Positions 1-64,000 of a DNA stretch of 64,000 nucleotides are shown here, in pieces. The translations under genes and the position numbers were made by a program. Under the pieces are notes generated by a model. That model was not told the origin of the DNA. It worked only from the letters and a program-made list of their open reading frames with translations, and searched no databases. The stretch comes from Candidatus Eiseniibacteriota bacterium. GTDB taxonomy: Bacteria; Eisenbacteria; RBG-16-71-46; CAZAMP01. How positions within the stretch are numbered: position 1 is the first letter of the stretch; each line of letters opens with the position of its first letter. Location of the stretch: assembly GCA_965224245.1 (NCBI GenBank), contig OZ245046.1, positions 4,832,001 through 4,896,000 of the forward strand, read 5' to 3'.

Positions 1-196
1 CATGTTCCTGGTGGCCGGCCTCCTGGGGATGGCGCTCGGCCTCCACGTCACCGCCGTGATCTCACGCCTCTCGGATCAGAACCGGATCCTCGCCGAGCGG
101 CTCGCGCTGCTCGAGCACGCGGTGGAGCGCGTGGCCGCCGGCGACGTCCCCTCCGGACGGGAGCCCGGTCGGACCGAGACCCCCGATCGGTCGTGA
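1..196 (+). CDS. DUF2304-like small membrane protein, 3' end (probably 5'-truncated by window)
   Basis: Hydrophobic helix followed by 'TAVISRLSDQNRILAERLALLE' coiled segment, typical of DUF2304 C-termini. Confidence 0.55.
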   Translation, partial: MFLVAGLLGMALGLHVTAVISRLSDQNRILAERLALLEHAVERVAAGDVPSGREPGRTETPDRS

Positions 197-231
197 CGCC
201 GCCCGCGGCCGCGGATCACCGCGCCTCGAGA

Positions 232-1908
232 TCATCGCATCAAGCAGAGCTTCTGCGCGGCCACACGCGACGGTGTGGTCAGCCGCACGTAGTAGACACC
301 CGGTGAGACCGGCATGCCGGCCGCCGATCGGCCGTCCCACTCGATCGCACCGATGCCCGCCTCGCGCACGCCGCTCCACAGCGTCACCACGAGACGACCG
401 TCCACGCCGTACACGCTCACGTCGGCCGGTCCCGCGTCGCGGAGCGCGAAGCGGAGCGTGGTCGCGCCCTGGAACGGGTTCGGCCGAGCCGGTAGCAGGA
501 TCGCCGGCGCCCCGGTGAGGTCGAGCATCGGATCCCCCACCGCCACGAGGTCGGCGCGGAAGCACATGTAGACGTTGTCGGCCTTCCCGCCGAAGTCCCA
601 GCCGGCACCGCCGAGGCGGATCCTGTCGATCGTGGCGGGTGGCGAGAGAGTCGAGAGCTCGCCGATCAGATCGAACGACTCGGGATACCACACGTCCGCA
701 TCGATCTGCTTCGAGTAGACGATGGTGTTGCCGTCGTTCACGACCGCGCCGTCCGGTGGCGGGCCGGTCTCCTCGTCGATCCAGATGTACCACCCGTGGA
801 CCCACGTCTTCGCGAATCCGTCGACGTCGGTGTAGCTGATGCGGAGCGTGACGGGATACTCCCACTCGTCCTCGGTCCAGCCGCTGCCGCCGAGGTTGTG
901 ATGGAGTGCCTTCACGTCGAGCTCGAGCGAGACGTCGGCGGGTCCCGAGACGTCCAGATCCATGTCCTGCTCGATCGTGGTCCAGTCACCCGACACGCCG
1001 CCGTCGAGGCGCTCCCATGCGGTCGACGACGTGCCCGGGAAGGAGGGCCCGTTGTCGAGGTCCTCGTAGATGATCGTGGTCTCGGACGGATTCGTCTCCA
1101 GCTTGGTCCACCGGTTCGGGATCATGTCGTCGGCGTCGGCGTAGAACCCGTCCTCGAAGTGCCCGTTCTCGGTGTTGAGGACGCCGAACATGCGCACGTT
1201 GTCGGCCTTGCCCTCGAAGCTCCAGCCGCTGCCCCCCAGCTCGATGCCGGTGATTCGCTGGGCCGGGGCGAGCGTGCTCAGGGCGGGTCCGAGGTCGATC
1301 GTGCGCTGATACCAGGTGTCCGCCTGGATCTCGGCGCACCAGACGATCCCGCTGCCGTCGGCCACGACCACGCCCTCGGGGGGCGGGCCGGTCGCCTCGT
1401 CGATCCAGATGTACCACCCGAACATGTAGAAGCACGCGGAGCCGGTGTCGTCGAGGTAGTAGACCTTCACGAAGACGGGGAACTCCCACTCGTCCTCGGT
1501 CCAGCCGCTGCCGCCGAGATCGTGCGACATCGCCTTCACGTCGAGCTCGAGCCAGAGCTGCTCGTAGCACCCGACGTCGACGTCGAGGTCCTGGCGGATC
1601 GCCGTCCAGTCACCGGAGACGCCTCCGGCCGTGCGCGTCCACGCGACCGACGTGACGCCCGCCCCGTAGGGGCCGTTGTCGGGATCGGGGGATATGAAGG
1701 AGCCCTCCTCGGGCGCCGTCTCGTGCTTCGTCCATCCCACCGGGATCATGTCGTCGTCGTCGGGCGTGAAGCCGCTCTCGAAGTCGCCGTTCGTGATGTG
1801 ATCGAGTCCGAGCGCGGGAGCGGGTGTCAGTGCCAGCGCCCCGAGCGCGGCGCACCCGATGGAGAGTGCGGCCAGTCTGACCGTGACCGGTTGCGGTGTG
1901 GTAGTCAT
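232..1908 (-). CDS. Secreted protein with two tandem ~205-aa jelly-roll/CBM-like domains and a C-terminal T9SS/FlgD-Ig-like sorting domain
   Basis: Signal peptide after ATG 1908 (MTTTPQ...PAPALG); repeats start NGDFE / NGHFE and share HxLGGSGWTEDEWE[FY]PV and GWYIWIDExTGPPP; tail 'PNPFQGATTLRF...VYGVDGRLV...WDGRS...PGVYYVRL'. Confidence 0.8.
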   Translation of the reverse strand: MTTTPQPVTVRLAALSIGCAALGALALTPAPALGLDHITNGDFESGFTPDDDDMIPVGWTKHETAPEEGSFISPDPDNGPYGAGVTSVAWTRTAGGVSGDWTAIRQDLDVDVGCYEQLWLELDVKAMSHDLGGSGWTEDEWEFPVFVKVYYLDDTGSACFYMFGWYIWIDEATGPPPEGVVVADGSGIVWCAEIQADTWYQRTIDLGPALSTLAPAQRITGIELGGSGWSFEGKADNVRMFGVLNTENGHFEDGFYADADDMIPNRWTKLETNPSETTIIYEDLDNGPSFPGTSSTAWERLDGGVSGDWTTIEQDMDLDVSGPADVSLELDVKALHHNLGGSGWTEDEWEYPVTLRISYTDVDGFAKTWVHGWYIWIDEETGPPPDGAVVNDGNTIVYSKQIDADVWYPESFDLIGELSTLSPPATIDRIRLGGAGWDFGGKADNVYMCFRADLVAVGDPMLDLTGAPAILLPARPNPFQGATTLRFALRDAGPADVSVYGVDGRLVVTLWSGVREAGIGAIEWDGRSAAGMPVSPGVYYVRLTTPSRVAAQKLCLMR

Positions 1909-2346
1909 GAGGTCCCTCGCGTCGTGCGGGCCGATGGCCGCGCCGCGTCGTTCGCGCATCGCATGGTGCGCCCGGTCACCCGGCACGCGCCTCCCCCGCA
2001 CGGGGTTGCCGTCTCTTGGGCTCCGTTGTCGCTGGTGGGCTCCTCGTCAGCTTCGTCTCGTCATGAGCCTCCCAACCGGCTCGACGGGACGCGAGCCGTC
2101 CGTTCGGTGAGCAATGTCGGTTGCGTCCGCGTGCGGGCGAGGTTCTTGCACGGCCGAGGATCGGCCGCCGCACCCCGGGACCGCAATGATGCGATCGCAT
2201 CAATTTGCTTGTTCGAACAGCGGGACGGGGTTTTTCGGTGTGCGCGGATTCCGGCGCGAGCGATGGACCGGGAACGTGGCGACGTCTCGAGGGGCGGTTC
2301 GAACGGGGGCGGAGAGCGACGCGGGGCCGCGGGGACCCCGAGCGGG

Positions 2347-3558
2347 CTAGGCCGCGAGCTCGTCGGCCGAGCCGCGCTCCATCGATCGCCGGACGCGCGC
2401 GATGAACTCGTCGCGCGACAGGCCGGGCGTCGGGTACGTGATCATCTCGGTCCAGAACTGATCGGGCTGGATCCGCGCGCCGAGCGTCTCCTCGATGCGA
2501 CGCACGACCGCGCGCGCCGAGCGCGAGCACGCGGGCGCGGCGACCACGGCGAAGTCATCGTCGAGCGCCAGGACGCGGTCGGAGCGGCGCAGCTGCCCCT
2601 TGATGATCTGGGGCCAGCCGGGACCGAGCGTCGTGGCCGCGTCGGGTCGAAGCTGCACGCTGACCACGCTGAGCCCCTGGTTGGGATCGTTCGCGAAGTG
2701 ATCGGCGCCGGGCTCGATGACGAGACGCTGCACCGCGTCGACCGTCATGCGAGGAACCGTGAACCAGAAGATCGTGCCGCCGTCGGGACGTTCGGACAGT
2801 CCGATGTCGCCGCCGTTGCGGTGCGCGATCGCGCGCGAGATGGTCAGGCCCAGACCGACGCCGCGCTGGTTTGCCGTGAGGCCGGCGCGGCCCTGTGTGA
2901 ACGGGCCGAAGATGTAGTCGACCTCGTCCGGATGCACCCCCGGGCCGGAGTCCTCCACCTGGACGCGCACCATCTCGTCGTCGGACACCGAGTCCGCCGC
3001 GATGCGCACGACACCGCCGGGCTCGGTGAACTTCACCGCGTTGTCGGCGAGACACATCAGGATCTGGCGAATGCCGCGCGGCTCGACCAGGATTTCCGGC
3101 AGATCCACCGGGATGTCCCACTGGATCGTGATGTCGCGGGCCTCGGCCTTCTTCTCCAGTACCCGCGACGCGCCCACGGCGATGCTGTACACGTCGGAGC
3201 GCTCGAACTCGAGGTGGAACCCGTTGCCGGCCTGCACGAGCGCGAGGTCGTGCATCACGTCGATGATATTCGTGATCTCGTCCAGTCGATCCATGGCGAG
3301 ACGCTGATACTGGTTGCGGCGTTGACCGGCCGATGGATCGCCGGAGTCGCCGGCCAGCACGATGCACTCGCGCGTCGCGGCGAGCGGTGTCCGCAGCTCG
3401 CGCGCGAGGCGCGACATCAGGTCTCCGGGGCGAAACGACCCGTCCCAGCGCACGGGCTCCCGTCGGCTGTCGGCCAGACGTCGCAGGCGACCTTCGTCAC
3501 CATTGGGTGCGTCGGCCGTCTGCGTAATCGAGAGCTCAGGAGTAGACGGATCCTTCAC
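2347..3558 (-). CDS. Cytoplasmic histidine-kinase-like protein (H-box His replaced by Arg) with a degenerate GGDEF-like C-terminus
   Basis: ARELRTPL H-box-like motif, N box DNAVKFT, G1 DSGPG, F box IFGPF, G2 GVGLGL; GTG 3558 preceded by GGAGG; start uncertain (ORF open to 3753). Confidence 0.75.
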   Translation of the reverse strand: MKDPSTPELSITQTADAPNGDEGRLRRLADSRREPVRWDGSFRPGDLMSRLARELRTPLAATRECIVLAGDSGDPSAGQRRNQYQRLAMDRLDEITNIIDVMHDLALVQAGNGFHLEFERSDVYSIAVGASRVLEKKAEARDITIQWDIPVDLPEILVEPRGIRQILMCLADNAVKFTEPGGVVRIAADSVSDDEMVRVQVEDSGPGVHPDEVDYIFGPFTQGRAGLTANQRGVGLGLTISRAIAHRNGGDIGLSERPDGGTIFWFTVPRMTVDAVQRLVIEPGADHFANDPNQGLSVVSVQLRPDAATTLGPGWPQIIKGQLRRSDRVLALDDDFAVVAAPACSRSARAVVRRIEETLGARIQPDQFWTEMITYPTPGLSRDEFIARVRRSMERGSADELAA

Positions 3559-3780
3559 GCGGATTCCTCCGTATCGTCCGCTTCCGATCGTGCACCGGCC
3601 GTCGAGCCGGACGCACACCCTTCCCACAACCGACCGCCCGGCCGGTATGCCGTTGGAGCGGGCATTCTTGGTGGGGTTATCGGCCATCGCGCGGGGGTCA
3701 TCACGCGCGATGATGGGACGGGCGCCGAAGCCACTCTTTCGGCTGATACGCACCGTCCGCGGAACGACCGGGCCGCCCCC

Positions 3781-3981
3781 TCAGGTCCTCGTCAGCGGCT
3801 CGTGAACGGTGCGCTCGAGAATGCTGTCGAGCGGACAGAAGTGCGTGAAGGCGGACTGGAACAGGTTGGCGCCGATGAATGTCGTGAACAGGAGCCACCA
3901 CTGACTCACGAATACCGTCAGGGCGACGCTCGCGAGAATCATCAGCCCGACGATCACGCGGAAGACGTCCGACCGTGCCAT
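3781..3981 (-). CDS. DUF2892/YgaP-family small membrane protein
   Basis: 66 aa, two TM helices, 'FIGANLFQSAFTHFCPL' signature; RBS AAAGGAG upstream of ATG 3981. Confidence 0.85.
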   Translation of the reverse strand: MARSDVFRVIVGLMILASVALTVFVSQWWLLFTTFIGANLFQSAFTHFCPLDSILERTVHEPLTRT

Positions 3982-4044
3982 GTCTGTCTCTCCTTTGATT
4001 GAGTCCATGCTCGAACCGGGTCGGTTGACCGGGTGCCACATCAT

Positions 4045-4061
4045 TGCGATCGTCGTGCCAG
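4045..4061 (-). promoter_or_regulatory. Sigma-54 (-24/-12) promoter of the DUF2892 gene
   Basis: Minus strand CTGGCACGACGATCGCA = GG-N10-GC, close to YTGGCACG-N4-TTGCW; adjacent to a bEBP gene. Confidence 0.75.
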
Positions 4062-4184
4062 CCCCAGGCGGGAGGATCCGACCCCGGTCGTTTCCAGGGC
4101 CAAGGAATTGCCGGACAACGAATTGAAGCCGCCGACCCCGGTCTCTCACGCTCCGCGGGCCGAGCCTCGGTGTTGCGCTGCAGT

Positions 4185-4222
4185 TGATGCATCTGCAACA
4201 ATTCGTTGATGCATGCGAAACA
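4185..4222. promoter_or_regulatory. Tandem candidate upstream activator sequences for the adjacent bEBP
   Basis: TGATGC-ATCT-GCAACA (4185-4200) and TGATGC-ATGC-GAAACA (4207-4222), 22 bp apart, ~125-160 bp upstream of the sigma-54 promoter. Confidence 0.55.
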
Positions 4223-4246
4223 TGGGCCACGTACGGGGAGCGGCTG

Positions 4247-5650
4247 GTGACACGTGGTGAGACGCTCGAGATCTGCCTGGCCCAGCGGGCCAACATGCAG
4301 GCCATCTTCCACTCGGTCGCCGACGGCCTGATCACGCTGGACGCCGACGGGCGTGTCCTGAACCTCAACCGCGCGTTCGAGGCGCTCGTCGGCATCTCCG
4401 AGGACGAGGCGGCGGGTGCTCCCGTGAACGAGATCGTGCGCGGCTCGCTGTGGTCGGTGGAGCCGATGGTTCGCGAGGTCCTCGCCAGCGGCGAGACGAT
4501 CCGCGAGCGCGAGAACGTGCTCGCGGTCAACGAGGGTCGCGAGGCCCGCGTCGTCATCACGTGCAGTCGCCTGCTGGACGCCGAGGGCCTGCCCGCCGGC
4601 GCCGTGCTGACCCTTCGCGACATCACCGCGCTGCGCGCGCTGGAGTCGAGGCTCGAGGCACGCACGTCCGTCGAGCGCCTGGTCGGATCGAGTCACGCCA
4701 TGCAGGAGATCTACGCGCTCATCGATCAGGTGGCGCCGACCGACTCCACGGTGCTCGTCCAGGGCGAGAGCGGAACCGGCAAGGAGCTCGTGGCCGACGC
4801 GATTCACCAGCGCAGCCGGCGCGCGAGAGGTCCGTTCGTGAAGGTCAACTGCTCGGCGCTCTCGGAGGGGCTTCTGGAGAGTGAGCTGTTCGGCCACGTG
4901 AAGGGTGCGTTCACGGGCGCCTTGAACGAGCGCACGGGACGGTTCGAGCTCGCCGACGGCGGCACGATCCTCCTCGACGAGATCGGGGATCTCTCCGAGA
5001 CCATCCAGGTGAAGCTGCTCCGCGTGCTCCAGGAGCGTGAGATCGAGCGGGTCGGTGACACGCGTGTGCGCCGGATCGACGTGCGCGTGATCACGGCGAC
5101 GCACCAACCGCTCCGCCAGCGCGTGGCCGAGGGACGGTTCCGCGAGGACCTCTTCTATCGCCTGAACGTGATCCCCATCGAGATGCCACCGCTTCGGGCT
5201 CATCTGGAGGACGTGCCGCTGCTCGCACGGCTGTTCCTGACGGAGATGGTCGATGCCGTCGGCAAGCGCATGGAGCAGATCTCGCCCGATGCGATGCGCG
5301 TCCTCATGGATCATCGCTGGCCGGGCAACGTGCGGGAGCTCCGGAACGCGATCGAGCACGCGGTCGTGAAGGCGCGAGGCGATCAGATCCTGGCCGAGGA
5401 CCTCCCGCGCGAGATCGTGGCCGGACCCTCGCCGGCGATGGTGTCCCAGTGGTCGGCGACGGCGACCCCGCAGCACCGCGACGCGTTCATGAAGGTGGCC
5501 AGACCCGACGACGAGGCGGAGCGAGGTCGCATCCTCGCCATCCTCAACGAGACCGGATGGAACCGTGGGGCCGCCGCCGAGCGGCTGGGGATGAACCGGA
5601 CGACGCTGTGGCGGAAGATGCGGCGGCTGGGCATCACCGGGGGGGGATGA
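4247..5650 (+). CDS. Sigma-54-dependent transcriptional activator (PAS + AAA+ + Fis-type HTH)
   Basis: PAS (SVADGLITLDADGRVLNLN), Walker A GESGTGKE, ESELFGHVKGAFTGA, LLDEIGD, WPGNVREL, C-terminal AAERLGMNRTTLWRKM; GTG 4247 follows GGGGAG (ORF open from 4184). Confidence 0.95.
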   Translation: MTRGETLEICLAQRANMQAIFHSVADGLITLDADGRVLNLNRAFEALVGISEDEAAGAPVNEIVRGSLWSVEPMVREVLASGETIRERENVLAVNEGREARVVITCSRLLDAEGLPAGAVLTLRDITALRALESRLEARTSVERLVGSSHAMQEIYALIDQVAPTDSTVLVQGESGTGKELVADAIHQRSRRARGPFVKVNCSALSEGLLESELFGHVKGAFTGALNERTGRFELADGGTILLDEIGDLSETIQVKLLRVLQEREIERVGDTRVRRIDVRVITATHQPLRQRVAEGRFREDLFYRLNVIPIEMPPLRAHLEDVPLLARLFLTEMVDAVGKRMEQISPDAMRVLMDHRWPGNVRELRNAIEHAVVKARGDQILAEDLPREIVAGPSPAMVSQWSATATPQHRDAFMKVARPDDEAERGRILAILNETGWNRGAAAERLGMNRTTLWRKMRRLGITGGG

Positions 5651-6003
5651 GCGACCCCGCGCAGCCTGCCACGGTCCGGACGGCTCGGTCGGCACGCCGA
5701 GGAGCTCGTCGCGGGAAGGGCCGGATGATGCACGGAATGTTGCACAGCGTTGCCCGCCTCGCAACAATACGTCTCTCCGATGATGCACGTCAAGGGGAGC
5801 GCGCCGGTGGGCGGGCGCCTCGACGGACGCCACATCTCATTTTCTGACAGCGCGTTAGGTAGGCCGCCGCCGGACGTGCGCCTTTGTCACGCTTCGTGCA
5901 TCGGAGAAGGTGTGGTCACGCACGTCGGCCTGCCGCCGCCGGGCACACTCTCAGACGACTCCCATCGCTCCCCGAGCGGTGTGAACGAGACCAGGAGATG
6001 GTC

Positions 6004-6339
6004 ATGTCCGACATCCTCAACATCACCGACGCCCAGTTCCAGGCCGAGGTCCTCGACTCCACGCTCCCCGTCGTCGTCGACTTCTGGGCGCCGTGGTGCG
6101 GTCCGTGCCGGATGATCGCACCGACGCTCGAGAAGCTGGCCGGCGAGTTCGACGGCAAGGTCCGTTTCGTGAAGGTCAACGTGGACGAGAATCAGCAGTA
6201 TGCCGCGCAGTTCGGCGTGCAGGGCATTCCGAACCTCGTCATCTTCCGCGGCGGGGAGAAGGTGCAGCAGATCGTCGGGGCGTTGCCGGAGCCCGCGCTG
6301 CGCGAGCAGATCGAGACCGCGCTGGGTGTGACGGCGTAG
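6004..6339 (+). CDS. trxA: Thioredoxin
   Basis: VVVDFWAPWCGPCRMIAP active site; AGGAG RBS 6 nt before ATG 6004. Confidence 0.97.
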   Translation: MSDILNITDAQFQAEVLDSTLPVVVDFWAPWCGPCRMIAPTLEKLAGEFDGKVRFVKVNVDENQQYAAQFGVQGIPNLVIFRGGEKVQQIVGALPEPALREQIETALGVTA

Positions 6340-6410
6340 GTCCGGGCACGACCGGGGCTTCGCGGGCGGGGGTTTGAGCTACGCGTTTTGCGGGCCAGAG
6401 CCGCACGTCC

Positions 6411-6564
6411 GCGATCCGGAGGGGGGCATGAACCCCTCTGCTCAAACAGTCCTCGGGCGGCCGGCCCCTCGAAGGGCCGGCCTGATTCCCTGCGGAACTC
6501 GCCGGGGTCCATGCCCCCCTCCGGATCGCTGGGTTCGGGGGCGTCGGCTCGCGATGGCGAGACC
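6411..6564. repeat. Palindromic structured repeat, copy 1
   Basis: 26-nt terminal arms 6411-6436 / 6504-6529 with one mismatch, internal GGCCGGCCC..GGGCCGGCC hairpin; homologous to 7341-7493 in inverted orientation. Confidence 0.85.
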
Positions 6565-6854
6565 TCTCCTCGCCGGGTTCGGTGATCGCTCGGTTCGCCT
6601 CGGCGCTCGCGATCCTGGAGTGCCACCTGCCGGGCCTCGACCCCTGCGCACGCCGCGGGCCCATGCAAAGACTGCGCTCCACGAGCAGCCATCACGTCCG
6701 AACTGACGCGGGCCAACGCCATGCTCTGGAATCGTTCCTGGGTCACGGCGCACCGGCCCCGGGACGAGTGACGCGCGACGCACCATCGGGACCGGACGAC
6801 GGTGTGGCCGGTCCGCTCCGAGTTTCACGACGATCGACACCAGGAGGTGTGCGC

Positions 6855-7291
6855 GTGAAACGTCCCTTAGCCGTCGGCGCCGGGGCCGTCCTCGCGTTCG
6901 CGAGCGCGCGTGCCGGATGGCGGCGGCGCGCATCTCATCGATTGCGTGTCGTGGGGAAACTGCGCCCGCCGGTGGGGAGACGAGGTCTTCGTCTTCATGT
7001 CCGTGGTGACCGCGGAGTGCTCGGTCATCGACGAGACCGGGCTCTACGGGTGGGGCGGCGGCACCTTCGACATCCACGACACCGTGGTCTCGGTCGATCC
7101 GCTGCTTTGTGAGCCCGCCCCCTGCGACGCGGCACCGACCCCTCGAGGGCGACTACCACGTCGCCGCATCATACCCGTGTCTCCCACCATCCAGCCCCTG
7201 CGGCCACCCGACCGGTGCTCTGGGCCAGGGATGCGACGCCGTCCCCGTCCACACCACGACCTGTGCCGGGATCAAGCGCCACTATCGCTAG
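6855..7291 (+). pseudogene. Decayed, frameshifted secreted-protein gene
   Basis: CAGGAGG RBS + GTG signal peptide (VKRPLAVGAGAVLAFASARA), continues in a second frame (DCVSWGNC...DPLLCEPAPCDAAPT) and a third frame (EGDYHVAASYPCLP..SPCG...GALGQGC...PVHTTTCAGIKRHYR*). Confidence 0.65.
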
Positions 7292-7340
7292 CCGCCAATC
7301 GAGCGCGTGCGCCCGTGCACGCCGGTCGTCCGGCCCATGC

Positions 7341-7493
7341 GGTCTTCCATCGACGCGATGCCCCCGAGCTAGCGTCACGGGGACGGGGGCATGGACCCCG
7401 GCGAGTTCCGCAGCGGATCAGGCCGGCCCCCGAGGGGCCGGCCGCGCGAGGACTGTCTGAGCAGAGGGGTTCATGCCCCCGTCCGCGGGACGC
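7341..7493. repeat. Palindromic structured repeat, copy 2 (inverted relative to copy 1)
   Basis: Arms 7372-7399 / 7466-7493; core nearly identical to the reverse complement of copy 1. Confidence 0.85.
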
Positions 7494-7515
7494 GAAACCC
7501 AGGAGGAGGAGCGGC

Positions 7516-8793
7516 TCAGTGTCCGGAAGGCCGCTCCGCCGACGCGTCCCGGGGCGGTCCCTCACCGCGCGGCGGTGCCGCCGCCAGGGCCGCCCGCGCC
7601 GCCGCGTCGTCCCACGACGCCATGAACAGCTGCCCCTGCTCGTTCGGGGTGCGGCTGGCCGTCCAGCACAGGTGATCGCCGTCGGGCGTGAACACCGGAA
7701 GCCCGTCGAACGCGTCCGCGGTCGTCACCCGCACGGGCTCCTTCTCGCCCATGGCGTCGACCATGTAGAGCTCGAAGTTCTGGTACCCGTGGAGGTTCGT
7801 GGTGAAGATGCAGTACTCGCCGCTGGGGTGGAAGTACGGCGCCCACGACATCGCCCCGAGCTCGGTGAGCTGGCGTCGGTCCGTGCCGTCGAGCTTCATC
7901 GTGTAGACCTCGGCGGTACGGCCGGACGCGTCGAAGTGGCGCCAGACCACCCGCCGGCCGTCGGGCGTGAAGAACGGCCCGCCGTCGTATCCGTCCCACT
8001 CGGTGAGGCGGGTCACGTCGGTCCCGTCCGCGTTCATCATGTACAGCTCGCCGAAGAACGAGACGTCCTTGGCCGCCTGCTCCTGGAGCTCGGGCGACAG
8101 CGCGTCGATCGGATACGCGTGCCGCGTCGACGAGAAGACGATCTTCGAGCCGTCGGGCGAGTACGCGGCCTCGGCGTCGTAGCCCATCTCCGTCGTGAGC
8201 TGGCGGAGGTCGTCGCCGCTCCGGTCACAGACGAAGATGTCCATCGTCTCGTCGTAGTCCCACACCCGGCGCCGCTCACCGGCCGCGCGTGACGCGTACT
8301 CGTCCTTCTGCTTGCGCGGCGCGTCGGGATCCAGATGCGACGACGAGAACTCGAGGTCGTTCGAGTGCGGCCGGAAGAACGCGCAGGTCGTGCGGCCCAC
8401 CCCCGGAGAGACGCGGTGGTGAGCCCCCGTCGTCATCTCCATCACGTAGATCTGGAAGAAGGGGTTGGCGTTCTCCGCGGAGACGGGGACGTCGGCCCCG
8501 GGCTCCGGCGGCGCGCCCTCGTCCGCGACGACGGCCTCGGCCTGGAACACCATGTGATAGCCGTCGCGTGAGAAGTATCCCTCGCCCGCCCGGCGAAAGC
8601 CGCCGGCGACGGTGGTCAGCTGGCGCGGGTCGGAGATGTAGGGCGATTCGAAGCTGTCCCACTGGACCGCCTCGCCGAGCGACGAGTAGTCGGGCGCGGC
8701 GGATACTTCCCGGGTGCAGCTCTGAAGGGTCGCCGAGACGACCATCAGCGTGGCCGCGGCGGACAGGAGCTGGAGCGTCGACTTCGTGTTCAT
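7516..8793 (-). CDS. TolB-like/PD40 beta-propeller lipoprotein
   Basis: Lipobox-like TLQSC; repeated 'AYSPDGSKIVFSS', 'FFTPDGRRVVW', 'VFTPDGDHLCW' motifs. Confidence 0.85.
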   Translation of the reverse strand: MNTKSTLQLLSAAATLMVVSATLQSCTREVSAAPDYSSLGEAVQWDSFESPYISDPRQLTTVAGGFRRAGEGYFSRDGYHMVFQAEAVVADEGAPPEPGADVPVSAENANPFFQIYVMEMTTGAHHRVSPGVGRTTCAFFRPHSNDLEFSSSHLDPDAPRKQKDEYASRAAGERRRVWDYDETMDIFVCDRSGDDLRQLTTEMGYDAEAAYSPDGSKIVFSSTRHAYPIDALSPELQEQAAKDVSFFGELYMMNADGTDVTRLTEWDGYDGGPFFTPDGRRVVWRHFDASGRTAEVYTMKLDGTDRRQLTELGAMSWAPYFHPSGEYCIFTTNLHGYQNFELYMVDAMGEKEPVRVTTADAFDGLPVFTPDGDHLCWTASRTPNEQGQLFMASWDDAAARAALAAAPPRGEGPPRDASAERPSGH

Positions 8794-8963
8794 GAACGGT
8801 TCCTCGTCGAGGGTCCACGGTGGATCGGAATGCGGCCGAGTCTAGCACCCGGGACCGCCGGTGCACGGGCAAAACGCGCTCCCGCTGGACACGGTTCCAC
8901 GTCGCCGGGTACCGTCACGCGCCCGGAAAGCCGTCCACCGCCGGAGGATCGGAGAGCGCGCCC

Positions 8964-11219
8964 ATGTCCCGGACCGATCGCCACGCCGAGACCGCGTTTG
9001 CGGAGATCGAGACGCTGGATCTGGCGGGTGTCGTCGCGGCCGAGGCCGATCTCCCCATCGCCGGCGTCCGCGCGGCCCTCGCGCTTCTCGACGACGCGTG
9101 CACCGTGCCGTTCATTGCCCGCTATCGCAAGGAGGCCACGGGCGGTCTGGACGAGGTCGCGATCGAGACGATCTGCGATCGCAGCCGGCATCACCGCGAG
9201 CTCCTCGATCGGAAGCGCACCGTGCTGTCGACGATCGCCGAGCAGGGAGCGCTCACCGCCGAGCTCCGGGATGCGATCGTCACCTGCACGACGCGAACGG
9301 CGCTCGAGGACCTCTACGCACCCTTCAAGCCTAGGCGCCGTACGCGGGGCTCGATCGCGATCGAGCGCGGTCTCGAGCCGCTGGCCGATCGGATGTGGCG
9401 CGTCCGGGAGGCGGGATCCGACGATCCGGTCGATCCCCTGGAGGTCGCGGCGGCCTACGTCGACCCCGCGCGCGACGTCCCCACGGCCGAGGACGCCCTG
9501 GCCGGGGCACGCGACATCGTCGCCGAGCGGATCGCGAACACGGCGGCGCTCCGGGCCGCGGTCCGAGATCTCACCTGGGAGAGCGGGCACCTCCGCTGCG
9601 CCGCCGCCCGGGGCAAGAAGGACCAGACGAGCAAGTTCCAGGACTACTACGACTTCACCCAGCCCGTGCGAGACGTCCCTCCCCATCGGGTCCTGGCCAT
9701 TCGCCGGGGCGAGAAGGAGGGCTTCCTGACGTATCGCATCCGGCCCGACGAGAACCGCGCCCGCGAGCTCGTCCGCTCGCGCGTGATCACGAACCGGGGC
9801 TCGGCCTGGCGCGACACGCTGCGGACGGCCTGTGACGATGCCTACGATCGCCTGCTCTCGGTTCAGGTCGAGACCGATGTTCGCACGGCGATCCGGGAGA
9901 CCGCCGAAGCCTCGGCGATCGACGTGTTCGCATCCAACCTCCGCGAGCTTCTCCTGTCGCCGCCGTTCGGGGCCCGCCCGGTGATCGGCGTGGATCCAGG
10001 CTTTCGCACCGGCTGCAAGCTCGCCGTGCTCGACGCGACCGGCAAGCTCGTGGCTCACGGCGTCGTGCATCCGGTCGAGCCGCGATCCGACGTGCACGGC
10101 ACCACACGCGCGCTCGTGCGCTGGATCGACGCGCACGACGTGGCCGCCGTCGCGGTCGGCAACGGCACCGCGGGCCGCGAGACGTTCGCGATCGTCCGCC
10201 GCGCGCTGGCCGAGGTGCGACCCGACGTCGGCGTCGTGCTCGTCAACGAGTCGGGGGCGTCGGTGTACTCGGCATCGGCGATCGCACGGGAGGAGCTCCC
10301 CGACGTGGACCTCACCGTGCGCGGCGCCGTCTCCATCGGGCGGCGCCTCCAGGATCCCCTGGCCGAGCTCGTTAAGATCGACCCCAGGTCCATCGGCGTC
10401 GGTCAGTACCAGCACGACGTGGACCCGAAGAGCCTCCGCGAGCGACTGGGTAGCGTGGTCTCGAGCAGCGTGAACCACGTCGGCGTGGACGTGAACACGG
10501 CGTCGGCGTCGCTTCTCCGTCACGTGTCCGGCCTCGGTCCGTCGGTCGCCGGTGCGATCGTCTCGCATCGAGACGCACACGGCGCGTTCGCCTCGCGCTC
10601 GGCGCTCATGAAGGTGCCGCGCCTGGGTGACAAGACGTTCGAGCAGGCCGCGGGCTTCCTGCGCGTTCGCGGGGAGAATCCGCTCGACGCGTCGGCCGTG
10701 CACCCCGAGCGGTACGCGCTGGTCGAGCGCATCGCCGCGGATCTCGGCACGCCGGTGGCCGAGCTCGTCGGCAACGCGGGCCTGGCGGCGCGCATCGACG
10801 TCGGGCGCTACGTGGACGACGCGGTGGGGCGATACACGCTGGACGACATCGTCGCCGAGCTCGAGCGTCCCGGCCGCGACCCGCGCCACGACTTCGATCC
10901 GGTGGCGTTCCGCGACGACGTCACGTGCCTGGAGGATCTGGCCGAGGGCATGGACCTCGCCGGCGTCGTCACCAACGTCACGCACTTCGGTGCGTTCGTG
11001 GACGTCGGCGTGCACCAGGACGGCCTCGTCCACGTGAGCGAGATCGCGCACCGCTTCGTGCGAGACCCGTCCGACGAGCTTCGCGTGGGTCAGAGGGTCG
11101 ACGTCCGCGTCATCGGCGTCGATCGCGCGCGCGACCGGATCGCGCTCAGCATCAAGGCACGCCGGCCGGCCCCGGCCAACGCGGACCGTGCGCGGGAGCG
11201 GCGACACGATGGACGCTGA
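8964..11219 (+). CDS. tex: Tex family RNA-binding transcription accessory protein
   Basis: TVPFIARYRKEATGGLDE, GVDPGFRTGCKLA, RRLQDPLAELVKIDPRSIGVGQYQHDV, C-terminal S1 domain. Confidence 0.95.
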   Translation: MSRTDRHAETAFAEIETLDLAGVVAAEADLPIAGVRAALALLDDACTVPFIARYRKEATGGLDEVAIETICDRSRHHRELLDRKRTVLSTIAEQGALTAELRDAIVTCTTRTALEDLYAPFKPRRRTRGSIAIERGLEPLADRMWRVREAGSDDPVDPLEVAAAYVDPARDVPTAEDALAGARDIVAERIANTAALRAAVRDLTWESGHLRCAAARGKKDQTSKFQDYYDFTQPVRDVPPHRVLAIRRGEKEGFLTYRIRPDENRARELVRSRVITNRGSAWRDTLRTACDDAYDRLLSVQVETDVRTAIRETAEASAIDVFASNLRELLLSPPFGARPVIGVDPGFRTGCKLAVLDATGKLVAHGVVHPVEPRSDVHGTTRALVRWIDAHDVAAVAVGNGTAGRETFAIVRRALAEVRPDVGVVLVNESGASVYSASAIAREELPDVDLTVRGAVSIGRRLQDPLAELVKIDPRSIGVGQYQHDVDPKSLRERLGSVVSSSVNHVGVDVNTASASLLRHVSGLGPSVAGAIVSHRDAHGAFASRSALMKVPRLGDKTFEQAAGFLRVRGENPLDASAVHPERYALVERIAADLGTPVAELVGNAGLAARIDVGRYVDDAVGRYTLDDIVAELERPGRDPRHDFDPVAFRDDVTCLEDLAEGMDLAGVVTNVTHFGAFVDVGVHQDGLVHVSEIAHRFVRDPSDELRVGQRVDVRVIGVDRARDRIALSIKARRPAPANADRARERRHDGR

Positions 11220-12096
11220 CGAGAGGCTCATGCGGTTCGTGTCCGGCGTGAGCCGGACGCTGGACCCCTCCCTGATGGCCGAGCCCGCGGCCCTCGTGGC
11301 GCTGACCGACGAGCTCCAGGACGAGCTGAGCGCGCGACCCGGGCACGATCGCCGGAAGAACCGCGTCGTCGACGTCCCCGGGTGCGGCATTCTCCTGAGC
11401 GGACCGCGCGCGTACGGCGGCGATCGGACACGACCGTTCGTGGACGTGGTGGCCTGGTCGTTCGATCCCATCGACGAGACCCACTGGGACCGTCTGGCGG
11501 CGGCGGCTCGCGGAGAGCATCGCCATCATGGTCCCCGGCTGCGCGTGCGCGTGTCCCCACCCGCGGCGCGGGCGCTCGCCGCCTTCGCGGACGTCGAAGG
11601 GGATCTGCACGTGATGTCCGAGCGCATCGATCGGCTGCGGGCGCGGCCCCGCCCGGCGGAGTCCGGGCGCGTGGCCGTCGTTCCCATCACGCGTGACAAC
11701 TACTACGAGCGCTACCGAAAGGTGCACGAGGCGTTTCGCGAGGCGGACCCGGTCCTGCGGGATCGGGTGTCGATCTCCAGCCACCCGTCGCTGGAGGTCG
11801 CGCGAGCCGCGGGTCTCCTGTACGACGTGATCGTGGACGGCGCGTGGGCCGGGCTCATCGCCGCGAGGCCGGGGCGTCTCGCCGGCGCCGCGGGATACGT
11901 CGTCGAGGAGGAGATCCTCGTGGCCGAGCATCGCGGGCGCGGTCTCGGCGCGGCGATGCAGCGCGCGTTCGTGGATCGGCTCGACGGGTCGGGGGGGCGG
12001 CACCTCGTCGGGACGATCGATGTGGCCAACGTCGCGTCGCGCCGAACCGCCGAGCGCGTGGGGCGCCGGGAGATCGCACGCTACGTGTTCGTTTGA
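11209..12096 (+). CDS. GNAT-family acetyltransferase-like protein
   Basis: EHRGRGLG acetyl-CoA motif and NVASRRTAERVG at the C-terminus; overlaps tex stop. Confidence 0.7.
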   Translation: MDADERLMRFVSGVSRTLDPSLMAEPAALVALTDELQDELSARPGHDRRKNRVVDVPGCGILLSGPRAYGGDRTRPFVDVVAWSFDPIDETHWDRLAAAARGEHRHHGPRLRVRVSPPAARALAAFADVEGDLHVMSERIDRLRARPRPAESGRVAVVPITRDNYYERYRKVHEAFREADPVLRDRVSISSHPSLEVARAAGLLYDVIVDGAWAGLIAARPGRLAGAAGYVVEEEILVAEHRGRGLGAAMQRAFVDRLDGSGGRHLVGTIDVANVASRRTAERVGRREIARYVFV

Positions 12097-12134
12097 GCCG
12101 TCCGACCGTCCGGCGCTGGCCGACGCGATGGGCG

Positions 12135-13604
12135 TCACTTCCCGATGCAGAACTCCGAGAAGATCACGTCGAGCACGTCGGCGCCCACGCGCTCTCCGGT
12201 GATCAGCCCGATCGCGTTGGCCGCGGCGCGCAGCTCTTCGGCCACGAGCTCGTGCGCCGCGTCGGGCGCGCCGCCGGGCGCGCCGCCGGACACGTCGTCG
12301 TGTCCGGCGGCACAGGAGAAGAGGTCCCTCGCACGGGCGATCGCGGCCGCCGCCTCGTCGAGCGCGGCCTCCTGACGGCGCCCCACGACGAGCACGTCTC
12401 CAGCCTCGATCCCCTCGCCGACGATCGTGCGCTCGACCGCGCGGCGGAGCGTGTCCACGCCGGCGCCGGTCAGGGCCGAGACGTGCAGCACACACGCGCT
12501 CGGCGCCGGCGCCCCCGGCGTCGACGGCGATGCCGACGTCGGAGGAAGGGTCAAGACGACGGGGCGGTCGCACTTGTTCACGACGACGAGCGCGCGCCCC
12601 GGGACGCATGCGTCCACGAGTCCGCGCTCCTCGTCCGTCAGGTCGGGGCGGCTCCCGTCCAGCACGACGACGTGCACGTCTCCGCCGGCCAGCGTCTCGC
12701 GCGTTCGACGAACACCTTCGGCCTCGACCACGTCCGGGGCGTCGGCCAGGCCCGCGGTGTCCACCAGACGAGCAGCCACGGCGCCGAACGTCACCTCCGC
12801 GTCGATCACGTCACGCGTGGTTCCCGGCGTCGCGTGCACGATGGCGCGATCTCGTCCGAGAATCGCGTTGAAGAGCGACGATTTGCCGACGTTGGGAGCC
12901 CCGGTCAGGACCACCTCCGTCACCCCGAGGAGGGGTCGGCCCCGGCGTGCGGCCTCGACGAGCCGGACCAGCGCGCGGTGCACCTCGCCGAGCGACTCGC
13001 GCATGCGCACCCGATCCGGATCGGCCAGGTCCTCGTCCGGGAAGTCGATCGTCGCCTCCAGGATCGCCAGCTCGTGGAGGACGCGACGTCGCAGCTCGCC
13101 CACCTCGGTCGAGAGCGTTCCGCCGAGCTGCCGGAGTGCCGCACGAGCCGCGGCGTCCGTGCGGGAGTCGATGAGCCTGGCCACGGCCTCGGCCTGAGAG
13201 AGATCGAGCTTGCCGTTCAGGAAGGCGCGGCGGGTGAACTCCCCGGGCTCGGCGACACGAGCACCGGAGGCCACGAGGGCATCGATGGCGCGCCGGGCGA
13301 GCGCCGGGTTGCCGTGAAGGCTGATCTCGAGAACGTCCTCGCCGGTGTACGAGTGGGGTGCGCGGAACACGGCGACCACGACCTGGTCGATCGGCTCGTC
13401 GTCTCCGGCCTCGTGAAACGTCCCCACGTGGACCGTGTTCGCGGGCGCGTCGACGAGCGGGGATCGGGCGCGGACGTGGCGGGAGCCGATCGCGAGCGCG
13501 CCCGGACCGGCGAGGCGGACGGTCGCGAGCGCGGCGCGCCCGACCGGCGTCGACAGCGCGACGATCGTGTCGTCCGACGCGTCGCCCGGGTCCTCGCGCG
13601 CCAC
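12135..13604 (-). CDS. mnmE: tRNA modification GTPase MnmE
   Basis: DTIVALST, PHSYTGED, GAPNVGKSS, GTTRD, DTAG, NKCD, terminal FCIGK. Confidence 0.97.
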   Translation of the reverse strand: MAREDPGDASDDTIVALSTPVGRAALATVRLAGPGALAIGSRHVRARSPLVDAPANTVHVGTFHEAGDDEPIDQVVVAVFRAPHSYTGEDVLEISLHGNPALARRAIDALVASGARVAEPGEFTRRAFLNGKLDLSQAEAVARLIDSRTDAAARAALRQLGGTLSTEVGELRRRVLHELAILEATIDFPDEDLADPDRVRMRESLGEVHRALVRLVEAARRGRPLLGVTEVVLTGAPNVGKSSLFNAILGRDRAIVHATPGTTRDVIDAEVTFGAVAARLVDTAGLADAPDVVEAEGVRRTRETLAGGDVHVVVLDGSRPDLTDEERGLVDACVPGRALVVVNKCDRPVVLTLPPTSASPSTPGAPAPSACVLHVSALTGAGVDTLRRAVERTIVGEGIEAGDVLVVGRRQEAALDEAAAAIARARDLFSCAAGHDDVSGGAPGGAPDAAHELVAEELRAAANAIGLITGERVGADVLDVIFSEFCIGK

Positions 13605-13621
13605 GCCGGAGTCCTCGTGGC

Positions 13622-14989
13622 CTACAGTCGGCGGCGTGCCGGCCGGCGGCGGCGGGAGCGCGCGCCCACCTTCGGCTGCTCGTCGCTCGGTGACTCGCTC
13701 GACTCGGTGGACTCGCGCGGGTCCTGACCCGAGGACGAGCCGCTGCCGAGGCCGAGCATGTCGAGGGGCTCCTCGGCGACGACGTACTTCTTGCCGGAGT
13801 CCGGCTCGCCGCCACGGTCGTCGTGTCGCGGCCGATCCTCGCGCGGGCCGCCACGGGGGCGCCGGTCGCCCCGGCCCCTACCGCCCCGATCGCCGCGGTC
13901 GCCTCGATCGCCACGGTCGCCACGGTCGCCACGACGTCCGGAGCCCTCGCCCCGGGGGCCGCGGTCGTCCCGGTCGCGTTCCATGCGCTCGAAGCGCGGT
14001 GCGCGATCGGGCTCGGTGGGCTCGATCTCGCCGGTCGGACGGATCAGGATGCGCTTCTGGCTCCCGTTGCCGATGGCCTGCGTCTCGACCCCGGGCGTGT
14101 CCGCGAGCGCGCGGTGCACGATGCGACGATCCCCGGCCACCATGGGCTCGGTCTTGATCTCGCGCCCGGTCTTGATCGCTTCTTCACCCATCTCGACCGC
14201 GCGCTCGTGCAGCGCCTCGGTGCGGCGCTCGCGATACCCGCTGATGTCCACCGTCACCGACAGCCGTTCCTTCATCTCGCGGCTCGTCACCCGGGTCACG
14301 ACGTGCTGGAGCGCCTGCAGCGTCTCGCCCTTCCGGCCGATCAGGAGCCCTTCGCGATCGTTGCAGTCGACGTTCACTCGAACCTGGCCGTCGTCGACGC
14401 CACCCTCGACGGTCGCCTCGAACCCCATCTTCTCCAGGATCGTGTTGGTGATCGTCGCCGCCGTGGTCGCGGCGGCCGAGAGGTCGATCGTGGACGCGGC
14501 GTCACCGCGATCGGCGCGGGGGGAGCGCCCGTCGCGGCGACCGCCGCGATCGCCACGGGCCGATCGGCCTCCACGGGAACGCTCGCCGCGCGGGCCATCG
14601 GACCGACGCCCGCTTCCCTCGCCGGCGGACGAGGCGGACGAGCCGGCCCGGGGGGCGTCCCGGCGCCCTCCTTCCCGGCGCGGCTCGCGGCCGCGCTCGC
14701 GGCCGCCGCGGCCTCGGTCCCGGTCCCGGTCGCGTCCCCGGCCCCGGTCGCCACGGCCGCCATCACGGCTCCCGGCGTCACGACCGCCGGCGCCGCGGCG
14801 CGCCTTCTTCAAGCTCACGAACACCCGGGCCGGACGACCGCCGAACACGCCGAGGAAGCCCTTCTTCCCCTCGTCGATGACCTTGACGTCGACGTCGTCA
14901 CGCGTGGCCCCGAGCCGTCCGAGCGCGTCCTGAATGGCCGCCTCGACGGTCTCGGCGCTGGCTTCGATGTGAGTCTCGGTGGACTGCAT
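13622..14989 (-). CDS. jag: Jag/KhpB/EloR RNA-binding protein with long RG/RD-rich insertions
   Basis: Jag_N (KKGFLGVFGGRPA), KH (GLLIGRKGETLQALQ), R3H (RRIVH); located between yidC and mnmE. Confidence 0.92.
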   Translation of the reverse strand: MQSTETHIEASAETVEAAIQDALGRLGATRDDVDVKVIDEGKKGFLGVFGGRPARVFVSLKKARRGAGGRDAGSRDGGRGDRGRGRDRDRDRGRGGRERGREPRREGGRRDAPRAGSSASSAGEGSGRRSDGPRGERSRGGRSARGDRGGRRDGRSPRADRGDAASTIDLSAAATTAATITNTILEKMGFEATVEGGVDDGQVRVNVDCNDREGLLIGRKGETLQALQHVVTRVTSREMKERLSVTVDISGYRERRTEALHERAVEMGEEAIKTGREIKTEPMVAGDRRIVHRALADTPGVETQAIGNGSQKRILIRPTGEIEPTEPDRAPRFERMERDRDDRGPRGEGSGRRGDRGDRGDRGDRGDRGGRGRGDRRPRGGPREDRPRHDDRGGEPDSGKKYVVAEEPLDMLGLGSGSSSGQDPRESTESSESPSDEQPKVGARSRRRRPARRRL

Positions 14990-15037
14990 GTGGGTTTCTC
15001 CTCGTCCCTTCCGGTCAGCGCCGGTGGGATGTCGCGG

Positions 15038-16747
15038 TTACGCCGCTTTCGCGGGCTTCGAGGCCGCATCGCCTCGAGTGATGGCTTGCTCCGCCCAGGT
15101 GAACAGGTTCTGCACGGTCCAGTACAGGTTCAGCCCGGCGGGCATCGAGTAGAAGAAGAACAGCATCATGACCGGCATCAGGTACATCAGGCTCTTTTGC
15201 CGCGGATCGGTCATCATGGCCGTCGTCTTCTGCATCAGGATCGTGGACGCGGCCATCACGAGCGGCAGCACGTGTAACGCGTCCGGCAGCATCGGGAACT
15301 GGCCGAAGTGCACGAGGGTGTCCGGCGCCGACAGATCGTTGATCCAGAACAGGAACGGCGCCTGACGAAGCTCGATCGCGTTCCGGAGGACACCGTACAG
15401 CGCGAAGAAGACCGGCATCTGGATCAGCAGCGGCAGACAGCCCGCGGCCGGATTCACCCCGTGCTTCTTGTAGAGCGCCATCGTCTCCAGGCTGACCTTC
15501 TGCTGATCGCCCTTGTACTTCTCCTGGATGCGCTCGATCTCGGGCTTCAGCGCCGACATTCGCTTCATCGACGCGGTGCCCTTGCGCGTCAGGGGGAAGA
15601 ACAGGAGCTTCGTGATCAGCGCGACCAGGATGATCGCGATCCCGTAGTTCGGGATGACGGCGTGGATCGCATTCAGCGCCTCGTACACCAGGCGCGCGAG
15701 CCAGCCGAAGATCGCGCCGAGGAACATGTTGGATCGGATCCCGATCTTCGAGTCGATCCCCTCGCCCAGGTGCGTCAGGCGGTCCTGCTCGATCGGCCCC
15801 ACGTACAGCACGAAGCCGTCGCCGGCCGCCCCCTCGACGAGCTCGGAGGTCACCGCCCATCCGACGCGATGGGTCAGCTTCTCGCCGAACAGCGCCGCCT
15901 CCTCGGCGCCTCCGCCCTGGACGAAGAGCGCCGATATGAAGTACTTCGTCCGCGTGGCCGCCCATCGCACCTGACCCTCGAACTCCGAGGAGAAGTCGTC
16001 GAGCCCCTTGCGCTCGATGTTCTCGCCGATGCGGGCCAGGGCGGCGAACTCGGTCAGGTCGCCCTTCTGGTGCTCCTCGGTGACCGGGAGTCCGTCGGTC
16101 CACGAGAGCGTGTAGTGTCCGTCCGCTCGCCGGCCCACGCCGGAGATCTCCACCCGCGAGTCGATCGTGTAGTAGTCGGGGTCGAACGCGTAGTGGCGTT
16201 CGACGTGCGCTCCGTTGGCGCCCGTCGTGGTGAAGACCAGCTTCGCGATCTCGAGCTCGGGGCTGGACTCGGCGCGGGTGGAGAAGATCGTCTCCTCGAG
16301 GGTCAGCGCGGCCCGGCCGCCCTCTCCGTCGGGATCCACGCGGAGGACCGGCTGGGCCACGTCGGTGTCGACGAGCACCAGCGGCTGCCCGCCGGGGTCG
16401 TCGTAGCCGAGTGTCGTGAAGCGGACGAGCCCGCCGCCACGATTGGAGAACACCGCCTCGTAGAGGGGCGTCCGTACGGTGATGAGCTCCTCGATGGTCG
16501 TCTCGCCACCGGCGAACGTGTCGGTCGTGTCGGCCTCGTCCACGTCGGAGCCGAGGTCGTCCAGGGTCGAGGGGCGCTCGGGCTCGGTGAGGGTCGGCGG
16601 TTCAGGGGTGCCGCGGCTCGCGACCTCTCCGGTCGCGGGGAGATCGTCGGTCTCGTGCCGTGGCGTCGGCCGGGGTCCGAAGAAGACCATCCAGCCCAGG
16701 TAGACCAGCACGCTGAGCATGACGGCCAGGAGTGTTCGTCGGTCCAT
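15038..16747 (-). CDS. yidC: Membrane protein insertase YidC
   Basis: N-terminal TM, periplasmic domain, NYGIAII, GCLPLLIQMPVFFALY, PAGLNLYW. Confidence 0.97.
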   Translation of the reverse strand: MDRRTLLAVMLSVLVYLGWMVFFGPRPTPRHETDDLPATGEVASRGTPEPPTLTEPERPSTLDDLGSDVDEADTTDTFAGGETTIEELITVRTPLYEAVFSNRGGGLVRFTTLGYDDPGGQPLVLVDTDVAQPVLRVDPDGEGGRAALTLEETIFSTRAESSPELEIAKLVFTTTGANGAHVERHYAFDPDYYTIDSRVEISGVGRRADGHYTLSWTDGLPVTEEHQKGDLTEFAALARIGENIERKGLDDFSSEFEGQVRWAATRTKYFISALFVQGGGAEEAALFGEKLTHRVGWAVTSELVEGAAGDGFVLYVGPIEQDRLTHLGEGIDSKIGIRSNMFLGAIFGWLARLVYEALNAIHAVIPNYGIAIILVALITKLLFFPLTRKGTASMKRMSALKPEIERIQEKYKGDQQKVSLETMALYKKHGVNPAAGCLPLLIQMPVFFALYGVLRNAIELRQAPFLFWINDLSAPDTLVHFGQFPMLPDALHVLPLVMAASTILMQKTTAMMTDPRQKSLMYLMPVMMLFFFYSMPAGLNLYWTVQNLFTWAEQAITRGDAASKPAKAA

Positions 16748-16784
16748 GTTTCGCTCTCAGCGAGGCGATCGTTCGGAAGCTCGG

Positions 16785-17069
16785 TCAGACGACGGGGTCG
16801 CAGCCGCTCCCTCCGTAGGGATGACAGCGACCCAGGCGCCGCACGGCGAGCCAGACCCCTCTGACGGGGCCGTGCTTCTCGATGGCCTCGCGGGCATACT
16901 GGGAACAGGTCGGCACGAAGCGACACGTGCTGGGAAGGACGGGCGAGAGGACCTTCTGATAGGCGACGATGCACGCCACGAGCGCGCGCGCGACGATCCA
17001 CCGCAACCGGCTCGCGGCCGCCGCGGGCGACGCGTGCGTCTCAGGATGGAGGTTCGCGGTGTGCGCCAT
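16785..17069 (-). CDS. yidD: Membrane protein insertion efficiency factor YidD
   Basis: [15 protein letters not shown]...RCHPY..GCDPV. Confidence 0.95.
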
Positions 17070-17535
17070 CGATCACTCCGGACAGCTCGAAGAGCCGACG
17101 CATCTCGGCCAGCGCGTCGTCCCGGTGCGCGTCGACCAGGGGCCGGCGGGCGATGAGGACGATGTGCATCGCGCGCGCGGTCTCGTTGAGCTCCACGCGC
17201 AGGTACCGATACGCCTCGCGAAGGAGCCGGCGTGCCCGGTTGCGCGCCACCGCGCCCCCGACCTTCCGGCTCGCCACGAAGCCGACGCGCCGCGCTCCCG
17301 GAACCGGGTGCGTGATCAGCACCATGAGCTGGCCACGCACGCTCTTCCCGTTGTCGTATGCGCTGCGGAACCCCTGCCGGCTCCGGAGCAGCTCGCCTCG
17401 GGGAAGACGGTATCGGGGCGTCTCGTCGACCTCGACTCTCGACGTTGCTGGTTCTCGCTCGTCCTTCCCCTCCCGGGGCTCCGTCGCGTCGGACCGCTCG
17501 GGTCCTGTCTCGTCGGGACGATGGGCTGGAGCCAC
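17041..17535 (-). CDS. rnpA: Ribonuclease P protein component (start uncertain)
   Basis: [25 protein letters not shown] (RNR motif); synteny rpmH-rnpA-yidD. Confidence 0.9.
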
Positions 17536-17585
17536 CGGAGGGAAGTCACTTCGCAGGTAAACGAACTGGTTAGCGCCGAACGCGC

Positions 17586-17729
17586 CTACTCGTCGGACAC
17601 CGTGAGGCGCTTGCGCCCCTTGGCGCGGCGCTTCTTCAACACGCGCCGGCCGTTCGCCGACGCCATGCGCTTGCGGAAGCCGTGCTTCTTGCGGCGCCGG
17701 CGGTTGTGCGGCTGATACGTCCGCTTCAT
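17586..17729 (-). CDS. rpmH: 50S ribosomal protein L34
   Basis: [44 protein letters not shown]. Confidence 0.98.
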
Positions 17730-17966
17730 CTGTTTCGTACCTCGATCGGTAGAGGGTTGGTCGGGATCACGCCGATCCCGCGTGCGCGCGCCCCGCCGGC
17801 GCCGCGACGGCACCCGGGACGATCAAGAAGCGCGTACGTCTCCCACGCGTCTCGTTTGCAGACGGAGGAGTGTCGGCCAGACCGGCTTCGCCTGTCAAGA
17901 TTCGCGCTTCCGGGCCTCGGGGTCGATCCTCGGCGTCGGGCCCGTCGCGATGTCCGGGGTGGTGAC

Positions 17967-19865
17967 GTGATCGTCGCGTTCGACGACCTGGTCGACTCGG
18001 CGGCCTCGGTGATCGGGCCTCTGTGCCATGGGCCTCGGCTCCACGGTCAACCTGGCCTACCATGGGGCCGACCGGCAGAGGACCCCTTCGGCAGGAGACA
18101 CGCAATCCGATCGCTCGTTCGAGCCCTGGGCTCTCGCGGCAGTGCGGCGCCGGCGCTGATCGTGGTCTCGCTCGTCTACGTCGCCTCGCTCGCGACCCAG
18201 GAGACGCAGGCATTCTGGACGACCGACAACGCCAACAAGTTCCTGCAGATGGAGTCGATCGTCGCTTCGCAGCATCGCGACTACGCCATCGCCTGGCCGG
18301 GGGTCGCGATCGACCCTGGGTATCGGTTCAACCCACTGCCGGCGCCGTTCTCCATCGTCGTCGACGGGCGACTCTTCTCGCAGTACTCGCCGGTGTTCGC
18401 GACGGTCTCGTCGGTGCCCTACGGGCTGTGGGGTTACCCGGGCCTCTTCGTGCTCCCGATTCTCGGCGCGATGGTGGCGCTCGCGGGCGTGGCGACGATC
18501 GCCCGTGAAGGGGCTCCCGGCCGCGCGGGGGCCCCCGCACTGGCGGTGGTGATCGCGGGGCTGTCCACCCCGCTGTGGTTCTACGCGGTCGCGTTCTGGG
18601 AGCACACCCTGGCGCTGGCCGCATCGGTGTGGGCGACGCGCACGTTCATCGTCTACGCGCGCAACCCGTCCTGGGGGCGCCTCGTCGTCGCGGTCGGGCT
18701 GTCGTGCGTCGCGGTGGCCTTTCGTGAGGAGCTCGTGCTCCTCTCCGTGGTGTCGATCGCGATGGCGATCGGGGCCTCGCCGCGCCGGCGGGTCCGCACG
18801 GCGGCCATCGCCGCCTCGACGGCCGCGTCATCGCTCGCACCGCTTCTCGCATTTCATGCGTGGGCGCTCGGGCACCCCCTCGGGTTTCACGCGGCGAGCA
18901 ACGCGTCGTCGCTCGCCCAGCTGATCGAGTCGCGGCCGACGGCGTTCTACAACCTGCTCCTGCGCGCCGGGAACCACATCGGGGAGTCGCTCGTGATCAC
19001 GTCGGTGTTCGTCGGCCTCCTGGCGTGGCGGCCGCGCGTGTCGGCTCGTGTGTTTCGCGTGGTGGTGCCGGCGCTCGCGGGCTTCGCGTCGCTGACCGGG
19101 GGCCTGGTTCTGTGGCACCTGGCTCGCTCACCGGATCCGATCGCGACGCTGTCGGTCGTCAACAGCGTGTACCCGTGCGCGCCGATCGTCCTCCTGGCGC
19201 TGGTGCGCCGGCGCTCCGACGACGTCCGGCGCGATCTCGCTGGCCGCGAGTCGGACCCGCTCGCGGCGCGGTGGCTGTGGACGCTCTCGGTCGGTCTCGC
19301 GCTCGGGTACGCGCTGCTCGCGCCGGAGATCTCGACGAGCGGCATGCACTGGGGCAACCGGTTCCTGCTCCCGCTCTATCCGATGCTCTCGGTCCTCGCG
19401 GCATGGAACGTCGTGGACTGGCTCTCGGCCGCGGGGCGATCCGCTCGGGCCAAGGCCGCGATGCTGCCGATGGCGGCCGTGTGCGCGATCGGTGTCGCGG
19501 CCCAGGTCTGGTCCATCGACGTGGCCCGGGCCAAGCGGGCGTTCTCCGCGCGACTGAACCGGATCGTCGCGGAGCGGCCGGAGCAGATCCTCGTGACCGA
19601 CCAGTGGTGGGTGCCTCAGGAGCTCCATGTGTCTTTCGGCCGGAAGATGATGTTCGTCGCTCGAACGCCGTCGGATTTCGCCGATCTCGAGCAGATACTC
19701 GCCGAGCGCGGCCGGCCAGAGTCACTTCTGGTCACGAGCGCGACCGGCCGAGGGGTCCCGGCGGGTGCCGAGCTCGTCCAGGATCGTGACCTGGGGCACT
19801 TCTCCATAATTCTGGCATCACGCCGTTCCGGCGCCTGGCAATCGGAAATCAGAGAAGCAAAATAG
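17967..19865 (+). CDS. Multi-pass membrane protein, GT-C-fold glycosyltransferase-like (start uncertain)
   Basis: About 12 hydrophobic segments, extracytoplasmic loop FWTTDNANKFLQ, plus WEH, FREE and HWGNRFLLP motifs as in GT-C enzymes. Confidence 0.6.
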   Translation: MIVAFDDLVDSAASVIGPLCHGPRLHGQPGLPWGRPAEDPFGRRHAIRSLVRALGSRGSAAPALIVVSLVYVASLATQETQAFWTTDNANKFLQMESIVASQHRDYAIAWPGVAIDPGYRFNPLPAPFSIVVDGRLFSQYSPVFATVSSVPYGLWGYPGLFVLPILGAMVALAGVATIAREGAPGRAGAPALAVVIAGLSTPLWFYAVAFWEHTLALAASVWATRTFIVYARNPSWGRLVVAVGLSCVAVAFREELVLLSVVSIAMAIGASPRRRVRTAAIAASTAASSLAPLLAFHAWALGHPLGFHAASNASSLAQLIESRPTAFYNLLLRAGNHIGESLVITSVFVGLLAWRPRVSARVFRVVVPALAGFASLTGGLVLWHLARSPDPIATLSVVNSVYPCAPIVLLALVRRRSDDVRRDLAGRESDPLAARWLWTLSVGLALGYALLAPEISTSGMHWGNRFLLPLYPMLSVLAAWNVVDWLSAAGRSARAKAAMLPMAAVCAIGVAAQVWSIDVARAKRAFSARLNRIVAERPEQILVTDQWWVPQELHVSFGRKMMFVARTPSDFADLEQILAERGRPESLLVTSATGRGVPAGAELVQDRDLGHFSIILASRRSGAWQSEIREAK

Positions 19866-20128
19866 TCTCTGCTATGTCGCATGCGGCTTTTTTTGCAACG
19901 AGTTATCTGTTTTCAATCGGTCTTGTTAGGCGAAAGTGAGCATGCTAGACTTCGCCTCCGCTTCACGAAGCTGGACACGGAAGCGGCGCGCGAGGCGCCT
20001 GTTTGCTTCGCCGAGGACACCCGAGCTCACACACCTGTCCTTTCCTGGGAGTCTCGTTCTTTGGGTCCGCTTTTTGGGGCTCGTTTTTTCGGAAACGGTC
20101 TCAAGATATAGCGAATATTGTGAGTTAT

Positions 20129-20279
20129 TGTGGAAAACCCAAGGAAAACCCTTCAACTCTTTGTCCTTTTTGAGTTTAGTGGCTATCCACATATCAACTG
20201 TTGATTGTGGATAACCACCCGGCCTGCGTCCGGGGCTGTTCAACTTGTTCCAACTTCAGCCCTTGGAAGATTCTCCACA
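20129..20279. promoter_or_regulatory. DnaA-box cluster upstream of dnaA (left part of a bipartite oriC / dnaA promoter)
   Basis: TGTGGAAAA 20129, CTATCCACA 20183, perfect TGTGGATAA 20206, TTCTCCACA 20271 in an AT-rich stretch. Confidence 0.85.
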
Positions 20280-20346
20280 TGTTCGTCGCACGGCGGCGCA
20301 TGCCCGGCGCCGCCCGAACGACCAAGCGCCGGTAGGAGGTCCCCGA

Positions 20347-21774
20347 GTGGAATCCCACTCCTCCGCATCCGATGCCTGGGCCCGCATCTTGGCGTACGTC
20401 AAGGAAGTGGTCAGCGAGCAGACGTTCCGCACCTGGTTCAGTCCCCTGTCCGCCGGGGAGTTCGACAGATCGCGGCTGACGATCGTCGTCCCCAACCCGT
20501 TCTACTCCGACTGGCTTCAGGAGCACTACTCCGAGCTCCTGACCCAGGCGGTGGGAGCGGTTTTCTCCGAGGGCGTCGCAATGTCGTTCGTCGTCAGCGA
20601 CGACTACAGCGACACCGCTCGACCGCTGGCGCCGTCCGAGTCGTCGGACGGCGGCGACGCGGCGGCGACGAACGGCGTGATGAACGGCGCGGGCGCCCGC
20701 GCCTCCGGGATGCGGCAGGCGCGTGTCGCCGGCCAGGACGACGGCCTCCTCAACCCGCGCTTCACGTTCGAGAACTTCGTCGTGGGCAAGTCGAACGAGT
20801 TCTGCTTCGCGGCGTGCGAGGCGGTCGCGAAGAGCCCGGGGAACGTCTACAACCCGCTGTTCATCTACGGCGGCGTGGGGCTCGGCAAGACGCACATCAT
20901 GCAGGCGATCGGACATCGGTTGCGCCAGAACCGACCCTCCTCACACGTCCGCTACGTGTCGTCCGAGAAGTTCATGAACGAGATGATTCAATCCATCCAG
21001 CGCGGCACGACGTTCGAGTTCAAACGGCGCTATCGGTCCGCCGACCTCCTGTTCATCGACGACATCCAGTTCCTGACCGGCAAGGAGTCGACGCAGGAGG
21101 AGTTCTTCCACACGTTCAACACGCTGTACGATGCACACAAACAGATCGTGATCACGTCGGATCGGCCGCCCAAGGCGCTGAACGACCTCGAGGATCGTCT
21201 CGTCTCGCGCTTCAACTGGGGACTCGTCAGCGACATCAGTGCGCCCGACTACGAGACGCGCGTGGCCATTCTGCGGCGCAAGGCCGAAGCGGAGAACATG
21301 GAGATCTCCAACGACGTGCTCATGTGCATCGCCGATCGCATCACGAACAACGTGCGCGAGCTCGAAGGATCGCTCGTTCGCCTCAGCGCGCTCGCGTCGT
21401 TGACGAAGAGCAAGATCGACGTCGACCTCGTTCAGGAGTTCCTGAAGGACCTGATGCGCGATCGCTCCCACCGTCCGGTGGAGGCACGCGACGTCGTGAA
21501 GGTGGTCTGCGCGCATTTCGGTCTGAGTGCCGAGGCGCTTCGCAGCCGGCGACGCACGCAGAAGATCGCGTTTCCCCGTCAGGTGGCGATGTACCTGTGC
21601 AAGCAGCTCACGAACATGTCGCTGGTGGAGATAGGCGCCCAGTTCGGGGGGCGCGATCACACCACGGTTCTCTACGCGTGCGACAAGATCGAGTCCCGGC
21701 GCACCCAGGATCCCGAGCTGGACCGCACCCTGGACGAGCTCACGCAGGCGCTGTCGACCCCTTCGAGATCCTGA
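20347..21774 (+). CDS. dnaA: Chromosomal replication initiator DnaA
   Basis: FENFVVGKSN, YNPLFIYGGVGLGKTH, DDIQFL, GGRDHTTVLYA; AGGAGG RBS before GTG 20347. Confidence 0.99.
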   Translation: MESHSSASDAWARILAYVKEVVSEQTFRTWFSPLSAGEFDRSRLTIVVPNPFYSDWLQEHYSELLTQAVGAVFSEGVAMSFVVSDDYSDTARPLAPSESSDGGDAAATNGVMNGAGARASGMRQARVAGQDDGLLNPRFTFENFVVGKSNEFCFAACEAVAKSPGNVYNPLFIYGGVGLGKTHIMQAIGHRLRQNRPSSHVRYVSSEKFMNEMIQSIQRGTTFEFKRRYRSADLLFIDDIQFLTGKESTQEEFFHTFNTLYDAHKQIVITSDRPPKALNDLEDRLVSRFNWGLVSDISAPDYETRVAILRRKAEAENMEISNDVLMCIADRITNNVRELEGSLVRLSALASLTKSKIDVDLVQEFLKDLMRDRSHRPVEARDVVKVVCAHFGLSAEALRSRRRTQKIAFPRQVAMYLCKQLTNMSLVEIGAQFGGRDHTTVLYACDKIESRRTQDPELDRTLDELTQALSTPSRS

Positions 21775-22225
21775 CAACCTTACCCACACCCTGTGGGATA
21801 CCCGTGGACCGATGGCCCCCCCGGGGACAACCCCGACATCGGTCCACGGTCTATCCCCATCGCGAGGCGCATCAACTCGGTCATAAGTCATTGGTAGAAA
21901 GGTCGTTTCGGGCGACGGACGGGGTTGTCGACATATCCCCAGCCCCTACCATTACTACTGGTTGTAAATGATTGGTATGTAGTAGTTTAGAGGCGTGGGG
22001 AAAACCCATTTTTGCTTGCGCGGCTCCGATCGCGTCCCTAGAATACGGCAGGTCGGAAACGGACCCGACATCCGCGGATCCGGCGTCGCGACGAGAGGCT
22101 CGGCGACCAACGGCACAGGGATCGCCAACCGGAGAACCGGACGGCGTGCCTCTAACACTCTCTAACGAAAAGATTTAACTGTGTCGGTGCCCCGAGCCAC
22201 CGCACTGACGACCGAAGGAACACCC
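21775..22225. other. oriC (dnaA-dnaN intergenic) with DnaA boxes, DnaA-trios and AT-rich unwinding region
   Basis: Degenerate boxes TTACCCACA 21780, CTATCCCCA 21851, tandem TTGTCGACA/ATATCCCCA 21925-21941, then GCCC, trio array CTA-CCA-TTA-CTA-CTG 21946-21960 and an AT-rich run. Confidence 0.88.
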
Positions 22226-23347
22226 ATGGCCATGAAGTTCTCGGTCCCGCAGTCCGAGCTGTCCCGCGCGGCGCAAACGGTCAATCAAGCGGTTCCGACG
22301 CGGAGCACCCTGCCCGCGCTCTCCAACTTCCACGTCGAGGTCGAGGCCGATACGCTCCGGATCAGTGCGACCGACCTGGACACGTCGGTTTCGCTGAAGG
22401 TGGCCTGCGAGGACGTGTCTCCGGGGCGCACGCTGGTTCCCGCTCGCCTGTTCACCGACCTCGTGAAGAGCCTCCCCGCCGACGTCGTCACGGTGTCGTC
22501 GGAGGGCGAGAGCGTGAAGATCGTCTCGCGAGGCGGCGAGTTCTCACTGCCGACCGCGGATCCCGACGATTACCCGCAGCTTCCCCGGATCGAGGAGGAG
22601 CGCACGGTCGAGCTGTCCGCGGCGGTGTTCGCGGGTCTGGTCAAGAAGGTCGTCGACTTCGTGGCGTCGGACGACTCGCGTCCCGAGATGAGCGGCGTGA
22701 AGGTGGAGTTTCGCAAGGGTGAGCTTCGCATGGTCGCCATCAACGGACACATGCTCGCGCTCGCGGGCGTGACCGGGAACTACGCCAAGGGTGAGGACGT
22801 CATCGTGCTTCCGTCGGCGCTCCAGTACGCGCTGCACGGCATGGCTGCGGGATCCAACGTCCAGCTCGGGATCGCACGCACGCAGATCGCGTTCCAGACC
22901 GGCAACCTGACGGTGTTCTCGCGGCTCCTCGAGGGCAAGTTCCCCGACTACGAGAAGGTCCTTCCCGAGAACAACCCAAAGCGTGTCGTGGTGCGCCGCG
23001 ACGAGCTGCGCGAAGCGCTGCGTCGGGTCGACGTCGTGGCCGACAACATCACGCACCAGGTACGGGTGAAGCTCACGAAGGGCTCCATCGAGCTCGACGC
23101 GCAGCAGACCGTCGGTGGCGGCCGCGCGAACGTGCACATCGAGGCCCAGTACGACGGCGATGCGCTGGAGATCGGGTTCAATGCGAAGTATGTGATGGAC
23201 CTCCTCAAGACCATCGACGCCGAGGAGATCGAGCTCGCGCTCGATCGTCCGCTGACTGCGATGGTCGTCGAGCCGATACCGGCCCCGGAGAACGGTTTGC
23301 ACCGCTGTCTGGTCATGCCGCTGCGGCTGGCGAACCGGTCGTCCTGA
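22226..23347 (+). CDS. dnaN: DNA polymerase III beta sliding clamp
   Basis: ATDLD, SRLLEGKFPDYEKV, IGFNAKY, VMPLRL; follows dnaA. Confidence 0.97.
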   Translation: MAMKFSVPQSELSRAAQTVNQAVPTRSTLPALSNFHVEVEADTLRISATDLDTSVSLKVACEDVSPGRTLVPARLFTDLVKSLPADVVTVSSEGESVKIVSRGGEFSLPTADPDDYPQLPRIEEERTVELSAAVFAGLVKKVVDFVASDDSRPEMSGVKVEFRKGELRMVAINGHMLALAGVTGNYAKGEDVIVLPSALQYALHGMAAGSNVQLGIARTQIAFQTGNLTVFSRLLEGKFPDYEKVLPENNPKRVVVRRDELREALRRVDVVADNITHQVRVKLTKGSIELDAQQTVGGGRANVHIEAQYDGDALEIGFNAKYVMDLLKTIDAEEIELALDRPLTAMVVEPIPAPENGLHRCLVMPLRLANRSS

Positions 23348-23372
23348 GCGGCCACCAAAGGATCGGATCCCA

Positions 23373-25612
<2,240 letters not shown>

Positions 25613-25713
25613 GCCGCGCCACCGACACGAGTCACGTCAGAACGCACGAGGTGAGCGCTCGCCGCTCGCGCACGGGAACACCCGCGCCGGCGGCCGGAGA
25701 AGGATGAGACGAG

Positions 25714-28344
25714 ATGGCTGACGATCCGAACCGCATCGTACCGATCAACCTCGAGGACGAGCTTCGCAGCGCGTACCTCGACTACTCGATGAGCGTCATC
25801 GTGAGTCGCGCGCTGCCCGATGCGCGCGACGGATTGAAGCCCGTGCAGCGACGGATTCTGGTCGCGATGCGCGAGCTCAACCTCACGCACGATCGCAAGC
25901 ACCGGAAGTCCGCCAAGATCACCGGTGACGTGACCGGTAACTACCACCCGCACGGCACCGCAGCCGTGTACGACACGATGGTGCGCATGGCGCAGGACTT
26001 CTCTCTGCGCTACCCGTTGATCGATGGACAGGGCAACTTCGGGTCCGTGGACGGTGACGGGGCCGCGGCCGAGCGGTACACCGAGGCCCGCCTGACCGAA
26101 GCCGCCGAGAACCTCCTCGGCGACATCGAGAAGGACACGGTCGATCATCGGCCGAACTACGAGGAGACCCGCGACGAGCCGGTCGTCCTGCCCGGACGGT
26201 TTCCGAATCTGCTGGTCAACGGCGCCACCGGGATCGCGGTCGGGATGGCCACCAACATCCCGCCACACAACCTCGGCGAGATCGTCGACGGTCTGTGCAT
26301 GCTGCTCGACGACCCGGACGCGACGGTGTCCGATCTGCGGCGCGCGGTGAAGGGCCCCGACTTCCCGACCGCCGGCATCATCCAGGGGACCGACGGCATC
26401 CAGCAGGCGTACGAGACCGGCCGCGGGCTCATCCGCGTCCGCGCGCGGGCGGAGATCGAGACGAACGAGAAGACCGGGCGCGAGCGCATCCTGGTCACCG
26501 AGCTCCCGTATCAGGTGAACAAGGCCACGCTGCTGGAGAAGATCGCGCACCTGGTCAAGTCGGGCGTGGTCGCCGGCATCTCGGACATCCGCGACGAGAG
26601 CGACCGCGACGGCATGCGGGTGGTGATCGACGTCCGCAAGGACGGCGCGCCGAACATCATCCTGAACCAGCTCTTCAAGCACACGGCCATGCAAAGCACG
26701 TTCGGCGCCAACATGGTCGCGCTCGTCGACATGCGCCCCAAGCAGCTCTCGCTCAAGGAGCTGATGAACGAGTACCTCCGGCACCGGCGCGAGGTCGTGG
26801 TGCGGAGGACCGAGTTCGAGCTGGCCCAGGCCGAGCGGCGCGCGCACATCCTGGAGGGCCTCCGGAAGGCGCTGGATCACATCGATGCCATCATCGAGAC
26901 CATCCGCGCCGCGGCGGACGTGCCCGTGGCCCGCCAGAACCTCATGTCCGGGTTCGAGCTCAGCGAGGCGCAGGCCAACGCGATTCTCGAGATGCGCCTC
27001 CAGCGCCTGACCGGCATGGAGCGCAAGAAGCTCGACGAGGAGTACACCGATCTCATCCAGGAGATCGAGCGCCTGCGCGGCATCCTCGAGAGCGACGCCC
27101 AGGTGCGCGAGGTCATCCGCGACGAGCTCCAGGAGATCCGCGAGGCCTACGCCGACGAACGCCGGACCGAGATCACCGCGATGGCCGCCGGCGAGTTCGC
27201 CGACGAGGACCTCATCCCCGAGGAGGACATGGTCGTCACGATCAGCCACCTCGGGTACATCAAGCGCATCCCGCTGACCGCCTATCGCTCGCAGCGGCGC
27301 GGCGGCAAGGGCATCACCGGGGCCACCACGCGCGAGGAGGACTGGACGCAGGAGCTCTTCATCGCGTCGACGCACGACTACATGCTCTTCTTCACCGATC
27401 GCGGTCGCTGCTACTGGCTCAAGGTGCACGCCATTCCGAAGGCGGGTCGCACCGCGCGCGGAAAGGCGATCGTCAACTGCATCCAGATCGGATCCGACGA
27501 GCGGGTCACCGCGTACACGCAGGTGAACGAGTTCGACGACCATCGCTACCTGATCATGGTGACCCGTCAGGGCACGATCAAGAAGACGCCCCTGAATGCG
27601 TTCAGCAACCCGCGCCGGGCCGGCATCCGCGCGGTCAACCTGGCCGACGGCGACATGCTGATCGCGGCCTCGCTGACCAACGGCGACAACGAGGTCATGC
27701 TCGCCACCCGGAAAGGCCGCGCCGTCCGATTCCACGAGAGCGCGCTGCGCCCGATGGGACGGACCGCCGGCGGCGTGCGCGGGGTCTCCCTCGACGGCGA
27801 CGAGGACGGCGTCGTGGGCATGGTCGTCGTCGAGCGCGACGCCACGCTCCTGTCGGTCACCGAACGTGGATATGGCAAGAGGACCCCGATCGCCGAGTAC
27901 CGGCTGACGAACCGCGGGACGAAGGGCGTCGTGAACATCCGGACCAGCGAGCGCAACGGTCCCGTGGTGGGCATCCTCGAGGTCACGTCGGATGACCAGA
28001 TCATCATCATCTCGTCGTCGGGGATCGTGATCCGGAGCCCGGTGCGCGACGTGCGCGAGATGGGTCGCGCGACGCAGGGCGTGCGCTTGATCACGATGGA
28101 CGAGGATGCGACCGTGGCCGACGTGGCCAAGGTGCCGTCGGGCGACGACGACAACGGTGGGATGCGGGGGCCCAGGGGAACCGATCCCGCGACGCCCGTG
28201 TCCAAAGGGTCCGAGCCGTCGGCCGAGCTGAGCGCCGCGGTGAGAGACTTCGCCGACGAGCTCGTGGATGAAGCGGACGGGGATCCGGCCGGTGACGATC
28301 CGGCGGACGGCGCGGACGCGCCGGATGACGACGACGAGAGCTGA
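25714..28344 (+). CDS. gyrA: DNA gyrase subunit A
   Basis: SRALPDARDGLKPVQRR, YHPHG, AAERYTE catalytic Tyr, GyrA-box QRRGGKG, acidic tail. Confidence 0.98.
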   Translation: MADDPNRIVPINLEDELRSAYLDYSMSVIVSRALPDARDGLKPVQRRILVAMRELNLTHDRKHRKSAKITGDVTGNYHPHGTAAVYDTMVRMAQDFSLRYPLIDGQGNFGSVDGDGAAAERYTEARLTEAAENLLGDIEKDTVDHRPNYEETRDEPVVLPGRFPNLLVNGATGIAVGMATNIPPHNLGEIVDGLCMLLDDPDATVSDLRRAVKGPDFPTAGIIQGTDGIQQAYETGRGLIRVRARAEIETNEKTGRERILVTELPYQVNKATLLEKIAHLVKSGVVAGISDIRDESDRDGMRVVIDVRKDGAPNIILNQLFKHTAMQSTFGANMVALVDMRPKQLSLKELMNEYLRHRREVVVRRTEFELAQAERRAHILEGLRKALDHIDAIIETIRAAADVPVARQNLMSGFELSEAQANAILEMRLQRLTGMERKKLDEEYTDLIQEIERLRGILESDAQVREVIRDELQEIREAYADERRTEITAMAAGEFADEDLIPEEDMVVTISHLGYIKRIPLTAYRSQRRGGKGITGATTREEDWTQELFIASTHDYMLFFTDRGRCYWLKVHAIPKAGRTARGKAIVNCIQIGSDERVTAYTQVNEFDDHRYLIMVTRQGTIKKTPLNAFSNPRRAGIRAVNLADGDMLIAASLTNGDNEVMLATRKGRAVRFHESALRPMGRTAGGVRGVSLDGDEDGVVGMVVVERDATLLSVTERGYGKRTPIAEYRLTNRGTKGVVNIRTSERNGPVVGILEVTSDDQIIIISSSGIVIRSPVRDVREMGRATQGVRLITMDEDATVADVAKVPSGDDDNGGMRGPRGTDPATPVSKGSEPSAELSAAVRDFADELVDEADGDPAGDDPADGADAPDDDDES

Positions 28345-28358
28345 ATGGTGACCCACGA

Positions 28359-29609
28359 GTGACGCACGACACGACTCGTCCGGCGGCGATCGCCTCGGTC
28401 GCGTTGATCGCCGCGCTCGGATCGGCCCCGCTCTGGTCCGGGTGCGCTCCCGAGACCGACCCGGTGGCGGTGCGCCTGCCGGCGAGAAGCCCCGAGACCG
28501 CCGCGGTCCGACTCCTCACGGTCCCGGCCGACTCGGTGGCCTACCTGAGCTACGACGCGCAGGCCGACGTCGGCAAGAGCGACCGCCTTCTCTTCGGCGA
28601 TTTCGGCGGGATCCGCGCGCGGACGTTCGTGAAGTTCGAGATCGACTCGATCGCGGCGGACTCGCTCGCGGCACGCGACGTCACGTCGGCCGAGCTGCGC
28701 TACTCCTGCATACCCGGCGCGTCCACCGACTCCATCACCGTCGAGATCATGACGTACGCCGTGATGCCGGGCGCGTCGTGGTCCGAGAACGACACGCTCT
28801 CGTGGCCGGGTCCCGCGATCGACGAGGCCTCGGTGACCGCGACGCCGATTCTGGACGATTGCGACGAGACGCAGGTGTCGGTTGCGGTGTCACCGGCCGT
28901 CGTCGAGGGCTGGCTCGACTCGCCCGCCGACGCGAACGGCCTCATGGTCGGATACACCAGCGGCGCGTCGATGATCGAGGCGGCGTCCGCCGAGAACCTC
29001 CTCGTCGACTCCGAGCTCGATCGACTCGTGGGGCCGGTGCTGGCCGTGACGTTCGCGGACTTGGACGAGACCTACCTCTTCTCGGAGACCACGGTTTCCG
29101 ACGACGTCTTCGTGCTGTCGCCCGACGAGGCGGTGCTGCCCTGCGCCGACCCCGCCGACTGCCTGGTCGTCAGCCGTGGGGTCAACAGGCGGATCCTGAC
29201 CTGGCCGAGGATCGACCTGCCGCCCGGGAGCAACGTGCATCGCGCCACCATCAATCTGCATGTTCTGGGGCACCCGCGCTTCGACCGCGACCTCCCGCTC
29301 CAGGTGTTCCGGCTGACCAGCGAGTGGCCGACCGAAGCGCCGGTCGACTCGATGGTGACGAACAGCGGGGTCGTGTGGCACACGGTCGAGGTCGAGGTCG
29401 ACGGGGACTCCGTCGTGGAGGTGCCCATCACCGATCTCGTTCAGGCCTGGCACAACGGCATTTATGAGAACAGAGGCGTCATGGTTCGCACGGCCGACCA
29501 GGACGAAGGGGTCAGTGCGGTCGCGTTCGCGAGCCCGATGCACCCGGACGAGGCGCTGAGGCCCAGCGTTACCGTCGCGTACACCGTCCCGTACGGGGGG
29601 CGGCCATGA
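28359..29609 (+). CDS. Lipoprotein, DUF4270/DNRLRE-like beta-sandwich
   Basis: Lipobox LWSGC; 'VPITDLVQAWHNG..ENRGVMVR...RPSVTVAY' resembles DNRLRE-type domain ends; coupled to the downstream OMP. Confidence 0.55.
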   Translation: MTHDTTRPAAIASVALIAALGSAPLWSGCAPETDPVAVRLPARSPETAAVRLLTVPADSVAYLSYDAQADVGKSDRLLFGDFGGIRARTFVKFEIDSIAADSLAARDVTSAELRYSCIPGASTDSITVEIMTYAVMPGASWSENDTLSWPGPAIDEASVTATPILDDCDETQVSVAVSPAVVEGWLDSPADANGLMVGYTSGASMIEAASAENLLVDSELDRLVGPVLAVTFADLDETYLFSETTVSDDVFVLSPDEAVLPCADPADCLVVSRGVNRRILTWPRIDLPPGSNVHRATINLHVLGHPRFDRDLPLQVFRLTSEWPTEAPVDSMVTNSGVVWHTVEVEVDGDSVVEVPITDLVQAWHNGIYENRGVMVRTADQDEGVSAVAFASPMHPDEALRPSVTVAYTVPYGGRP

Positions 29610-30820
29610 AACATGCCGCCGTGGTGATGGTCGTGGGGCTATCGACCGCCCTGGCCGTGTCCGTGGTCGAGGCGGACAGCATTTTCTCTGGATTTGGTTA
29701 TGGAAGACTCCTGCATCCGGTCGACGCACGCGCGGCGGGCATGGGGGACGTCTCGCTGGTCTCGAGCTCCGCGTGGTCGTTCAGCCCTCGCAACCCCTCG
29801 CTGATGGCGGGGCTTCCCGACGCGGCCGCCTACCTGTCGTTCAACGCGGACTTCACACAGGTGGACGCCGGCGCCGGGCGCGAGACCCGGCCCGACGGTG
29901 GGCTGCCGTTCGTCGCCGTCGGGCTCCCCATCTCCCGCGTGACCCTGGCGCTGTCGCTGTTCGAGATGACCGATGCCCGGCACAGCTTCGTACAGCGCAT
30001 CGAGGGCGACCCGACCGCCTACGACCTGATCTCCGAGGGCAGCGGCGCCTGGTCGCGCATCCAGGCCGCGGTCGCGGGGTCGGTCGGGCGATCGTTGAGC
30101 GTGGGGGCGTCGGTCGGCATCCCGTTCTCGTCCATCGAGGATCACGTCACACGCGACTTCCACACCACAGGATACGTGGATCGGGACGAGCGGTCGCGGA
30201 CGAGCCTCGAGGACGTGTCGTTCCTGGCCCTGGGCGCACAGTACCGCGTCGGCGCCCTGACCTTCGGCGGGTTCGGCGAGCTTCCGACCAGTGGCGAGAT
30301 CTCGACGGTCGTCGAGCTGATCGGCGACACCGAGACCCGGACGACCTACGACATCTCCCTGCCCGGGGCGTTCGGGGTCGCGGGCTCGTTCCTCGTGTCG
30401 CCGACTCTGGCCGTGTCGGGGGAGTTCCGCCGGCAGCCATGGTCCGACGTGGAGATCGACGATGTGCCATGGGAGGAGAGCGATCTCGACATCGCACGCG
30501 CCTACGAGGACGTCGACGCGTGGGGGGTCGGGCTGGAGTGGCGGCGGGGCGCCCGATCCGAGTCCATCCGGGTGCGAGACCACATCCAGTACCGCCTCGG
30601 CTACGCATTCACCCCGTGGATGACCGCCGGGCCCAACGGGGGTCGGGTGACGGACCGAAGCCTGACCACCGGCATCGGGATCCCGTTCGCGCGCGACAAC
30701 GGCGAGCTGAACGTGGCGCTGCGGTACACGCAGCGCCGCGAGGCCGGGAGCGATCTCCGCGAGAACGTCGTCAGCGTGACGTTCGGGGTGTCCTTCGCAC
30801 GACAGCCCCGGGACTACTGA
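29606..30820 (+). CDS. Outer-membrane beta-barrel, FadL/PorV-like
   Basis: Signal peptide; 'SIFSGFGYG...DARAAGMG...NPSLM' N-terminal motif; alternating beta-strand pattern; ATGA overlap with upstream gene. Confidence 0.7.
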   Translation: MKHAAVVMVVGLSTALAVSVVEADSIFSGFGYGRLLHPVDARAAGMGDVSLVSSSAWSFSPRNPSLMAGLPDAAAYLSFNADFTQVDAGAGRETRPDGGLPFVAVGLPISRVTLALSLFEMTDARHSFVQRIEGDPTAYDLISEGSGAWSRIQAAVAGSVGRSLSVGASVGIPFSSIEDHVTRDFHTTGYVDRDERSRTSLEDVSFLALGAQYRVGALTFGGFGELPTSGEISTVVELIGDTETRTTYDISLPGAFGVAGSFLVSPTLAVSGEFRRQPWSDVEIDDVPWEESDLDIARAYEDVDAWGVGLEWRRGARSESIRVRDHIQYRLGYAFTPWMTAGPNGGRVTDRSLTTGIGIPFARDNGELNVALRYTQRREAGSDLRENVVSVTFGVSFARQPRDY

Positions 30821-30953
30821 TCGCCGCCAGGCGCTTCTCGACGCGCTTCTCCCGCGTGGCGCCCGCCGCCGCGGTCCCTCCTGGCCGGAGCGATCCCCCG
30901 ACGAGACGAAAAAGAGTGACGGCACCCGGTACATCCCCGGCTAGAGTCTCGAC

Positions 30954-32927
30954 ATGACTCGCGCACGTCAGGACACCGCGATCGTCCTCGCGGTCGCGCT
31001 CGCGCTCCGGCTCGTGTACGCCATTCAGCACAGCGCGACGATCTACTTCGACCATCCGATCCTGGACTCTCTGTGGATTCACCAGTGGGCCCAGGCGCTC
31101 GTGCGCGGGGAGGGGTCGGGTGACGGGGCGTACTTCCGTGCGCCGCTCTACCCGATGCTCCTGGCGGGCCTGTATCGCGCCTTCGGAACCTCACAATGGG
31201 TGGTCGTCGCGTTCCAGCACCTTCTCGGGGCGGCCACCGCGGTGTTGTGCCTGAGGATCGGGACGGCCATCGGCGGCCGGGGCGTCGGGCTGATTGCGGG
31301 GCTCCTGTGGGCGGGCTGGTGGACCGCCATCTTCTTCGAGGGCGAGATCCTCATCGTGACCCTGGCCACCTTCCTGGGGACCGTCGTCCTGGAGCGTCTG
31401 ATTGCGGCATGCCGGCAGGCCCCGGGATCGCGCGGCCGCACGTGGAGGCTGGCGAGCGCCGGCGCCGCGCTCGGGCTCGCCGCGATCGCACGCCCGAACT
31501 TCCTGATCCTGGCCCCACTGGTCGCCTTCGCGCCGTGGGCGGCCGATCGGAGAGTTGCCGCGCACTCCGGAGCTGGCCGGCCGGAGCTCCGCGTCGGGAG
31601 GTCCGTTCTCGTGGCGCTCGGGTCGATGGTCGCGGTCATCCTGCCCGTGACCGTGCGAAACCTCGTCGTCGGACACGACCTCGTGCCGATCGCGGCACAG
31701 GGTGGACTGAACTTCTACGTCGGCAACGGGCCCGATGCCGACGGCAAGACGGCGATCGCGCCCGGGTCCATCGGACCGATGCGGCGTGACGTCATGACAT
31801 CCGCGTTCAGGGACAACGTCACGCTGGCGGGACGGGAGATCGCGGAGGGGGAGGAGGGCCGCGCGCTGAAGGAATCGGAGGTGTCGAGATACTGGCTGGG
31901 GCGCGCGGTGGCATTCATCGTCGGCGATGGTCCGGGCTGGCTCAGGCTCGCGATGACGAAATGTTACTATTTAATAAATAGTTTTGAAATAAGCGACAAC
32001 CGGGATCTCGAGGAGGCGAGGCGAGATACTCCTGTCTTGATGTGGCTTGCATGGATACCGGCGGTGGTGTGGCCCCTCGCCCTGCTCGGGGTGTTGTGGG
32101 GGGTGTGGGGGGCGCGTCTTGGTTTTTTGATCGTTTCTTTTGTGTCTCTATATGGTTTCTCGGTTGTTTTGTTTTTTGTGAACAGTCGCCTCCGGCTGCC
32201 AGTGATGCCCGGGCTGTTGATCGCGGCGGCGTACGGTGCCGTCGCCCTGGTGGCCGTGATACGAGAGCGGCGGACGCGTGCTCTCCTGGTGGCCGTGGGT
32301 ATCCTGGGCGTGAGCGCTGCCGCCACGCACTCCCGCCTGCTCGGTGTCGATGAGCAGCGAGGCCTCACGGCGTTTCGCCTGAATCGGGCCGTGCTCCTGA
32401 TCGAGTCGGGGCGGTGTGCACCCGCTCTCGACACATACCGCGAGCTCGCGGGGGACAATCCCGACTTGACCGAGGCCGCTTTCGGCCTGGCCCGGGCGAT
32501 GGAGCGGTGCGGCGACGTGGGGGGGGCACTCGACCAGTACTCGGCGGTCAGCGCGCGGTGGCCGGAGTTCCCCTTCGCGGAGCTGGCGCGGGCGCGGCTG
32601 CTCGCCGACCTGGATCGGGACGACGAGGCCGACGCCGCGTATCGCCGTGCCATCGACATGGACCCGGGCCTGGCGGATGGGCCACTCAACTACGCCAGCT
32701 ACCTGGCCCGCGAGCAGCGGTTCGTCGAGGCGGTCACGCAGTTCGAGCGAGGCCTCGAGATGGATCCGAGCCGGTTGAAGTCGTGGGTGGCGTATGGCTA
32801 TACTCTCGCGCGAGTTGGGCGTATCGAGGACGCTCGGGCGGCTTTCCGCCGTGCGCTCGCGCTCGACCCCCACGACGCGGCCGCGCAGGCCGGACTCCGG
32901 ACGACCGACGCCAAACCGGGACCATGA
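30954..32927 (+). CDS. GT-C (ArnT/PMT-like) membrane glycosyltransferase with C-terminal TPR repeats
   Basis: LDSLWIHQWA, FRAPLYP, ARPN, GGLNFYVGN, FFVNSRLRLP; several TPR-like helical repeats after the last TM. Confidence 0.8.
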   Translation: MTRARQDTAIVLAVALALRLVYAIQHSATIYFDHPILDSLWIHQWAQALVRGEGSGDGAYFRAPLYPMLLAGLYRAFGTSQWVVVAFQHLLGAATAVLCLRIGTAIGGRGVGLIAGLLWAGWWTAIFFEGEILIVTLATFLGTVVLERLIAACRQAPGSRGRTWRLASAGAALGLAAIARPNFLILAPLVAFAPWAADRRVAAHSGAGRPELRVGRSVLVALGSMVAVILPVTVRNLVVGHDLVPIAAQGGLNFYVGNGPDADGKTAIAPGSIGPMRRDVMTSAFRDNVTLAGREIAEGEEGRALKESEVSRYWLGRAVAFIVGDGPGWLRLAMTKCYYLINSFEISDNRDLEEARRDTPVLMWLAWIPAVVWPLALLGVLWGVWGARLGFLIVSFVSLYGFSVVLFFVNSRLRLPVMPGLLIAAAYGAVALVAVIRERRTRALLVAVGILGVSAAATHSRLLGVDEQRGLTAFRLNRAVLLIESGRCAPALDTYRELAGDNPDLTEAAFGLARAMERCGDVGGALDQYSAVSARWPEFPFAELARARLLADLDRDDEADAAYRRAIDMDPGLADGPLNYASYLAREQRFVEAVTQFERGLEMDPSRLKSWVAYGYTLARVGRIEDARAAFRRALALDPHDAAAQAGLRTTDAKPGP

Positions 32928-33019
32928 GCGTCGGGGCCCACCGAGGCGCCGACTCACCGCATGACCGGGGGCGACCGTGGCGCAGGACCCTTCCTCTTCG
33001 AGAACGGAGACGCGGAAAC

Positions 33020-33469
33020 GTGAAGACTCAGGCAGCGATCGGGGCCGTGATCGCGCTCCTCGCGGCGGGTGCGGTCGTCTGGGTGCTGATGCCTCGCGGG
33101 CCGCGCGTCGTCGCGGTCGAGGGTGAGGGAGGCGAGCCTGCTCGGTCCGTCGTCGTCCTCGGCGCGGAGGATGGCGCTCGAGAGGTCATTCAGGTAATCG
33201 AGCCGCGCGATGGGGCGAGAGTATCACAATCGAGGACGGAGGACGTGTTCTTCCGCTGGCACGCAGTTCCAGGCGCAACCCGGTACATGTTCGTGGCCAA
33301 CGATGAGGTCGGCAAGATCGTGTGGCGAGGCGCGACGGTGGACACGGTGTTTCAGATGCCCGACAAGGCGTGGCGGATCCTCGTGCCAGGCGAGCGCCTG
33401 AAGTGGATCGTCCAGGCGCCGGGCGTGGGGGCGAGCTCCGACATCCAGCGCGTTCGGATCGGGTCGTAA
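33020..33469 (+). CDS. Small membrane-anchored protein with an Ig/Fn3-like domain
   Basis: GTG after GGAG; one TM helix, then 'P.DGA.V...VFFRWHAVPGATRY.F.......VW' beta-sandwich pattern. Confidence 0.55.
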   Translation: MKTQAAIGAVIALLAAGAVVWVLMPRGPRVVAVEGEGGEPARSVVVLGAEDGAREVIQVIEPRDGARVSQSRTEDVFFRWHAVPGATRYMFVANDEVGKIVWRGATVDTVFQMPDKAWRILVPGERLKWIVQAPGVGASSDIQRVRIGS

Positions 33470-33522
33470 GCCGACCGATCGTGCGGCGAGGGGCCGCCGG
33501 GTAATCCGCGGCGACGCGACCG

Positions 33523-33538
33523 TGTTTCACGTGAAACC
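33523..33538. other. parS site
   Basis: TGTTTCACGTGAAACC (15/16 match to the parS palindrome) upstream of parA. Confidence 0.9.
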
Positions 33539-33716
33539 CGCACCTCGGCGCGTGACGGGCTATCTCCATGCTGGCGACGGGCTTCGCCATCGGGCCTAAC
33601 GTGAATCAACGTGGCTGGAGCTAAGTCGCGACGTGCTCAGCGGGTGTATTGGCGCGGAATCTCTCCGCCCAGGGCGCGGCCACCATGTGACCGGGCGCCG
33701 TCGGCGCAACTCGTTG

Positions 33717-33732
33717 TGTTTCACGTGAAACA
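33717..33732. other. parS site
   Basis: Perfect TGTTTCACGTGAAACA. Confidence 0.95.
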
Positions 33733-33858
33733 GCAGCCCGGGTTGTCCCATGCGCCCGTCCGCGCTACTCCTAGGCGCGCCCCGGGATTCCAGGGATCGA
33801 CGCACGTTGGTCACGCGACCCCGGGTAGAAACGCGACTGTGGAGACGGGCACGATGCG

Positions 33859-34815
33859 ATGCTAGGTGCGACACGACCCGACGACTCGAGCAACGGCTTT
33901 GAGACGGCACCGATGGCCGAGAGTGCCGCGGTGCCGCGCACGCGCTTCAGGCCGGGTGACGAGACCCGGATCATCGCGATCACGAACCAGAAGGGCGGCG
34001 TCGGAAAGACGACCACAGCGGTCAATCTGGCCGCCGCCCTCGCGATGGAGTCCCGGCGCGTGCTTCTCGTCGATCTGGACCCCCAGGCCAACTCATCGAG
34101 CGGTCTTGGAATCGACGGAAACGCCTACCCCGTGACCGTTTACGAGGCCGTCGTCGGCATCGGATCGCTCGTCGATGCGATACTCCCGACGGACGTTGCC
34201 GGGCTCGACCTTGCGCCGTCTTCTCGCCGGCTGGTCGGAGCAGAGATCGAGCTAACGTCGATGGAGCGCCGAGAGCACCGTCTCGCCGCCGCCCTCGCGT
34301 CGATCGAGGGACAGTACGACTTCGTCCTGATCGACTGCCCGCCCTCATTGGGGCTCTTGACGTTGAATGCGCTCACGGCAACGCGATCCGTCCTGATCCC
34401 CATCCAGGCGGAGTACTACGCACTGGAAGGACTCAGTGGACTGATGCAAACCATCCGGCGCGTCCAGCAGGCGCTGAATCCGGCCCTCTTCGTGGAGGGC
34501 GTGCTTCTCACGATGTATGACGCCCGACTGAATCTCGCTCGCCAGGTCGCGGACGAGGCGCGCCGGTTCTTCGGCGACCGCGTGTATGACGTGGCGATTC
34601 CACGCAACGTGAAGATCTCCGAAGCGCCGAGCTTCGGTCAGCCCGTTCTTGTTTACGATCCACAATGCGTCGGAGCCACGAGCTTCAAGACGCTCGCGGA
34701 GGAAGTGCTACGCGATGAGCAAGCGAGTTCTGGGGCGGGGGCTAGACGCCCTTCTGCCGGACACGAGACCGGAGACGACACCCTCGGGCAACCTGGTTCT
34801 CCAGGTCCCGCTTGA
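33859..34815 (+). CDS. parA: Chromosome partitioning ATPase ParA/Soj (start may be 33913)
   Basis: [44 protein letters not shown]. Confidence 0.96.
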
Positions 34816-35596
34816 CGCCGTTCTCCCGAACCCCGAGCAGCCTCGACACGAGATGAACCCCGAGGCACTCACCGACCTGGCGAACTCCATCCGCGAGTTC
34901 GGCGTCATCGAGCCGATCCTGGTCAAGAGAGATGGTGATCGCTACATTCTGGTTGCCGGCGAGCGGCGCGTCATGGCTGCGCGAAAGGCCGGGCTCGAGT
35001 CCATTCCCGCGATCCTCCGCGACGACGCACCCGAGGAGATGCTCGCCGTTGCGCTCATCGAGAACATCCAGCGCGAGAACTTGAATGCGGTCGACGAGGC
35101 TCGTGCATACCGCCGACTGCAGGACGAGTACGGGCTGACCCACGAGGAGGTCGCCGACCGCGTGGGCAAGAGCCGCGTCGCGATCTCCAACTCTCTTCGC
35201 CTGCTCCAGCTCCCGACGGCCGTTTTGGACGATGTCTCGGCCGGGGTCCTCAGCGCTGGTCACGCGAGGGCGCTCCTTGCGGTGCAGGACTCGGAGGCCA
35301 GGGCGGCTCTCTGGGAGCGGATCAAGTCGGAGCAGCTCTCGGTACGGGCATCGGAGGATGCAGCCCGGGCAGCCTCATCGCCCAGGAAGACCAGCGGGCC
35401 GCGCCCCCGTACGGAGCAGCCGCGTGATCCTCAGCTCGGACATCTGGAGGACCGACTCCGGGAGACCCTCGGGACACAGATCCGGATCGCTCCGAAACGC
35501 GGAACCCGGGGCGGCCGGATCGAGGTCGAGTACTACGACCACGACGATCTCGATCGCCTGGTCACACTCCTCGTCGGACCAATCGACGCCTACTGA
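34715..35596 (+). CDS. parB: Chromosome partitioning protein ParB
   Basis: [10 protein letters not shown]-terminal peptide, [38 protein letters not shown]. Confidence 0.97.
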
Positions 35597-35736
35597 GGCT
35601 CGTGCGCAACCGCGCAACGTCCGGCGCGGGCAGGCGTAGTCAAACGTAAGTGATTGGGAACTAAAGCGAATCGATCAGCTGACGATTGATTCCAGAAGGA
35701 CGGAGTCAACCTACAACCCAAGGGGGTCATCCCGCG

Positions 35737-36219
35737 ATGTTTGGGCGCAAGAAGAGTGAGAAGCCAGCGAGACGGCCGTCACCACCGGAGCCGGCGTCGC
35801 GTCGGGAGCCAGCGGCGCCGACACCGACCCCGACCCGGGCCCCGACGTCGGCGTCCACGCCGATGAACTCGGTCCTCGGTGGATCCGCGCGGTTCGTCGG
35901 GGACGTCGCCGTCGTCGGGACGATCCGGATCGATGGCGAGATCGAGGGAAACGTGGAGGCCAGCGAGCGAGTGCACATCGGTCGCGGCGGCGTCGTCAAC
36001 GGGTCGGTCGCGGCGCAGGACGTGATCGTCACCGGTAGCGTCGGCGGATCCATAACCGCCTCCGGAAAGGTGCATCTTCAGGCCACGGCCGCGCTGAGTG
36101 GAGACGTGGCGTGTCAGCGTCTCGTGATCGAGGAAGGGGCGCGCTTTGACGGCGCCTCGGTGATGGGCGGGGGGCAGCAGAAGCTCGAGGTGCTCGAAAC
36201 CAGCCGGGCGCACTCCTAG
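35737..36219 (+). CDS. Bactofilin (polymer-forming cytoskeletal protein)
   Basis: MFGRKK N-terminus, Pro-rich linker, IRIDGEIEGNV...LVIEEGARFDG beta-helix. Confidence 0.92.
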   Translation: MFGRKKSEKPARRPSPPEPASRREPAAPTPTPTRAPTSASTPMNSVLGGSARFVGDVAVVGTIRIDGEIEGNVEASERVHIGRGGVVNGSVAAQDVIVTGSVGGSITASGKVHLQATAALSGDVACQRLVIEEGARFDGASVMGGGQQKLEVLETSRAHS

Positions 36220-36224
36220 GTCGC

Positions 36225-36322
36225 TGTGGATAACCGAGGCGATCTGGGGATAAACATGGATTGTGTTGCGGGACAGTTGCTTGCGGCACTTTGTTCGTGT
36301 GTGCAACATCGCCTTATCCACA
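36225..36322. promoter_or_regulatory. Second DnaA-box cluster
   Basis: Perfect TGTGGATAA 36225-36233, TGGGGATAA 36245-36253, perfect TTATCCACA 36314-36322. Confidence 0.75.
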
Positions 36323-37030
36323 TGACCGGAGCCTGGCGTGGGGCCGGATTCGACCCAAAACCCATAACGATCCGGGCGTGAGATTCACGAGGCCGCTTAC
36401 CCGTGCGATGAAGCGAGAGTGGTGCTTCTCTTGGTATGTTGATTGGGTTATGCATTGAGCGTCGTGCCCGTCGGGTTGAGACTCCTGTGGGGCGGTGACA
36501 CGGCAGGTCGGCACGCGAGCCATAAATAAGCGGTTATGCGTTTGCGGTGGCGGCTTGGCGGATGGCGAGCACGAGTCGATCGGGGCCGGGTCGGGCGGAC
36601 GACGATCGTGCCATCGGGGCATGTTGAGAAGGGGCGCAGACCCGATACGCCGCGTTGCGGACCCGTTGAAACGCGCGGGTGTATTCTCCGGCTACCGGCC
36701 GAGGCGATCGCACGTGAAACGCCGCGATGTGGCTCGCCCCGGCTTGGGTCGAAGTGTTGCTGTCCTCTTCGTCTGCCAGATGAGAACGCGCGCCGATGTA
36801 TCGTATCGTGCGGTCTGCACCCCAAACAGCCGCGTCGATCGATCTCGTCGCCAGCAGGTGACGCGAAGAGAATCGTACGTGTACAGCACCAGCGGCGCAA
36901 CGAAAACGGGGACGGCGCCGCGGGTCCGGTGCTCGGCGCGTCGCGCCGGCAAACGGCCCGAAGGCCGCTTCTGTCCAATTGTTTAGGATCGCCGGTGCTT
37001 GCTCGCGCGTGACGCGAAGGAGGCGACGGA

Positions 37031-38140
37031 GTGCCAGGCAACTCGTTCGGTCAGCTCTTCCGGATCACGACCTTCGGCGAGTCGCACGGCCCGGCTCTCG
37101 GCGTCGTCGTGGATGGTTGCCCTCCGGACCTCGCGCTCGGCGAAGAGGATCTACGACCCGATCTCGCGCGGCGCCGACCGGGGCAGAGCGAGCTGACAAC
37201 CTCGCGGTCGGAGCGCGACGAGCCCCGCATCGTGTCGGGGGTGTTCGAGGGGCGCACGACCGGCACGCCGATCTGCATTCTCTTCGAGAACACCGACGCC
37301 CGCTCGCGCGACTACGACAGGATCGCGGGCGCGTATCGTCCCGGACACGCCGACTACACCTACGACGCCAAGTACGGCCGACGCGATCATCGCGGCGGCG
37401 GCCGTGCGTCGGCGCGCGAGACGGTGGCCCGCGTCGCCGCGGGCGCGATCGCGCGGAAGCTCCTGCTGAGAGACGGCATCCGGGTCGTCGGCTACACCCA
37501 GCGAATCGGCGATGTCGTCTACTCCGCGCCGGATCCGTCGGCCCTGACACACGCCGACGTGGATCGTCACGATGTGCGCTGCCCGGATCCCACCACCGCC
37601 GAGCGCATGGCGGAGCTCGTTCGCGACGTCAAGAAGGACGGCGACTCCATCGGCGGCGTCGCGGAGTTCGTGGCGGTGAACTGTCCGCCGGGACTCGGTG
37701 AGCCGGTCTTCGACAAGCTGAAGGCCTCGCTCGCCGCCGCGCTGCTCAGCATCCCCGCGGTGGTCGGGTTCGAGTACGGAAGCGGATTCGCGGCCGCGTC
37801 CATGCGCGGATCCGAGCACAACGATCCGTTCGTTCCCACCGATCTCGGAACCGGCACGTCCAGCAACCGCCACGGGGGCATGCTCGGCGGGATCTCTTCG
37901 GGCCAGCCGATCATCCTTCGCGCCGTCGTGAAGCCGACGTCGTCGATTCCACGGGAGCAGCGGACCGTCACTCGCGATGGCGAGGAGACCACGATCCGGG
38001 TGACGGGCCGCCACGATCCGTGTCTCATCCCGCGCTTCGTTCCGATCGGCGAGGCCATGATCGCGCTCGTCTTGATCGATCACCTGCTGCGCTGGCGCGC
38101 ACAGTGCGCGCCGCCCGGAGACGGACGCGACCGCGGTTAG
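37031..38140 (+). CDS. aroC: Chorismate synthase
   Basis: TTFGESHG, RRRPGQS, RPGHAD, GGGRASARET, GRHDPC; AAGGAGG RBS. Confidence 0.97.
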   Translation: MPGNSFGQLFRITTFGESHGPALGVVVDGCPPDLALGEEDLRPDLARRRPGQSELTTSRSERDEPRIVSGVFEGRTTGTPICILFENTDARSRDYDRIAGAYRPGHADYTYDAKYGRRDHRGGGRASARETVARVAAGAIARKLLLRDGIRVVGYTQRIGDVVYSAPDPSALTHADVDRHDVRCPDPTTAERMAELVRDVKKDGDSIGGVAEFVAVNCPPGLGEPVFDKLKASLAAALLSIPAVVGFEYGSGFAAASMRGSEHNDPFVPTDLGTGTSSNRHGGMLGGISSGQPIILRAVVKPTSSIPREQRTVTRDGEETTIRVTGRHDPCLIPRFVPIGEAMIALVLIDHLLRWRAQCAPPGDGRDRG

Positions 38141-38174
38141 TCGGCGACCCGGGCGGCGCCGCCGCCGTGGCCGG

Positions 38175-38804
38175 TCATCCCCGGGGATCGAGCACGAAGC
38201 ACGAGTGGTACGGGAGATCCGGGTTGCGGTACGCCCGGACGATGCGAGCCCCCGTGGAGCGGATCGCGCGCGTCACGTCCCGGTAACGCGTCCCCCGGTA
38301 GCCGATCTCCCAGTGGTGCTCCCCGTCGTACCGATACGGACCCAGCGTGTATCGCTCCGGAGACAGCGCGAACGTGCGCCAGCCGATCCTGGGCAGCCGA
38401 ACGCGCGCGGCGAGATACATGCGCACGTCCGGTACCGACACGAGCACCGCTCGCCGTGCGACGCGCGAGAGCTCGCCGACGCCGGATGCGAACTCGCCGA
38501 ACGGAAGGTGCTCCAGGACCTGGCAACACATGACCACGTCGAACGCCCCGTCCCCGAACGGGAGCGCGAGCACCGAGGCCGCGACGTCCGGTCCGAGTGC
38601 CGGGTCCACGTCAAGCGAGACCAGCGAGTGGCGCGTGAACGTGGGCACGACCGCGGACATGAACCCGTCGGCGACTCCGATCTCCAGGACGTCCGCCGCC
38701 TCCAGCTCGTACAGCTCCCGGAGCTGATTCGCGTACCCGTGAATGCGGAGGTGACTCCAGTACGCCGTCTTCTCGTAGTGTGCCTTCTCGGCCTGCTTGG
38801 CCAC
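38175..38804 (-). CDS. Class I SAM-dependent methyltransferase
   Basis: VLEIGVADG, LPFGDGAFDVVMCCQVLEHL. Confidence 0.85.
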   Translation of the reverse strand: MAKQAEKAHYEKTAYWSHLRIHGYANQLRELYELEAADVLEIGVADGFMSAVVPTFTRHSLVSLDVDPALGPDVAASVLALPFGDGAFDVVMCCQVLEHLPFGEFASGVGELSRVARRAVLVSVPDVRMYLAARVRLPRIGWRTFALSPERYTLGPYRYDGEHHWEIGYRGTRYRDVTRAIRSTGARIVRAYRNPDLPYHSCFVLDPRG

Positions 38805-38921
38805 CCATCACGTCCTTTGCCAGCGATCCGATCGGAGTCCGGACGGAAACCACGGCGGGCATGGTAACGTAGCACCTCGGAGGCGTGCGACGACCGAGCG
38901 CGCCCAGGCGAGGAGGCGCAC

Positions 38922-39317
38922 ATGACCGGTGAGATCATCGTCACCCGCGAGCGACGTCAGGGGCTGCTGTTCCGGCTCCTGGCCAACGCGGCCGCCGTTT
39001 ACGTGGCCGGCGCGGTGCTGTCCGGCGTGCATGTCAGCGGCGTCGTGGGCGCCCTGATCGCCGCCCTCATTCTCACCATCGTCAACGCGATCGTCCGACC
39101 CGTGCTGGTGTTCATGACGCTGCCGCTCACGCTGATGACGCTGGGGCTGTTCCTGCTCGTCGTCAACGCGATGAGCCTGGGGCTGGCCGCCTGGCTGGCC
39201 GGCGGCGCGTTCGACATCTCGGGGTTTGGATCCGCCGTCGCCGCCTGGATTCTCATCTGGGCCGTGAACTGGGTCATCAGCTTGATCTTCCGGCGTGAAC
39301 GGGTCGAGGTCCGCTGA
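38922..39317 (+). CDS. 4-TM 'phage holin family' (YvlD/DUF360-like) membrane protein
   Basis: NAIVRPVL..TLPLTLMTLGLFLLVVNA signature; GAGGAGG RBS. Confidence 0.88.
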   Translation: MTGEIIVTRERRQGLLFRLLANAAAVYVAGAVLSGVHVSGVVGALIAALILTIVNAIVRPVLVFMTLPLTLMTLGLFLLVVNAMSLGLAAWLAGGAFDISGFGSAVAAWILIWAVNWVISLIFRRERVEVR

Positions 39318-39589
39318 CCGGACCGGACCGGACCCGCCCGCCCGTCGCCCCCGTCGGCCCCGTCGGCCCCGGGGCCCAGGACCTCCGAGGCCTCCGTCCC
39401 CGACAACCCCGCGGTGGACCACCGCGAGAAGGCGGGACCGAACCGACCAAACCGACGACCCTCGACCGTCGATGCTCGACCGTCGTGCCGAATCCCCGGC
39501 ACGACGCCCGGGGGCGCCCCAGGCCGGCCTTCCACCCAACCATCTGAAAACAAACGACCTGGGGGCGCCGATCCGAACGCCGCCGCTAC

Positions 39590-39606
39590 CTGGCACGTCG
39601 CCTGCA
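39590..39606 (+). promoter_or_regulatory. Sigma-54 (-24/-12) promoter
   Basis: CTGGCACGTCGCCTGCA = GG-N10-GC; A-rich IHF-like tract at 39537-39561 upstream. Confidence 0.75.
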
Positions 39607-39615
39607 ATGAAGAAC

Positions 39616-39953
39616 GGGCGAGGCTCGAGACGGTCAAGCGGGCAGACATCCTCCGGAAAGTCCGGCGCGATGTCTTTCGTCGACGGCCTCAGCGAAAGCA
39701 ACCGCGCTTCCGCGAGCCGCCCCGCCCGAGGGGGTGACTCCCGACCGCGGAGACACGATGGCTCAATGCGGACCGGCCATCGCGCTCCGGGGAGGGGGTC
39801 GCCGCTCTCGACGATGGGCCGCGCAGCGGGCGCGCGACATGTTAGGGGATGCCTGAGAGGCTCGGTTCAAAGCGGGCGAGACTGAGCTGATCGGGCATAC
39901 CCATTTCGAGGGGCGCTCGGCTCCCTTTCGGGACCGGGCGCCCCTCGTCGTTG
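39616..39953 (+). ncRNA. Candidate structured non-coding RNA or long structured leader, sigma-54 driven
   Basis: Four consecutive hairpin domains with G-U wobbles that pair only on the + strand; starts at the predicted sigma-54 TSS; no credible ORF. Confidence 0.55.
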
Positions 39954-39954
39954 T
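39907..39954 (+). terminator. Terminator-like hairpin closing the candidate RNA
   Basis: CGAGGGGCGCTCGG...CCGGGCGCCCCTCG stem followed by TCGTTGT (weak U-tract). Confidence 0.45.
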
Positions 39955-40006
39955 ACCCTCGGCGGGATGACGGTCGAAGTCCAACGTCCCACGCCCGAGG
40001 TGCCAC

Positions 40007-40984
40007 GTGAAACGCATCCACGTCCTGATCGCGGCCTGCGCCCTGGCCGTGTCGGCTCGAGCCGAACCGCCCCCACCCACCACGTTCTCCATCGTCGCCG
40101 CCGACCCGGCCGCCGGCGAGGTCGGGGTTGCGGTCGCCAGCCGGTTCTTCGCCGTGGGCACCGTCGTCCCACACGCGCGAGCCGACGTCGGCGCCGTGGC
40201 CACACAGTCCTTCGCCAACACGAGCTTCGGCCCGCGCGGGCTCGAGCTGCTGGCGGCCGGGGCCAGCCCGGAGGAGGTCCTAGCCATCCTGCTGCGAGCC
40301 GACGACGGCCGCGCCCAGCGCCAGGTCGGTGTCGTGTCCGCCGACGGGCAATCCGCCACGTTCACCGGCGACGCGTGTCTCGCGTGGGCCGGCGGCCGCA
40401 TCGGGGACGGCTACGCCGTGCAGGGCAACATCCTGGCGGGCGAGGCGGTCGTCGTCGAGATGGAGCGCGCGTTCCTGGAGAGCGCGGGCGAGCCGCTCGC
40501 CACGCGACTGTTCCGCGCGCTGGCCGCGGGCGACGCGGCCGGCGGAGATGCGCGCGGGAAGCAGTCCGCGGCGCTGGTCGTCGTTCGCGACTCGGCGGGC
40601 TACGGCGGATACACCGATCTCGCGGTGGACGTGCGCGTGGACGATCATCCCCGGCCGTTCGCCGAGCTCGAGCGTCTGCTCGGTCTCGCGCTCGTCAACG
40701 ATACGTGGAACCGGGGGTGGACCGCGTTCACCGAGAAGCGCTACGCGGAGGCGCTGGCGTGGCAGCGGAAGACGGCCGCCCTCGCCGAGTCCACGGGGTC
40801 GATGCTGCCCGAAGTGCTGTATGACCTCGCGGTCATCCAGGTCGCGAACGGGGACCTCGAGCCGGCGCGACGCTCGCTCGAGCGCGCGGTCTCGCTGAAC
40901 CCGAAGCTGGCCACGCAGGCCCGCGCCGACGCCGACCTGTCCGCGCTGGGCGACACGCTGGATCAGCTGCCCCAGGCGCCGTAG
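40007..40984 (+). CDS. DUF1028 (Ntn-hydrolase-like) exported protein with C-terminal TPR
   Basis: Signal peptide, TFSIVAADP, GVAVAS, GAVATQ, QGNIL, GGDARGKQSAAL, RVDDHPRP. Confidence 0.9.
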   Translation: MKRIHVLIAACALAVSARAEPPPPTTFSIVAADPAAGEVGVAVASRFFAVGTVVPHARADVGAVATQSFANTSFGPRGLELLAAGASPEEVLAILLRADDGRAQRQVGVVSADGQSATFTGDACLAWAGGRIGDGYAVQGNILAGEAVVVEMERAFLESAGEPLATRLFRALAAGDAAGGDARGKQSAALVVVRDSAGYGGYTDLAVDVRVDDHPRPFAELERLLGLALVNDTWNRGWTAFTEKRYAEALAWQRKTAALAESTGSMLPEVLYDLAVIQVANGDLEPARRSLERAVSLNPKLATQARADADLSALGDTLDQLPQAP

Positions 40985-41008
40985 TCGCCGGACCTGTCCG
41001 CGGTCGCG

Positions 41009-42064
41009 TCACTCGACGAGGCTCGTGTCGATCGGCAACACCGGGAGGCAGGCCCCGACGGGCGGGCGATAGTCGCCACGCACCATCAGATTGACGAGGT
41101 GCGAGACCCGGAAGCCGATTCCGAGGAGCGACCGGATCAGCTCGCTGTGCGACGTCGGCGCGAAGACGGCGACCGCATCGTGAGGATGCACGCATCGATC
41201 GGCCAGGCCGACGATGATCGACACCAGCGTGTGACAGTCGTTCGCCCACCCCGGGCCGATCACCCAGACACCGGTCCCGTGGAACGCACAGGCGAAGCCG
41301 TACGCGCCGTCGGGCGGATCCAGGATGACGCCGCGCGCGCGAGCGGCGAGCCGCTCGATCAGCACCGAGCGGTCCACGCCGATCGCCGCGGTGTCGAGCG
41401 CCCCGATGAGCGTGAGATCGGATCGGGCCGACGACGCGGGCGTCGAGGCGACGGTGTCGTCGCCGGCCCCGGCCGAGAGATCCGCGTCCCGGAGTGATGG
41501 CGCGGCGTTCGCCGCCGCCGGGCTGCGCACCTCCGACTCCCGCGCGCCGACCCCGGTCTCGCCGGACGCCGCCGTCTCGTGGATGAAGGGTCGATGGAAG
41601 GGACTGGCGTACGGACCTCCGGGTCCGGTCACGAGCAACGCCAGCGTCTCGCGAACGTCGAATCCCGCGCGGGCGTACAGCCGGTAGCTGATCGGGTTGA
41701 ACGAATCCTGAAGCAGCCGTGCGCTCCGGTCGCCCACGCTCAGCAGGATCTCGTTCAGGAGTCGGCGTCCATGGCCGCGTCCCTGCACGTCCGGGTCTAT
41801 CGCCACCGGACCGATGAACGCTGCCTCGGGCGAGAGCTGCGTGAAGCTGACACCCAGCGCCTGCCCGGCCGGGCCCTCCAGGATGAGGCCGCCGGACGGA
41901 TCCGAGGCGAGCGCGGCCGCCGCGAGCGCCGCCCCGCTGCGACTGTCGGTCACCGGCTCGGGGTAGCCGTAGCGTCGAAAGCTCCGCGAGAAGGCCCGGT
42001 AGATGATGCGTCCGGCGATCTCGAGATCGCCGGGCTCGAGCGGCCGGATCGTACAGTGTGTCAC
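41009..42064 (-). CDS. GNAT-family acetyltransferase
   Basis: IRPLEPGD, VAIDPDVQGRGHGRRLL, LYARAGF; AAGGA before GTG 42064. Confidence 0.8.
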   Translation of the reverse strand: MTHCTIRPLEPGDLEIAGRIIYRAFSRSFRRYGYPEPVTDSRSGAALAAAALASDPSGGLILEGPAGQALGVSFTQLSPEAAFIGPVAIDPDVQGRGHGRRLLNEILLSVGDRSARLLQDSFNPISYRLYARAGFDVRETLALLVTGPGGPYASPFHRPFIHETAASGETGVGARESEVRSPAAANAAPSLRDADLSAGAGDDTVASTPASSARSDLTLIGALDTAAIGVDRSVLIERLAARARGVILDPPDGAYGFACAFHGTGVWVIGPGWANDCHTLVSIIVGLADRCVHPHDAVAVFAPTSHSELIRSLLGIGFRVSHLVNLMVRGDYRPPVGACLPVLPIDTSLVE

Positions 42065-42230
42065 GCGCCGGTCCTTGCTGATTGCCAGGCGCGCGCCCGA
42101 GGCGTGGACAGCGCTGCCGACGCGGCGCGCACCGAGGGGCGCGAGCATCGTACCCAGCGGCCGGCGCGGGTTCAAACGGGTTGGCGTTGCGCCGAACGCC
42201 TCAGTGCCATGCGGTCGAGGCTGGCCCGGG

Positions 42231-43169
42231 TCAGTCCGTCCCCGAGTCGGCGCCGCCGTCATCGTCGCCGGTCGCCGGGGAGAGGTCGACCGGCGGCGGC
42301 GTCTTGCAGAAGAGCTGATGTATCGGCTTCCACATGGGAGTGCCGGCATCGCCGCTCCGCTCGAACGTGATCAGGCAGCGCTCGGCGATCAGCACGTCCC
42401 CCGGGCCCATGCCGGAGCCGAAACGCTCGAGGCTGACGTGCGCGATCCGCCCGTCGGTGCTGGACAGACACGCGCGGATGCCGAGCGGGCCGCCTCCGCC
42501 GGCTGGCACGGTCGGGGCATGCCCGACCTCGAGGCTCACCTCGTCGGAGAGCCGAACGTGCGTCGCGCTCCCGCCCGTCACCTCGAATGTGACCCCGCCG
42601 TCGGCCGCGAGCGCGAGGAGCAGGGGGAGGCGATCCGGCGCGATCGCCGTCGCCAACGCGAGCGAATAGAGCGCCTCCTGATCCTCGGTCGAGAGCGTCG
42701 CGTCCGGTGCGTCGTCGCACGTCACCCGCACGGCGCGGATCGGCAGCGGCACCTTGATCGGGCGCGGCAGGACGACCCGGGGCAGGAACGCGGTGACCGT
42801 GCATCCCTGTCTCACGCTCACCCGGTGGGTGCCGCCCGGAACGCCGCGCAGCACGAAGTCGCCGCGCGCGTCCGTCTGGGCGACGTGCTCGGTGCCCTCT
42901 ATCGAGACGATCGCGCCGGACACCGACCGATCGAACTGGTCGATCACGAAGCCCCGGAGGTCGTACGTGCGGGAGGCGGCGTCGGCCGGGCCGGTCGGCG
43001 CCGCGGCCGCGGCGAGCATGGCGCTCACGGCGATCCCGGGGATCATGCGGATCGCGGCGATCAGGCGAATCGCCGCCCACACCGCATGCGACGGCTCACC
43101 GCGCGCGAGGCGGGCCCGCCGACCGCCGAGATCAGGACGACGATCGAGAGAACGGCCGCCGTGCTTCAT
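42231..43169 (-). CDS. Exported protein with carboxypeptidase-regulatory-like (transthyretin-type) domain
   Basis: LRGFVID...VSGAIVSIEGT...TDARGDFVLRGVPGGTH.V; GGAGG RBS; start uncertain. Confidence 0.6.
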   Translation of the reverse strand: MKHGGRSLDRRPDLGGRRARLARGEPSHAVWAAIRLIAAIRMIPGIAVSAMLAAAAAPTGPADAASRTYDLRGFVIDQFDRSVSGAIVSIEGTEHVAQTDARGDFVLRGVPGGTHRVSVRQGCTVTAFLPRVVLPRPIKVPLPIRAVRVTCDDAPDATLSTEDQEALYSLALATAIAPDRLPLLLALAADGGVTFEVTGGSATHVRLSDEVSLEVGHAPTVPAGGGGPLGIRACLSSTDGRIAHVSLERFGSGMGPGDVLIAERCLITFERSGDAGTPMWKPIHQLFCKTPPPVDLSPATGDDDGGADSGTD

Positions 43170-43202
43170 CTGCACCCACCTCCCGCATTTCGGTCCGGGC
43201 CG

Positions 43203-45470
43203 TCATGGGCCCACGAAGATCACCTTGCTGTGTGCCGTCAGCTCGGATGTCGAAAGCCGGACGAAGTACACGCCCGCAGCCAGACGGCGTCCATCCGATC
43301 CCGTTCGATCGAAGGGTACACGATGCGTGCCGGCCGGGAGCACCGCCGGGACGAGCTCACGCAGCCGCCGGCCCGCGGTCGTGTACACCCCGACCCGCGC
43401 CGTGATGCTCCGATCGGTGGTCACGACGACGGTGGCCGGCCCACGCGCGGGCATCGGGTCGACGCGTACCGACACGACCGGGAGTCCGACCCCCGGCGCG
43501 GCTCCCGCCGGGGGCGCCGCGCCCGACTCCGGCGATTCCAGGCGCCAGGTGGTCAGGAGATCCGAGGACGCCGGACGGCGGCGCCCACTCGCCCGGACCT
43601 CGACCGGCTTGGCGAGCGTCCGGCCCGGATCGTCGGGATAGCTCACGAGGAGTCCCACCGTCGTCGCCAGTGTGTCGCCGGCAACGACGAGCGTCAGCGC
43701 TCCGTGCAGGGTCGCGCCGCCCGACGCGCCGGGCCCCATGGATCCGACGAGATCCAGCGACGTCACCGCGTCGACGTCGAACGTCAGCGTGTCGACGCTG
43801 CCGGTGACGTCGAGGGCCACCGCGCTCGGCGAGGACGTCGTCATCGAGGCGATGCCGGACAGCCGCCCGGCCCCGCCCGCATCCACGTCGATCGCGGTGA
43901 TGATCCGGCCGGCGTCGGGGGTCCAGAGCCCGTCGCCGCTGACCGGCCAGGCGAGGAGCACGTGCGACAGCGCGGCGATGAGCTCCGCCCCGCCGATCGT
44001 GACGCCGACCGGCAACGAGGCCGCGGCGGCGACGCGCCAGGCGACGCCGTCGTCGCCGCTCCCGGCGCCGGTCACGTCGATCGTGACCACGTCGTCGACG
44101 CGACCGAAGACCACGTCGGGATCTCCGTCACGCGCATCCGACCAGAGGCCGTACACGGCGTGATCCCCGACCGCGTGCGCGACGTAGTCGCCGAAGTTCG
44201 GGACCATGTCGGCGGGCACCCCCTCCCAGGGAGCCGCCACGCTCGATGCCGGACGATTGGGGCCGAACGACGCGCCGCCGTCGAGAGACTGCGCCACCAT
44301 GACCTCGCACGCGCTGACGTCGGCGAGGTCGCGCCGACGGTCGTACCAGAGCACGCTCACGCGGCCGTCGTCACCCACGTCCACGCGTGGCCAGAACGAC
44401 TCGGTGGGGTCGGCGTTGTCGTTCACGCGAACCGGCTCGCCCCACGTGATGCCGCCGTCGGCCGACGCCGAGACCCACACGTCGAAGTGCCCGGCCTGGC
44501 CGTCGGACCACGCCACGTACACGACCCCACGATGCGGACCGCCGGAGCGATCGACGGCCAGCGACGCGAACGTCGGGCCCACGGGTCGATCGAAGCCACG
44601 CGGCGGATCGTGCGAGCGGGGTCCGAGCGTGGCGACCGCCGTGGCCGGCCCGACCCACTGTGCGCCGACGAGGCACCGGGACCAGATCGTGCCGCCGCCC
44701 TCCCCGATCGGATCGGTCCACACGACGTGAACCTCGCCCAGGGGGCCCTCGGCCAGCGCGATGCCGTTGGCCCGGCTGCTCTCGAAGATCGTGAGCGGAT
44801 CGGTCCACGTCTCGCCGCCGTCCGTGGAGCGGCACAGCTCGCCGCGGTTCTGGCTCCAGTTGACGTATCCCAGGTGGACGTCCCCCGACGCGGACGCCAT
44901 CAGCGCCGGCTTGTCGAGGTACTCGCCGCCGTTCCGGACGAACGTGTGGGTGTCGCCCCAGACGCCGCCGCCCGGGATCGGCGTGAGCCGGGCCAGGGCG
45001 ATGCCGTCGTCGTTGCCCAGATCGACGCAGGCGATGAGAAACTCGCCCGTTGCGAGGGCCACGACCGCGGGGTCGCCCATCACGTCGGTGTCGGGGCCCT
45101 GCGGCACGGCCCCCAGATCGGTCCACGTCGTGCCGCCGTCGAGCGAGACGCCGACCCCGGTCAGGGCCTCGGGACCCAGAAACCCCGCCGCGTCGTTCCA
45201 CACGGCGACCATCGTGTCACCGGCGACGGCGAGGCTCGTCTCGGATTGCACGCGTCCGGGCGGGTCGCCGGCTCGGTGGTTGACCATCACGTTCCAGGGA
45301 CGGCCGGCGCCCGCGTGTGTGCGCTCGCCGGCATCGCGATCGGCCGCCCAGGCGGTGCGCGGCGCCGCGCGGATCGGGGGATCGAGCACGGGCGACCGGG
45401 GGTGTGGGGCCACCAGGGGCGTCAGGACGAACCAGCACAGGGCGCTCGACGAGAGCATGTCACGCTCCAT
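43203..45470 (-). CDS. Secreted sialidase-like/BNR (Asp-box) protein with T9SS/FlgD-type C-terminal domain
   Basis: SLDGGTTW, STDGGETW, SADGGITW, SLDGGASF Asp-boxes; GDY motif; tail GRRLAAGVYFVRL. Confidence 0.8.
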   Translation of the reverse strand: MERDMLSSSALCWFVLTPLVAPHPRSPVLDPPIRAAPRTAWAADRDAGERTHAGAGRPWNVMVNHRAGDPPGRVQSETSLAVAGDTMVAVWNDAAGFLGPEALTGVGVSLDGGTTWTDLGAVPQGPDTDVMGDPAVVALATGEFLIACVDLGNDDGIALARLTPIPGGGVWGDTHTFVRNGGEYLDKPALMASASGDVHLGYVNWSQNRGELCRSTDGGETWTDPLTIFESSRANGIALAEGPLGEVHVVWTDPIGEGGGTIWSRCLVGAQWVGPATAVATLGPRSHDPPRGFDRPVGPTFASLAVDRSGGPHRGVVYVAWSDGQAGHFDVWVSASADGGITWGEPVRVNDNADPTESFWPRVDVGDDGRVSVLWYDRRRDLADVSACEVMVAQSLDGGASFGPNRPASSVAAPWEGVPADMVPNFGDYVAHAVGDHAVYGLWSDARDGDPDVVFGRVDDVVTIDVTGAGSGDDGVAWRVAAAASLPVGVTIGGAELIAALSHVLLAWPVSGDGLWTPDAGRIITAIDVDAGGAGRLSGIASMTTSSPSAVALDVTGSVDTLTFDVDAVTSLDLVGSMGPGASGGATLHGALTLVVAGDTLATTVGLLVSYPDDPGRTLAKPVEVRASGRRRPASSDLLTTWRLESPESGAAPPAGAAPGVGLPVVSVRVDPMPARGPATVVVTTDRSITARVGVYTTAGRRLRELVPAVLPAGTHRVPFDRTGSDGRRLAAGVYFVRLSTSELTAHSKVIFVGP

Positions 45471-45635
45471 TGGGGAGAGCGTGTCTGCCCGGGGACGCTA
45501 GGCGGGGGGCGGAGGATTGCAAACACCGCCCCGCCGGTCCAGCGATTTCGCGATTTCCGGGAGACGGTGAACGCGTCCTTCCCGCATCTGTCATTCCCGT
45601 TGCGCGATTCGCGCAGAGGGTGCAGGCTTGTCGGC

Positions 45636-45971
45636 ATGCGAACGACCCATGGACTCCTGGCGGCGATCGTCCTCCAGATCGCACTCGTCGCTCTGCAGCC
45701 GGCGCTCCTGGTTGCCGCGCTGGACGCGCATCTACACCACGGCGGTCATCATGCCGCCAGGGTCTCCCTCGACGACGCGTCGAGCCACGCCGGCCACGTT
45801 CCGTGCGCACTGTGCTCTCAGCCCTGCTCGTCACCGTGCGCACTGACCGTCGAACGCGGACTCGCCGACTGTTCGACGCTCGTCGATGGACCCGACCCGG
45901 CGCCGGAGGTCGTCTCGTCGAGCATTGCCCGCACCGCGCGCTCGCGGGCGCCCCCGCCCCCCATCGCCTGA
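45636..45971 (+). CDS. DUF2946-like CxxC/RAPP leader peptide
   Basis: Signal-like N-terminus, His-rich HLHHGGHH, CALC, C-terminal SRAPPPPIA; directly upstream of a metal uptake operon. Confidence 0.8.
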   Translation: MRTTHGLLAAIVLQIALVALQPALLVAALDAHLHHGGHHAARVSLDDASSHAGHVPCALCSQPCSSPCALTVERGLADCSTLVDGPDPAPEVVSSSIARTARSRAPPPPIA

Positions 45972-46068
45972 GCGTCCGGCCCCGCGCCGCGCCGCTCCCC
46001 CGTAACCACGACAACCCGTAGCACCCCGGGCGGCCCGCCGGCCGACCCGGGACGAGAAGGGGCGTGCG

Positions 46069-47190
46069 ATGCAGTTTCTCTTCCGCGCGACGCGGACCGC
46101 CACCGCGTTCGCGATGCTTCTGACCGGGCTCGCTCAGACCACGAGCGCCGCCGGAAACCCGGCGATCTCCGTGCTCGGAGATCTGCGCGCCAAATGGTCG
46201 AACGAGTCGGACACCGAGGCCGATCTCCACGAGCTCGAGATCGGCGTCGTCGGTCCACTCAATCCTTACGCCAGAGCCGAGGTGTACCTCGCGATCCACG
46301 ACGGCGAGTCCATCGAGGTCGAGGAGGCCAGGATCCATCTGGATCGATACCTCCCGGCCGGGCTGTCGCTGATGCTGGGACGCTCGCTGATCGACGTCGG
46401 GCGTCTCAACCGAACCCACCCGCACGCGTACCCGTTCGTGGACCGGCCGCTGATGCACGAGCGGTTCTTCGGATCCGACGGCGCGGTGGACGTCGGCGCA
46501 CGGCTGGAGTGGCTCGCCCCCCTCGACGCGATCGCCACCACGGCGTCGGTCGGTGTCGTCCGGGGCGACGTGTTCCTGGGCGGACACGAGCACGACGCCG
46601 ACGTGGAGGCGGACGACGCCGCGGACGCGACGGGCCCCCACGCCGAGGAGGAGCCCGAGTTCGGCGTGACCGGTCGCGTCGAGCTCTTCCTCGAGGCGTC
46701 GGCCGACCTGTCCGTCGCTCTGGGCGGCTCGTTCCTGACCGGTGAGATCGAGCCCGACGCCGGCACCCGGGCCGTGTGGTTCGGGCCCGACCTCGTGATG
46801 AAGCTCGATCTCGGCCCCACGCGCCGACTCGTCGTGAACGTGGAGGCACTGTTCGCGTCGATCGACGACATGGAGACGTCGCTCGAGCGTGTCGGGGTGC
46901 ACAGGTCCTCCGGCATGCGCGGCGATCCCGGCGGCGTCTTCGCCGCGGCGGATCTCCGGACATCGAAACGCTGGAACCTGGGTATGTTCGGAGAGTCGGC
47001 CACGGGGCGACTCCACGACGCGGACCGCACCACGCGCGTCGGCGCCTTCGTCGGTCTGTCCCTGATGGAGGAGACGACCGTGTTTCGTCTGCTGGCCCGG
47101 CACACCGATCCCGACGCCGGCGACGGTGAGAACGAGCTCGTGTTCCAGGCCCTCTTTGGGCTGGGTCCGCACTCACCCCACAGGTACTGA
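46069..47190 (+). CDS. Outer-membrane beta-barrel associated with Zn/Mn uptake
   Basis: Signal peptide, EVEEA, GRLNRTHPHAYPFVDRP, His/acidic loop, terminal GPHSPHRY. Confidence 0.75.
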   Translation: MQFLFRATRTATAFAMLLTGLAQTTSAAGNPAISVLGDLRAKWSNESDTEADLHELEIGVVGPLNPYARAEVYLAIHDGESIEVEEARIHLDRYLPAGLSLMLGRSLIDVGRLNRTHPHAYPFVDRPLMHERFFGSDGAVDVGARLEWLAPLDAIATTASVGVVRGDVFLGGHEHDADVEADDAADATGPHAEEEPEFGVTGRVELFLEASADLSVALGGSFLTGEIEPDAGTRAVWFGPDLVMKLDLGPTRRLVVNVEALFASIDDMETSLERVGVHRSSGMRGDPGGVFAAADLRTSKRWNLGMFGESATGRLHDADRTTRVGAFVGLSLMEETTVFRLLARHTDPDAGDGENELVFQALFGLGPHSPHRY

Positions 47191-47192
47191 CC

Positions 47193-48110
47193 ATGAACAC
47201 GCCCATGCATCCGCCACGTGCGTCCCGGCTGCTCGGGGTCGTTCTGGCCACGCTCGTGGCCATGCTCGGCGCCGGCGCCGCCGAGGCACGCGTGCGCGTC
47301 GTGGCCGCGATCACCGACCTCGGCGCGATCGCCGAGGCCGTCGGCGGCGATCACGTCGAGATCGAGGTCGTGGCTCGACCGGATCGCAATCCGCACGCCG
47401 TCGAGATCCGGCCCAGCACGATGCGGAAGACCGCGCGCGCCGACGTGTATCTCGAGGCGGGGCTGTCGCTCGATCCCTGGTCCCGCGGGATCATCGACGG
47501 CTCGCGAAACCGCGAACTCGTCGTCGTGGACTGCTCGTCGGCCATCGTGCCCCTGGAGGTACCCACCGGGCCGGTCGACGCGTCGATGGGCGACGTGCAC
47601 CCCGACGGCAATCCACATTACTGGCTGGATCCGGTGAACGGCGTCGCGGTGGCGCGTCACGTCGCAGAGGTGTTCGCCACGCACGACGCCGCGCACGCGG
47701 CGACGTACCGCACGAACGCCGACGCGTTCGCGACGCGGATCGCGGCGGCCTCCAGCCGATGGTCCGAGATGCTGGCGGGCCGGTCGTTCATCGAGTACCA
47801 CCGCACGTGGGTGTACTTCGCCACCCGCTTCGGCATGACGATCGCCGACACCGTGGAGCCGTTCCCGGGAATACCCCCGAGCGCGCGTCACCTGGCGGCG
47901 CTCGTCGAGCGCATTCGCGCGGACGCGATCTCGCGGGTGGTCTACGACGTCTATCACGACCCGGGTCCGGTGGAGTTCCTGGCGCGCGAGACGGGCGTGG
48001 TCACGACGCGACTCACGTCGATGTGCGCCCGGCCCACCGCGGAGTCGTACCTCGAGAATCTCGAGCGTGCGGCCACCGCGTTCGGTGTCGCCGATGCGGA
48101 GACACCATGA
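47193..48110 (+). CDS. Metal ABC transporter substrate-binding protein (ZnuA/TroA family)
   Basis: NPHAVEIRP, GDVHPDGNPHYWLDP, YHRTWVYF, PGIPPSARHL. Confidence 0.93.
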   Translation: MNTPMHPPRASRLLGVVLATLVAMLGAGAAEARVRVVAAITDLGAIAEAVGGDHVEIEVVARPDRNPHAVEIRPSTMRKTARADVYLEAGLSLDPWSRGIIDGSRNRELVVVDCSSAIVPLEVPTGPVDASMGDVHPDGNPHYWLDPVNGVAVARHVAEVFATHDAAHAATYRTNADAFATRIAAASSRWSEMLAGRSFIEYHRTWVYFATRFGMTIADTVEPFPGIPPSARHLAALVERIRADAISRVVYDVYHDPGPVEFLARETGVVTTRLTSMCARPTAESYLENLERAATAFGVADAETP

Positions 48111-48925
48111 GCGGCGGGTGGCTCACCGAGCCGTGGACGTACCCGTTCATGCGCTGGGCGCTTCTTGCGTGTCTCGTGCTCGCCGGCATTCACGCGTATC
48201 TCGGGTTCCACGTGGTGCGCCGGGGCGTGCTGTTCGTGGACCTGGCGATGGCGCAGATGGCGGCGCTCGGGTCGGCGGTCGGCGTCGTGCTCGACATCGA
48301 GCATGGCACGGCGGCCGAGTACGCGATCTCGCTCGGGTTCGCACTGGCCGCGGCCGCCCTGTTCGCCTCGATCCGGGGACGTCGCATCCCGGCCGAGGCC
48401 ATCATCGCGGCGGTCTACGGGCTCGCGTCCGCCGCCACGTTCGTCGTGCTCGAGCACTCGCCGCACGGCATGGACGAGGTGAAGCACCTCCTCGTCGGTC
48501 AGGTGCTGACGGTCGCGCCGGCGAAGGTCCTGACGACGACGATCGTGTACGCGGTGATCGGGATGGTCTTCATCCGGTTGCACGCACGCTTCCTGGCCGC
48601 GAGCGACGGACGGGACGTGACACATCCGAAGTGGACCGAGTTCGCGTTCTTCGCGGCGTTCTCCGTGGTGGTGACGAGCTCGGTCTCGATGGTCGGGGTG
48701 CTGCTCGTGTTCAGCTTCCTGGTGTTGCCGGCGATCGGAGGCGCGTTGATCGCGCGGCCGCCGGCGCGCCAGCTCGCGGTCGGGTGGTCGCTGGCACTGG
48801 CCTCGGCGTTCGTGGGGCTTCACGCCGCGTTCCACCTGGATTCGCCGGCGGCGCCCATCATCTCGCTCACGCTGGGGGCGATGCTCGTGGTGACGTCGGT
48901 GCTCGCGTCGCGCCGGCGGGCGTGA
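48107..48925 (+). CDS. Metal ABC transporter permease (ZnuB/ABC-3 family)
   Basis: YLGFHVVRRGVLFVDLAMAQ, GVLLVFSFLVLPA; ATGA overlap with the SBP gene. Confidence 0.9.
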   Translation: MSGGWLTEPWTYPFMRWALLACLVLAGIHAYLGFHVVRRGVLFVDLAMAQMAALGSAVGVVLDIEHGTAAEYAISLGFALAAAALFASIRGRRIPAEAIIAAVYGLASAATFVVLEHSPHGMDEVKHLLVGQVLTVAPAKVLTTTIVYAVIGMVFIRLHARFLAASDGRDVTHPKWTEFAFFAAFSVVVTSSVSMVGVLLVFSFLVLPAIGGALIARPPARQLAVGWSLALASAFVGLHAAFHLDSPAAPIISLTLGAMLVVTSVLASRRRA

Positions 48926-48941
48926 CGCCGGTGCCGGAGCG

Positions 48942-49181
48942 TCAGCGGCCGCCGCGCTCGCGGAGGATGCGCGCCTCGAGCTCGCGCAGGAGCGCCTCGT
49001 CGAAGCGCTGATCGTCGGCCAGGCGCCGGAACGCGGCGCCGATCCGGCGAATCTGCTGGGCGTAGCGGCGACACCCGGGGCACAGCGCCAGATGCAGGCG
49101 CGCCTCGAACCGCCTCATCTTGCCGAGGTCGCCGAACCCCTCCTCGGCGACGAGTCGAACCAGATCTCGACAGGTCAACAT
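48942..49181 (-). CDS. Small soluble zf-HC2 anti-sigma factor
   Basis: MLTC...HLALCPGCRRY (HxxxCxxC) directly downstream of an ECF sigma. Confidence 0.88.
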   Translation of the reverse strand: MLTCRDLVRLVAEEGFGDLGKMRRFEARLHLALCPGCRRYAQQIRRIGAAFRRLADDQRFDEALLRELEARILRERGGR

Positions 49182-49187
49182 GTCACG

Positions 49188-49778
49188 TCAGCTCAGCCCC
49201 ACGCCCTTGCCTTCGAGGCACTCGCGCATCCGGTTGCGCGCACGAAAAAGTAGCACACCCAGGTTGGTGACGCTGACCTCCAGAACCTTACAGAGCTCGT
49301 CGGTGGAGAGACCCTGAACCTCCCGTAAGAGCAGGGCCAGACGCTGGTTCCGGGACACGCCGTTCAGGCAGTCCTCGATCTCGGCCCGGACCTCGGCCCG
49401 CTCCAGATCCAGATCGACCGCCTTGGGCCCCGTGCTCCAGCGTCCGCGGGCGTTGAATCGCGTCTCCACCACGTCGTCGATGTCGTCGTGCTCCCTCTCG
49501 CGCTTCACCGCGCGGTAGGTCTCCTGGATCTTTCGATAGAGGATACCGAACAGGAACGTGCGCACGTGCGAGCGACCCTCGAACTCCGGTAGCTTCTCGA
49601 GAAACGTGATGAACGTGTTCTGGGTGGTGTCGCGCGCGTCGTCCTCGGAGAGCCCTGCGCCGCGCGCGGCGCGCAGCACCTGCGGCAGGTAGGTGCGGAC
49701 GACGTCGCGGACCGCCGCCTCGTCACCGTTTCGCAGCTTCTCGACGAACTCGGGCCCAGCGAACGATCGCGCGGTCAT
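49188..49778 (-). CDS. ECF RNA polymerase sigma factor
   Basis: DARDTTQNTF, FEGRSHVRTFLFGI, region 4 LREVQGLSTDELC..LLFRAR. Confidence 0.92.
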   Translation of the reverse strand: MTARSFAGPEFVEKLRNGDEAAVRDVVRTYLPQVLRAARGAGLSEDDARDTTQNTFITFLEKLPEFEGRSHVRTFLFGILYRKIQETYRAVKREREHDDIDDVVETRFNARGRWSTGPKAVDLDLERAEVRAEIEDCLNGVSRNQRLALLLREVQGLSTDELCKVLEVSVTNLGVLLFRARNRMRECLEGKGVGLS

Positions 49779-50012
49779 TGGACTCTTCCCGTGCTGTGGC
49801 GGCGGGGGCGGGCGGCCGCCAGGTCGCGCATGTCTTGACGCTGCAACGACTCTGCTGGTCTGATACCCCCATGGGGCGCCGGTGGATCCAGCAGCCCGAT
49901 CGTGCGCTCCCCGGCGTCTGGAAACAAGGTCAGACCGATCACCTTTTCGTCACGTCGTGCTCACGCGCGCGCGACCGTGAAACGTGAGACCCCAGCCTGC
50001 GAGGTGCGCGCC

Positions 50013-50849
50013 ATGTCATCGACCGGATCGTCCACGAACCACCGGCTGGCCGTTCTCGGAGGGGGCAACATCGGCGGCGCGATCGCCAGGGGCCTCGTGC
50101 GGTCGGGCTGGCTGCCGGCGAGCGCCATCACGCTGACCCGGCGCCACGCCGACTCGCTGGCGCCCCTGGCCAGCGAGGGGTTCGGCACGACCGCCGACAA
50201 CCCGGCCGCCGTCTCGGCGGCCGATCTGGTGATCCTGGCGGTCGCGCCGGGGCACCTCGACGGGCTCCTGGACGAGATCGCGCCCGCGGTGGACGCTTCC
50301 CGGCACACCCTCGCGTCGGTGGTGTCGGGGGTCTCGTGCGACCACATCCGCGACCGGCTCCGCCTGGATCCGGCGCCCCCGATCATCCGCGCGATGCCCA
50401 ACACGGCCGCCGCGCTGGCCCAGTCGATGACGTGCCTGGCCGGATCGGACCTGGCGGGTCCGGGCGGCGAGGCCGCGACCGCCCTGTTCGGGGCAATCGG
50501 GCTGACGCTGATCGTGGACGAGGAGCAGATGGCCTCGGCCACGGCGCTCGGGGCCTGCGGGGTCGCGTTCTTCCTCCGCGCCATTCGCGCGGCGTCGCAG
50601 GGGGGGATCGAGATCGGCTTCCACGCGCCGGAGGCGATCATGATCGCCGCCCAGACGGCGCTCGGCGCGGCGTCGTTACTCCTTTCGGGACAAGCACATC
50701 CGGAGCGCGCCATCGATCACGTCACGACTCCCCGGGGCTGCACGATCGCCGGCCTCAACGAGATGGAGCACCGGGGATTCAGCTCGGCGATGATCAAGGG
50801 GATCGTCACGTCGGCCACCAAGGCGGGACATCTTTATACGAACGGTTAG
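50013..50849 (+). CDS. proC: Pyrroline-5-carboxylate reductase
   Basis: LGGGNIG, IRAMPNTA, VTTPRGCTIAGL. Confidence 0.93.
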   Translation: MSSTGSSTNHRLAVLGGGNIGGAIARGLVRSGWLPASAITLTRRHADSLAPLASEGFGTTADNPAAVSAADLVILAVAPGHLDGLLDEIAPAVDASRHTLASVVSGVSCDHIRDRLRLDPAPPIIRAMPNTAAALAQSMTCLAGSDLAGPGGEAATALFGAIGLTLIVDEEQMASATALGACGVAFFLRAIRAASQGGIEIGFHAPEAIMIAAQTALGAASLLLSGQAHPERAIDHVTTPRGCTIAGLNEMEHRGFSSAMIKGIVTSATKAGHLYTNG

Positions 50850-51123
50850 GTCTCGGCAGGCCCCGACGGTGAACCCCACGGCGTGACGGTGCGACCCGTC
50901 GAGCTGGCGTTAGTATAGATATCGTTTCAAAAACAAACCAAAACAAACTGCCTCGAGCCCCGATGTCGCGAACGGTTCCGGGCCCCCTTCCGGGCGAGGC
51001 CCCGGCCGCCCGCTCCGGAACCGACGCAACGTTGCCGGGGTGGGCACGTCAGCGGTACAGTTCACGGCCCGCGAACGGGGCCACTCCGCCTCGCCGCACG
51101 ACCGTCGCGAAGGAGCCGCCGAG

Positions 51124-52200
51124 ATGGCGATCGTTGCCGCCTCCCCCGAGGCCACCTACGAGCAGATGAAGGCGAAGCTCCGGGACGTCGTCCCCGACTT
51201 CGAGCTGCGCGAGAAGGCCGAGCTGGCCTTTCGCATCAATCAGCTGAAGGCCGAGCGCGACGCCGTCATCCTCGGGCACAACTACATGGAGCCCGCGCTC
51301 TTTCACTCGGTGCCCGACATCACCGGCGACTCGCTCGAGCTCTGTCGTCGCGCGAAGGCGGCCACCCAGTCGGTGATCGTCTTCTGTGGCGTCGAGTTCA
51401 TGGCCGAGACGGCGAAGATCCTGAACCCCGAGCGCACGGTGCTGATCCCGTCGCAGAAGGCGGGGTGCTCGTTGGCGTCGTCGATCACCGCCGCCGACGT
51501 GCGTGCGCTCCGCGAGCGATACCCGGGCGTGCCGGTCGTCACGTACATCAACACGTACGCCGACGTGAAGGCCGAGTGTGACATCGTGTGCACGTCGGGC
51601 AACGCGGCCGCGGTCGTCGAGTCGCTCGAGAGCGACACGATCATCTTCCTGCCCGACGAGTATCTCGCGGCCAACGTGGCCGACGAGACCGGCCGTCACA
51701 TCATCTACCCGACGAAGGATCCGGTCGCGTCCGCGAAGGTGGAGTCGTCGTCGATCCAGGTCGAGATGATCGGCTGGCACGGGCGCTGCGAGGTACACGA
51801 CAGGTTCACGGTCGAGGACATCGAGAACGTGCGCCGGCAGTTCCCCGACGTGCTGGTCCTCGCGCACCCCGAGTGCAGCCGCGAGGTCGTGGCGGCGTCG
51901 GACTTCTCGGGCTCCACGAGCGCGATGATCGCGCACGTGCGCGAGTCGGACGCGCCGCGCTATCTCCTCCTGACCGAGTGCTCCATGGGAGACAACATCA
52001 TGGCGGAGAACCCCGACAAGGAGATGCTGCGGCTCTGCAGCGTCCGGTGCCCGCACATGAACACGATCACGCTCGAGGACACGCTCGCGGCGCTTCAGCA
52101 CCTGCAGTACGAGGTGCACGTGCCTGCCGACATCCGCGTGCGCGCGCTCCGGGCCGTCGAGCGGATGCTCGAGGTCACCGGCCAGGACGTTCCGGGATAG
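51124..52200 (+). CDS. nadA: Quinolinate synthase
   Basis: ILGHNY, FCGVEFMAETAKILNP, AGCSLA, YINT, CEVH, HPEC, CPHM; AAGGAG RBS. Confidence 0.97.
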   Translation: MAIVAASPEATYEQMKAKLRDVVPDFELREKAELAFRINQLKAERDAVILGHNYMEPALFHSVPDITGDSLELCRRAKAATQSVIVFCGVEFMAETAKILNPERTVLIPSQKAGCSLASSITAADVRALRERYPGVPVVTYINTYADVKAECDIVCTSGNAAAVVESLESDTIIFLPDEYLAANVADETGRHIIYPTKDPVASAKVESSSIQVEMIGWHGRCEVHDRFTVEDIENVRRQFPDVLVLAHPECSREVVAASDFSGSTSAMIAHVRESDAPRYLLLTECSMGDNIMAENPDKEMLRLCSVRCPHMNTITLEDTLAALQHLQYEVHVPADIRVRALRAVERMLEVTGQDVPG

Positions 52201-52216
52201 CCGTCCACGAACGACG

Positions 52217-52270
52217 AGGGCGCCGCGTCACCGCGGCGCCCTGACGACGGTGCGGGGATCGCACCCCGCA
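52217..52270. terminator. Twin hairpins between convergent genes (possible bidirectional terminator)
   Basis: AGGGCGCCGCG-TCAC-CGCGGCGCCCT (52217-52242) and TGCGGGG-N6-CCCCGCA (52251-52270). Confidence 0.5.
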
Positions 52271-52284
52271 GATGAGACCCGAGC

Positions 52285-52989
52285 CTAGTACATCGACTTG
52301 ATCCGCGACCAGCTGGCGCTCTCGACCGGCGTGGAGCCGCCCGTGTACGCGATGCGCAGGTTGTCGGCGCCGACGTTCCACTGCTGGAACGCGGCGAAGA
52401 AGCACGGGTCGATCCACCACATCTCGACGCGATCGACGCTCGTCATGATGTCGAGCCACGTGACGCCGGGGCGGAAGTTCTCGCAGTCACCGGCCCAGCC
52501 GCCCTTCCAGCCGGCCGGCAGCGCGTCGTCCGACTGACTCGGAACGTCGAAGACGTAGCTGACCCAGCCCTCGCCGACGCGCGGCACGTTCGGTCCGACG
52601 AAGTACGCGATGTCGTCGTCGTCGAAGTCCGTCGGCGTGCCGTTCGTGTCGCGGAGCACGAGGGTCATGTTGAAGCCGGACCCGTCGCCGAAGTCGACCG
52701 CATCGGTGCGGGCGTCGAAGGAGATCTCGGTCACCCCCGTCGCGCGGTAGTCGCCCGTGAACGGCGTGGATCCGTCGAAGCTCGACTCCAGCGTCGGCGC
52801 GAACGTGTCGTACGTGCGCTGATGGAGCCACCAGCCGGGGTTGCCGCCGCTCGACTCGAGCGTGTCTCCGCCCCGGATGAATGCCCACGCGGCCTCGTTG
52901 GCGCCGCCCTCGAAGTCGTCGACGAACTCCGCCGCGACGGTAACGCTCGCCGCGCCGGTCAGTGCTGCGGTCAGTAGCCACCACTTCAT
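52285..52989 (-). CDS. Secreted acidic beta-sandwich protein with 'PVESASWSRIKSMY' C-terminal motif
   Basis: AAGGAG RBS, signal peptide MKWWLLTAALTGAASVTVAA, FTGDY...DN motifs, terminal SWxxIKxxY. Confidence 0.8.
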   Translation of the reverse strand: MKWWLLTAALTGAASVTVAAEFVDDFEGGANEAAWAFIRGGDTLESSGGNPGWWLHQRTYDTFAPTLESSFDGSTPFTGDYRATGVTEISFDARTDAVDFGDGSGFNMTLVLRDTNGTPTDFDDDDIAYFVGPNVPRVGEGWVSYVFDVPSQSDDALPAGWKGGWAGDCENFRPGVTWLDIMTSVDRVEMWWIDPCFFAAFQQWNVGADNLRIAYTGGSTPVESASWSRIKSMY

Positions 52990-53051
52990 CTCTCTGCTCC
53001 TTGGGTTCTCGGGTGCATGGGGCCGTCGTGATCCGAACCTGGAACGCCCGG

Positions 53052-53192
53052 AGTATCGACGGCGGACCCCGGCTGTGTCAAGGATGTTTCCAGGAAACAT
53101 CTTAGATTCTTCGGGGCCGCTTGTTCCGTAGGCCGGTCCGGTCTATACTGCCTGGAGCTGGCATCCTCGTCCTGAAGTTCAACTCATTGATA
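53052..53192. promoter_or_regulatory. Divergent sigma-70 promoters, palindromic operator and IHF-like site
   Basis: Leftward TTGACA(53081-53076)-N18-GATACT; operator GATGTTTCC-A-GGAAACATC 53083-53101; rightward TTGTTC(53121)-N17-TATACT(53144); CAACTCATTGATA 53180-53192. Confidence 0.7.
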
Positions 53193-53203
53193 CGGAATGA
53201 AAT

Positions 53204-54442
53204 ATGGAATCGCCTCCCCCGATCGCCGACGCCTCGACGACGGCTCCGGACACCCGGATCGCGACTCTCGGGCGCCGGCTCCAGTCGACGTTCGGCGCGA
53301 TCCTCGACGCCGTCGCCGCGCCGCCCCAGAACCCCCAGCTTCTCGTTCACGCCCTCGGCGTGGACAAGGTCCTGGCGAGTCGCCTCCTCAAGGCGTTGCG
53401 CGCCGACGATCCCCTGGCGGCCGTTCATCACGCACCGGGGCCCGAACCCCTCCGGCGCGTGGCCCGAGCCGCTCGGCGCAGGAGCGTCGACGCGGAGCTC
53501 GTCCGGGGAGCGCTGGCCGCGGTCGACGAGTTCGAGGAGCTCGTTCGCCTGCTCGGAGGCGACCGGGCATCGCTGGCCGCGATCATCAGCGCGTCGCTCC
53601 CCGAGGTGCGTCGCGAGCACGAGCTCCGGAACAAGCAGACCGCTTTCCGCGCCGTCAGTCAGCTGAAGGGCGTGATGGCCGACACGTGCCTGTCGACGGT
53701 GGTTCTGCATCCGGCGGCGGACGGCGAGACGATCGACATCGTCTGGGGCTTCGGGTTCCTCTCGCTGACCCGACTGCGTCCGGGCGTACCGGTCAAGTTC
53801 ACGACGCGGCGCATGGCGGACGTCGCCTCTCCGCGCCGGCCGACGAACCTGGACGGGCATCCGATTCACGACCTGGGCGATGCGCGCCTCGACGCGTTCT
53901 GTCGCGCACCGGCCACGATCCAGGTCTCGCGCGTGGAGGACGTCGTCCACTACACCCTGGGGGATCATGGCTACGGTCCGACGTCCGCCACCGATCTCGT
54001 CATGGTCGAGGTGAACCTGGCCGAGATGCCGCGCTACGTGCCGGCCGAGGAGCCTCGCAAGGGGCACGTCTTCGCCGAGGTCAGCGCCCCCTCCAAGCGC
54101 CTGCTCTTCGACGTGTTCGTCCACGCGGACGTCTACCCGGGTCGTGAGCCCGAGCTCATCCTGTACGACACCGTGCTCGACGGCGTGGCCAACGTGAACG
54201 ATCGCACGCGGGACATCGATCGCCTCGACATGCTCGAGTCCATCGAGCCCCTGGGGCGAGGGCTCGGACGGGCGCAGCACCCGGGGGTGCCGAAGCACGT
54301 CGAGCTTCTCACGCACGTCTTCCGGAAGCTCGAGTGGGATCCGTCGGCGTTCCGGCTGTACCGGTGTCGAATCGACTATCCGATCTACGGCTCCCAGGTC
54401 GCGCTGGCGTTCGATCCCCCGCCGCCGCCCGCTCCGGCCTAG
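53204..54442 (+). CDS. Uncharacterised cytoplasmic protein with N-terminal HTH-like segment (candidate regulator)
   Basis: 412-aa ORF with normal codon bias; 'PQLLVHALGVDKVLASRLLKAL' fits a helix-turn-helix pattern; beta-rich C-terminal half ending YPIYGSQ. Confidence 0.7.
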   Translation: MESPPPIADASTTAPDTRIATLGRRLQSTFGAILDAVAAPPQNPQLLVHALGVDKVLASRLLKALRADDPLAAVHHAPGPEPLRRVARAARRRSVDAELVRGALAAVDEFEELVRLLGGDRASLAAIISASLPEVRREHELRNKQTAFRAVSQLKGVMADTCLSTVVLHPAADGETIDIVWGFGFLSLTRLRPGVPVKFTTRRMADVASPRRPTNLDGHPIHDLGDARLDAFCRAPATIQVSRVEDVVHYTLGDHGYGPTSATDLVMVEVNLAEMPRYVPAEEPRKGHVFAEVSAPSKRLLFDVFVHADVYPGREPELILYDTVLDGVANVNDRTRDIDRLDMLESIEPLGRGLGRAQHPGVPKHVELLTHVFRKLEWDPSAFRLYRCRIDYPIYGSQVALAFDPPPPPAPA

Positions 54443-54620
54443 CACGCCACGGCGCGGAGGGCGGCTCGGTGGCTGGACGCGATGCCACCGCCCGGGCCGC
54501 ACGCGCCCCCGGGGCCGTTCACCTCGAACATCGGCGTCCGGGCGCGGTATCATCGTCGTCTCCGATGGCCGGCTCCACCGGCCACGGAGACGCCCATCCC
54601 ACCGCGGAGGTTTCGACACG

Positions 54621-56105
54621 ATGCTCTTCCGTCTCGTCTACGACGACCACCTCGCCCAGGCCGCGTACCTGATCGGCTGCCAGGTCACCGGCGAGGCGAT
54701 CCTCGTCGATCCCGAGCGGGACGTGGACCGCTACCTCGCGCTCGCCGATCGCGAGGGGCTCCGGGTCACCGCGGTCACCGAGACACACATCCACGCGGAC
54801 TACCTGTCCGGCGCCCGCGAGCTGGCCGAGCGGCTCGACGTGCGCCTCTACCTCTCGGACGAGGGCGGCGACGACTGGCGCTACCGGTGGCCCCACGAGC
54901 CCCGAACGCGCGGGGGCGCCTACGACGTGACCTGGCTTCACGACGGCGACACGTTCCCGGTCGGCAACATCCGCTTCCGGGTCATGCACGTGCCCGGCCA
55001 CACGCCCGAGCACGTCGTCTTCCTGGTGAGCGATCTCGGCGCCGGCGCGCGCGAGCCGATGGGCGTCCTGACCGGCGACTTCGTGTTCGTCGGCTCGCTG
55101 GGACGCCCCGATCTCCTGGAGGCCGCCGCCGGGATCGCACACACCACCGAGCCGGCCGCGCGTGCGCTCGCGCGCTCGAGCACGCGCTTTCTCGAGCTCC
55201 CCGACTATCTGCAGCTCTGGCCCGCGCACGGCGCCGGCAGCGCCTGTGGCAAGGCGCTCGGCGCGGTGCCCCAGAGCACGCTCGGCTACGAACGCCGGTA
55301 CAACGCGGGCCTGTCGCTGGCCACCGACGAGGACGCGTTCGTGCGGTTCATCCTCGAGGGTCAGCCCGATCCACCCCGGTACTTCGGTCGCATGAAGGTG
55401 CAGAACCGCGACGGCGTCCCGCTGCTGGGCGCGCTGCCGTCGCCCCGTGCGATGGCCGCCGACACGCTCGTCGGTGCCGGCGCCACCGGGAGCGTCGATG
55501 CGTCGCGAACGGTGCTCCTCGACACGCGACCCTGGGACGCGTTCTGCGAGCGGCACGTGCCCGGTGCGATCCACGCGCCGTGGGAGTCCGCGTTCTATGC
55601 GATCGCCGGCTCGTACGCCGAGCCGGCCGACGAGATCGTGCTCATCGTCGACGAGGACGACCTCGCCGATGCCGTTCGCGTGCTGGTCCGGATCGGTCTG
55701 GATCGTGTCGTGGGCTACGTGACGCCGTCCGATCTCGACGCGCTCGGGGAGGGCCTCGAGACGTTCGAGGAGGTGGACGCCGACGAGTTCGAGGCACGGG
55801 CGACAGGCGGTGCCTTCGTCCTCGACGTCCGGAATCCCGACGAGTTCGCATCGCGCTCGTTGCCCGGCGCGGCGCGGATCGGGTACACGCGTCTCCTGGA
55901 TCACCTGGCCGAGCTCCCGCGCGATCGCCAGATCCTGGTGCACTGCCAGAGCGGACATCGATCGGCCGCGGCGGTGTCGTTCCTGGTGAAGCACGGATTC
56001 GACGCGGTGCACCTGGCCGGTGGCCTCGATGCCTGGGTCGCCGCGCGCAAGTCGACACGGTCGGCCCCCGACGTCGGCGGATCCGACACGGCCGCCACCG
56101 TCTGA
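54621..56105 (+). CDS. MBL-fold persulfide dioxygenase-rhodanese fusion (CstB/Blh-like)
   Basis: ETHIHADYLSG, PGHTPEH, TGDFVFVG..GRPDL, PAHGAGSACGK, two rhodanese domains (HCQSGHRS). Confidence 0.92.
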   Translation: MLFRLVYDDHLAQAAYLIGCQVTGEAILVDPERDVDRYLALADREGLRVTAVTETHIHADYLSGARELAERLDVRLYLSDEGGDDWRYRWPHEPRTRGGAYDVTWLHDGDTFPVGNIRFRVMHVPGHTPEHVVFLVSDLGAGAREPMGVLTGDFVFVGSLGRPDLLEAAAGIAHTTEPAARALARSSTRFLELPDYLQLWPAHGAGSACGKALGAVPQSTLGYERRYNAGLSLATDEDAFVRFILEGQPDPPRYFGRMKVQNRDGVPLLGALPSPRAMAADTLVGAGATGSVDASRTVLLDTRPWDAFCERHVPGAIHAPWESAFYAIAGSYAEPADEIVLIVDEDDLADAVRVLVRIGLDRVVGYVTPSDLDALGEGLETFEEVDADEFEARATGGAFVLDVRNPDEFASRSLPGAARIGYTRLLDHLAELPRDRQILVHCQSGHRSAAAVSFLVKHGFDAVHLAGGLDAWVAARKSTRSAPDVGGSDTAATV

Positions 56106-56117
56106 ACGAGAGAGACG

Positions 56118-56912
56118 ATGCTGTACCTCGTCGGCGGTGCGCTCGTGGTGGGGCTGAGCCTGGGACTGCTCGGCTCCGGTGGATCGATCCTCACCGTTCC
56201 CGTGCTCGTCTACCTGCTCGATCACGCAGAGAAGATCGCGATCGCCGAGTCGCTCGCCATCGTGGGGGCGATCTCCTTCGCGGGTGCGCTGCCGTTCGTG
56301 GCGAGGCGGCTCGTGAGCTGGCGGAGCGTCCTGTTCTTCGGGGTGCCCGGCATGCTCGGCACGTATGCGGGGGCGTGGGGCTCGAAGCTCGTCAGCGGGA
56401 GCGTGCAGCTCGCCGTGTTCGCCGGCGTCATGCTGACCGCGGCGTGGATGATGGCGCGGCGTCAGCGCGCGCTGGAGGGACGCCGGTCGTCCGGGGATCC
56501 GGGCACGGAGCGCGAGGCCGTGCCGACGCGGCACGTCGGTCGCATCGCGGCCGACGGTCTCGTCGTGGGAATCATCACCGGGCTCGTCGGTGTGGGCGGC
56601 GGGTTCCTGATCGTGCCCGCGCTCGTGGTGCTCGGCGGTCTGCCGATGCACCGCGCGATCGGAACGAGCCTCCTCATCATCGCGCTGAAGTCGTTCACCG
56701 GGTTCGCGAAGTACCTGGGCGTCCTGGACGCACTGGGTCTCGCGGTGGACGCGCACGCCATCCTCTGGTTCTCCGCGATCGGGATCGCCGCCAGCATCCT
56801 GGGCGGCCGCATCGGGGCCCGGCTCCGCCAGGAGCAGCTCCGGCGCGGGTTCGCGGTCGTGCTCGTCGTGATGGCGATCCTGATTCTCGTCAAGGAGGTG
56901 CCGAAGCTCTGA
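56118..56912 (+). CDS. Sulfite exporter TauE/SafE family protein
   Basis: GLLGSGGSILTVP, GLVGVGGGFLIVPAL, AIGTSL; about 8 TM. Confidence 0.93.
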   Translation: MLYLVGGALVVGLSLGLLGSGGSILTVPVLVYLLDHAEKIAIAESLAIVGAISFAGALPFVARRLVSWRSVLFFGVPGMLGTYAGAWGSKLVSGSVQLAVFAGVMLTAAWMMARRQRALEGRRSSGDPGTEREAVPTRHVGRIAADGLVVGIITGLVGVGGGFLIVPALVVLGGLPMHRAIGTSLLIIALKSFTGFAKYLGVLDALGLAVDAHAILWFSAIGIAASILGGRIGARLRQEQLRRGFAVVLVVMAILILVKEVPKL

Positions 56913-56930
56913 GCTGAGCGCCGGCCCCCG

Positions 56931-57524
56931 CTACCGCCAGTGACCTCCGAGCGCCGCCACCTGGCTCGGCTTCAGCCCCATGCCCGCCGCCTGATCGTCG
57001 TAGCCGAACGTGCCCTTGTCGCCCACCACGCTCGTGTTGTTGGAGTTCCGCGGCGAGTAACGACAGCATAGCCAGTAGATCGTCGTGGAGATCACGCCGC
57101 CGGATCCGGCGCCGCCGATGATCTGTGACAGGCGGTACTCCCGGCCGTGCGGGACCCTGAAGCACGGGCCGTTGTTCGGATCGGCGCCGACCCAGTACAG
57201 ACCGGTCGGATAGGTGAAGTTGGGATCGTCATCGGCCGCGCCGCTGGCGACGTAGTTCGGAATCGTCTCGAACTGCTTCTTGACCTCGGTCGCGTACTTC
57301 TGGACCGTCAGCTCGTCGGGCGCCGTGGTGAGGAGCAGGTCCTCGAGCCACGTCGCGCCGCTGGATTGCCGGTCGCCCGCGTCGTCGGTCCACGACTGCC
57401 CTTCGGACAGGATGACCGTGTCGTCGGTGAAGAAGTAGATCTTCACGCCCTTCGGCACCACGTATGTCCCCTTACTCGTACCCGCTCCACGGCCGCCATG
57501 ACAGCTCACGACCAAGCTCGGCAT
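56931..57524 (-). CDS. Stv-like ('putative adhesin') domain protein
   Basis: GAGGAGG RBS; 'LVVSCHG...YVVPKGVKIYFF...IPNY...LSQII...IYWLCCR' matches my recollection of the Stv domain pattern. Confidence 0.6.
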   Translation of the reverse strand: MPSLVVSCHGGRGAGTSKGTYVVPKGVKIYFFTDDTVILSEGQSWTDDAGDRQSSGATWLEDLLLTTAPDELTVQKYATEVKKQFETIPNYVASGAADDDPNFTYPTGLYWVGADPNNGPCFRVPHGREYRLSQIIGGAGSGGVISTTIYWLCCRYSPRNSNNTSVVGDKGTFGYDDQAAGMGLKPSQVAALGGHWR

Positions 57525-57660
57525 TCGATCCTCCTCGGTTGACCCAGAGAGCGACATTCTACGTCGGTGCCGGCGCGAAGAACAGCCGTCGTCGGTGGAC
57601 GTGGACCTCTACCCCCACGGTCGCCGAGCCCGTCGCCAGCGGGACGCTCGGGTCGGCGCG

Positions 57661-58800
57661 TCACTGATAGCGAAACACGCGTGCTCCGAGCACGAGCAGC
57701 AGCACCGCGGCGAGAGCCATCGCCACCACGTGTGGCAGGACCGACAGCGGCCCGTGCCCGAACGCGATCAGCCGGTGCAGCGCGTCCATCGCCCATCCGG
57801 TGGGAAACACGAGCTGGAGCGCCTGCATCCAGCGCGGCGCCACCTCGATCGGCCACCAGCACCCGCCGAGCGCGGCGAACACGTTGGCGGTGATGACGCC
57901 GATCGCCGACGCCTGCGCCGGGCTCCGCGCGATCGATCCCAGGACGAGACCGAGCGCCGCCATCATCCCCGCGTATACGGCCATCAGCACGATCACCATC
58001 GGGAGTGCGCGACCCCAGTCCATGCCGAAGAGGATCGTCCCGGTCAGCATGCCGAACGCGATCTGCACGAAGCCGAGGAGGAGCTTGCCCAGCCACTTCC
58101 CGGCCACCACGTGTCGCCGCGGGATCGGCGCCGACGCCAGCCGTCGAAGGAGTCCCTGCTCCCGCTCGATCACGAGGAGGATCGCGCCGCTGGTGGCCAT
58201 GACGAGGAGGGTGAACATGACGAGGATCCCCGGGATCGCCTGCTGAAACCCCGTCGGGATGATCGGTCGCTCACCGCCCGAGGAGACCTCGAGCGTCAGC
58301 CGTCGGGGCATCTCCGCGAGCGCTCGAAACGCGGCCGGGGTCGGCTCGGCCGCTCGCTCGCTCACCGCGGCGAGATCGGCGAGGACCGTGTAGACGCCGC
58401 GTCGCAGGCGCATCGCGTCGCGATCGGCGGTGAGGCCGGGGTCGCCGATCCTCGACTCCAGCGTCGCGGGGGTCCCCGCGAGAACCGAGTCGGTGAAGCC
58501 GGCGGGCACCCGGAGCCGCCGGACGATGCGCTCGTCGACGGCGCCCGTGTCGCTCCGCACGACGGCGAAGCCAGCCTCGCCGAGACGTCCCGCCAGCTCG
58601 TCGACCAGAAACCCGGCGCCGGGCGCCACGTCGAGCGCGAGCGCCGGCGGTCGCGCCGCGCCGGGTCCCGAGAAGCCCGACGTGGTCGATCCGATGAAGT
58701 AGAAGAACGCGATCGGCATCACGAACACCCACAGGATCGTCGGTCGCGAGCGCAGCATGAAGCGAAGATCGTTCCTCGCGAGATACACGACGTCGCGCAC
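57661..58800 (-). CDS. ABC-2 type exporter permease
   Basis: EREQGLLRRLASAP, AGKWLG, LGGCWWPIE..PRWMQ, PTGWA. Confidence 0.9.
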   Translation of the reverse strand: MRDVVYLARNDLRFMLRSRPTILWVFVMPIAFFYFIGSTTSGFSGPGAARPPALALDVAPGAGFLVDELAGRLGEAGFAVVRSDTGAVDERIVRRLRVPAGFTDSVLAGTPATLESRIGDPGLTADRDAMRLRRGVYTVLADLAAVSERAAEPTPAAFRALAEMPRRLTLEVSSGGERPIIPTGFQQAIPGILVMFTLLVMATSGAILLVIEREQGLLRRLASAPIPRRHVVAGKWLGKLLLGFVQIAFGMLTGTILFGMDWGRALPMVIVLMAVYAGMMAALGLVLGSIARSPAQASAIGVITANVFAALGGCWWPIEVAPRWMQALQLVFPTGWAMDALHRLIAFGHGPLSVLPHVVAMALAAVLLLVLGARVFRYQ

Positions 58801-58803
58801 GGC

Positions 58804-60072
58804 TCAGGCCTCCCGCATGAACCGCGTGTCGAGCCGCCACGCGGAGAACACGAACAGTAGGACGATCACGCAGAGGAGCGCGCCCAGCGCCACACCCATC
58901 GCCGCGGCATCGACGCGATCGAAGAGGATGTCCTTCAGGCGCGCGAGCGCCCAGCCGTTCGGCGTGAGCTTCCCGATCGTGGCGAAGAGGTCGGGCATCG
59001 CCTCGAACGGGAAGAAGCTCCCCCCGAGCATCATCAGCGGGAGCACGACGACCATGCCGAGCACCTCCGCGTCGCGCTGCGTGGACGAGATGACGGTCAG
59101 CGTGGTCATGACGAGCAGCAGGAGAAGGCCCGACAGCGCCGCCCACGCGATCGCGAGCGGCAGGCGCGACCATCCGAGCTCGAAGTACGCGGTGGTGGCC
59201 ACGAGCGTGACGCTCGCCACGACCGTCATCAGGGTGATCCCCGCCGCGAGCTTGCCGGCGAGGAGACGGGTCGCGCTCTGGGGCGTGGTCGAGAGACGCC
59301 GGAGCGTGTGCAGGCCTCGCTCGGTCCAGAGATCGTTCGAGAGGCCCTGGGCCATGAACAGGAGCGCCATGAAGAGAAGACCCGGAACGAAGAGCAGCGC
59401 CATCGGCGGCCCGGACGCGGCGTCCTCGCCCGCGCCCACCGCCTCCTCCAGGTCGTCGGTGGTGCGAACGACGAGATCCATCACCGGCGGTATCAGGGTG
59501 CCCTCGAGCCGGGACACCGCGTCGTTGATCCGGATGCTGACCGCGGACACGGTCGTGTCGGTGCCCATCGAGTCCACGCCGGCCGCCTCGAACGTCGCGC
59601 GCACGTCGTCCCCGACGATGCGCTGGGCGTAGAAGACCGCATCGACGGCCATCGTCAGCATCTCCTCGACGATGGACGGGAGAATCGTCTCGGCCGGGTT
59701 CTTGATCAGCTGGAGCGTGGTCGGCTCGTCCCGGAGAATGGCACCTCCGAAGCCGTCGGGGATCACCAGGAGCGCGCTCGCCTCGCCGCCGTCGAGCCGC
59801 GCCCGGCCCTCGCCGGCGTCGACGGCCTCGGCGCGAACGAGACCGCCGGTGCGATCCTGGCTCAGCGCTCCCACCAGGAGGCCCGAGACGAGTGAGTCGT
59901 CCTCGTCGGCGACCAGCACGAAGGCCTCGGGGCGCGGCCCGCTCTTGCCGCCGGACAGCAGCGTCAACAGCGTTCCAATGATCAACGGGATGCCGATCCA
60001 GAGCACGAGCGCCAGGGGATCGCGAAGGCGCCGCCGGAGATCCTTGATCGAGGTCGCCCAGACGAAGCGCAC
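58804..60072 (-). CDS. ABC-2 type exporter permease
   Basis: KDLRRRLRDP, ERGLHTLRRL, GGSFFPFEAMP, TPNGW; GTG overlaps the ATPase stop. Confidence 0.9.
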   Translation of the reverse strand: MRFVWATSIKDLRRRLRDPLALVLWIGIPLIIGTLLTLLSGGKSGPRPEAFVLVADEDDSLVSGLLVGALSQDRTGGLVRAEAVDAGEGRARLDGGEASALLVIPDGFGGAILRDEPTTLQLIKNPAETILPSIVEEMLTMAVDAVFYAQRIVGDDVRATFEAAGVDSMGTDTTVSAVSIRINDAVSRLEGTLIPPVMDLVVRTTDDLEEAVGAGEDAASGPPMALLFVPGLLFMALLFMAQGLSNDLWTERGLHTLRRLSTTPQSATRLLAGKLAAGITLMTVVASVTLVATTAYFELGWSRLPLAIAWAALSGLLLLLVMTTLTVISSTQRDAEVLGMVVVLPLMMLGGSFFPFEAMPDLFATIGKLTPNGWALARLKDILFDRVDAAAMGVALGALLCVIVLLFVFSAWRLDTRFMREA

Positions 60073-61001
60073 TACTCCCGGAGCTCCTTCCCCGTCAGCT
60101 TGATGAAGAGGCTCTCGAGGTTCGGCTGCGTCATCGTGGTCTCGCGAATGACGCCGCCGGCGTTGCCGATCGTCTCGAACAGGGCCGGCAGCTGCGCCGA
60201 CGCCCCGGCCACCGCGAGGGTCAGCAGCTCCTCCTCGGCCTGGACGATCTCCACGTCGCCGGCGAGGCCGAGCGCGTCCCGCACGCGCGCCGGGTCGAAC
60301 GTGCCCGCCAGACGGAGGACGTCGCGCTCGCCGAGCATGCGGCGGAGCTCGCCGAGCGTGCCCGCCGCGATGACCTTGCCGTGGTCCACGATCGCCAGGC
60401 GCTCGCAGAGCTGCTCGGCCTCCTCCATGTAGTGCGTCGTGTAGAGAACGCACGTGCCCGCGGCCGCCTCTTCCCTCACGAGGTCGAGGAGGCTCACGCG
60501 GCTCTGCGGATCCACGCCCACCGTCGGCTCGTCCAGGAGGAGCACCTTCGGCCGGTGCACGATGCCGCAGCCGAAGTTCAGGCGACGCTTCATGCCGCCC
60601 GAGTACGTCTTCACCCGGTCCGTCGCGCGGTCGGTGAGTCCGGTGCGCGCGAGCACCTCGTCCACGCGGGTCGACAGCGCCGATCCGCCGAGCCCGTAGG
60701 CGCCACCCCAGTACCGGAGGTTCTCGGCGGCGGAGAGATCCTCGTACAGCGCGAGCTCCTGGGGCACGACGCCGAGCGCGCGCCGGGACGCCGGACCGTC
60801 GGAGACCACGTCGTGCCCGAGCACGCGCACGGTGCCCTCGGTCGGCCTCAGGAGCCCCGAGATGCAGCCGATCGTCGTGGACTTGCCGGCGCCGTTCGGA
60901 CCGAGGAGCCCGAAGATCGAGCCGGCCTCGGCCGAGAACGACACGCCGTCGACGGCGAGGAGATCGCCGTAGCGCTTGCGGAGGTTGGAGACGTCGATCA
61001 T
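60072..61001 (-). CDS. ABC transporter ATP-binding protein
   Basis: GPNGAGKST, YSGGMKRR, LLLDEPTVGVDP, YTTHYMEEA. Confidence 0.95.
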   Translation of the reverse strand: MIDVSNLRKRYGDLLAVDGVSFSAEAGSIFGLLGPNGAGKSTTIGCISGLLRPTEGTVRVLGHDVVSDGPASRRALGVVPQELALYEDLSAAENLRYWGGAYGLGGSALSTRVDEVLARTGLTDRATDRVKTYSGGMKRRLNFGCGIVHRPKVLLLDEPTVGVDPQSRVSLLDLVREEAAAGTCVLYTTHYMEEAEQLCERLAIVDHGKVIAAGTLGELRRMLGERDVLRLAGTFDPARVRDALGLAGDVEIVQAEEELLTLAVAGASAQLPALFETIGNAGGVIRETTMTQPNLESLFIKLTGKELRE

Positions 61002-61030
61002 GGGCGCGAGGGTAGCGTGCCGCGCGGGGG

Positions 61031-62317
61031 CTAGTCGAGCACGACGAGCTTGGCCGACGCACGGCCGTCGCCGCCGTCGGCGACGAGTACCCGTACTACG
61101 TAAACGCCCGGCGCCACCCGATCTCCGTCGTCGCCGCGATCGTCCCATGTAACCACGTGCCGGCCCACACCCCGATGCATGTCGGAGAGGCGGCGCACGA
61201 GACGTCCGCGAACGTCGAAGACGCCCAGGACCACGTCGGCCTCCCGCGACAGCACGAACGCAATGCGCGTTCCGTGATCGGTCGGGTTGGGGGAGACGGT
61301 CGTGATGCGGGACACGATCTCCGGGTGGGCGACACTCGCCGGCGTGTCGGTGCCGATCCGGAAGTCGTCACCGAACACGTAGAGCGCCTGGCCCACCTTG
61401 CCATCCAGCTCGCGGAGCTCGAACGTCGTGAAACCGGTCGGTCGATGGTCGACGACGCCGAAGAACTGGTGTGGACCGCCCACGATGTGCCCGCCCCCGA
61501 TCGGCGCGCCGCCGTCGATCAGGATGCCGAGGTTGGCGCCGTAGGTGCCGGTGAAGTAGCCGCCCACCGCGTGAAGCGTGCCGGCGCCCGAGACGAGCGT
61601 GCCCGTGACGCCGTCGTGGTAGAGGCAGCTCTCCGGCGGATCGTCGACGTCGCAGAACGACGGCGAGCCGGTCGCGTAGCCGTGATCGGGATCGTACACG
61701 GCCCACAGACCCGAGCGCGGAGGCCCGGACGTGGTGCTGATGGAGTTCTCCGCGGGCGGATCGGGATGGTTGGATCTCCACTCGATGCCCTGGCTGACGA
61801 CGCTCGGGAGTCGCGCCGGAGTCCGCACCGCTCCCCAGGCGTCGTCGTCCTCGAACCCCTCCTCGAGGACCGCGTAGCCGGCGGCGGTCACCTCGGCCAG
61901 GAAGGCCGACTCGTTCCAGCACGTGTAGACGTCGGGTCCGCCCTCGCACGCCGACAGCGTGACCACGGCCTCGTCGATCGCGGACTCGAACTCGGCGCGA
62001 TACACGAACGAGTCGGTCCCGTCGAAGCCGGCGCCCGGGCTGTACGTGAACGAGCCGTCGGCGGCCAGCGACAACGTCCCGAAGCTGACGTCCGAGACGA
62101 GCACCGCGGTGGCCCCGCTCTCGCCGGCACTCTCCCCGTCGAGGAGGTCGTTCTCGAGCACGCCGAACGGCTCGAGGACGAGCGGGGTGTCGTAGGGGAC
62201 GCCGTAGGCGTCGTCGACCGCCACGAGATCCTGGGCAACCGCCGGGGTTGCCCACGGCACGACCGCAATCAGTAGCCCCCCCGCGCGGAGGGTGACGTGG
62301 ATGTCGGTGGGTGTCAT
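61031..62317 (-). CDS. Secreted protein with cadherin/Ig-like (Big_9-type) domain and T9SS/FlgD-type C-terminus
   Basis: Signal peptide, AVDDAY...GVLEND...GTLSLAADGSFTYSP..FDGTDSFVY; tail SPNP...FDVRGRLVRRL...PGVYVVRV. Confidence 0.82.
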   Translation of the reverse strand: MTPTDIHVTLRAGGLLIAVVPWATPAVAQDLVAVDDAYGVPYDTPLVLEPFGVLENDLLDGESAGESGATAVLVSDVSFGTLSLAADGSFTYSPGAGFDGTDSFVYRAEFESAIDEAVVTLSACEGGPDVYTCWNESAFLAEVTAAGYAVLEEGFEDDDAWGAVRTPARLPSVVSQGIEWRSNHPDPPAENSISTTSGPPRSGLWAVYDPDHGYATGSPSFCDVDDPPESCLYHDGVTGTLVSGAGTLHAVGGYFTGTYGANLGILIDGGAPIGGGHIVGGPHQFFGVVDHRPTGFTTFELRELDGKVGQALYVFGDDFRIGTDTPASVAHPEIVSRITTVSPNPTDHGTRIAFVLSREADVVLGVFDVRGRLVRRLSDMHRGVGRHVVTWDDRGDDGDRVAPGVYVVRVLVADGGDGRASAKLVVLD

Positions 62318-62622
62318 CTCGTCTCTCCCGTTTCGAGGCGGCACCACCGGCCGGGCGGCGGTCGCCGAGTCGCTCGCGAGACGACGTCGGGACACACCTC
62401 GATGGATGGTGGATACCGGGAACGTAGACACGGCCCGAACGAGAGCGATTGTACCAACGAGCATCCGTCGGCCGTCAGTGACCCGAGGACCGGTCGCGCA
62501 CCGCTTCGAACGCCATACGTATCAAACGGACCCCTACCTCCCTCCATCTCCACAAGCCGGGCTTGGTCACGTCCACTCATCGAATTCGATGTCGGCGCGC
62601 GACCGGCGCGCAGGAGGTTCTC

Positions 62623-64000
62623 ATGCTCGGTGTGCCGCACTCCCCCCACGCCTCCGGCTTCCGGATCTCGTTGTCAGTGATTGCGTTGAGCGCGTCGGTG
62701 GCGAGCTCGATCTCGGCCGAGACGTTTCGCTACAGCTGCATCCTGTCGGGGCTCCAGGAGGCCCCGCCCGTCGCGTCGACCGGAATGGGTGCCGGGTCGT
62801 TTCTGATCGACACGGACGCGAACACGGTCACCTACAACATCGCGTACACCACGTTGAACTCGGCCGAGTCGGCCGCCCACATCCACGGCTTCTCCGATCC
62901 GGGGGTCGGCTCGGGCGTCGTGCACGCGCTGCCCGCCGGCAATCCCAAGGTCGGAACGTGGAACTACTCCGAAGCCCAGGAGGCCGACATCCTGGCCGGC
63001 CGAGCGTATGTGAACATCCATTCGGCCACGTCGCCCGGTGGCGAGATCCGCGGTCAAATCACGGCGCTGAACGCGTTCCTCGACGGAGCGCAGGAAGCCC
63101 CGCCGGTAGCCACGCCCGCGACCGGGTTCGCGACGTTCACGATCGACACCGACGCCAACATGCTCGGCTACTACATCTTCTACGCGGGTCTGACCGGTGC
63201 CGAGTCGGCCGCGCACATTCACGGCTACTCGTTGCACACGGTCGGCTCGGGCGTCGTGCACGCGCTGCCCGCCGGCAATCCCAAGGTCGGCACCTGGAAC
63301 TACTCGGACGGCGACGAGGCGGCGATCCTCGCCGGGCTCGCGTACGTGAACATCCACTCGAGCACCGCGCCCGGCGGCGAGATCCGCGGACAGATCAGCC
63401 CCGCGGTGATTCCGATCGACGGCGGGCAGGAGGTGCCGCCGGTCGCCTCGGGCGGTGCGGGCGTCGGCGTGTTCGCGATCGATCTCGACACGAACCGGCT
63501 CAGCTACGACATCCGCTTCGCGGGGCTCAACTCGGCCGAGACCCAATCGCACATCCACGGGTTCGCGCCTCCGGGCGGCGGCGCCGGCGTGCTGCACGCG
63601 CTCCCGCTGGGGTCCCCGAAGCTCGGCATGTGGAACTACACGGACGCGCAGGAGGCCGACATCCAGAACGGGCTCACGTACGTGAACGTTCACTCGTCGA
63701 CGTCGCCGGGGGGCGAGATCCGCGGTCAGGTCGAGGGCCTTCCGGCGCCCGAGCCGCTGGCGATCGGCGACATCGCGTCGCCGCGGCCGTACTCGCTGGC
63801 TCCGGGCTCACCGAACCCGTTCCGGTCGGGCACGATCGTACGTTATCGCCTGGACGCGGCGGCCGAGGTGTCGCTGACGGTGCACGACGTGGGCGGACGC
63901 CTCGTCCGGACGTTGCTCTCGGCCGCGATCGCGGCCGGGGAGCACGAGATCGTCTGGGATGGTCGCGACGACGCGAGCCGCGCGGTCGCGGCCGGAACGT
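62623..64000 (+). CDS. Secreted protein with three CHRD domains and T9SS/FlgD-type C-terminus (runs off window; absent from the ORF track)
   Basis: CAGGAGG RBS, ATG 62623; three repeats of QExPPV...[AS]HIHG...YVN[IV]HS...PGGEIRGQ; then PNPFRSGT...HDVGGRLVRTL...WDGRD. Confidence 0.9.
   Translation, partial: MLGVPHSPHASGFRISLSVIALSASVASSISAETFRYSCILSGLQEAPPVASTGMGAGSFLIDTDANTVTYNIAYTTLNSAESAAHIHGFSDPGVGSGVVHALPAGNPKVGTWNYSEAQEADILAGRAYVNIHSATSPGGEIRGQITALNAFLDGAQEAPPVATPATGFATFTIDTDANMLGYYIFYAGLTGAESAAHIHGYSLHTVGSGVVHALPAGNPKVGTWNYSDGDEAAILAGLAYVNIHSSTAPGGEIRGQISPAVIPIDGGQEVPPVASGGAGVGVFAIDLDTNRLSYDIRFAGLNSAETQSHIHGFAPPGGGAGVLHALPLGSPKLGMWNYTDAQEADIQNGLTYVNVHSSTSPGGEIRGQVEGLPAPEPLAIGDIASPRPYSLAPGSPNPFRSGTIVRYRLDAAAEVSLTVHDVGGRLVRTLLSAAIAAGEHEIVWDGRDDASRAVAAGT

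Follow-up and report, generated by a model that had tools for sequence, protein, structure and literature searches.

What, if anything, is encoded in the 689 nt (positions 39318-40006) that separate the gene of a small membrane protein from the gene of a secreted DUF1028 protein in a member of the Candidatus Eiseniibacteriota? All positions refer to the window, the whole stretch of 64,000 nt that was analysed. The first-pass annotation had placed here an undescribed structured RNA transcribed from a sigma-54-dependent promoter, and had suggested that it may act as a small RNA (sRNA), as a protein sponge, or as a long attenuating leader of the DUF1028 gene. The reading that best accommodates the results is that the DUF1028 mRNA carries a structured 5' leader of approximately 390 nt that is specific to the genus and depends on sigma-54, a proposal that is made tentatively and to which slightly less than even confidence is attached.

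Genomic setting and predicted promoter

The assembly comprises 6.94 Mb in 27 contigs, with a GC content of 68.6%. A crude, self-trained ORF scorer called 4622 genes (87% coding), and by these calls the intergenic share of the genome is 13%. The gene upstream of the intergenic region (38922-39317, plus strand) belongs to the PF04020 (Phage_holin_4_2) family (Pfam E 1.3e-27) and has a coding score of 0.30 per codon and a GC3 of 0.91; its stop codon forms the left edge of the region. The downstream gene (40007-40984, plus strand) codes for a DUF1028 protein of the Ntn-hydrolase superfamily (PF06267, E 1.4e-76) with C-terminal TPR repeats that match TPR families. It has a coding score of 0.28 per codon and a GTG start codon located 6 nt 3' of a GAGG motif, and the N-termini of its relatives, as judged by eye, also resemble signal peptides. 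In the literature on DUF1028, as far as its text was accessible, nothing related was found. Between the two genes the coding signal is absent: in the stretch from 39616 to 39953 all six frames score between -0.13 and -0.25 per codon, while the flanking genes score +0.24 to +0.30. A pseudogene or small ORF was considered and rejected, as the four overlapping ORFs in the leader lack Pfam matches and the six frames are non-coding. Four public runs contain the window as DNA contigs; they stem from one sample, which is possibly the source of the assembly, and show no variants. One low-depth contig (run X1) links position 39582 to 40030, with a shorter side of only 20 letters, which is below reliability guidance.

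A sigma-54-type -24/-12 promoter, CTGGCACGTCGCCTGCA, can be read on the plus strand at 39590-39606 (pattern match at 39591-39605), exactly where it had been claimed in the first-pass annotation. It has the form CTGGCACG-N4-CTGCA, and its GG (39592-39593) and GC (39604-39605) doublets are ten bases apart. From these doublets the transcription start (+1) is predicted at approximately 39617, the first base of a GGGCG helix that is discussed below. The sigma-54 consensus resembles TGGCAC-N5-TTGC, and the only deviation of the promoter from it is a C instead of a T ahead of TGC. A matrix trained on 40 other intergenic sites of the same genome, with the site itself left out, assigned 21.0 bits to the promoter. 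Only 15 positions on both strands of the 6.9-Mb genome score at least as high, and every one of them is intergenic. The simple patterns are enriched outside genes as well: 12 of 14 genome matches of TGGCAC-N5-TTGC and 8 of 15 matches of TGGCAC-N5-CTGC are intergenic, as compared to the 13% intergenic share of the genome, and controls with wrong spacing gave totals of one and two matches. The genome also codes for RpoN (PF04552, 220 bits) and contains 35 genes of enhancer-binding proteins (PF00158 matches, E <= 5e-42), and 45 of the 53 intergenic sigma-54-like motifs point towards a gene on the same strand. Sigma-70-like sites were not found between 38800 and 40300. Judged from these sequence features, the promoter is very likely real, and there is good in silico support for the proposed dependence on sigma-54.

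Sigma-54 activator sites are expected about 80-150 nt upstream of the start. In this range lies a candidate enhancer (activator-binding) region (39461-39506, without assigned strand) that consists of an 11-nt direct repeat, CTCGACCGTCG, present at 39461-39471 and 39475-39485, and a perfect 10+10 palindrome, CGTCGTGCCG-N6-CGGCACGACG, at 39481-39506. The centre of the palindrome is located approximately 124 nt 5' of the predicted start. Its core, GTGCCG-N6-CGGCAC, occurs only once in the 6.9-Mb genome. Thus, the palindrome is suitably placed but unique, and it is by its position that it would qualify as an activator site. Alternatively, the region could form a hairpin that terminates the transcript of the upstream gene. 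Between the palindrome and the promoter, the A-rich tract noted in the first-pass annotation is present as ccatctgaaaacaaacgacc (39540-39559, again without assigned strand).

Predicted fold and the hairpins in front of DUF1028

The 338 nt from 39616 to 39953 fold with -200.5 kcal/mol (z -6.2), an energy equalled by none of 100 shuffles and thus far better than that of shuffled sequence. All hairpins listed in the first-pass annotation form at the positions given there when each is folded alone. Domain 1 (D1; 39616-39727, plus strand) forms a branched structure from the predicted start onwards, contains the helices AGACAUC/GAUGUCU and CCGGA-AAG-UCCGG, and reaches -53.4 kcal/mol (z -2.1, equalled by 6 of 200 shuffles). 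Domain 2 (D2; 39727-39810, plus strand) is a long hairpin of 84 nt (-58.1 kcal/mol, z -6.1, 0/200 shuffles), and domain 3 (D3; 39845-39902, plus strand) is a hairpin with an apical loop of 12-14 nt (z -3.1, 1/200 shuffles). Together with the terminal hairpin described below, D3 attains a z of -6.7. The claim of a GGGCG helix that closes the structure at its start was borne out in part: this helix forms when D1 is folded alone, whereas in the minimum-energy fold of the full length the 5' GGGCG has a different partner.

Several comparisons place this fold in the context of the genome. The same energy of -200.5 kcal/mol is reached by 9 of 750 central 338-nt windows of long intergenic regions (either strand), the GC-corrected z of the leader is -3.3 with 2 of the 750 windows equally extreme, and its z is the lowest among the 53 regions 3' of intergenic sigma-54-like motifs. 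Of the 17 intergenic windows with the strongest structure in the genome, only one contains a known Rfam family, a tRNA. As the other 16 lack a match, a high degree of predicted structure is an unreliable mark of known RNAs in this organism. The minus strand of 39616-39953 also folds well (z -5.1). The plus-strand fold has 16 G-U pairs among 124 and the minus-strand fold 11 among 123, and the whole stretch favours the plus strand by 18 kcal/mol. The first-pass annotation had argued that many G-U pairs work on the plus strand only. This statement applies to D2, which favours the plus strand by 9 kcal/mol, and to D3 and the terminal hairpin, which favour it too, but not to D1, where the minus strand is the more stable one (-63.2 versus -53.4 kcal/mol). 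Since the minus strand is almost as strongly folded, the palindromes may have an origin at the level of the DNA.

In a rather unlikely, although appreciable, alternative, the promoter simply drives DUF1028 and the hairpins do nothing at the RNA level; the 390 nt would then be neutral sequence left behind by a rearrangement or gene transfer, such as decayed inverted repeats that fold by accident. The strong minus-strand fold, the preference of D1 for that strand, and the lack of known RNAs in most other highly structured intergenic windows are in line with this explanation. However, it would be unusual for neutral sequence to reach a z of -6.2 and to rank within the top ~1% of the genome's long intergenic windows. 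Moreover, the onset of the first helix coincides with the predicted start, the ribosome-binding site falls within the last hairpin, and chance requires neither.

The heptamer AGCGGGC, which the first-pass annotation had highlighted as a recurring motif, is indeed present three times (39637, 39825, and 39871). However, some 7-mer occurs three times in 558 of 2000 dinucleotide shuffles, and the triple occurrence is thus at chance level. A role of AGCGGGC as a binding motif was rejected on these grounds, and the idea of a protein sponge, which was based on the repeat, loses its foundation.

The structured stretch ends in a GC-rich hairpin of 18 bp (39907-39947) that is followed by the tail UCGUUGUAC (whole feature 39907-39956, plus strand; -39.2 kcal/mol, z -5.3, 0/200 shuffles). 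Four of the nine nt in this tail are U, which falls short of the 5 T in 8 that the terminator rule demands on the plus strand. In this genome, at least 4 U follow long hairpins in 27% of cases 3' of genes and in 6% of cases inside genes. This feature may be a weak terminator or may instead stabilise the RNA. If it terminated transcription, the product would be a stand-alone sigma-54-dependent sRNA of approximately 335 nt (39617 to ~39950) that acts in trans by base-pairing or protein binding, and DUF1028 would be expressed through leak-through or from an unseen promoter. This main rival of the leader is an unlikely one. It has in its favour a strong promoter of its own and an end hairpin of -39 kcal/mol whose tail, with 4 U in 9, has a U content that is 4-5 times commoner after than inside genes. 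It would, however, leave DUF1028 without a visible promoter (the terminal hairpin and the start codon are only ~55 nt apart), and the sequence that might have bound a protein, AGCGGGC, is at chance level.

The presence of a further hairpin that occludes the ribosome-binding site of DUF1028 was confirmed. It is located at 39950-40006 (plus strand; -25.0 kcal/mol, z -2.0, 8/200 shuffles), where CCCUCGG (39956-39962) pairs with GAGG (39997-40000). GAGG, the ribosome-binding site, is buried in the predicted structure, with a probability of <= 0.01 of being unpaired. The order of promoter, structured domain, terminator-like hairpin, ribosome-binding-site hairpin, and gene resembles attenuation leaders, and D1-D3 might accordingly be imagined as a riboswitch-like aptamer that responds to a ligand or protein and chooses between termination and read-through. 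Such an attenuator is highly improbable. When the 3' or 5' arm of the terminal hairpin was opened in constrained folding, the energy rose from -229.7 to -203.0 or -206.9 kcal/mol, a cost of 23-27 kcal/mol, and the freed arm found no upstream partner that could form a competing antiterminator. The leader is thus a chain of static hairpins and not a switch. The missing alternative fold is also what would be expected of a constitutive terminator, and in this respect it agrees with the stand-alone sRNA.

Searches for relatives of the element and its locus

With Rfam 15 covariance models no match at the gathering score was obtained anywhere in the window. Between 39300 and 40100 six sub-threshold matches appeared (E 0.47-7.2), four of them to animal microRNA models, one to a snoRNA model, and one to an lncRNA-type model, the best of which reached 20.7 bits as compared to a cut-off of 100. 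Hence the claim that the RNA is undescribed holds against this release, and the leader belongs to no RNA family described in Rfam 15. Neither tRNA nor tmRNA was detected within the window, and the riboswitch families of Rfam gave no match, which is a further argument against an attenuator. The exclusion of 6S RNA was also correct, as the 6S RNA (RF00013) of this organism is located elsewhere in the genome (C1:1389857-1390043, 66.2 bits).

The stretch is single-copy. Further copies were not found in its own genome, paralogy with other sigma-54 leaders of the same genome was not detected, and plasmid and phage collections contained no match to the element. This speaks against a neutral origin as a copy of a repeat or mobile element. 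The BLASTN/nhmmer search for homologues in related genomes that had been proposed in the first-pass annotation retrieved none: all 40 relatives were negative, as was the single genome of the same family that was covered, and 205 other genomes of the class yielded nothing beyond GC-rich pieces of 19-68 nt on both strands (this set includes the unpublished genome G083, which was used for this negative count only). As 172 of 206 genomes contain a GC-rich piece at E <= 0.1, such E-values are too optimistic for sequences with 70% GC. Searches with nhmmer and blastn against 82 and 83 DUF1028-containing loci among the matches listed did not retrieve a credible homologue either. A single-sequence covariance model of D1 gave no hit (0 of 150). 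A model of D3 plus the terminal hairpin hit two of 150 (E ~1e-3), and both hits were discarded as generic GC hairpins that lack a sigma-54 motif. The orphan nature of the element fits a neutral spacer. It weighs against a trans-acting sRNA, since such RNAs, once they have targets, are usually retained within a family.

The loci of DUF1028 orthologues were inspected for the same arrangement. Among the matches listed, the element was absent from all 160 loci (80 genome and 80 metagenome). A TGGCAC-type motif upstream of DUF1028 was found neither in 38 genome loci, where two loose TGGCAG matches occurred, nor in the 80 metagenome loci among the matches listed. The upstream spacers of the orthologues range from -26 to 397 nt with a median of ~80 nt, as determined at the 16 of 23 loci with a usable crude gene call (the ORF scorer mis-called the other seven). 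Riboswitch aptamers are conserved, and an aptamer that is found nowhere else and is missing in front of the 118 DUF1028 loci scanned for the promoter motif (among the matches listed) would be hard to reconcile with this property. Together with the lack of an antiterminator, the absence of a long leader and promoter upstream of the DUF1028 orthologues examined weakens the earlier proposal of an attenuating leader.

None of the DUF1028 orthologue loci examined has the same local gene order. The family has one other genus (represented by genome G001); there, the holin-like gene has 49% identity to the one studied here and is directly followed at its 3' end by another ORF. The best DUF1028 match in that genome shows only 47% identity, as compared to 67-68% in two other families. 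Among the matches listed, the best named relatives of the DUF1028 protein are from Acidobacteriota metagenome-assembled genomes (<= 70% identity), and the best metagenome locus encodes a protein with 73% identity. A DUF1028 protein with 83% identity is present in the ENA, and closer relatives may exist. The unshared gene order and the patchy DUF1028 identities suggest that the locus was rearranged or acquired. Both features, namely the different surroundings of the orthologues, including the ORF that directly follows the holin-like gene in the sister genus, and a DUF1028 protein that is closer to those of other families and Acidobacteriota (67-70%, among the matches listed) than to that of the sister genus, are also what a neutral spacer left behind by such an event would predict.

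A second sigma-54 RNA and comparison with known systems

The regions downstream of the 53 intergenic sigma-54-like motifs include three structure outliers near z -3, among them the leader and a second element, here termed RNA B. RNA B is a structured RNA of ~250 nt (G000:C1:5841134-5841387, z -7.2) behind the sigma-54 promoter TGGCAC-N5-GTGCAAT, which is the top-scoring sigma-54 site of the genome according to the matrix. It starts with GGGC, ends in a U6 terminator, and has no match in Rfam. A homologue in the sister genus (G001) is 75% identical over 247 nt and retains the -24/-12 element and the U-tract. Seven of the 70 predicted pairs change on both sides between the two genomes in a compensatory manner, and the gene located 3' of RNA B differs between them, as expected for an independent sRNA gene. 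To judge from these sequence comparisons, RNA B shows that the lineage does make sigma-54-driven structured RNAs. As it is conserved in a second genus and could be followed as a new RNA family, RNA B is the more useful result of this analysis.

RNA B and the leader share the genome, the promoter type, a strong fold, and the lack of an Rfam match, but they have no sequence similarity, and the U6 terminator, the homologue, and the compensatory changes are features of RNA B only. The existence of RNA B bears on the interpretation of the leader in several ways. That one of only three outliers among the 53 regions is a conserved RNA argues against the leader being a neutral spacer. That the same genome makes an RNA with a U6 terminator and conservation in the sister genus would also lend some credit to a stand-alone sRNA at the DUF1028 locus, but the U-tract found there is poor by comparison. 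It is this difference, a tail with only 4 U in 9 versus the conserved U6 of RNA B, that points to a leader rather than a terminated sRNA. Furthermore, RNA B was found in the related genus by the same kind of search, and therefore the blank result for the leader carries weight. The leader is thus not under conservation at the family level and is either genus-specific or younger.

A related and likewise doubtful interpretation takes the element as a young, genus-specific sigma-54 regulatory RNA (a sRNA of ~335 nt or a protein-binding RNA) in a lineage that routinely makes such RNAs. These would comprise the leader, RNA B, and perhaps the structured region that follows the sigma-54 motif at C1:2592379, and the element at the DUF1028 locus would be newborn at a rearranged locus. 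If this were true, a little-studied lineage with 35 enhancer-binding proteins would routinely use sigma-54 for large structured RNAs.

According to the preferred reading, that of a structured leader, one of the 35 enhancer-binding proteins, bound ~124 nt upstream, probably activates the promoter at 39590-39606. Transcription would begin at ~39617 and yield a DUF1028 mRNA with a hairpin-rich 5' leader of 390 nt, which would consist of static and very stable hairpins. The quality of the promoter, the fold, and the lack of a coding signal and of homologues are in silico results; transcription, read-through, and any influence of the hairpins on RNA stability or translation are inferred. The 18-bp hairpin with its poor U-tract and the hairpin that buries the ribosome-binding site would then set the yield of full-length, translatable mRNA. 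The leader may damp translation, and its hairpins may leave a stable 5' fragment of ~335 nt. This genus-specific element would have arisen, or would have joined the gene, after the rearrangement of the locus.

Among known structured RNAs, 6S RNA (RF00013) is likewise non-coding and a few hundred nt long, but the leader does not adopt the single rod with a central bubble. CrcZ is a sigma-54-dependent small RNA. Other sigma-54-dependent sRNAs of Proteobacteria, as portrayed in the accessible text of the respective papers, are GlmY/GlmZ, Qrr1-5, and NrsZ (PMC2377431, PMC3045617, PMC3352281, PMC4253122). The literature on sigma-54 small RNAs in Acidobacteria, in the part of its text that was accessible, contained nothing related. 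A sequence or Rfam relationship between the leader and the proteobacterial sigma-54 sRNAs was not found. GlmY/GlmZ, Qrr, NrsZ, and CrcZ have lengths of 100-400 nt, are conserved across genera, and possess clear terminators or processing sites and known partners, as far as the accessible sources describe them. For the leader, in contrast, no homologue was found, its U-tract is weak, and a gene follows it immediately. What it has in common with these RNAs, within the same limits of the sources, is the basic design in which a -24/-12 promoter, with an activator site expected some 100-150 nt upstream, is followed by a non-coding structured transcript. The host belongs to an uncultured lineage whose complement of sigma-54 activators is unusually large. 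If transcribed as predicted, the element at the DUF1028 locus would be a further large structured RNA or leader driven by sigma-54, and it would extend this design beyond the Proteobacteria, where such RNAs are known.

Surroundings of the predicted promoter and proposed leader within the window

The holin-like gene that lies upstream of the predicted sigma-54 promoter and the proposed structured leader of the DUF1028 gene is followed, immediately 3' of its stop codon, by short tandem repeats of two kinds (39316-39371). The first (39316-39340) consists of units resembling GACCGGACCG, and the second (39341-39371) contains three copies of CCCGTCG(G/C)CCCCG at 9-nt spacing; the whole stretch is C-rich, with a GC skew of about -0.18. 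An ORF of 209 amino acids with a good coding score is located on the minus strand at 38175-38804. It had no match in Pfam, and a VLEIGVADG-like motif, judged by eye, makes it look like a candidate SAM-dependent methyltransferase.

In the public sequencing run X1, a single DNA contig of low depth joins position 39582 to 40030 and thereby skips 447 nt, comprising the promoter, the RNA, and the first codons of the DUF1028 gene. Because the shorter side of this junction spans only 20 letters, which is below the reliability guidance for such junctions, it probably represents another organism or a chance match.

The window contains a second match to TGGCAC-N5-CTGC, TGGCACGGGCGCTGC, on the plus strand at 51775-51789. 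This match is absent from the set of intergenic sigma-54 candidates and thus probably lies inside a gene. One of the 35 genes for sigma-54 enhancer-binding proteins in the genome is also found in the window (4679-5182, plus strand; contig C1:4836679-4837182), about 35 kb upstream of the promoter and leader.

Structured intergenic regions elsewhere in the genome

When the 17 long intergenic windows with the strongest predicted structure in the source genome were compared with Rfam, 16 had no family there. These 16 comprise C3:5570-5907, C1:4931612-4931949, C8:22806-23143, and 13 further ones (loci L194-L210), and in some of them the strand asymmetry is large, as at C1:4931612 (-216 kcal/mol on the plus versus -134 kcal/mol on the minus strand). 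Windows lacking an Rfam family could represent genes that escaped calling, repeats, or additional unknown RNAs.

A sigma-54-like motif, GGTGGCACGTCGGGTGCTT, is situated outside the window on the minus strand (C1:2591604-2592393, with its downstream stretch; locus L191) and no gene was called in the approximately 775 nt that follow it. The initial 338 nt of this stretch fold at -205.0 kcal/mol in the sense versus -168.5 kcal/mol in the antisense direction (z -2.9). The stretch had no Rfam match at E <= 1, and the next gene (661 aa) belongs to no Pfam family.

A probable second sigma-54 RNA

The site with the highest sigma-54 score in the genome, TTTGGCACACTGCGTGCAAT, precedes RNA 'B', which also lies outside the window (C1:5841099-5841399; positions 800-1100 of locus L190). 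This RNA of about 250 nt has a fold z of -7.2, ends in U6 at its 3' end, and had no match in Rfam. Its homologue in the sister genus, the only other genus of the family, is 75% identical across 247 nt and retains both the promoter and the U-tract; both sides have changed in 7 of 70 pairs, and the gene 3' of the RNA differs between the two genomes. RNA 'B' looks like a real, undescribed sigma-54-dependent sRNA that is conserved in the family.
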